Notes under the pieces: generated by a model | Database searches by the model: none | Seen by the model: the letters and a program-made list of their open reading frames with translations, nothing else | Told to the model about the DNA's origin: nothing | Translations under genes and position numbers: made by a program | Shown here: in pieces, positions 1-38,416 of the stretch | How positions within the stretch are numbered: position 1 is the stretch's first letter | How the letters are laid out: each line of letters opens with the position of its first letter | Origin: an uncultured delta proteobacterium | Lineage (GTDB): Bacteria > Desulfobacterota > WTBG01 > CAIYCZ01 | DNA length: 38,416 bases | Direction: 5' to 3' | Assembly: GCA_963803975.1 (NCBI GenBank) | Contig: CAWDOY010000056.1 | Location: forward strand, 1-38,416

Positions 1-65
1 TGAGCTCTGGGCCCGAACGGCTGACAGCTCTCAACTGCAAAACGAATTAACCGGAGGAGAAGAAA

Positions 66-565
66 ATGGCTGAGATAACGCTACGCGGAAATGTCATTCA
101 CACCTGCGGCATGCTGCCGGCAGTCGGTTCGCAGGCGCCTGATTTTGTTCTGACCAGAACCGATCTCGCAGATGTATCGCTTAAGGATTTTGCCGGCAAA
201 AAGATAGTGCTGAATATTTTTCCCAGCATTGACACGCCCGTGTGCGCTCGGCGGTGCGGAAATTTAACGCCGAAGCCGGCAAGCTCGCAAACACGGTGGT
301 GCTCTGCGTGTCCGTTGACCTGCCGTTCGCGCTTCAGCGTTTTTGCGGCGCGGAAGGGCTGGATAAGGTGATTCCGGCCTCAGAGCTGCGCCGGCGCAAA
401 TTCGGAGAGGATTACGGCGTGCGGATCGTGGACGGGCCGCTGGCAGGGCTGTTTGCCCGGGCCGTGGTGATTATTGACGGGCAGGGGAAGGTGATTTATA
501 CCGAACAGGTCCCCGAGATCGGCCAGGAGCCAGATTACGCGGCAGCACTGAAGGCGCTCAAATAA
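66..565 (+). CDS. tpx: Thiol peroxidase (atypical 2-Cys peroxiredoxin), split by one apparent indel near 245
   Basis: ORF 66..371 has [15 protein letters not shown] 242..565 continues with [18 protein letters not shown] and [15 protein letters not shown]...[20 protein letters not shown] upstream. Confidence 0.93.
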
Positions 566-569
566 AAAG

Positions 570-695
570 CAGGCCGTTGAAAAACACCCATCTGCTTCGT
601 TCTGCTTATCCTTCGTCATTGCGACGTACGGTAAAAGTACGCCTCATTCCTCAGAATTTCGCACGCCTTGCATCTGGATGTTTTTGAACAGCCTG
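570..695. repeat. About 126-bp palindromic REP/MITE-like intergenic element
   Basis: Ends CAGGCCGTTGAAAAACA and TGTTTTTGAACAGCCTG are 15/17 inverted complements, with an internal GCGACGTAC...GTACGCC hairpin. Resembles multicopy palindromes of Deltaproteobacteria (from recall). Confidence 0.75.
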
Positions 696-721
696 AGGAA
701 AACTATTTTTCCAGCAACTTG

Positions 722-928
722 CTATTCCGGGTCTTCGGGTTTTGCCGGCAGCGGGCAGGGTATGCGGTGCATGGCGCTTTCGAAGGTGGCAGTAGTTACG
801 GCGTGCACGTCTGGAGCATTTTCCTCAGAACACGGCGGCAGGGGAGCGGCATTCTGCCCGGCAACAGTCACAACGACTGTTTTACCTGCCTTCAGGTCTT
901 CATTGACGCTGGCGAGCGTTTTGGTCAT
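722..928 (-). CDS. Small protein resembling the N-terminus of DUF39 homocysteine biosynthesis proteins (possible remnant)
   Basis: MTKTLASVNEDLKAGKTVVVT-19aa-VHAVTTATF parallels the recalled DUF39 start KTIxEINEKIxxGxAVVVT-19aa-VDVVTTGTF. Confidence 0.45.
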   Translation of the reverse strand: MTKTLASVNEDLKAGKTVVVTVAGQNAAPLPPCSEENAPDVHAVTTATFESAMHRIPCPLPAKPEDPE

Positions 929-992
929 GAATGCAATCATTAAAGCTTTTAATCCTGATGCCGGTAGCTGTGCCCCCTGCCAGCATAGTTGG

Positions 993-1868
993 TTATTGCC
1001 GGGCTATGCTGACCAGAGCCCCTGCTGCAAGAAGATCAAAATCCAATTTTATATTACGGGAGGCATAATCATCAGTAGTATACTCTTTGACAAAGAACAT
1101 GCCTTTCTTATTCCATCCGCTGCCTGGTAATGATACCAGGGCACCCACAGAAATGATTTTGAATTTTTCTCCTGCGTCCGGGGGGACTGATAGTTTAAAA
1201 GTGCTTCCTGCAGCTATGATTGTTGCCTTGTGCTGCAGGCTGGTCAATGTTCCCTGAAAGTCAAGCGTCCCGATGTACCCGCCGCCCAATAATTGAAACT
1301 CTCCAAAATCGGTATTTCCTATATTTGACATGGTGAGTGCTATCCCGCCGCTCTGGATGCTCAGCTTTTCCACCTGCCGGGTGGTGGGCGTACTGAAATT
1401 TATATCCATGCTGACCCCGCCCAGGTTGAAATTGCATGTTCTCAGCGGCAGCCCGCCAAGCTCCATGCTGCCGGCAAGACCGCCACCGTTAATTCCCAGA
1501 TCTGTGTCAATGTCAAAGCTGCCAATGGTTACCTCCCATTTCTCAATTTCCGGAACCTGATCGTTGTCACTCTCAATGTCCGATGTGAATTTCGCGGTAA
1601 AGGTTCCGCCTGAGCCGGATGTTGTAAGAGTGGGTGCCGGTCGTGCATCATCATAGGTGACCACTGCTTCAACAATTGTGTCTTCGCTGTCGCTTCTGGT
1701 GAAATTCACCTGTGCCCCGCCAAGGTTAAAAGAAAGAGAGAATGCAGATGCATTGAGCATGTCCGCCTTTGATACGGTGAGCGTCCTGGTCACCGTGTCA
1801 GCGGAAGAGACCTGAGAAAAAGCACAAAGGCATACAAAACAGATTATGACAATCAGTATTTTTTTCAT
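993..1868 (-). CDS. Secreted beta-rich protein (toast-rack/LiaG-like fold, tentative)
   Basis: 291-aa ORF with N-terminal signal peptide, AGGAGG RBS, and repeating G-rich beta-strand patterns (FNLGG, INGGG, IQSGG, LLGGG). Confidence 0.6.
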   Translation of the reverse strand: MKKILIVIICFVCLCAFSQVSSADTVTRTLTVSKADMLNASAFSLSFNLGGAQVNFTRSDSEDTIVEAVVTYDDARPAPTLTTSGSGGTFTAKFTSDIESDNDQVPEIEKWEVTIGSFDIDTDLGINGGGLAGSMELGGLPLRTCNFNLGGVSMDINFSTPTTRQVEKLSIQSGGIALTMSNIGNTDFGEFQLLGGGYIGTLDFQGTLTSLQHKATIIAAGSTFKLSVPPDAGEKFKIISVGALVSLPGSGWNKKGMFFVKEYTTDDYASRNIKLDFDLLAAGALVSIARQ

Positions 1869-2062
1869 GTAAGCCTCCTTTTCTATTTATAAATGAGGGG
1901 GACATATACAGCAGGTGAGAGCAGTAAAAAATTGCCGCTGCACCCTGTTTTTATAGATAAGTATCCACCATCACCGGGCTCATGGTCAAGACAAACTTTA
2001 ACAGCATAATAAAGCTTCCCCTGTTTGTATTATTCATATCCCCCGGTTCATTTCATGTTTTA

Positions 2063-2091
2063 TTGACAAAATTCCCTTATTACTATCTAAT
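2063..2091 (+). promoter_or_regulatory. Putative sigma70 promoter for the nucleotidyltransferase pair
   Basis: TTGACA (2063-2068), 17 nt, TCTAAT (2086-2091). Confidence 0.45.
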
Positions 2092-2150
2092 TAACTATCC
2101 ACTACAGTCGCACGGACTTACTGTGCGCCTACCATCCATCAGGCTCAAAC

Positions 2151-2622
2151 ATGTTAGATCTATATGATGAATTTAATAAGGTAGTTACTCTTCTGGCGGA
2201 GCATACTATTGACTATGCCTTATGCGGCGGGTTAGCACTGGCGGTATATGGTATTCCCCGGGCAACTATAGACATTGATCTGTTGATTATGCCTGAAGCT
2301 CTTGAGGCTGTAATGCAGCTGGCTCGAGAGCTCGGCTATAAAAAAGAAGCGCTGCCCATGCGATTTACTGATAAGGGTATTGAAATTCGCCGCGATCTCA
2401 AAACTTGATCAGGACTCCGGGGATATTTTGATGCTCGATTTGCTGCTGGTCACACCGGCAATTCTCCCGGTATGGGAGTCCCGCAGGGAAGTTGAATGGG
2501 AACATGGCACGCTCTGGGTGGTGTCACGTGATGGTCTGATGGCCCTGAAATCCCTGCGCGGCAGCGGTCAAGACCTTGAGGACATCAGCCGCCTCAAAAA
2601 GGAGAGTGCCGATGAGCGTTGA
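2151..2622 (+). CDS. Nucleotidyltransferase (AbiEii/DUF6036-like), one apparent indel near 2395
   Basis: YALCGGLALAVYGIPRATIDIDLL motif; second frame gives GLMALKSLRGSGQDLEDI (K...R..D..D pattern). Confidence 0.8.
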
Positions 2623-2773
2623 TCTTTCTGCTCAGGGAATTACCACACGGCTGAAACGCGTCTCGCAGCTGCGGCGGTTATGTCTTTCCCTCGGCAAAGC
2701 AAAGCTGGTTAACCATAAAATGGCTGATTCGGCGGCCGATAAAAGGCAGGCTGCAAAGAAAAGCAAGCGGTAA
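2612..2773 (+). CDS. Small basic protein, probable partner of the nucleotidyltransferase
   Basis: MSVDLSAQGITTRLKRVSQLRRLCLSL...; overlaps the upstream stop; AGGAG RBS. Confidence 0.6.
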   Translation: MSVDLSAQGITTRLKRVSQLRRLCLSLGKAKLVNHKMADSAADKRQAAKKSKR

Positions 2774-2806
2774 CCAGGGGCAATAGATTTTATATTGCCG
2801 TCTAAT

Positions 2807-3736
2807 TTATCTGTCAGCAGGCCTGTGCAACAGATTTTTAAAGAAGCCTGCCGCAGAATAGAATGAGAGCACGTGTTTCGGGCAGACAGCAACACACCTG
2901 CCGCATCCCATGCACTCTATGGTGCGAATCTCCCCTTTCTCCCTGACCATCCGCGCTATTGGTATCCCCATATCACAGACCTGATCGCATTTCCCGCAAT
3001 CAATACATTCTTCTTTATTTGCCTTGATCCGGTACAGCCCGGCAACGCTCAATACCCCCCAGAGCGCGGCCAACGGGCAGAGTATGCGGCAGAAGTTCCG
3101 GTTGCCGGTGAGCGGGATGAAGAGAAAGCTTGCGTAGTAGCCATAGGTTATAAAATCATAATAGAATTTCCCCGCCCGGTTGTAGGCAGTGCCTGCGTCA
3201 ATAATCATGAATGCAAGATATACGACAAGAAGCGACAGCGTCAGCCATTTCAAATGCCTGAGCTTCCACCACCGTCCATTTCTGGGTGTTTTGTCCCGGA
3301 ACGGATAGCCGATGGTTTCCCGCGCGGTGACGCACGGGCAGCACCAGCCGCAGTCAACCCGCTTGCCGAATAAAAGAACGATCCCCATGTAGATGAAAAA
3401 AGCAAGCGATCCGATGGTGTGAATTGCCGGAAAGCTTCCCCACTCACCCCCGAGGATGGGTACCTTCACCTTGAAGGCAAGCGGGATAACCAGCCACAGC
3501 AGCACGTAGAGCGACAGGATGGTTATAATGCGCGCCTTTTGATAGGGGTCCTTCTCATTATCAATCCGCCACAGGCCGAAAAAAATGAGCAGCGCTGCCC
3601 CAGCATAGCCGGCGGGGTTGTAGTTAATCTTGAAGAAATAGAATTCTAAAATAGCAAAGACTACCAGGCTGAACAGGGCGAGCGTCTTTGACAGTTTCTC
3701 GGAGGACATGGTCTGGGAATGATTATTGAGAGGCAT
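2807..3736 (-). CDS. Membrane polyferredoxin / 4Fe-4S binding protein (NapH/NosR-like domain); start may be ATG 3709
   Basis: Several TM helices, CGWCCP and CRILCP motifs, and two CxxCxxCxxxC ferredoxin motifs. Confidence 0.88.
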   Translation of the reverse strand: MPLNNHSQTMSSEKLSKTLALFSLVVFAILEFYFFKINYNPAGYAGAALLIFFGLWRIDNEKDPYQKARIITILSLYVLLWLVIPLAFKVKVPILGGEWGSFPAIHTIGSLAFFIYMGIVLLFGKRVDCGWCCPCVTARETIGYPFRDKTPRNGRWWKLRHLKWLTLSLLVVYLAFMIIDAGTAYNRAGKFYYDFITYGYYASFLFIPLTGNRNFCRILCPLAALWGVLSVAGLYRIKANKEECIDCGKCDQVCDMGIPIARMVREKGEIRTIECMGCGRCVAVCPKHVLSFYSAAGFFKNLLHRPADR

Positions 3737-3761
3737 TGGGAGGACACTTATAAATAAACAA

Positions 3762-3809
3762 GAGGGCAGTTCCAGTCGCCATTCACTGCTCCTGCCGGAA
3801 CTGCCCCTC
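3762..3809 (-). terminator. Hairpin downstream of the rhodanese-YdjY gene
   Basis: GGGCAGTTCC...GGAACTGCCC inverted repeat, followed on the minus strand by TTGTTTATTT. Confidence 0.5.
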
Positions 3810-3830
3810 GGTTATGTGCGCTGTATGGTT

Positions 3831-5020
3831 CTATTTTGGAACAGTCACCTTGACTTTAATCAGCTTCCCCTCACCGGGCAGAATATCCATCTTCGGGTAA
3901 TAGCGCCCGGCATAAAAATTTGTTTCCGCTGCTGTCTCGTCGTAGGTCCCGCCGTCACTGAACCAGGTGTCTTCATTGGTCTTGGCATTGCTCGTAATAC
4001 CGCAGACGCAGGCGTACCAGCAGAAAATACAGCCCGGATTCCAGTTCATGTTGGAATCCCTGGTGCCGCCAATGCGTGATTCAATGCCAACCGGCTTAAA
4101 GGCTGTGGGATCTGGCTGGAATTCGGTTGACTTCTCTTCAAAGAGTTCAGAAATGGCATAGTATTTTTCCGCACCGTCCCAGGTAACGCTGTACTCGACG
4201 TGCTGCCCGTTCGGAAATTTGCTTCCCCATTCATCCATAGTACCAAAATCAATTCCGTCTGCCATGTTGCCCGCCGGGCTTGCACCCAGATAGGTCAGCA
4301 GTTCCTGAAAGCAGAAGGGAGCCATATTTACCTGCAGCAGCCCGTTGTTATGCAGTCCTCCGCCTTTGAAAATAATGGAGTGATGGGTTGCGCGTGCTGA
4401 TACATTTTGAAAATTAGTATTATTGATATAGCCGGTCATGACAAAAGAGCCAGCGGCCGTATCAACGGTCTCAACACCATCATAGAATTCTTTTGTGAGG
4501 TCGCTGTATTTTCCGTTCCACGAAGCATAATCCCCATCAAGAAATGAAACATTTTTGTATCCCACGCTTTGAGCAAGCCGGGCCGCTTCCCTGCCGTCTG
4601 CTGCGGCCGCCCCGTAAAATACGATCTGGGAGTTCTCATAGGTGCTTGAAAAATCATTCACCAGCTGGTTGATCAGCATGTGCGCCAGCCAGGAGCTTGC
4701 AATGCCGGTAGCAGCAGTCGGACTTACCTCATCATAACCGTTGGTATAGAGCGGCTGATCATTCTGAGCAATCATTGACAGCGGCACGGATAGCGCGTCC
4801 TTTATGTGCCCTGCCATAAAATTATTGCTGTCCCGTACGTCTACCACCAGCAGCCGTTCTTCATTATCAGGTGCCGTGTCCCCGGCCATGATTGCCTGCT
4901 GCAGTTCTTCCATGGCTCATGGATTTAGTGCAGGCAGTGAGCGAGCATCGCGAGCAGCACGACTAAAACAACACTACCGATTCTGTTGCCTGTGTTCCCT
5001 GTTCCGTTTCTGTAACGCAT
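3831..5020 (-). CDS. Lipoprotein: rhodanese domain fused to YdjY-like Fe-S domain (indels in signal region)
   Basis: ATG at 5020 with GGAGG RBS and a hydrophobic leader ending LTAC after frame repair; VVDVR..F..GHI..A and FLDGDY..W rhodanese motifs; GCIFCWYACVCGITSN YdjY-like motif. Confidence 0.75.
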
Positions 5021-5132
5021 AATAACCTCCTGTGGATGGATTTTCTGTTACCTGAAGTCTATGAGCGAGAGCCGGCAAAAGATGCAAATTGGTAATTTCT
5101 ATATCCCGGCTGCGAATATTGGGATTATCGAT

Positions 5133-5162
5133 TTGACTGTACTGATGAGCGGGGAATATAAT
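5133..5162 (+). promoter_or_regulatory. Sigma70 promoter upstream of the unusual tRNA
   Basis: TTGACT (5133-5138), 18 nt, TATAAT (5157-5162), ending 25 nt before the tRNA 5' end. Confidence 0.7.
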
Positions 5163-5187
5163 AGCCTGCGTCACAAGAAAGCCGTGC

Positions 5188-5282
5188 GGCCGGTTTAGGG
5201 AGCCGGGCTCCCCGCGGACTGCAAACCCGTTGAGTGCACTGAGCAAGTGTGCTGTTCGGTTCGACTCCGAACCCGGCCTCCA
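5188..5282 (+). tRNA. Non-canonical tRNA-Cys(GCA) with tRNA-Sec-like 8/4 fold and long variable arm (selC*-like)
   Basis: Acceptor GGCCGGTT/ACCCGGCC (one U.C mismatch); D-stem GGGAGC/GCTCCC; anticodon loop CT-GCA-AA (GCA 5221-5223); 8-bp variable stem AGTGCACT/AGTGTGCT; T-arm TCGG-TTCGACT-CCGA; discriminator U and encoded CCA. Confidence 0.88.
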
Positions 5283-5322
5283 TCAATATAAAATAATATG
5301 CGACTCTATAAGCAAGAAATTT

Positions 5323-5792
5323 ATGAACATACTAAAAGATAATAAAAAACTGATTCTGTGCGGGTGTATCGTTTGTGCGTTCTTACTTATACGTCACCAC
5401 CTGCAGCACATGCGCAGACAACTGACAGCCTGTTTAATGTCTGCGTTATTCTGCCCGGCATGACGCAGAGTATTGATATACGCCAGTCAGCGCCCTTTCC
5501 CCTCGGGTGCCCGCATTTTTTTGTTGCGGTAATGGGGACGGGAACCCTCGGCATCTCACTGAAAAAAGATGACAAGGCCGGGGACCTGATATTTATGACC
5601 GGCGTTGCATCTTCCAGCGCGGGCACGGTTCCCATCTACCGGCTTGGCGTATCAAAGGGCATGATAGATCAGATTGTTGAAATCGGCGACAGCGACCAGC
5701 CCTACGGGTTTGTCTGGATTTACTGCGGAGTTGCCTACTCCGGCAGTGTACCGGTCTTTGCCTCCCAGCTGCGGCTGTCCCTGGCTCCGTAA
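5323..5792 (+). CDS. Hypothetical exported protein (probable indel in signal peptide)
   Basis: ATG 5323 gives a K-rich then hydrophobic leader; body in ORF 5358..5792 begins ...AAHA-QTT. Confidence 0.55.
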
Positions 5793-5854
5793 CAATATTT
5801 TTACAGATGGAGTAAACCTAAAACAACGCGGTAACAAAAAAAGGAGAATGAAGT

Positions 5855-7661
5855 ATGAAGAGAACAGGAAATGGATTATGGTGTCTGCTGCTCGTGCCAA
5901 TGGTCGCGCTGCTGGCAGCGGGCTGCGTGCAGAACAGCAAGAGCTATCCGAATGCCAGCCTGCTCATCACGGGCGACCAGCTGGAGGAGCTCATAAACGC
6001 GCAGACCTCAAACATGGTAATCATTGATGCCCGTGCATTACGGCAATGCTTCGCAAAAGATCCCCGGCTCCATCAACCTTCGCTGGCAGGAGTTTGTGGT
6101 CACCCCGATACAGCTCAAGCCGGTGAGCAGACCTTGAGAAGCAGCTGGGCGCGGCGGGCTGACCCGGGATAAAAAAATCATCATCTATGACAATGCGCTT
6201 TATTCGTGGGGCGCAGCAGGCCGCATATTCTGGATGCTTGAGTACCTGGGCTGTGATGACGTGCACATCCTGAGCGGCGGCTGGGACAAGTGGATGGAAG
6301 ACGGCCGCCCCACCGAGGACATGTATGCAATGGAGCTTGAGGGCGCGACCTTCACCGCCAGCGTGCAAAGCGACCGGCTGGCGACAAAGGAGCATATCTG
6401 CCTCCCGGCTGAACGATGCGGACTTTGCGGTGCTTGATACCCGCACCTTCCAGGAGTACAACGGTTGGACACTCTATGGAGAGTCCCGCGGCGGCCATAT
6501 ACCGGGCGCAATCAATGTCAGCTATGAGAGCTTTTTTAACCCTGACTCAACGGTCCTTGGCTATGAGGATCTGAAAAGCCTGCTGGAAGGAAACGGCTTC
6601 ACTACTGACAAGGAAGTGACCGCAACTGCACGGTCGGTATCCGCAGCGGGTTCGGTTATTTCATCCTTCGTCTCATGGGCTACAGCCGATGCTCAAATTA
6701 CGCCGGCTCGATTGTCGACTGGGGCGCGGATGCAGCACTTCCCATGGAAAAGATGGAAAACTACCAGTCACTCGTCTATCCGGCCTGGGTTGATGCCCTC
6801 ATCAGCGGTGACAATCCCCCGACCTATCAGAACAACGGCTATGTAATCGTCGAAACCTCATGGACGCCTGAATATACATCAGATCCCACTGACTACACCA
6901 TGGGCCATATACCGGGCGCCATCTTCATGGACACCTATGATGTTGAGAATGGACCGAGCCGCGAGCCCATGTATAACAGCCCTCAGGACGCAAACGTAAA
7001 ATCCATTCCTGATCTGCAGAAATTTCTGGGCGGAATAGGCATCTCGGCGGACAAGACCGTGGTGGTCTACGGAAATGACATTATGAGCTGCGGCCGGGTT
7101 GCCTGGGCACTGCTGCTGGCCGGGGTCAAAGACGTGCGCGTTTTAAATGGCGGCTATGACGCCTGGATTAAATACGGCGGCGCAACAGAAGGCAAGGCAA
7201 ACACCCTGGAGCCGGTTGCGTTTGGAGAATCAGCGGGCAGACCCGACCTGCTTGCCACCATGGATGATGTCAAAAAAGCCTGTAATGGTGAAATCCCTAA
7301 TATCACGGTAACCGATGACAGATCGAGGGATGAATTCACCGGCGTCACAAACTCCTATTACGGCTATTTTGACGAGAAGGGCAGAATACCCTGCGCGCAG
7401 TGGATCGGTGACTGGACCGAACTCATCGGCAGTGACATTAATACGGTCCAGAGCATGGGCATTGTGAAGAAAAACTGGGAGGCCGCCGGGTTTTCTCCTG
7501 ACAAGAAGATGTATTTTTATTGCGGCACGGGCTGGCGTTCCGGTCTCTACACCTACTATGCGTACCTGCTCGGCTGGCCAGCTGCAAATTACGACGGCGG
7601 CTGGTACGAGTGGAGCACAAACCCGGTAACCCGCGGGAGACCGGCGAGCCGAAATAATTGA
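5855..7661 (+). CDS. Lipoprotein multi-rhodanese sulfurtransferase (YnjE-like, four domains), several indels
   Basis: LAAGC lipobox; repeated GHIPGA and LxGG.D.W motifs; loops CTVGIR (domain 2, after frame repair) and CGTGWR (YnjE-type); YDGGWYEWS. Confidence 0.85.
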
Positions 7662-7732
7662 CTGAATAACAGGCGGTAAATCTTGAAGATAATTCAAGGA
7701 GGAGATGTTGCCGTAAGGGAACAAAATTATAG

Positions 7733-7760
7733 GGGAGGCTTTGGCCTCCCTTATCATTTT
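7733..7760 (+). terminator. Probable intrinsic terminator
   Basis: GGGAGGC-TTTG-GCCTCCC followed by TTATCATTTT. Confidence 0.6.
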
Positions 7761-7876
7761 TGGGAAATGTTCTGTACTGAGAGGAAATAATATTCCAGAA
7801 ATCGGTAAAATATAACAGGTTCATTCATAATACTGATGTTACATGATTCATACAAGGTGAATGCGATAAATAGTAT

Positions 7877-8113
7877 ATGAAATATACCCAATATTTTTTA
7901 TATACACGCAGGAGGGCAGAAAGCGCTATAATAAAAGATGAATGGATACAACGTGCAATTGATGAGCCCGTAAAGACAGAGATACAGGCAGATAACAGAA
8001 TACGTAAATGGGTTAAAATTCAAGAGGAGAATAAGTACCTGAGAGTGATTTTACTGCCCGATGGAGAAACCGTGCATAATGCTTTCTTTGACCGGGATTA
8101 TAAGGAGGAATAG
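7877..8113 (+). CDS. Small putative toxin (DUF4258/RelE-like)
   Basis: 78 aa with YLRVILLPDGETVHNAFFDR, directly upstream of a DUF2283 gene. Confidence 0.65.
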   Translation: MKYTQYFLYTRRRAESAIIKDEWIQRAIDEPVKTEIQADNRIRKWVKIQEENKYLRVILLPDGETVHNAFFDRDYKEE

Positions 8114-8117
8114 AAAG

Positions 8118-8324
8118 ATGAAAATTAAATACTTTAGTGATACTGATACAGCTCTTGTCGAATTCACAGACAATCAGGTAAAAGAAACCAGAGAAATTTC
8201 AGAAAATATATATATTGATCTTGATGTGAACGGCAACCCGGTAAGCATGACAATTGAGCATGCGCGGGTGACTGCACATTTGCCGGACATTACATATCAG
8301 CAAATTGAAAAAGCAACCGCATAG
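8118..8324 (+). CDS. DUF2283 family protein (putative antitoxin)
   Basis: MKIKYFSDTDTALVEF...IYIDLDVNGNPVSMTIEHA; AGGAGG RBS. Confidence 0.8.
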   Translation: MKIKYFSDTDTALVEFTDNQVKETREISENIYIDLDVNGNPVSMTIEHARVTAHLPDITYQQIEKATA

Positions 8325-8653
8325 TGATGGTAATTCTCTCAAGCATTGGGCTCAAAAAAAATAATCAAACAACTGTAGCCATATCCACTATACAATTTTT
8401 CCTCCTCTTAAATAACATAACATGAGCACCTCAAATACAATACTAAAAAATCCAGGTTCACTTCCCCCATTTTAATCCACACTGATTTCAATGTAGCCTC
8501 CTATCCCCCCTTTTTTATTATTCCGCATTCAGCCCCACTATTGTAAGTGTCTATATCCCGACCCCCGCGTATAGATATTATCGAATTGACTCCTTGCCGT
8601 ATGTCCTGCACAACAAAGTAGAAGCAATATGGACAATGATAAAACAGAATATT

Positions 8654-8681
8654 GAGATTGCTTCGCTTCGCTCGCAATGAC
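8654..8681. repeat. Partial palindromic REP/RPE-like element
   Basis: GAGATTGCTTCGCTTCGCTCGCAATGAC matches from recall the 3' half of widespread GTCATTGCGAG...CTCGCAATGAC elements. Confidence 0.55.
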
Positions 8682-8761
8682 CCTGTCTCTTGCATACGTG
8701 TAAAAGTCGTTGACGATAGAAGCGTATTTTTCAAACCTTCAAACCAGCTTTATTTAAAAAC

Positions 8762-9579
8762 ATGTACTCAGTCGGCATTGACACCGGTTCTGTCGCGACC
8801 AAGGCCGTTATCTTTAACGGCAGCATCATGGGAAGCGTTATTATCCCCACGGGCTGGAGCCCGCGGGATGCCTCCCGTGAAGCGCTGGACAGGCTTCTCC
8901 TGCAGAGCGGCATTGAGCGGGAGAGCATTCAGTCAATCATTGTCACCGGCTATGGCCGGGCACTCGCTGATTTTGCAGACCAGGCAGATCACTGAAATCG
9001 CCTGTCACGGCCGGGGCGCGTTTTTTTTGAACAACAGCGTTCGCACGGTGCTTGATATCGGCGGCCAGGACAGCAAAGCCATAAGCCTCGATGAACAGGG
9101 AAGTGTCACTGACTTTGTGATGAACGACAAATGCGCCGCAGGGACGGGCAGGTTTCTTGAAGTCATGGCCCATCTTCTCGGCGGCGAGGTGCAGGACCTT
9201 GACCGGATGGCAGCCGGGGCTGAAGCGCAGGTGATTACGAATATGTGCACGGTGTTTGCCGAGTCAGAAGTGATAAGTCTTCTTGCAAAAGGCGTCTCCA
9301 AGGAATCAATCGCGCGGGGCATCCTTGAATCCATCGCAGGCCGCGCAGCAGCGCTTCTGGGCAGAGTGTCCGTGGAGCCGCGGATCGCCTTCACCGGCGG
9401 CGCATCACGGAGCGCGGTCTTAAAAGAATTAATCGAGCAGAAGATCAGGAGCACAGCTGTTTGTGTCGCCGCACGCCCAGATTGCCGGAGCCCTTGGCGC
9501 GGCAATAACCGGCTGGAACGCGCTGCTGCGCAAAAGCATGACTGCTCCGGCGCGCGAACAAAATGTAAGGGCTTATTAA
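8762..9579 (+). CDS. ATP-dependent activase (HgdC/YjiL/BcrAD family), two indels
   Basis: GIDTGSVATK, VTGYGR, ITEIACHGRGA, LDIGGQDSK, FVMNDKCAAGTGRFLE, CTVFAESEVISL, QIAGALGAA. Confidence 0.92.
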
Positions 9580-9589
9580 CAGGTACGTC

Positions 9590-10752
9590 ATGGAATCTAT
9601 ACAGGGTTTTATTGAGAGTTTAAGCAAAGCCCGGGAAAACGGCTTCAGCGAGATGGAGCAGCTGAAAAAAAACGGCAGAAAGGTGGTGGGCACCTACTGC
9701 CTGTTCGCTCCGTATGAGGTGATTGCAGCATCAGGGGCGCTTCCGGTATCGCTCTGCGGCATGAAAGAGGAGCCCATAGCGCAGGCTGAAAAGCATCTTC
9801 CGCGCAACCTCTGCCCGCTCATTAAATCAAGCTACGGCTATGCCATCACCGGCACCTGCCCGTATTTTTTCTACTCTGATCTGGTGGTCGGGGAAACCAC
9901 CTGCGACGGCAAGAAAAAGATGTTTGAATACCTGGGCAAAATTACGCCTGTTCATGTCATGCGGCTTCCTGATTCTAATAACCGTGAAGAAGACTATGCT
10001 AACTGGAGAACAAGAGATACGGTATCTCAAGGAGCGTATTGAAAAAGAGCTTGGGTTGGAAATCACCGATGAAAAACTGAATGACTCAATAAAGGAAAAA
10101 AATGAGGAGCGCCGCGTTTTCAGGGAATTTTATGAACTCTCAAAATTAGACCCGCCGCCCCTGTCGGGTCTTGAGGTGTTCAGGGTTTTATTCAGCTCCG
10201 GGTATGCATTTGACAAGAAAAAGCAGATTGAGACCATACGCGACCTGATCAGCGCCATAAAAGATGCCTATGCAAACAATAATCTGCGGACTCAGCCCGG
10301 CAGACCGCGCATCCTGATTACCGGCTGCCCGATCGGCGGCGCGACCGAGAAGGTGCTGCGCATCATTGAGGAGAGCGGCGGCACCATCGTCTGCTTTGAA
10401 AACTGCGGCGGCACACGGGACCGGGAGGAGCTGGTCAGCGAGCAGGGCGATCCGTATGAGGCGCTTGCTAAAAAGTATCTGAATATCGCCTGCTCCTGCA
10501 TGAGCCCCAATGACAACAGGATTACCATGCTGTCCCGATTGATAGATGAATACCGGGTTGACGGGGTGATTGATGTGGTGCTGCAGGCATGTCACACCTA
10601 CAATGTTGAAACATACCGGATTAAAGAATTTGTCCGACAGGAAAAGCATATCCCGTACATGGCTGTTGAAACTGATTATTCGCAGGGTGATGAGGGCCAG
10701 ATGAGGACACGATACGGCGTTTATGGAAATACTTGAACCACGCCATACATAA
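9590..10752 (+). CDS. Double-cubane cluster protein / 2-hydroxyacyl-CoA dehydratase family (YjiM-like), two indels
   Basis: GTYCLFAP, LPRNLCPLIKSSYG, CPYF, GETTCDGKKKM, ITGCP, ENCGG, CSCMSPN, QACHTYNVE, ETDYS. Confidence 0.9.
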
Positions 10753-10860
10753 AAAAGAAGATTGAATTTGGAACTCAGGAACTCATAAAGGTAATAAATT
10801 TTCCTGATTTCTTGAGTTCCAGATTTTAACAAGACCACGCAATACGTGAGGTGAAACAAC

Positions 10861-11463
10861 ATGAAAAAGAAAGAAGTGGATGCACGGGGACTGGCCTGCC
10901 CGCAGCCGGTGGTGCTGACGAAAAAGGCCCTGGAGGACATCTCGGAAGGTGAAATTCTGGTGCTGGTGGATACGGAAAACGCCCGGGACAACGTGGTGCG
11001 GCTTGCAGAAAGCCAGGGCTGCACAGCAACGTCAACAGAAACGGCCGGCAGTTTTACTGTGGCGATTGAAAAAAGGGCCGGCGCAGCGCAGCAGACTGCA
11101 GCTTTTGAGACCACCTGTTCCGTCCCGGAAGGCGAGATTGTCTACCTGTTTGATGCTGATCACATCGGCTCTAACCGTGAGTTGGGGAAGGTCCTGGTAA
11201 ACGGTTTCCTGAACGCGGCACTTTCCCTGCCCCACAAAAAGTGTTCAATCATATTAATCAGCGGCGGGGTAAAGCTTGCGGTCACGGGGTCGTATGCGCT
11301 GGAAATTCTCAGCAAGCTTAAGGATTATGGCTTTTCTGTTTTGATTTGCGGGACCTGTCTTGATTTTTTCAAGATACGGGACAAGGTGCAGGTAGGCACT
11401 GTTTCCAATGCCCTTGAGATCATGGGGCGGATGACCGGAGCATTAAAGGTAATAAAGTTTTAA
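10861..11463 (+). CDS. yedF: YedF-like selenium/sulfur relay protein (TusA + DsrE domains)
   Basis: VDARGLACPQPVV (TusA) and ELGKVL...ICGTCLDFF...VGTVSN (DsrE-like). Confidence 0.85.
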   Translation: MKKKEVDARGLACPQPVVLTKKALEDISEGEILVLVDTENARDNVVRLAESQGCTATSTETAGSFTVAIEKRAGAAQQTAAFETTCSVPEGEIVYLFDADHIGSNRELGKVLVNGFLNAALSLPHKKCSIILISGGVKLAVTGSYALEILSKLKDYGFSVLICGTCLDFFKIRDKVQVGTVSNALEIMGRMTGALKVIKF

Positions 11464-11593
11464 AGGACGTCTCCCAATAATACTTGAGATTGCATGCCTG
11501 GTGTAAAGCCGCGCGGCAGCCGACGACTGGCCAGAGTTCCAGAACTGGTAAATACGGCAGATTTAATTTTTTTAGCATTTGCTCAATAATTTC

Positions 11594-11622
11594 TTGACAA
11601 AAGATTTTCTAGCAGTTATAAT
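11594..11622 (+). promoter_or_regulatory. Consensus sigma70 promoter of the rrf2-met/cys operon
   Basis: Perfect TTGACA (11594-11599), 17 nt, TATAAT (11617-11622). Confidence 0.88.
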
Positions 11623-11676
11623 CACCATAAAGTTAGTAGATGTATTAGAGTTACATATAAGATGAGGTATGTTACA

Positions 11677-12118
11677 TTGAAATTATCAACGAAAGGGACG
11701 ATACGGAGTACGATTAATGCTGGATATTGCCCTGCACTGCGCGGAAGGGCCGGTACCTCTTAGAGCTATTTCTAAACGACAGGATATCACCGAGAAGTAT
11801 TTATGGCACCTGATAAATCCGCTTAAATCCGCTGGCCTTATTGAATCAACCCGCGGTGCACACGGCGGCTATGTATTAGCTAAACCGCTTTCAGATATAT
11901 CCATAAAAGAGATTGTACGTGCTTTAGAAGGGCCTTTGACCCTGGTAAAATGTGTTGAAAAGCCGGGCTCCTGCTCAAAAGCCAAGTCCTGTGTTGCCCG
12001 TGATCTATGGGTGGAAGTAGCTGAAAAGATTTCACAGACCCTGGAAGCAGTGACGCTGAAAGATATTGTAGAGAGCCATAAAACCAAAACTGATACAGCT
12101 GTTAATTACAATATTTAA
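11677..12118 (+). CDS. Rrf2 family regulator (IscR/CymR-like, three Cys); extra base near 11696
   Basis: TTG start gives MKLSTKG(RYGVRL)ML after repair; STRGAHGGYVLA; CVEKPGSCSKAKSC. Confidence 0.9.
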
Positions 12119-12143
12119 GGGACCACAATAAGAAAGTAATTAT

Positions 12144-12248
12144 ATGTTCACATATAAAAACATGACCGGCAATAATAACACCATGATGTGCTCTATGTGC
12201 ATGTGTATGTGTACCTTCGGGGGCAGATGGGTTTTTTTATGTAAATAA
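12144..12248 (+). CDS. Met/Cys-rich attenuator leader peptide, 34 aa
   Basis: MFTYKNMTGNNNTMMCSMCMCMCTFGGRWVFLCK*; 9 of 10 consecutive codons (12183-12212) are Met or Cys; AGAAAG 7 nt upstream of ATG. Confidence 0.85.
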   Translation: MFTYKNMTGNNNTMMCSMCMCMCTFGGRWVFLCK

Positions 12249-12278
12249 TTACAACATAGAGAAAAAATACCCACTGCC
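12222..12278 (+). promoter_or_regulatory. Antiterminator hairpin of the attenuator
   Basis: GGCAGaTGGGTTTTTTT (12222-12238) pairs with AAAAAAtACCCACTGCC (12262-12278), sequestering the 5' arm of the terminator. Confidence 0.8.
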
Positions 12279-12306
12279 GGACAATACACGGTCAGTGGGT
12301 TTTTTT
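12269..12306 (+). terminator. Intrinsic terminator (attenuator)
   Basis: ACCCACTG-CCG (9-nt loop) CGG-T-CAGTGGGT then T-run to 12306, just upstream of the yezD RBS. Confidence 0.88.
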
Positions 12307-12319
12307 ATGGAGGAAACGA

Positions 12320-12508
12320 ATGAGCACGTATCAGTCAAACAAAGACATTGCCAACTATAATATCATACGGGAAATACTCGACTCAGTGAAAAGGATAAAG
12401 TACGGGTCCATTAACATTAAGGTGCATGACGCAAAGGTCGTCCAGGTAGAGGTGACAGAAAAGTCCAGATATGACGACTGGTTTGTTGAGAAAGGCAGCG
12501 GCATCTGA
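12320..12508 (+). CDS. YezD/DUF2292 family small protein
   Basis: IKYGSINIKVHDAKVVQVEVTEKSR; GGAGG RBS; family typically precedes sulfur-assimilation genes. Confidence 0.85.
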   Translation: MSTYQSNKDIANYNIIREILDSVKRIKYGSINIKVHDAKVVQVEVTEKSRYDDWFVEKGSGI

Positions 12509-12574
12509 ATTGAACAGGGCCGTAACAGGTAAACAATTCCCATGATTAAACTTTACTAATATAAGGAGATAACA

Positions 12575-13892
<1,318 letters not shown>

Positions 13893-13905
13893 AAAGGAGG
13901 TAACC

Positions 13906-14868
13906 ATGGCTCATATATATAGTGATAACTCACAATCAATCGGCAACACGCCGCTTATCCGTTTGAATCATATACCGAAGGGAACAAAGGCCGCAGCTGT
14001 CCTCGGCAAGGTCGAAGGCCGCAACCCTGCCTATTCGGTGAAATGCCGGATCGGGGCGGCAATGATCTGGGATGCCGAGAAGCGGGGCTTTCTCAAGCCG
14101 GGGGTGGAGATCATTGAACCCACCAGCGGCAACACCGGTATCGCCCTGGCATTTGTGGCTGCGGCCCGCGGCTACAAGCTCACGCTGACCATGCCGGAGA
14201 CCATGAGCATTGAGCGCCGCCGCGTGCTGGCTGCCTTCGGCGCCAACCTTTTGCTCACCCCGGGTGCTGAAGGCATGCCCGGCGCCATCAGCCGCGCTGA
14301 GGAAATTGCCGCATCCGATCCAAAGAAATACTTTCTGCCCCAGCAGTTTAAGAATCCGGCCAATCCGGCCATACACGAGAAAACCACCGGGCCGGAAATC
14401 TGGCAAGATACGGACGGCGCCATTGATGTGCTGGTCTCAGGCGTTGGTACCGGAGGAACTATTACGGGCATTTCCCGCTTTATCAAAAACACTAAGGGTA
14501 AAAAAATCCTGTCCGTTGCCGTGGAGCCGAAAGAAAGCCCGGTAATTACACAGAAACTTGCCGGCCAGGAAATCAAGCCGAGCCCGCACAAGATACAGGG
14601 AATCGGGGCCGGGTTTATTCCCGACACGCTGGACCTCTCGCTTGTGGACCGGGTTGAGCAGGTGGACAGTGACGAGGCAGTGGAATACGCGCGCCGGCTG
14701 GCAAAGGAGGAGGGCCTGCTGAGCGGCATTTCCTGCGGGGCGGCTCTTGCGGCAGCACTGCGCCTGGCCCGGCAGGATGAGTTCTCAGGTAAAACAATTG
14801 TCGTTATTCTGCCCGATGCCGGTGAGCGGTATCTCTCGACAGTCTTGTTTGAGGGCATTGGTGCCTGA
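13906..14868 (+). CDS. cysK: Cysteine synthase A
   Basis: [50 protein letters not shown]. Confidence 0.97.
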
Positions 14869-14950
14869 CCTTATTAACAGCAAAGTACAAGAACCTGCTC
14901 TCCGGGTTTTTTAAAAGGATCTGGAGAGCATACAAGAACAGGAAGTTTGT

Positions 14951-16158
14951 GTGGCGGTACGTACATTTAAAGACACCGGACATACGCACAGCGTTCAAAG
15001 GACAGACAAGGGCGGCAGTATTGGAACAGTCAAAACTCAATATGTTACCTTTGCCCATCCTCCCGATGAACTCATTCTTGACAGCGGGGAGAAACTCGGC
15101 CCGATAACGCTGGCGTATGAAACCTACGGCACCCTGAATGGGGAAAAGTCGAACGCGATTCTGCTGCTGCATGCCCTTTCAGGTGATGCCCACGCTGCCG
15201 GCTTTCATAAAGGAGATGCCAGGCCGGGCTGGTGGGATGATATGGTCGGCCCCGGCAAAGCCTTTGACACGGAGAAGTATTTTATTATCTGCTCAAATGT
15301 GCTGGGCGGCTGTAAAGGCTCGACCGGGCCCGGTTCAATAAATCCAGAAAACGAATAAACCGTATGGCCTTGATTTTCCCATCATCACCATAAACGACAT
15401 GGTGAAAGCCCAGAAGCATCTCATAGAGCATCTGGGAATAGAAAAGCTTCTCTCGGTTGCCGGGGGATCGATGGGCGGGATGCAGGCGCTGGCATGGCTG
15501 ACAAAATACCCCCATAAGGTGCAGAGCGCCATGCTTATTGCCACTGCGGCAAATCATTCAGCGCAGCAGATTGCCTTTAACGAGGTGGGGCGGCAGGCGA
15601 TAATGGCAGACTCCCTTTGGCATAACGGCAACTATTACGGCGGGCGGCTGCCCTCAAAAGGTCTTGCCGTAGCACGGATGGTCGGCCACATCACGTATAT
15701 GAGCGACTCCTCAATGCTGGAGAAATTCGGCCGGCAGTTAAAGAATGAGAAGCAGCCGTTTAAATTTACCGCTGATTTTGAGGTTGAAGGATATCTCCAC
15801 AACCGCGGCGATAACTTTGTAAAGCGGTTTGATGCCAACTCATACCTCTATATAACCAAGGCCATGGATTATTTTGATGTTTCAGACGGGAAGCCGCTCT
15901 ATGAAGTATTAAGAGGGATTACAGGCACAGATTCTTGTCATCGCCTTCGGCTCAGACTGGCTGTACCCGGCGTACCAGTCACAGGAGATTGTGCGGGCCT
16001 GCAAGATGGCGGGCATTAACGCAACCTATTGTGAAATAGCCTCTACCTACGGCCACGATGCATTTCTGGTTGAAATTGAAGAAGAGTCACACCTGGTGAA
16101 ACATTTTCTGAAAAAAGTTTTCAACGGCTATGAAGCAACCAGTGAATATGAGATATGA
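14951..16158 (+). CDS. metX: Homoserine O-acyltransferase (MetX family), indels near 15355 and 15925
   Basis: [53 protein letters not shown] and YGHDAFL in the repaired frame. Confidence 0.93.
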
Positions 16159-16749
16159 TGCAATCCGGCCGGATCACCGAGTAATCAGCAGCCTGATTGC
16201 TGAGGGCTCATCAGTGCTTGACCTCGGGTGCGGCACCGGGGAGCTGCTGGCCCTGCTGGTGCAGGAGAAACAGGTCAGGGCCCAGGGCATCGAGATAGAT
16301 GAACAGGCCATATACGCGTGTGTTGCCCGGGGACTGAGCGTTTTTCATGGCGATATTGATACCGGCCTGGCAGACTACGCAGACCGGTCATTTGATTATG
16401 TGCTGTTAAACCAGAGCCTGCAGCAGGTAAAAAAAATTGAGACCGTGCTCAATGACGCGCTGCGGGTGGGCAGAAAAGTCATTATCGGCTTTCCCAACTT
16501 TGCGCATGTTACGGCACGTTTCCAGATATTTTTCAGGGGACGGACCCCGGTTACCCCGTCGCTTCCCTATGAATGGTATGATACGCCGAACCTGCACTTC
16601 CTGAGCATTTCCGATTTCACGCAATACTGCACCAAACACCGCATCGCCATAGAGCAGTCTATTTTTCTGGGAGAGAGAAATGATCACGGGTGCTGCCGAA
16701 CCTGTTTGCGCGGACGGGGATCTTCCTTGTTGCACAAAGACATCTTTGA
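16130..16749 (+). CDS. metW: Methionine biosynthesis protein MetW (indel near the C-terminus)
   Basis: VLDLGCGTG, SFDYVLLNQSLQQ, GFPNFAH, LPYEWYDTPNLHF; follows metX. Confidence 0.93.
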
Positions 16750-17119
16750 TGAGAACAGCGGGTTTAAAAATCACCTGCTGCTCGCTGATGGCTATCAATC
16801 CCTCGGTATAATCCCTTAAGCAGAGGTTATTACCTGCCGCCAGGCCGGACACCGTTCTGCCTTCACCGGTTTTGTACTGCGCCTGCCCCTCCCTCTCCCT
16901 TTATCTATATGCATTCAGCTTTCTATAGACATTATCTATTTTACATAATGAATGCACGTGGTTAAAACTTTTTATGAGATTGGAGAAGAAATCATGCAGA
17001 CCCTGAAGACCAGACACGTAACCGCAAAGCTTGCTGGCTGCTGTCGCGTATACACTGCTGGTCAGGGTATCAAGGGCATTCGCTGCAGCAGCGAATATTT
17101 AATGGAGACTTCTTGCTTC

Positions 17120-18112
17120 ATGGGAAAACTATACAGCCTGTTTGTATCACTATTGATTATCAGTGCTTCTGCCTCATCAGTCTGGGCCGGTGCCTGGAGC
17201 ATGAATCAGGGGGGGCTGTACGCGAAACTGTCCTACAACCATTATTATACCAACTATACTTTTACGGATGGAGGGGGAACGCAGCGATTGCCCAAAGGGA
17301 CCACCTTCACTGATAACAACACAACCCTGTATCTCGAATACGGCATAACTGACCGGCTGACCATATCGGGTTCTCTTCCCTACAAATGGCTGCGCTCTAC
17401 CTACCGGCAGCAGGTAACAGCGGGCGATCAAACAAAGACCCGGAAAGTGGAGACACGCTGGAACGGATTCGGCGACATGGAACTGGGCCTGAAATACTGC
17501 TTCCTTACAGAGCCAATAGTCACCTCAATGCAGTTCCTGTATAAGAACGCGTGGCTGTATGACAAAAATGAAAACATTCCTCCCGGCAACCATCAGGATG
17601 ATTATGAGTTGCGCTTTCTGGCGGGAAAATCCCTGTGGCCGTTTCCCGGTTACTGCGGAGCAGAGATCGGCTACCGCTGGAGAACCCAGGCCCCGTCTGA
17701 TGAATTCCGGTATTTGCTCGAACTCGGGGTAAATGCCACCCGGAAGCTCTCCTTCAGATTAAAGCTTGACGGGACAAAGAGCATGCATAACGCAGACCTG
17801 CCTCGTCAGCCCAAACCAATCACAACGGCTTATATTGATGAAGAAACCGGGCAGGTCATAAAAACCAGCAGCAGCGCGTCAAGTCAGGCAGTCTCGGCAA
17901 ACCCGTCCCTCGGCCTCCAGTATGATTTGGGAAAGCTTGAATTAACCACAAGCTACCAGGTCGCCAAGAGGTGGTTCTGTGAACTGTCATACACCAATTA
18001 TCCCTACGGCAAAAACGTATCCCCCGGTGATCAATATTCCTGTGCCCTGGTCTATTATTTTGACAATAAAAAGAGTCCGCCGTCACCATTAAAAATAGAT
18101 GACAGCAACTGA
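17120..18112 (+). CDS. Putative outer-membrane beta-barrel / exported protein
   Basis: Signal peptide ending VWA-GAW; YLEYGITDRLT and GFGDMELGLKY alternating amphipathic strands. Confidence 0.65.
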   Translation: MGKLYSLFVSLLIISASASSVWAGAWSMNQGGLYAKLSYNHYYTNYTFTDGGGTQRLPKGTTFTDNNTTLYLEYGITDRLTISGSLPYKWLRSTYRQQVTAGDQTKTRKVETRWNGFGDMELGLKYCFLTEPIVTSMQFLYKNAWLYDKNENIPPGNHQDDYELRFLAGKSLWPFPGYCGAEIGYRWRTQAPSDEFRYLLELGVNATRKLSFRLKLDGTKSMHNADLPRQPKPITTAYIDEETGQVIKTSSSASSQAVSANPSLGLQYDLGKLELTTSYQVAKRWFCELSYTNYPYGKNVSPGDQYSCALVYYFDNKKSPPSPLKIDDSN

Positions 18113-18444
18113 TAAGGAGCTGCGGCACGGTTAGCATCAGCGCTTTCATGGCTTTGGAAGCAATGAGGGCGCCTCGCGCTGCCTTATGAACGTATACGGT
18201 TATAGTAAAGCACTTCGGGGGTAAGCTTGCCATAAAGGGTTTGTATGCAATAGAGGTTCTTGCCAAACCAAAGGATTGCGGATTTACCATTTCAAACTGC
18301 GCGACTTGTCTAAGATACAGGGCAAGGTTCAGGTCGGCATTGTCTCATATGCCCTTGAGATGCGGGCGAAGATGACGGGCTACTTTAAAATTTTATTCTC
18401 CGGACAGCTGGATTGTTTTGAAATAATAATATGCTATAATTATT

Positions 18445-19539
18445 TTGGAGGTGGTTATGATTACTATAATTATAAAAAGTATGTTCGCTATATTATTAGT
18501 GCTGCTCATGCAATCCAGCGTGTCTGCAGAGACAACGCTGGAGAAGGCAACTTTTGCCGGAGGCTGTTTCTGGTGCATGGAGCCCCCGTTTGAAAAACTT
18601 GCGGGGGTCAAGGAGGTTATCTCAGGCTACACCGGAGGCCAGAAAGAAAATCCCGCCTATGAAGAGGTTTCCTCCGGCAGCACCGGCCATGTAGAGTCTA
18701 TTCAGGTGACGTATGATACGTCAAAAATAACCTATGCAAAGCTGCTTGACGTGTTCTGGAAGCAGATTAACCCCACAGATGCCGGCGGCCAGTTTGCCGA
18801 CCGGGGATCGCAGTATCGGGCAATTATTTTTTATCATAACGATGAGCAGAAAAGGCTGGCTGAGAAATCTAAAGAAGAGCTGCAAAAGTCCGGGAGATTT
18901 CAGAAACCAATAGTAACTGAGATACTTCCGGCAGCGCGCTTTTATCCTGCTGAGGAGTATCATCAGGATTATTATAAGAAAAACCCGGTTAATTATAAAC
19001 GGTATCGACAAGGGTCAGGAAGAGAGCAGTTTTTAGAAAAAACCTGGGGCACAGAAGATAAAAAAAATCCGGGAGAAACCACTATGGAATACCGCAAACC
19101 TTCTAAAGAAGAACTTAAAAAGAAATTGACCGCGCTGCAATACCAGGTCACTCAGGAAGAAGGGACCGAACCACCTTTTAACAATGAATACTGGGAAAAT
19201 AAAAAAGAAGGGATTTATGTGGACATTGTTTCCGGCGAGCCGTTATTCATCTCTCTTGACAAATATGATTCCGGCACCGGATGGCCGAGTTTCACCAGGC
19301 CGCTTGAACCAGGGAACATTGTTGAGAAAAAAGACAGCAGCTTAATGATGCCGAGAACAGAGGTGCGCAGCAAACATGCTGATTCCCATCTCGGCCATGT
19401 ATTTGACGATGGCCCTGCCCCCACCGGACTTCGGTACTGTATGAACTCAGCGTCCCTTCGCTTTATTCCTAAAGAAGATATGGAAAAAGAAGGCTATGGC
19501 AAATACCTGAAACTTTTTGAAAATAAAAAACCCCATTGA
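18445..19539 (+). CDS. msrAB: Exported bifunctional peptide methionine sulfoxide reductase MsrA/MsrB
   Basis: Signal peptide, [43 protein letters not shown]. Confidence 0.96.
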
Positions 19540-19716
19540 GAGCCATGGAAACTTGAGCATATAAACATTAGCTGATATTTGTAAACAGCAAAAGGCAAAC
19601 ACTGCCAGTTGTAAAAAAATTCCAATAGCATAGTATCTCATTCCATCATCAAAAGCTGCCCGTCTATAAGACCCAATAAATAATCACGATTTGAAAATAA
19701 AGCTGATCCACAGTAC

Positions 19717-21774
19717 ATGTCCATAAACTTCAGATCTTTTGTGCCGCATGACATCAGACTGGGCCAGGAAGGACGGCCGGTGGTGAACGATGACCATCAG
19801 AGCGCGCGCCCCGGTCTTTTTATCTGTGGAGACCTTGCCGGCAATCCCACCTTAAAGACCTCAATCAGAGACGGTTATGAATCCATGCGCTCGCTGGCCT
19901 CGTGGATTGAAGAGCGGGGCCGCAGGGGAAAACATGACTATGATGTGGTTATCTGCGGCGCGGGCGGAGCCGGACTTGCCGCTGCTCTTGAAGCACAAAA
20001 GCTTGGACTGAAGACGGTTGTTCTCGAAAAAACCAGAGCAGCAAATACGGTGTTTAATTTTTCTGCAGGTAAAAAAATATGGGCCCGCCAGGAGCAGGTG
20101 GAACTTGATACCCGCCTGTGGCTTGATAACTGCACCAAAGAGGAGCTTCTTGAGAAATGGCGGGATATAATTCGTGATGAGCAGATTCCTGTTCAGGAGG
20201 GGAGGGATCTTAAAGACATTACTAATGCGGATAACGGATTTGTGGTGTCTACCACAGATGGAAGTCACTACACCTGTGCAGCCGTTCTTCTTGCAGTCGG
20301 CCGCAGCGGTAACCCGCGCACGTTGCGCGTTCCAGGCGAAGACCAGGACCACGTGCATCATATGCTGCTGCACCCCAGCGGCTATGCAGGAAAAAAAATA
20401 CTGGTTGTAGGTGGTGGCAACAGCGCGATTGAAGCTGCCAATGCACTTACCGTTCATGGGGCACAGGTACATATATCCTACCGCCAGGAAGGGTTTTTCC
20501 GGATTACTGCCATCAACCGTCAGGACATAGAGGACAATCTTAAAAACAAACGCATTCAAGTCTATTTTAATTCACAGGTGACGTCAATTCAGAAGGACTC
20601 GGCAACTCTTGCTATCGGGAAAAACTCTCAAACCATACCAGCGGATGAGGTGTTTGTCCTTATCGGAGCTGACCCGCCAAAAAAACTGCTTTCCAGCCTC
20701 GGCGTTACATTTGAAAATTCCTGGCCAATATCACGATTCATCAACATGGTCGTGGTTTTTGCGCTCGTATGGCTTTTCTATGCTTTTGCGAAATCGGGTG
20801 ATGGCACGTCTCTGCAGGAGTTCCCCTTTGGCCTTCTGGGGAAATCATCTGATGTATTGCCAATGTGGCTTAATCCCGGCTTATTAAAAACGCTCCTGTA
20901 TACACTGGTTGTTATTAGTTTCGGTATACCAGCCCTGGTGCGCTGGCGGCGGATGCCCCGGATCAGCATCTATCAGACCTGGCGCTATGTTTCAATAGTA
21001 GTTTCGCAGGCTTTTTTTCTGTTTATTTTTCCGGAATTTATTATAAAAATATTTGACCAGGTGAATTACTGGCGGTTTTATGGTGTGGTAATGCCGTTTC
21101 CCCTGGTTTATGAAATCTTTTATTACCGGCCGCCTGTGTTCTGGATCGTGCTATGCGCGGGTGCAGCTTTTGCCGCATTGCCTGTTTTTGTGTACTGGCA
21201 TGGAAAACGGCTCTGCTCATGGATATGCGGGTGCGGCTGTCTTTCGGAAACATTGGGAGACCGGTACCGGCACTATGCTCCACAGGGGGATCTCTCGCGC
21301 AAGATCGAGATGCCGATTATGTGGGTTATCCTGATATGGGCAGCAGTATCAGCAGTGGTGTTCCTGGTGACCCAGGGGGGAACCGGGAATAGACCATGGT
21401 ATGTAAGCTCATACAGCTACCTGGTTGATTTCTGGCTGGCTGCGGTAATTGGCATAGGAACCTATTTTTTTCTGGGCAACCGCATCTGGTGCCGTTACTT
21501 CTGCCCGCTTGCCCATTATATGCGCCTGCTTTCTGCCTGGTACGGGAAATTCCGCATCAAGCCGGCTGACCGCTGCATTGCCTGTGGCGAATGCTCCCGC
21601 TACTGCCAGATGGGGATTGATGTCATGAAGTTTGCGCTCAAGGACACGCCGGTAAACAACCGCAACTCAAGCTGTATCGGCTGCGGGGTGTGTGTATCCG
21701 TGTGTCCGATGGACAACCTTACCATGGGAGAGCGGTTTCCCAATGAAGAACAGTATCTTAAATTAAAAATCTGA
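19717..21774 (+). CDS. FAD/NAD(P)H oxidoreductase (TrxB/YpdA-like) fused to membrane polyferredoxin
   Basis: GAGGAG and VVGGGNSA Rossmann motifs, TM helices, CSWICGC, CRYFCP, two CxxCxxCxxxC motifs. Confidence 0.85.
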   Translation: MSINFRSFVPHDIRLGQEGRPVVNDDHQSARPGLFICGDLAGNPTLKTSIRDGYESMRSLASWIEERGRRGKHDYDVVICGAGGAGLAAALEAQKLGLKTVVLEKTRAANTVFNFSAGKKIWARQEQVELDTRLWLDNCTKEELLEKWRDIIRDEQIPVQEGRDLKDITNADNGFVVSTTDGSHYTCAAVLLAVGRSGNPRTLRVPGEDQDHVHHMLLHPSGYAGKKILVVGGGNSAIEAANALTVHGAQVHISYRQEGFFRITAINRQDIEDNLKNKRIQVYFNSQVTSIQKDSATLAIGKNSQTIPADEVFVLIGADPPKKLLSSLGVTFENSWPISRFINMVVVFALVWLFYAFAKSGDGTSLQEFPFGLLGKSSDVLPMWLNPGLLKTLLYTLVVISFGIPALVRWRRMPRISIYQTWRYVSIVVSQAFFLFIFPEFIIKIFDQVNYWRFYGVVMPFPLVYEIFYYRPPVFWIVLCAGAAFAALPVFVYWHGKRLCSWICGCGCLSETLGDRYRHYAPQGDLSRKIEMPIMWVILIWAAVSAVVFLVTQGGTGNRPWYVSSYSYLVDFWLAAVIGIGTYFFLGNRIWCRYFCPLAHYMRLLSAWYGKFRIKPADRCIACGECSRYCQMGIDVMKFALKDTPVNNRNSSCIGCGVCVSVCPMDNLTMGERFPNEEQYLKLKI

Positions 21775-21826
21775 TAGCAGGGTAGATACGGGAAACTCTG
21801 CTGATGCACCTCTAAAGGAAGAGAGT

Positions 21827-22699
21827 ATGAAGACCTGGCCCGTCATTTTCAGTACCTGCTGTCTGATAGTTCTTTGCATGGTGACAGATAAAGCATTGGT
21901 TGCTTTTGCAGCTGATAATGCCTTTTTTCTGGCAAACCCCTACTGGGATCAAGGTAATGCTGAATTCCAGGTATATAAAGCCGGGCTCACCCGTTATGGT
22001 ATCCGGCGTGACGGGGAGGCTAAAATTATTATCGTCAAGGAACTGTTTGACCCTGACCGGCTGGTAAAGACAAATAAGGCTGCTCCGGCAATCGAGGTCA
22101 TCAAGATGAATTATATCCAGACCGTGCCGACGGGAGTGTATGACTATTTTCAGATGGCTTCATTCTTTTTTGAACGCTCCACCGGGAAAATTATCAAATA
22201 TACTATGAGCAGCCAGGATGGCTGCGGAACCACTTTCATGGAATATGTGTACAGAAACAACAACGGGCATTTTATTTTTCACTCCTATTTTGATGATGAA
22301 GGTGACATGCAGACCGAACTGAATGTACCTGAGCCGCCGGTTTTCCATGACGCGCTGCCGCTGGTTCTGCGCTTCCGGCTTCAGGAAAAAATGTCGTACA
22401 CCCTGCAGATAGTCCAGCCCCTGATTGCCAATAAATTTACCAGACCTGCGATCACAGCGGCGCGCATCACCAATAGGCTTATTTCTCCTTACCGCATCGG
22501 GGCCAGGCAGTTCGACAGCATCTATGAAATAACCGTCGAGACCAAGGATGCCCGTGATATATTCTATTTTGAGCCGGTGTTTCCCTATCGTCTGGTAAAA
22601 TGGAAAAAGGCTAACAATGACGAACTGCTGCTGCAAAGCTCGCGTTTTTTCCCGTACTGGCAATTTAACAAGCCCGGCGATGAACAGCGTATCAAATAG
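21827..22699 (+). CDS. Hypothetical exported protein
   Basis: Signal peptide; YWDQGNAE...TGVYDY...SSQDGCG...HSYF motifs of a recalled but uncharacterised family. Confidence 0.7.
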   Translation: MKTWPVIFSTCCLIVLCMVTDKALVAFAADNAFFLANPYWDQGNAEFQVYKAGLTRYGIRRDGEAKIIIVKELFDPDRLVKTNKAAPAIEVIKMNYIQTVPTGVYDYFQMASFFFERSTGKIIKYTMSSQDGCGTTFMEYVYRNNNGHFIFHSYFDDEGDMQTELNVPEPPVFHDALPLVLRFRLQEKMSYTLQIVQPLIANKFTRPAITAARITNRLISPYRIGARQFDSIYEITVETKDARDIFYFEPVFPYRLVKWKKANNDELLLQSSRFFPYWQFNKPGDEQRIK

Positions 22700-22711
22700 A
22701 GTGGAGAGCAT

Positions 22712-23464
22712 ATGAAACGCATAGGGATACCTGTTTTGCTCATCTGCCTGATTCAGACAGGCGCCCTGGCGGTGCAAAAGCCAGATATCCACGAGCCCTG
22801 GAACCAGATACTCTCAGGTTATGTGCGTGATGGAGTTGTAAATTATAGCGGTCTTAAGGAACGCCAGGCGGACCGGCAAAAACTTAACACCTATCTTGAT
22901 ACCCTGGGCAAAGCAGATAGCAGCGCATTTTCAAAAGAAGAACTGCTCGCATTCTGGATTAACGCGTACAATGCGTTCACAATAAAGCTGATCCTTGACC
23001 ATTACCCGGTGCGCAGCATTAAGGATATTCCCCATGCATGGGAACAAAAAGCCTGGCGTGCTGCAGGGCAGCTTATGAGCCTGAATGATATAGAGAATAT
23101 CAAACTGCGCAAAGAGTTCCGCGACCCCCGGATTCACTTTGCCATAGTATGCGCCAGCAAGGGCTGCCCGGATATGCAGAACAGAGCTTACCGGGCAGCT
23201 ACGGTGCATCAGATGCTTGATGATATTGCACGGCATTTTTTCCGCCAGCCCGAGAACTTTCAAACAGAGAAGTCCGGCAGCACGCTGACCTTGCATCTCA
23301 GCCAGATATTTAAGTGGTATGGCGCTGATTTTGGACAAACCGATAAAGAGCTGATTGCCGCTATGCTCCCGTTTCTGCCAAAGGATGCAGCAGCCGCGAT
23401 TACCCGGGCCCAAAAGATTGAGATTACCTATATTGAGTATGACTGGTCACTCAATGGGGTGTGA
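22712..23464 (+). CDS. DUF547 domain exported protein
   Basis: LAFWINAYNAFTI, DPRIHFAIVCASKGCP, LSQIFKWY..DF, YDWSLN. Confidence 0.93.
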   Translation: MKRIGIPVLLICLIQTGALAVQKPDIHEPWNQILSGYVRDGVVNYSGLKERQADRQKLNTYLDTLGKADSSAFSKEELLAFWINAYNAFTIKLILDHYPVRSIKDIPHAWEQKAWRAAGQLMSLNDIENIKLRKEFRDPRIHFAIVCASKGCPDMQNRAYRAATVHQMLDDIARHFFRQPENFQTEKSGSTLTLHLSQIFKWYGADFGQTDKELIAAMLPFLPKDAAAAITRAQKIEITYIEYDWSLNGV

Positions 23465-23521
23465 CGCGAGTAGTGTGCTCCTTGCTTTTTTGCACGCACA
23501 GATAGGATAGAGAGATATACG

Positions 23522-25009
23522 GTGGACTTGACCTTAAACTACATCATAGTCGGGGCATATTTTGTAATGCTGTTTCTGCTGATGGTGTGTTGCGTGCATC
23601 GCTACAGCATTTTGTTCCTCTATTTTAAATACAAGAAAAAAGTCAAGCCCCCTCCTTTGCTTCCCGCCCGGTTGCCTTGTGTAACAGTGCAATTACCCGT
23701 TTATAACGAGATGTATGTTGTCCGGCGGCTGATCAGCGCGACGGTTAAACTCAGGTATCCAAAAGAGCTCCTGCACATTCAGGTGCTTGACGATTCGACA
23801 GATGAAACCTCTATGATAGCCAGGCAGTTGGTTGCAGAATTGCAGGCAGCGGGATACTTGATCGACTACCTCCACCGGGAACATCGGCACGGATATAAAG
23901 CAGGCGCGCTGCAGGAAGGGCTGCAGCAGGCCCGGGGAGAGTTAATTGCCATTTTTGATGCTGACTTTGTTCCGCAGGAGGATTTCCTTCTGCAGACTGT
24001 CCCCTACTTTTCCAATCCTCAGGTCGGGATGGTGCAGGGCCGGTGGGGGCATATTAACCGCAGCTACTCATTCCTTACGCAGGTACAGGCCATGTTCCTT
24101 GATGCACATTTTATACTGGAACACAGCGCGCGGTATCTATCGGGAAGGTTTTTTAATTTTAACGGAACGGCCGGCATCTGGAGAACGGAATGTATTATTG
24201 CAGCAGGAGGCTGGCAGCATGACACGCTAACCGAAGACCTTGATTTGAGCTATCGTGCCCAGCTTAGGGGATGGAAATTTGTTTTTCTTCCCCAGGCAAT
24301 AACGCCGGCAGAGATACCGGTAGACATCAATGCATTCAAATCCCAGCAGCACCGCTGGGCAAAGGGAGGAATTGAAACAGCGCGGAAACTTTTCCCGATA
24401 ATAATTAGAAGCAATCAGACGTGGCTGGTGAAGCTTGAAGCGCTGTTTCATCTGAGCTGCAACATAAACTATCTGCTGGTTTTTATGCTTGCAGTGCTGG
24501 CATATCCTGCTCTGGTCATCCGCATAAAAATGGGATGGAGGGGCCTGTTCATTTTTGATCTCATGCTGTTCTGGGGCTCAACCGTTCCCATCGGCCTGTA
24601 CTACCTTATCTCGCAGAAAGAAGCGAGGGAACCCTGGGTGCAAAAGATTCTGTACCTCCCGTTCATCATGGCAATGGGTATTGGTTTGTGTATTAATAAT
24701 GGCAGGGGGGTGCTTGAGGCGCTTGGGGGCTATAAATCAGCATTTTTAAGAACCCCCAAATTTCAGATAGAAAATAAATCAGACCAGTGGAAATATAAAA
24801 TATATCGCGGGGACAGCAAAAACATTATGACGCTGATTGAGCTTGGGCTTGGGTTTTATTTCCTCTCCGCCATTATCTTTGCCGCGCTGTATGAAGTCTA
24901 TGATGCCATTCCTTTTTTGACGCTCTTTGCCGGAGGATTTTTTTATATTTCTTTTGTTTCCTTTTTTCAAAAATACGCTGCCTGGTCAGATATAAAAACT
25001 GCTGCTTGA
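23522..25009 (+). CDS. Processive-type GT2 membrane glycosyltransferase (cellulose-synthase-like)
   Basis: VTVQLPVYNE, QVLDDSTD, KAGAL, FDADF, TEDLDLSYR, QQHRW (QxxRW). Confidence 0.92.
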   Translation: MDLTLNYIIVGAYFVMLFLLMVCCVHRYSILFLYFKYKKKVKPPPLLPARLPCVTVQLPVYNEMYVVRRLISATVKLRYPKELLHIQVLDDSTDETSMIARQLVAELQAAGYLIDYLHREHRHGYKAGALQEGLQQARGELIAIFDADFVPQEDFLLQTVPYFSNPQVGMVQGRWGHINRSYSFLTQVQAMFLDAHFILEHSARYLSGRFFNFNGTAGIWRTECIIAAGGWQHDTLTEDLDLSYRAQLRGWKFVFLPQAITPAEIPVDINAFKSQQHRWAKGGIETARKLFPIIIRSNQTWLVKLEALFHLSCNINYLLVFMLAVLAYPALVIRIKMGWRGLFIFDLMLFWGSTVPIGLYYLISQKEAREPWVQKILYLPFIMAMGIGLCINNGRGVLEALGGYKSAFLRTPKFQIENKSDQWKYKIYRGDSKNIMTLIELGLGFYFLSAIIFAALYEVYDAIPFLTLFAGGFFYISFVSFFQKYAAWSDIKTAA

Positions 25010-25073
25010 CGCTTCTGCAAGCCCGCCGGGACGGACATTCTAAAGGTGAATTAATAGTTAGAAAGGCTGTCGC

Positions 25074-26063
25074 ATGGATACAAAATATTTCTGGATAAAT
25101 AAACACACGCAAAAACAAACCATCAATATTGTACAGATAAATCTTGGCAATCTCTGCAATCAGATTTGTTCTCATTGTCACATTGATGCATCACCAGCGG
25201 GCAATAAAAATATGGACGGGAATACAGCTCAAAAAATTGCTCGCACGATTGCCGTATCAGCCATCAAGCACGTAGAATTTACCGGGGGTGCACCGGAACT
25301 GAATCCCAATTTGAAATGGTTGATTGAAGAGCTTGTAAAAAACAACAAAAGCGTAACTGTGAGGACGAATCTTACTGTGCTTGATATGCCTGAACATGCC
25401 TTTTATATAGAGCTCTACAAAAAATATAAGGTCAAGTTAGTTGCTTCACTACCGTGCTATCTCCCGGAAAATGTTGATAAACAGAGAGGTGCTGGAGTTT
25501 ATACTAAAAGCATCGGTGTTTTAAAGAAACTTAACGCCCTGGGCTACGGAACAAACGGCCTCTCCCTTGATCTTGTCTACAATCCAACAGGAGATTTTCT
25601 GCCGCCAGAGCAAAAAAAGCTGCAGCGCGAGTATGCTCAGTTCCTAAAAGAGAACTACGGTGTTACCTTTAATGAGGTCATACCTATTACCAACGCACCC
25701 ATAGGCAGATTTAAAGAGATCCTTCGCCAGGAAAAGAAGCTCAATCATTACAGGGAATTATTGAAGAAGAGCTATAATCCGGCGACCATAGATAAACTGA
25801 TGTGCAGAAAACTGCTTTCAATTGATTGCCAGGGATATATATATGATTGTGATTTTAATCTTGCTTTAAATATCAGACTGAAAGGTTATGAACAGGTTAA
25901 ATTCTGGGATGTTGACCTTGCACGGTTTACCCCTGAAATCACCTTTGATGAACACTGCTATGCCTGCACTGCCGGAAGCGGCAGCAGCTGCCATGGAGCC
26001 CTAATCAACGTCAATGAGGCCGGGGAAGTAAAAAAAGTCACTTGCATGGGTACGGACGGGTGA
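25074..26063 (+). CDS. arsS: Radical SAM/Cys-rich protein, ArsS (arsenosugar biosynthesis)/DUF3641 family
   Basis: CNQICSHCH (CxxxCxxC), TGGAPELNP, ASLPCY, LVYNP, YDCDFN, HCYACTAGSGSSC. Confidence 0.88.
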   Translation: MDTKYFWINKHTQKQTINIVQINLGNLCNQICSHCHIDASPAGNKNMDGNTAQKIARTIAVSAIKHVEFTGGAPELNPNLKWLIEELVKNNKSVTVRTNLTVLDMPEHAFYIELYKKYKVKLVASLPCYLPENVDKQRGAGVYTKSIGVLKKLNALGYGTNGLSLDLVYNPTGDFLPPEQKKLQREYAQFLKENYGVTFNEVIPITNAPIGRFKEILRQEKKLNHYRELLKKSYNPATIDKLMCRKLLSIDCQGYIYDCDFNLALNIRLKGYEQVKFWDVDLARFTPEITFDEHCYACTAGSGSSCHGALINVNEAGEVKKVTCMGTDG

Positions 26064-27428
26064 AACAAAAACAATTTATTTTCCTGCTGCTGGCAGCGGG
26101 CCAGGGGCTCTGCTATCTGTTTCTGCTCTCTCTTGGCAATCTGAAGGAAAATATTGTTTTATGTGAGGCTGGATTTTTTGCTGCCTTTATACTGTACTGG
26201 GCCTCACTTGCCCTGTTACATATCGAACCGGCAGCAAGAGATCGCGCAACCACCCTGCCCGCTGTTGCGGGTCAATCCTCTGGCGCTGTCCCCGGTACTT
26301 CATCTTATATTATAATTATTATTTTCTGTGCATGCTGCTTTCGCTTTGTCCTGTGGATGAGCCCGCCCACATTATCGGATGATATCTACCGATATGTCTG
26401 GGAGGGAAAAATCTTTGCAGCGGGGCTGAATCCATTCACCCATGCTCCAGCTGATCAGGCGCTGTATGCTTTTCGTGATAAAGAAATATTTCCCTACATA
26501 AATCATCAGGAATTGTCTACGATCTATCCCCCGCTCAGTCTCTTCATCTTCCGGCTGTGTGCGAAATTGAGTGCTACTGTTGCAGCAATGAAGATGATGT
26601 TTATCCTGTTTGATCTGCTCACCATCGGCATACTGTTTCTCATTTTAAACGCCATGCATATTTCACCGCTCCGCGTCATTATCTATGCCTGGAACCCGCT
26701 GGTTATTATGGAGTTTGCCGGGAGCGGTCATCTGGACAGCGCGGGGATATTTTTTCTCATGCTCGCCCTATATTTTTTCATAACAGGGAGACGAGTGAGT
26801 TCGACCATTGCCCTTGTCCTCTCATTTTTAGTTAAATTTCTTTCCGGCATGTTCATACCCTTTGTGCTGGGCAAACGAAAAATACTGTATCTGCTCATTT
26901 TTGGTTTGCTGGTTGGCGTATGTTATGTTCCCTTTTTCAGTGCCGGCGATAAGCTCTTCAATTCCCTGTTCCAGTATTCCCGGAGATGGATTTTTAACGC
27001 ATCCATTTATGACCTGCTCATGCTGCTATTTCAATCCAATACTAAGGCGCGGCTTGCTGCCGCAGCTATTCTTTTAGCTGTTTTTTTCGTACTTCTTTTC
27101 AAACACTCCCGGCAGCCCGCAGATACGAGGGCAGTATATATATTTAGCACAGTATTTATTTTGATGGGATGCACGTTTGTTTTTTCGCCGGTACTTTATC
27201 CGTGGTATCTATGCTGGATCATCCCCTTGGTGGCGATAGTTCCCAACCGCGCATGGCTCATGCTCAGCGGCTCTATTTTCCTCTCATATCTTATATGGAA
27301 GGGTTATGTGGAAGCCGGCATATGGCAGGAAAACATGTGGGTAAAAATTGCCGAATACTGCGCCCTTCTACGGTCTGCTGCTATATGACGGGCTGCGAAA
27401 TTTAAACAGGAGAGATAACAGGATATGA
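26060..27428 (+). CDS. GT-C fold membrane glycosyltransferase (GT87-like), indel near the C-terminus
   Basis: LSDDIYRYVWEG, TIYPP, YAWNPLVIMEFAGSGHLD, SPVLYPWY; GTGA and ATGA overlaps with both neighbours after repair. Confidence 0.82.
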
Positions 27429-28036
27429 GCAAAAATCTGTTGATGGTGTTTGTAAAATATCCAACACCGGGGTCAGTGAAACAGCGGCTTGCGCAGCATC
27501 TGGGTAATTCTAAGGCAGCAGAAATTTATAAAAAGATTGCTGAAACGATTGTGCAAAAAATTGCTCCTGCAAGCAGTGAGGACTATATACTTGAAATATA
27601 TTTTTCTCCGCAGGAGGATGAAAAGCTGGTGAGAAGATGGTTGAAGGAGAATGAATGTTTTTCCCCGCAGCAGGGAAGCGATCTGGGAGAGCGTATGAGC
27701 AATGCATTTTTCCATGCGTTTGCTGCCGGATACACGAAGGCACTCCTTATCGGAAGCGACTGCCCTGATATCTCCCGCACTATTGTTAACCGGGGATTTA
27801 TGCTGCTTGATACGCACGACGTTGTCCTGGGGCCCGCCCATGACGGCGGCTATTATCTCATTGGCGTACGTGAGCCTATCCCAGAGCTTTTCAGTAATAT
27901 CGAGTGGGGCACTGAAAAAGTACTAAGCCAGACAATAGATAAGATTAATGCCGCAGGGTTATCTCTGGATTTGCTGCCGATGCTGCGCGATATAGATCGA
28001 ATGGAAGATCTGCAATACTATAACCTTGATTTGTAA
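27425..28036 (+). CDS. TIGR04282/DUF2064 family glycosyltransferase-like protein
   Basis: FVKYP.PGSVKQRLA, QQGSDLGERM, IGSDCP, VLGPAHDGGYYLIG, LRDID. Confidence 0.9.
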   Translation: MSKNLLMVFVKYPTPGSVKQRLAQHLGNSKAAEIYKKIAETIVQKIAPASSEDYILEIYFSPQEDEKLVRRWLKENECFSPQQGSDLGERMSNAFFHAFAAGYTKALLIGSDCPDISRTIVNRGFMLLDTHDVVLGPAHDGGYYLIGVREPIPELFSNIEWGTEKVLSQTIDKINAAGLSLDLLPMLRDIDRMEDLQYYNLDL

Positions 28037-28048
28037 CAACACCATTCC

Positions 28049-28769
28049 ATGGACAAAAACAGACTAAAAATTTCCGTCATTATTCCCGCGCTCAATGAGC
28101 AGGATGCAATCGGCCTGGTGATCAGGGACATTTCGAAAGATGTGGCGGATGAGATCATCGTGGTTGATAACGGCTCCACGGATAACACTGCAATGGTTGC
28201 TGAAAAAGCGGGAGCGCGCGTGGTGCGGGAACCACATCGCGGCTACGGCGCTGCCTGCCTGAAGGGGATTGCCAGCGTCCAGGAACCGGATATCATTGTG
28301 TTTCTTGACGGTGATTACAGCGATTACCCTGAAGAGATGGCGCGGATTGTCGCGCCCATTGTGCAGGGCACGGCAGATCTTGTCATCGGCTCGCGGCTCG
28401 CAGGCGCTGACGGAAAGGCAGTTCTTCCGCCGCAGGCATACTGGGGAAACATCCTGGCAACGCGGCTTATAAGAATGCTCTATGGTCACTGTTATACAGA
28501 CCTGGGGCCGTTCCGCGCCATACGCTGCAGCGCATTAAAACAGCTGAATATGCAGGACAGGAATTTCGGCTGGACCATAGAGATGCAGATCAAGGCGATA
28601 AAGCAGGGGTTCTCAATAAGGGAAGTTCCCGTGAGCTATCGTCCGCGCATACGGAACATCAAAAGTCAGCGGCACCCTTTCCGGCTCCGTTAAAGCAGGC
28701 GCAAAAATCCTCTACACCGTATTTTTCACACATCTTCTGAGACCAGCAGCATACCTTCGGCCACCATGA
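28049..28769 (+). CDS. GT2 glycosyltransferase (polyprenol-phosphate sugar synthase-like), indel near 28652
   Basis: VIIPALNE, VVDNGSTD, GYGAAC, FLDGDYSD, TDLGPFRAI, GWTIEMQIKA, then SKVSGT in the shifted frame. Confidence 0.9.
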
Positions 28770-28800
28770 ATAATTGATAACATCAGGTGAAAAATATGTT

Positions 28801-28844
28801 TACAAGAGTGCTATAAGAGTGTTATAAGGATACTATAAGAGGCC
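28801..28844. promoter_or_regulatory. Four 11-bp-periodic direct repeats (OmpR/PhoB-type site candidate)
   Basis: TACAAGAGTGC / TATAAGAGTGT / TATAAGGATAC / TATAAGAGGCC. Confidence 0.55.
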
Positions 28845-29161
28845 ATTCTGATACAATACTATTTTAATAATAGAAACAGTGCAGGGACCGGCTCATTTAT
28901 ATGCTTGAAAAAAATAATCGATATATAGTATAGCAGGTAAATAGTAACCACAATATAGTGATTATTTTGCGGTTTCATGAGAAAAGAAAAATCGGTCAGC
29001 AATCAAAAAACAATAAAAGATCGGGGGGAAAAGGAAAGGATAAGGATAGCGGGAAGCTGTCGGGCCTGCCGAAGCTTTTCGCATTAATTTTATAGTTATT
29101 TTTCTAAATGTCGTTTCAGGGGCAGCAGTAAAAAAAGAATCACAAAGAAAGGGAGGGTACC

Positions 29162-30481
29162 ATGAGACAGAGAAAATTCTCATTAACAACCTTTGCCGCA
29201 TGCTTAGCGGGATTAACAGCCGTTATTTTTGTACTGAGTACGTGCACGCCAGCCATGGCTGGTGAGGTGGACATCCTGGTGCGCAAGCTGGTGGAGAAGG
29301 GCATTCTTAACAAGGATGAGGGTGACAAAATTCTCCAGGAGACAAAGCAGGAAGCAGCTAAAGAGAAAGAACAGGCAGTCAAGGAAGTAAAGGCAGAGGT
29401 TGCAAAGGAAGCAAAGGAAGGGAAGTTTGGCATTATCCCCGACTGGGTAAGAAAGACCAAATTCTACGGTGATTTCAGGCTGCGCTATGAAAATATAGAT
29501 ATCATGGACTCACGCTCACAAAGCCGCGGCAGGTTCAGGGTGCGGCTTAACCTGGAGACAGAGGTTGCCAAAAACCTTAAGTTCATATTCGGCATTGCCA
29601 GCGGCTCCAATGACCCGCGCTCAACTGACCAGTCATTCACCAATGACTCTGACAAAAAGCAGATTAATATCAACTACGCCTATGTGAACTTCACGCCCTA
29701 TAAGTGGCTGAGCCTGCAGGGCGGAAAAATGCCTAACCCCATCTATACAGTTTCCCAGCTTGTCTGGGATGAAGACATAAACCCCGAAGGCGTGGCAGCA
29801 CAGATTACATATCCGGTAAATCCCTGCATTGACCTGCTGCTGAATTCAGGGGCTTTTCAGCTGAATGACAATAAGAATAACACCCCCGAAGACGCCTGGA
29901 TGTGGGTCATACAGCCGGGAGTCGTGTGGAAACCGAACAAAAAAACCCAGCTGAAAATGGCCGCGGGTTTTACCTCATTTGAAAATTTCCAGGACAACCC
30001 GCAGCAGAAATACTCGAGCGGGACAAACACCTATGTAAAAGATGGCACTGATACGGTGTACAGATATAAATATAACCTGGTGAACATGGCGGGTGAACTG
30101 GGGTTCAGGAACCCGATCCCCGCGTTTACGCCAATCCGCTATGCCGGGCTGTTTGCTGAATACACCAACAATGTTTCCACATCAAATGGCAAGAGCGGTT
30201 ATCTGACCGGCCTCACCTTCGGGGATGAAAAAGTCGTGGAGAAGTGTCAGTGGAATTTCAGGGGATCGTGGCGGCGCCTGGAGAAAAATGCCGCGCCGGA
30301 TATCCTGCCTGACTCGACCTTTTACTTTGGCTACACGGGTGTCACGGGCTATACGGCCCAGCTCAGATACGGGCTGCTTAAAAATGTCAACTTCACCACC
30401 ACCTATTTCCGTGCGTTCCAGATCAGCGGCCCGGGCAAACCCGAGAACCTGTTCCAGACGGATATGAATTTTAAATTTTAA
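29162..30481 (+). CDS. Putative porin (outer-membrane beta-barrel with N-terminal helical region)
   Basis: Signal peptide, ILVRKLVEKGIL, FYGDFRLRYE, LVWDEDINPEG, C-terminal DMNFKF. Confidence 0.88.
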   Translation: MRQRKFSLTTFAACLAGLTAVIFVLSTCTPAMAGEVDILVRKLVEKGILNKDEGDKILQETKQEAAKEKEQAVKEVKAEVAKEAKEGKFGIIPDWVRKTKFYGDFRLRYENIDIMDSRSQSRGRFRVRLNLETEVAKNLKFIFGIASGSNDPRSTDQSFTNDSDKKQININYAYVNFTPYKWLSLQGGKMPNPIYTVSQLVWDEDINPEGVAAQITYPVNPCIDLLLNSGAFQLNDNKNNTPEDAWMWVIQPGVVWKPNKKTQLKMAAGFTSFENFQDNPQQKYSSGTNTYVKDGTDTVYRYKYNLVNMAGELGFRNPIPAFTPIRYAGLFAEYTNNVSTSNGKSGYLTGLTFGDEKVVEKCQWNFRGSWRRLEKNAAPDILPDSTFYFGYTGVTGYTAQLRYGLLKNVNFTTTYFRAFQISGPGKPENLFQTDMNFKF

Positions 30482-30540
30482 CGCGCTCAACAGATATCGT
30501 TACGAAACGCTTCTTTCATTTTTCTTGACAGGAGGTTTGG

Positions 30541-30580
30541 TGATCTTCCCCCCGAAAAAATGGACGCACAGTTAAGCTAC
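30541..30580. mobile_element. Isolated IS3-family-like terminal inverted repeat (no transposase)
   Basis: TGATCTTCCCCCCGAAAAAATGGACGCACAGTTAAG resembles TG-starting IS3-family ends from recall; no matching second end found. Confidence 0.45.
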
Positions 30581-30660
30581 CACAGCCTATCTTAAAGGGC
30601 AGAAGGGGTCATCTTCAATTGTCAATTAAAATAATTTGTTTTTGAATTGAACATCAGAAT

Positions 30661-30695
30661 AAAAAACCTCTATCAGCCACACAGTCTGACAGAGG
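30661..30695 (-). terminator. Intrinsic terminator on the minus strand
   Basis: CCTCTGTCAG-9nt-CTGATAGAGG (10 bp, one G.U) followed by TTTTTT. Confidence 0.75.
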
Positions 30696-30743
30696 TCACA
30701 TTGAATCTCCCAGTAAATTATCTTCGGTGATATTAACAATCAT
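30696..30743 (-). CDS. Candidate 15-aa micropeptide MIVNITEDNLLGDSM
   Basis: AGGAGG 6 nt upstream of ATG; stop codon abuts a strong terminator. Confidence 0.4.
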   Translation of the reverse strand: MIVNITEDNLLGDSM

Positions 30744-31078
30744 GGGATACCTCCTAATACAATAAAAACTATACTCCCTTCATAATAAGCATTCAATTAA
30801 AATTAAGTGTAGATATCGATATATTGTGGTGGGTAGTAACCGCTGAAAACTGCAGCTTATGTATCAGCAGCGAAACTCGTCTGCCTGAACAACTAATGCT
30901 AAGATTGATCTGGTAAGCATCAGTGACAGTTCAGAAAAATGATAGCAGAAAGTCGCGCATATTAACCAATAAGAACCAATAAGAAGCCACCGCAATATAT
31001 AGTGAAAAAACAAAAGCGGGGTCGTTTCTGACTTCGCTTTCACAATTTGATTTTTCTCTTCTGATTTACCCTGCATAA

Positions 31079-31132
31079 TTTACACTTTTTTTACATTCCC
31101 TTCAAAATCTCTTCACATCTCTTACTTATAAT
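31079..31132 (+). promoter_or_regulatory. Pho-box-like 11-bp repeats plus -10 element
   Basis: TTTACA (31079), TTTACA (31090), TTCAAA (31101), TTCACA (31112) at 11-bp spacing, then TATAAT (31127-31132). Confidence 0.55.
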
Positions 31133-31250
31133 ATAACTAAAAATATTGAGCTGCAAAGCTCGCCCATTCATCGAAGTTCTACGGAGGATGGGCAGGGAAA
31201 AATTATTTAGTTTGCATTTCAACAACCATTAATTCCTCAGTGAGGTACTT

Positions 31251-31591
31251 ATGAAAAAATTCTTTAATGTAAGCTATCTAATTATTCTTATTTTATTGGA
31301 GTCGCAACGGTTAGGTCTGATTTTGCGCCACTACGATTTGTCGCCGTCGCAGCAAAAACAAGTGGCGACATCCTGCTCAGCACTGGAAATATTGATCGCC
31401 CGCATATAGAAATCGGGGTTATATTTGTTAAAGGCCGCTGTTTCACCAGTTTTGAAAAAGTTATGGAGGAGATGAAAGAAAAAGCCCGTGAAGTAGGGGC
31501 AGATGCCGTTATTAAGATCGAGTTTGGGGGGACATATGGATATCACTTCAGGCATTCATGCCGAGGACTGGCCGGCAGTTTTAATAAATAA
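31251..31591 (+). CDS. Small exported YbjQ/UPF0145-fold-like protein (indel in signal region; absent from ORF track)
   Basis: GAGGT RBS, MKKFF leader; shifted frame reads ...IDRPHIEIGVIFVKG...MKEKAREVGADAVIKIEF...FNK*. Confidence 0.6.
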
Positions 31592-31642
31592 AATAATCAA
31601 TAATAATTATTAACCCCAGAAGGGAAAAGGGGGAAATTATGA

Positions 31643-32028
31643 GTGTGCCAGGGAAGCTGGCATCAGCAAGCTGGGCAATCCAGCCTGAATAAAGGTTAAC
31701 CACCAGTTCAGTACGGAACTCCGCATGCAGGCCGGTAACGGGCTGCATGAAGCCGGAGGGAAGGAGGAAGTCAGCCACAACGCAAGTGAAGGTATTGAGC
31801 CCCGAAATACTCCATGTTGCACGAAGGCCAAGGGTTTCATATCTCTGAAGCCGGAAATGATAGGCGCGATAGGGTGAGCGCATCGAAACGTGCCGGGGTC
31901 TAAGTCCGTGGCGGGCGACCGAACTGTTGATGCCGGAACCTGGGAGAGCCAATCCGTTTCAAGAAGCCGCCGACAAGCCGACCAGAGGCAAGGGAGGGGT
32001 ACGCCGGATTGGCAGTCGGACTGACTTT
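31643..32028 (+). mobile_element. 5' fragment of a group II intron RNA (domain I to about II/III), no RT ORF, no domain V/VI
   Basis: Starts GTGTGC; GGTAACGG..GCATGAAGC, AGTGAAGGTATTGAGCCCCGAAA, CCGGGGTCTAAG, GGAACCTGGGAGAGCC and GGCAGTCGGA motifs typical of bacterial group II introns. Confidence 0.8.
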
Positions 32029-32121
32029 ATGATACAGTCTGTAGCAGAGATCATTTTGTTGTAGTATCGATCCGGTTGTTCTACATCGCTACCTGTTTCT
32101 TCCAGGGATACTGTTTTCCAG

Positions 32122-33125
32122 TCATCTCAACATAAACAACAACATAAGATTTGCAACATACCCTACCAGTATCCCGATTGAATCCCATGCTAAAAATAAG
32201 GGCCGTTTCTCTGCCCGGTAGGTCAATCCAATAATTGCGATAGCAGTCATGACTATAGCAGATATGGCAGAAATCACATGTGCAGAATCAACAAAGGAAA
32301 GGATAGGTCCCTTGGCAAAGAAGAAGTCAAAAACGCCGAGGGCAAAAATGTTAAAGATATTGCTTCCAAATAAATTACCTATTGCCAGGTCTATCGCTCC
32401 CATCCGTGACCGCAGAAATCGAGACGGTGAGTTCCGGGAGGGTTGTGGAGAAGGCAATAAAGATATTCCCCACAAAGGTCTGCCCAAGACCGGTGGTTTC
32501 CGCCAGACCTTCACCAATCTTCGGAAGAAAAACAGCTGCAACGATAACAATTGCAGCGTTAATAATATATTTGGAAACAGCGGTCTTCGTCGAAATGCTT
32601 TCGTATTTCAGTTCTACTGCCTGTTCTTTTATAAACTCAGCAACCACTTGCCTTCTTTCATAAGAATAGATCAGTTTCATAGCTATAAAATATATAATCA
32701 CAAACAACAAACTGTACGGGCCGATCCACCCGAACGAAAAAAGACGATTCCCAAGAAACAAGCTTAAAGCAACAATACCCAGAAGAAGCACTCCAAAAGC
32801 CGCTGAAAGGACATGGCCATGATGAGCCTTTGCGGATATCGGCATCGGCCTGTAAAAAACATCAAGCAAGGCAAGTGTGAGCATATTGAAAACACAGGCA
32901 CCAAGCACATTGCCTACGGCAATATTCGGAACGATCTGCATAAGTGACAGAGCTTATCCCGGTAACGAACTCCGGCAGGGATGTAACAAACCCCATGAGA
33001 ACAACGCCAATCCATGCGCCGCCAAGACCCGTCTTTTCAGCAATTATATCGCCATACTTCGAAAGCTTTGAGCCTGAATAGATGATTACCAATGAACAGA
33101 TGATAAATCCAAGCCAGAGAAGCAT
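32122..33125 (-). CDS. Na+/Ca2+ (CaCA, YrbG-like) antiporter, indels
   Basis: Duplicated alpha motifs TSLPEF...[10 protein letters not shown] and TTLPEL...[10 protein letters not shown] over three ORF pieces. Confidence 0.88.
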
Positions 33126-33224
33126 TATTTTACACCCTTATTTAGCCGCTTTATGAATTTCTCAATCTCCCACAGCAAACAACACTACAGATGAAAATGC
33201 GAGTGTAAGTATTAATTCGTTCAA
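33125..33224 (-). pseudogene. Orphan C-terminal tail of a cation-transporting P-type ATPase
   Basis: LNELILTLAFSSVVLFAV(E)[13 protein letters not shown], closely similar to the ATPase tail at 38246-38416; TAATG overlap with the antiporter start. Confidence 0.7.
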
Positions 33225-33334
33225 GGATCAATTGAAAACGTAGCGAAAATTGGGGTAGTCCTTGCCGACCTTCGAGACAATGAAAACCAAGATAAAGGCA
33301 GCCTTCGCTTAATCATCCTGTCTGCGCGATCTGC

Positions 33335-33529
33335 TTATTTTTTGCCTTGCTTCGCGATCCAGTTCAAGGTTAAAATCGTGATGATGCACCCCAAGAACAA
33401 TGACAACCAAAGCGCCGGGGTCTCATGCGTGAAGGATATCTTGTCGAGCAGCATCCACAAGCTTCTAAAGATAAGCACGCTCGCGATGATCAAAGCCATT
33501 TCCGAAAAAACCAGCTTTTTGTTTTTCAT
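33335..33529 (-). CDS. Small two-TM membrane protein
   Basis: 64 aa with two hydrophobic helices (LIIASVLIFRSLWMLLD). Confidence 0.65.
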   Translation of the reverse strand: MKNKKLVFSEMALIIASVLIFRSLWMLLDKISFTHETPALWLSLFLGCIITILTLNWIAKQGKK

Positions 33530-34261
33530 GGAAACACCTGACTTTCTCTTTCTGTTTTAACGGACACGACCACTCCATCAAAAAACGGGGCTTTGAGGGG
33601 GCGCACGGTACTATCCCGCTTGTCATGAATGCTTCCCCGCACTGGATTGCATTTTTTGTCCGGAAGCGCTTGAAGACGCGCCATCGCTATGGGACCTTTA
33701 CACATTGGTAAGCCCCAAAGTCCGTCGTGCCAATGATCTCAAGGGTCCGTTTCAACTTTTCGCGAGCGTAACTCGGCTTCTTTCGAGGCCTGCCTGCTCC
33801 ATCGCTTGAACGTGAATGGCCTCAATACACCACAGGAACTCGTTTTTGGATAAAGGAAATATAGGACGGGGGCGATTGTGTGTCAACGAAATTTCTGCCG
33901 CAAGATATGGAAACGTCCTCCCCGAACTAAATCGCTTTCTTAGAATGGCAACTCGGGCAAAACCATCGTCCATTGCATGAGAAAGCCAAAGATATTCATG
34001 CCGGCACTCAGTGTTAAGAAATACAAAGGCCAGCAGGGACACCTGCCTATGAAAACAGTAAATTATATCGATGCCAAAGGGTGCCATAACATGCTTAATG
34101 TAGCGGCGATAAAGGAAACGATCAGCGGCTGGCGCAGCTTCACTGCCACGGCGCCAAAAAGCGCCGCGGCGACATCCTGCAAAAAGACATTATCGAACAT
34201 CGGCATCGTTCTTGTTCACGCTATGTTCCTCGGTAACGAATTTGAGCCTCGGGTACATCGG

Positions 34262-34432
34262 GTTACCTGAAGCAGTGCCGATAACAGAGACAAGAAGCAT
34301 GGGGCCTTTTCCCGCAAACCAGGCAACTAAAAAAACCGGCAGCAAATAAAATATCGAGGAAGAGACTTCATGACCCGTAAAGTAATCGATAACACCAAGG
34401 ACTATGCACAGGCTGATAGTCAAGACCATCAT
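34262..34432 (-). pseudogene. Truncated membrane sensor N-terminus (DUF4118-like)
   Basis: IDYFTGHEVSSSIFYLLPVFLVAWFAG followed by an abrupt change to unrelated sequence. Confidence 0.55.
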
Positions 34433-34502
34433 GATTTTGGTTGCCGGCTGAAATATTCCATTTTTTCCGTCAACATGTGTCTCGTTTAATAGGGCGTGGT
34501 CC

Positions 34503-34904
34503 TTATTCTTTGTTTGGTTTTCTCGTTAAAAAATAGTATCCGGTTGAGAGAGCGATGATAATGGTGCCTATTCCTATTAAGGTGAGACTCGAAACCTCGT
34601 TTATATCCAGAATGATGACCTTTCGGGCGATGGCGATCATGGCAACCGTGAACACGACTTCAACATGCACCGTCTTTTTGGTGAGATACATTTTTACGGT
34701 CTCCAATAACTCAACCCCTATTAACACCAATAAAAACATGCCAAATACTTCCAACAGTTCATCAATATCGAGCAGAAATACAGGGGGGTGATAATGTCTT
34801 TTATGATAATCCATCCCAATTCCACGGTGGAAAGAACACAACCAGTACCATCATAACCAGACCGATAAGACTTTCACTCTTTCAACTTTCGCCGGGTATT
34901 TCAT
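34503..34904 (-). CDS. Phosphate-starvation-inducible PsiE family membrane protein (indels at 5' end)
   Basis: FGMFLLVLIGVELLETVKMYL...VAMIAIARKVIILD. Confidence 0.82.
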
Positions 34905-35189
34905 GTACGCTCATTTGTGTACGGGATTATTCACAGTACCCGTTGTAACGAACAATTATTGAGACAAGTTTAGAAATAGGCTCTCAACACATACTCCAGC
35001 ATCATTCTCTGCGTATTGAAGAATGAACCGTTCAGGGCAATCGAAGAGCGCATCACATCGATGAACCGATCCCTGTCGTGATAGAAAAGGGGACAAACAC
35101 ACCTCCCAGTTTATCATAAAGAGATACGGCATCCCTTGACCAATCGCCGCTGGCTTCCGTTCCCCTGCCGGCCTGACCAATGGCCCATC

Positions 35190-35516
35190 CGGTAAAGCCG
35201 CCGATGTCTTGACCGCATAATCGGCCACCACATCATTAAACTGGCCAACCAGTCCCTGGTCTGAACCGAACACGACCGCACCGCACCAGCAACTGTTTGT
35301 CTTTCCTGTTCTGCAATCAAAGGGGGCCAGCCCGCTTGCACGGAAGCAAGCGCCCAACCCCAGCCCCACAGTGCAATAGTAGTCTGCCAACGTGCTCATC
35401 GATTTCTCATATTGTCCGATGCTCGAGGCGGCCACGGCTTTCATCGTGCGGACAACGGATTGGAGATCACCGGCTCCGCCGATCTTTCGGCGCAGACTCG
35501 CCGTGGTGTCGCTCAT
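35190..35516 (-). pseudogene. atpG: Truncated F1 gamma subunit of the alternate (N-type) ATPase
   Basis: LRRKIGGAGDLQSVVRTMKAVAA...GAVVFGSDQGLVGQFND; similarity ends after about 108 aa. Confidence 0.8.
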
Positions 35517-35890
35517 GACCCCTCCTCGGGTTCAGGCTCGGGTGGGGATGGGTCAGGGTCAGTCATGCGTCTCTCTTGATCGCGCAGCCGCCCGAGGGTG
35601 CTCTCAATCATTCTAATCAACTTGTCCGCGGCACCGTCGACGGCTTCGTCCAGGGTCATGGCCTGGTGAGTGACCGAGATAGGCTGGCGGCCTTCGAGGC
35701 GGGCTTCAATCATGCAGCGTATGTCGTCATTGCCGCCCTTCTTGTCGCTGTTCTCATCGCTCAGGTGGACTTCCACTCGTGTGATGTGATCGCTGACTTT
35801 GCTCAGGGAACTCTCCACTACGCCACTGACCTGATGGGCCAGCGCCTCGTGACCTTCGATGTTATGGTCGGTATTGATTTGGATCTGCAT
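35513..35890 (-). CDS. HPF/RaiA family ribosome-associated protein
   Basis: MQIQINTDHNIEG...ITRVEVHLSDEN...RCMIEARLEG; AGGAG RBS. Confidence 0.88.
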   Translation of the reverse strand: MQIQINTDHNIEGHEALAHQVSGVVESSLSKVSDHITRVEVHLSDENSDKKGGNDDIRCMIEARLEGRQPISVTHQAMTLDEAVDGAADKLIRMIESTLGRLRDQERRMTDPDPSPPEPEPEEGS

Positions 35891-36043
35891 AGTATTCTCC
35901 TGTTGTGATTGTGGTTGGTTCAATGCCTGTAAATGGCAGCCAGTCCCGTCCGCATCAATTCCTCAAGGACGGTTTCTGAACGAGAGGCCGGGCCGATTGT
36001 GCATACGATCTTGGTTTTGTGACCGGGTAATTTCACTTCCACG

Positions 36044-37159
36044 CTATTTCCCCTTTATCTGCACATACTGTGCAATGCCGTTTCTCGTAATGAGACCTAT
36101 GATCCTTCCATTCTTTGTCACCGCAATCCTGCCTTTGTCCTCTGTTATCATGAGTTCAAGGGCCTTCATTATGTCCTCTTCGGGTGCTACCTCCCACCTT
36201 GTGTTATGGGGCACAAAAACATCGGAGACCTTCACCTTTGACCAATTCTCTCTGGGAGCTTCCTTGATCTCCTTTAAGGTCACGATACCGAGAAATCTCT
36301 CGCCCTCAATAACGGGGAATCCGCCGTATCCGTACCTGAGAAAATAAGCGTTTACGGCCTCATCGAGTGAAATCAACGGGCTGAGCGACACGATGTCCTT
36401 CACCATGATGTCCTTTACCTTAATGCCCGACAGGCTTTCCTGAAGGGTAGACTGCTGATAGCTCGCCTGTGCGGCGGTATACAGAAACCACCCTATGAGC
36501 ATCAGCCACACTCCACCAGGCATGCGGGTAAATAGTCGAGAGTATTCCAAGAAAGACAAAGAACAGCGCGATCTTCCGCCCTATACTCGATGCCTTCTGT
36601 GTTGCGTAATAGAAATTCTTTGTCTTACTCCATATTGCTGACCTCAACACCCTTCCGCCGTCCATCGGGAAACCCGGAATGAGATTGAACAGCGCGATGA
36701 TGAAATTTATCTGCGCAACATAGGAAAAGAAGGGCCTTTATCCCGCCTACGGCATTCATCGATAGAACAAAGAAAAGAACCGAAAGAAAGAGGCTCGAAA
36801 GAGGTCCGGCTATGGCGATCCTGAATTCCGCCTTCGGGTGCGGCGGCTCACTCTTCATCTGCGCAACCCCACCGAAAACGAAGAGGGTTATACTTTCGAT
36901 GGATATTTTGTACTGCTGGGCAACGAAGGAGTGTGCCAGTTCATGGAAGAGCCACCGATGCAAAGAGCAGGAGTGCCGCAAGGACGCCCTTCACCCAGTA
37001 TGCGGTGGCGGGAAGATCTGGTGCAGCTTTAGGGAAGTAGAGGGTGGATAGCGACCAGGTGATCAAACCGAAGATAATGAGCCACGAAAAATGCACCCGT
37101 ATAGGAATGCCTATTACCTTCCCGATGTTCCATGCACCTTGTGATAATGTTCCGTTCAT
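36044..37159 (-). CDS. Site-2 (M50) metalloprotease with CBS pair, indels
   Basis: GIPIRVHFSW, HELAH, LFVFGGVA, IAIAGP, and C-terminal CBS domains. Confidence 0.9.
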
Positions 37160-37171
37160 GTCACTCTCCTT

Positions 37172-38200
37172 TCAGCCTATTGTCTTTATACTGCAAGGCA
37201 AGTATATTATTACCTCTGTGCCTGTTCCCTGTTTGCTCTCTATTCGTATGGTTCCCTTGTGCCCCTTGATAATTTTCTTTGCTATCGGCATTCCAAGGCC
37301 GGTTCCTTCTCTCTTTTTTGAATAGAATGGGACAAAAATGTTTTCAAGTGTTTCCCTATCGATGCCTGCACCGTGATCGGTTATGCTAATATTCAGGCGT
37401 TTCTTTGCAGCCTTTGTTGTAATATCAACTTGCTGTCCCTTACCAGAGGCTTCAATGGCGTTGTTGATAATATTAATAAGCGCCCTCTGCATTTGGAATC
37501 CGTCTACTTCAGTATCGGCTGGGTTATTGGGGTTATCAATTGATAGGGTTACACCTTTCTTTTCAGCCTTTTCTTTGCAGGAATCACATGCCCGATTGAC
37601 AATGCTTTGGATACCTTCCTCTCTCAATTCCAATTGAATCGGTTTTGCAAAATCAAGCACACTATAGACTGTCTTTTGCATATTCTGAGATGAATCAATG
37701 ATCGCCTTTGAAGCGGTATCTATGTCGCCTTTTCCCTCACGAATACGTCTTGCAAAGCCGAGAATTGTAATAAGGGGATTCTTCAGATCGTGAACGATAG
37801 TAGTCGCAACCCGTCCTATGCTTACGAGATACTGTTCTCGTTCAATCTGTTGTCCCTTTTTCTTTTCTCTTTCTATAAAAAAGACAGCAGCAAATGTAAA
37901 TATTCCTGAAAATAACAGATGAAGCAACCTGTCCGCCACTGCTAAGGAAGAGGTCGTCCAACCACCGAAAAAGAAAGGGAGATACAGCAAAGAAACAATC
38001 ACATACGTTAAAAGCGCGCCCTTCAAGCCGAACCAGAGCGCTCCAAGGACAAGGGGAATATAGTAAAGTTCTTCAAAGACAACAAGAGAAGAATAATTCG
38101 CAAATACAAGAAAGTGCAGTACTGTAATAAAAATCGCTATTGTGGCTATGAGAATCAAATGTCGTTTTTCTTTCATCCACGTCACCTTATCCATTTCCAC
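37172..38200 (-). CDS. Membrane sensor histidine kinase
   Basis: TM region, VHDLKNPL (H box), NIINNAIEA, DHGAGI, GTGLG. Confidence 0.95.
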   Translation of the reverse strand: MEMDKVTWMKEKRHLILIATIAIFITVLHFLVFANYSSLVVFEELYYIPLVLGALWFGLKGALLTYVIVSLLYLPFFFGGWTTSSLAVADRLLHLLFSGIFTFAAVFFIEREKKKGQQIEREQYLVSIGRVATTIVHDLKNPLITILGFARRIREGKGDIDTASKAIIDSSQNMQKTVYSVLDFAKPIQLELREEGIQSIVNRACDSCKEKAEKKGVTLSIDNPNNPADTEVDGFQMQRALINIINNAIEASGKGQQVDITTKAAKKRLNISITDHGAGIDRETLENIFVPFYSKKREGTGLGMPIAKKIIKGHKGTIRIESKQGTGTEVIIYLPCSIKTIG

Positions 38201-38245
38201 CTCTTCCTGTTTTTCGCCAGCGCGGGAATTAATCTCGCCGTCCCG

Positions 38246-38416
38246 TTAATCCTCATTATTACTCCACCTGATCTGCCGCCGTCTTATGAATTTCTCAACC
38301 TCCACGGCAAAAAATACTACGGATGACACTGCGAGCGTAATCATCAATTCATTTAAAGTCAAAGGCTCTGTCTTGAATATGGGATTCAATGCCGGCACAT
38401 AGATGGTTGCCATCTG
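38246..38416 (-). CDS. C-terminus of a cation-transporting (Ca2+-type) P-type ATPase, runs off the window
   Basis: [46 protein letters not shown]...*. Confidence 0.85.

Follow-up and report, generated by a model that had tools for sequence, protein, structure and literature searches.

A probable attenuator with mixed methionine and cysteine codons ahead of yezD-metY-cysK-metX-metW, and its relatives in metagenomes

Between an Rrf2-family regulator gene and the genes yezD-metY-cysK-metX-metW of an uncultured delta proteobacterium lies a short leader that is very probably a ribosome-mediated transcription attenuator reading the supply of both Met-tRNA and Cys-tRNA. It sits in a window of 38,416 nucleotides, which here means the whole stretch of DNA that was analysed. 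Several amino acids are known to have leader-peptide attenuators, and the control of methionine genes is usually ascribed to SAM riboswitches, T-boxes or protein regulators. If the reading is right, it adds methionine plus cysteine to the specificities of leader-peptide attenuation. It would also explain the control of sulfur genes where no riboswitch has been found, in uncultured anaerobes and soil bacteria.

The leader and its operon are on the forward strand of the window. The whole operon transcript likely starts at a sigma-70-type promoter at 11594..11622, judging from its 12/12 match to the consensus. The Rrf2-family gene follows at 11678..12118 (PF02082 and TIGR00738 over cut-off). Its called ORF is 11717-12118, and the profile match begins at profile position 12-14; an assembly frameshift seems to affect its 5’ end, and the start at 11678 is placed by a Shine-Dalgarno (SD) energy of -7.1. 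An rrf2 gene is upstream in 9 of the 52 leaders that have enough flank, among the matches listed.

After the promoter, at 11623-11650, there is a loose palindrome (ATCTA...TAGAT-like). Similar ones follow the promoter or rrf2 in L001, a locus with a homolog of the window leader, and in L003, L004, L007, L014-L016, L018 and L157-L159. These palindromes are likely Rrf2 operators, which would make them a second layer of control.

Downstream of the leader, the SD sequence GGAGG of yezD (12309..12313, -9.3 kcal/mol) abuts the U-tract of the predicted terminator. The small YezD/DUF2292 protein is encoded at 12320..12508 (PF10055, E 4e-14, with a weak OscA-like match). Then come metY for O-acetylhomoserine sulfhydrylase (12575..13892, split by one indel near 13037), an intact cysK for cysteine synthase A (13906..14868, TIGR01139 over cut-off), metX for homoserine O-acetyltransferase (14951..16158, split by two indels) and metW (16130..16819, TIGR02081 over cut-off). 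No other copy of metY or metX was found in the genome. A first-pass annotation, made from the letters alone, had named these five genes, and profile matches confirm the names. At 12360-12559, contigs of a relative from two RNA runs lack yezD, and there the leader region almost abuts metY. The only Rfam match in the window lies elsewhere, at 31675-31908, and is a fragment of group II intron domains 1-4 (RF02005).

The leader ORF itself is unannotated. It begins 25 nt behind rrf2, has 34 codons (12144..12248) and translates to MFTYKNMTGNNNTMMCSMCMCMCTFGGRWVFLCK. Both its coordinates and its MMCSMCMCMC core are as first described. That core, at 12183..12212, consists of five Met, four Cys and one Ser codon. 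In the six reading frames of the whole genome (4.25 Mb), 42 stretches of 10 codons hold at least 6 Met/Cys, and this one, with 9 out of 10, is at the top. It is also the sole short ORF in a scan of the genome with at least 6 Met/Cys codons followed by a hairpin and a U-tract. A second candidate from this genome (C54) was dropped, since it runs in another frame within a long ORF. A crude scan of the same genome for His, Trp, Thr and Leu leaders yielded none that convinced.

A strong intrinsic terminator had been claimed at 12269-12306, and the predicted fold bears this out. The stem is formed by 12269-12279 and 12289-12300, followed by a U-tract at 12300-12306. Folded as 12262-12308, the hairpin reaches -21.3 kcal/mol (z -6.1), and 0 of 200 shuffles were as good. 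A simple terminator scan did not detect it, because the loop of 9 exceeds that scan’s limit of 8.

The competing antiterminator, in 12218-12284, is predicted at -22.1 kcal/mol (z -6.1, again 0 of 200 shuffles as good). Its 5’ arm, segment 2 (12222..12242), lies inside the leader ORF. Segment 3 (12254..12279) can pair with segment 2 by way of 12254-12278, or with segment 4 by way of 12269-12279. Both hairpins need 12269-12278, so they are mutually exclusive. This exclusivity had been proposed before and stands, but the pairing is longer than was claimed, with 12222-12242 matching 12254-12278. A further proposed pairing, 12191-12198 with 12254-12261, is indeed complementary; minimum-energy folds pair 12254-12262 with 12234-12242 instead.

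The effect of a translating ribosome was modelled by blocking the RNA underneath it, with the end of the nascent transcript at 12290. With the ribosome at 12204 or an earlier codon, the antiterminator has a probability of 0.98; at 12207 this becomes 0.88-0.98, at the last Cys (12210) 0.48-0.88, and from 12219 on it is 0. Masking the footprint, as had been suggested, puts the modelled switch point at the last Cys codon. In the thermodynamic prediction, nascent RNA that carries no ribosome prefers the antiterminator, at 0.92-1.0 from 12278 to 12304. With the leader masked, the terminator wins at full-length equilibrium; the switch would therefore rely on the order of co-transcriptional folding.

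The mechanism would then be as follows. Transcription from the promoter ahead of rrf2 would enter the leader. With both amino acids ample, a ribosome would clear the run, cover segment 2 and halt at the stop codon, after which segment 3 would pair with segment 4 and RNA polymerase would terminate at 12300-12306. Should either charged tRNA be scarce, the ribosome would stall in 12183-12212, segment 2 would capture segment 3, and yezD-metY-cysK-metX-metW would be transcribed. Failed initiation would also give read-through, because ribosome-free RNA is predicted to form the antiterminator. Translation, stalling, termination and the sensing of both amino acids are steps that we infer from sequence and folding.

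Relatives were searched for in metagenomes with a pattern that fixed one Met-Cys pair (ATGTGY) and the terminator core, U-tract included. At least 118 stretches matched, giving 111 distinct elements, one of them identical to the window. Outside the fixed codons, the 111 elements among the matches listed have ATG counts of 273/38/27 by frame and TGY counts of 227/141/41. In 96 of these 111, also among the matches listed, a stop codon occurs 20-50 nt before the terminator core, versus 25 and 23 in the other frames. The same pattern had 5 matches in viral contigs, 0 of 5 with a leader.

Elements were called leader-positive if they had at least 5 Met/Cys in 10 codons and the right spacing. Among the matches listed, 101 had enough downstream DNA, and the next gene is sulfur-related for 64 of 71 leader-positive elements versus 8 of 30 others, where DUF3034, YeiH, porin, rhodanese and SrpI are taken by us to be sulfur-related partly on context. 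Those 8 consist mostly of weaker leaders. Seven leader-positive elements, again among the matches listed, are exceptions: one stands before a thr operon, two are the second leader of a tandem pair, and four are unassigned. Among the genes in first position downstream are metY, yezD, DUF3034, sulfite reductase, a protein of the sulfate-binding type, proteins with a PAPS-reductase domain (CysD is one), DUF2061, a porin and an SrpI encapsulin. Two downstream proteins cluster with Acidobacteriota records. The first-pass annotation had proposed looking for a conserved leader in relatives, and there is one, with frame-specific Met/Cys runs, fixed stop-to-terminator spacing, a covarying antiterminator and a sulfur-gene context.

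Signs of translation were counted in 88 leader-type elements from the matches listed, a set partly chosen by Met/Cys content and uncorrected for kinship. The open frame upstream has a median of 26 codons, versus 8 and 5.5 in the other frames. An upstream in-frame ATG is found in 78 of 88, versus 12 and 1, and a good SD in 48 of 88, versus 3 and 0. The family has a start and SD bias; the window copy has a weak SD match (-1.5 kcal/mol), and its start codon is inside a small predicted hairpin (-4.4).

The antiterminator is conserved as a structure. In 84 leader-type elements among the matches listed, the duplex of segments 2 and 3 has a mean energy of -18.5 kcal/mol, against -15.6 +/- 0.3 for swapped partners and -9.0 for 27 non-leader matches. 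An alignment was made of 57 of 79 dereplicated elements, with 22 divergent ones excluded by hand and relatedness left uncorrected. In it, the named antiterminator helix is 79.1% paired and shows 28 double changes, figures that 0 of 500 shuffles equalled in either respect; slid-helix controls are 28-47% paired. One pair between segments 2 and 3 switches from U-A (39) to C-G (12), with 7 U-G and 4 C-A mismatches (n=62). Covariation in the terminator is uninformative, because the search pattern fixed its core.

The ribosome mask was also applied to the 88 elements, counting only partners inside the ORF. A mid-run stall lets the antiterminator form in 86, and a stall on the very last control codon keeps it in 37. 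With no ribosome it forms in 60. For 74 of the 88, the switch point lies between codon -3 and codon +1 relative to the last control codon.

Is methionine really sensed? Among the matches listed, Met occurs after the first Cys in 29 of 32 metY-first leaders, 22 of 25 with yezD or DUF3034 first, and 11 of 15 of the sulfate-assimilation type. The metY-first count argues that Met is not merely a start codon. The mean Met share, among the matches listed, is 0.62 in metY-first leaders (n=32), 0.48 before yezD or DUF3034 (n=25) and 0.37 before sulfate assimilation and similar genes (n=15). The difference between metY and sulfate assimilation has p 3e-5, and that between yezD/DUF3034 and sulfate assimilation p 0.07, both uncorrected for kinship. 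In several metY leaders, 5-6 Met accompany a single Cys. The window leader, with its 5 Met and 4 Cys, heads an operon for both products. The position of Met, and a Met share that tracks the next gene, indirectly support the sensing of Met besides Cys.

The best-surviving alternative, which we regard as unlikely, is an attenuator that reads Cys only. Its Met codons would be alternative starts, or AUGs kept for pairing with CAU repeats after the stop. A protector-type helix between the control codons and the 3’ end of the leader is indeed 75.5% paired, 41 of 88 elements have CATC-like motifs behind the stop, and the published sulfur leaders, in the available parts of their papers, contain Cys only. 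However, covariation as high as that of the helix occurs in 234 of 500 shuffles. The Met codons after the first Cys and the rising Met share before metY also speak against this alternative, as does a good SD at the upstream ATG in 48 of 78 elements versus 20 of 77 for the first ATG of the run.

Beyond the window copy, the matches may form a Desulfobacterota-type and Acidobacteriota attenuator family in which the Met:Cys ratio is tuned per operon, and in which ribosome-free RNA defaults to read-through. We put this forward tentatively, as having a little less than an even chance. The tuning is suggested by leaders that are Met-rich before metY and Cys-rich before sulfate assimilation. A read-through default would remove an obstacle to sensing Met with a ribosome, namely that a shortage of Met also slows initiation: stall and failed initiation would have the same output. 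Two questions would follow: how a ribosome sensor can cope when initiation itself uses Met, and whether the ratio of the codons weights the two inputs.

Control could also be mainly translational, with an extended hairpin hiding the ribosome-binding site of yezD, much as in the mycobacterial polycysteine leaders. The yezD SD sequence is directly behind the U-tract, pairing reaches as far as 12309 in an extended fold, and the available part of 10.1101/834739 demonstrates translational attenuation for Ms5788A. The U-tract of the homologs is no test of termination, because the search pattern required it. But in most metY-first homologs the gene starts some 40-80 nt past the hairpin, too distant to be occluded by it, and hairpins of the family have a median energy of -15.8 (among the matches listed). 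This makes the translational alternative very unlikely.

We hold it to be slightly more improbable still that the product is what matters, either as a peptide rich in Cys and Met that binds metal or is modified, with an ordinary terminator behind it, or as a UG-rich protein-binding RNA. Frame bias and SD conservation do point to selection for translation, and TGY is raised in frame +1 too (141 vs 41), although that excess is expected from ATG-T overlaps. The N-termini vary freely in length and sequence, and no NCBIfam family matched over cut-off for the 9 leaders queried. The conserved C-terminal codons are explained by the covarying RNA pairing. A UG-repeat signal fits poorly with the use of both TGT (123) and TGC (104) among the matches listed. 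Two leader peptides looked up in a protein collection were absent from it.

The attenuator, then, remains the preferred reading, and it has to live with an imperfect assembly. Single-base indels frameshift metY and metX, and rpoB and cysS are frameshifted as well (C16:26260-30325 and C14:169000-170455 of this genome, G000). The extra bases at 13037, 15346 and 15925 are missing from related contigs, which come from three RNA runs of one study; these runs share only 0.12-0.16 of sampled words and consist of contigs of relatives. Because rpoB and cysS are split too and the related contigs do without the extra bases, the splits in metY and metX are read as assembly errors, and no gene of this genome should be called a pseudogene because it is split.

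The same may apply to the leader stop codon. In 50 of 57 aligned homologs among the matches listed, the last codon is a Met 18 nt past a conserved Gly codon. The window leader has ATG-TAA 17 nt past that Gly codon, behind a run of seven T’s. If the assembly misses one base here, the TAA at 12242-12244 may be the true stop. The attenuator model holds with either stop. That the leader is a chance find, or a decayed relic before a pseudogenised operon, could be read into the frameshifted metY and metX and the leader end that looks one base out of register, but we give this practically no credence, given that essential rpoB and cysS are split in the same way, that related contigs lack the extra bases, and that the family evidence is independent of this genome.

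Homologs were also found without the leader pattern, by way of DUF2292 or MetY: in G033, G020 (two copies), G385, G013 and G014. DUF2292 is present in 3 of 42 genomes of the class. The leader upstream of DUF2292 in G033 reads MMMCRMCMLNFLGRWDFFI, and those of G020 read MKSPESRNRKLMMCCMCRRYGPGQWGLFI and MTTNKQGLQMRMCCFQNSG; a contig end cuts a third copy. Among the metY loci of the class that added new upstream sequence, those of G013 and G014 carry leaders whose terminator differs and whose segment 2 differs to match.

Among DUF2292 loci of the phylum besides those of the class, 1 of 16 has the leader (G385). None was present in the 520 nt upstream of the 30 top-scoring phylum metY loci, taken from 125 genomes with a match; of these 30, several are operon-internal and two have less than 300 nt upstream. 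The metY locus of G004, in the class, likewise has no leader upstream. Rfam gave no match at the phylum loci that were examined and found leaderless. A looser pattern, run over 401 phylum genomes, matched only in G000 and G385. The leader is therefore real but patchy, since most of the DUF2292 and metY loci of the phylum that were examined do without it. A scan of genome contigs by YezD only returned two loci that were set aside, one a duplicate of L001 and the other an Omnitrophota locus with no leader. At L176 (G203), a terminator-like hairpin with a U-tract lies 67-110 nt before metY, with no Met/Cys leader and no Rfam match; it is possibly another unannotated attenuator.

The matches also contain some less expected arrangements. 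In L096:2999-3117 (-) and L090, the terminator core is the same and the leaders mix codons for Ile, Met, Cys and Thr. At L096 a thrB-like GHMP kinase gene comes next, with aspartokinase-like and thrC-like ORFs behind it, and the leader there is possibly a multi-input attenuator for the aspartate family. L075:1122-1484 and L124 each have two Met/Cys leader-terminator units in tandem. At L109:2043-3125 (-), a VCMCMCMC leader directly precedes an SrpI-like type 2A encapsulin gene. Cys-rich leaders stand ahead of a DUF2292-like gene at L052 and L061, and L052 has large proteins with twin-arginine-like signal peptides downstream.

A DUF3034 protein recurs between yezD and metY (L007, L025, L033, L043, L072 and others). 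L160 (G385) and L060 have a leader, yezD, a porin-like gene and a PstS/PstC/PstA/PstB-like ABC set, the likeness to Pst being judged by eye. The sulfur-type control suggests that this set carries a sulfur compound and not phosphate. If the attenuator reading is right, the leader marks DUF2292, DUF3034, DUF2061 and the Pst-like ABC system as candidates for sulfur regulation.

Leaders that read cysteine supply have been described before, and the novelty here is the methionine component. In the attenuator and DUF2292 literature, covered without most subscription and Russian-language papers, no Met or Met plus Cys leader attenuator was found. At the gathering score, Rfam, its leader families and T-boxes included, has no match in the window leader or 14 homolog loci, and SAM-I has none in this genome among 150 of 397 candidates scored. 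Like SAM-I riboswitch control, the leader is predicted to cause premature termination before metY. In the part of PMC2965389 available, Table S8 annotates SAM in 6 of 11 metY rows and has unannotated terminators in the other 5, one of which precedes metY of Acidobacteria Ellin345.

The first-pass annotation placed Cys-rich leaders mainly in Actinobacteria. This is too narrow, as PMC8632094 (Brewer et al. 2021), to the extent available, proposes ribosome-mediated attenuation for the uORFC-8-2 motif before Rhodobacterales cysS, which combines a Cys-codon uORF and a predicted intrinsic terminator. Unlike the window leader, this motif as described in that part has two tandem Cys codons, no role for Met, and occurs only before cysS; the word "methionine" is missing from the available main text (PMC8632094).

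In mycobacteria, polycysteine sORFs let a ribosome read Cys supply ahead of sulfur genes, with experiment for Ms5788A (10.1101/834739, in its available part, which also summarises the classical attenuator mechanism). Those sORFs are leaderless and poly-Cys, act by translational control and have no conserved intrinsic terminator according to the same part of that paper, whereas the window leader is behind rrf2, has mixed Met and Cys codons and comes with a predicted terminator. The portion of PMC1262725 at hand reports Actinobacteria Cys leaders with no terminators, and no conserved RNA elements before methionine operons. That methionine status could act via a uORF has been put forward for fthC uORFC-39-1 in Streptococcus (Narunsky et al. 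2024, PMC11109978, available sections). There the proposed control is by initiation rate (fMet-tRNA), with no Met run described in those sections and a different gene and structure. PMC11550727, in the part available, has no relevant leader.

The closest relatives in design are the classical attenuators. As in trpL, hisL, pheL and leuL of E. coli, a short ORF holds a run of codons for the end product and a U-tract follows; segment 2 lies some 6-10 nt past the run, and the 2:3 and 3:4 hairpins are alternatives. Attenuators for two amino acids are known as well, in the thrL and ilv leaders. The window leader differs from the classical examples in that its control codons are Met and Cys, and the family has no covarying protector helix. 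In trp, a leader that is not translated leads to super-attenuation. Unlike trp, ribosome-free RNA is here predicted to antiterminate, both in the window copy and in 60 of 88 homologs. What this leader shares with the classical attenuators is an end-product codon run, a predicted terminator, a mutually exclusive antiterminator with compensatory changes, and the spacing expected for a stall.
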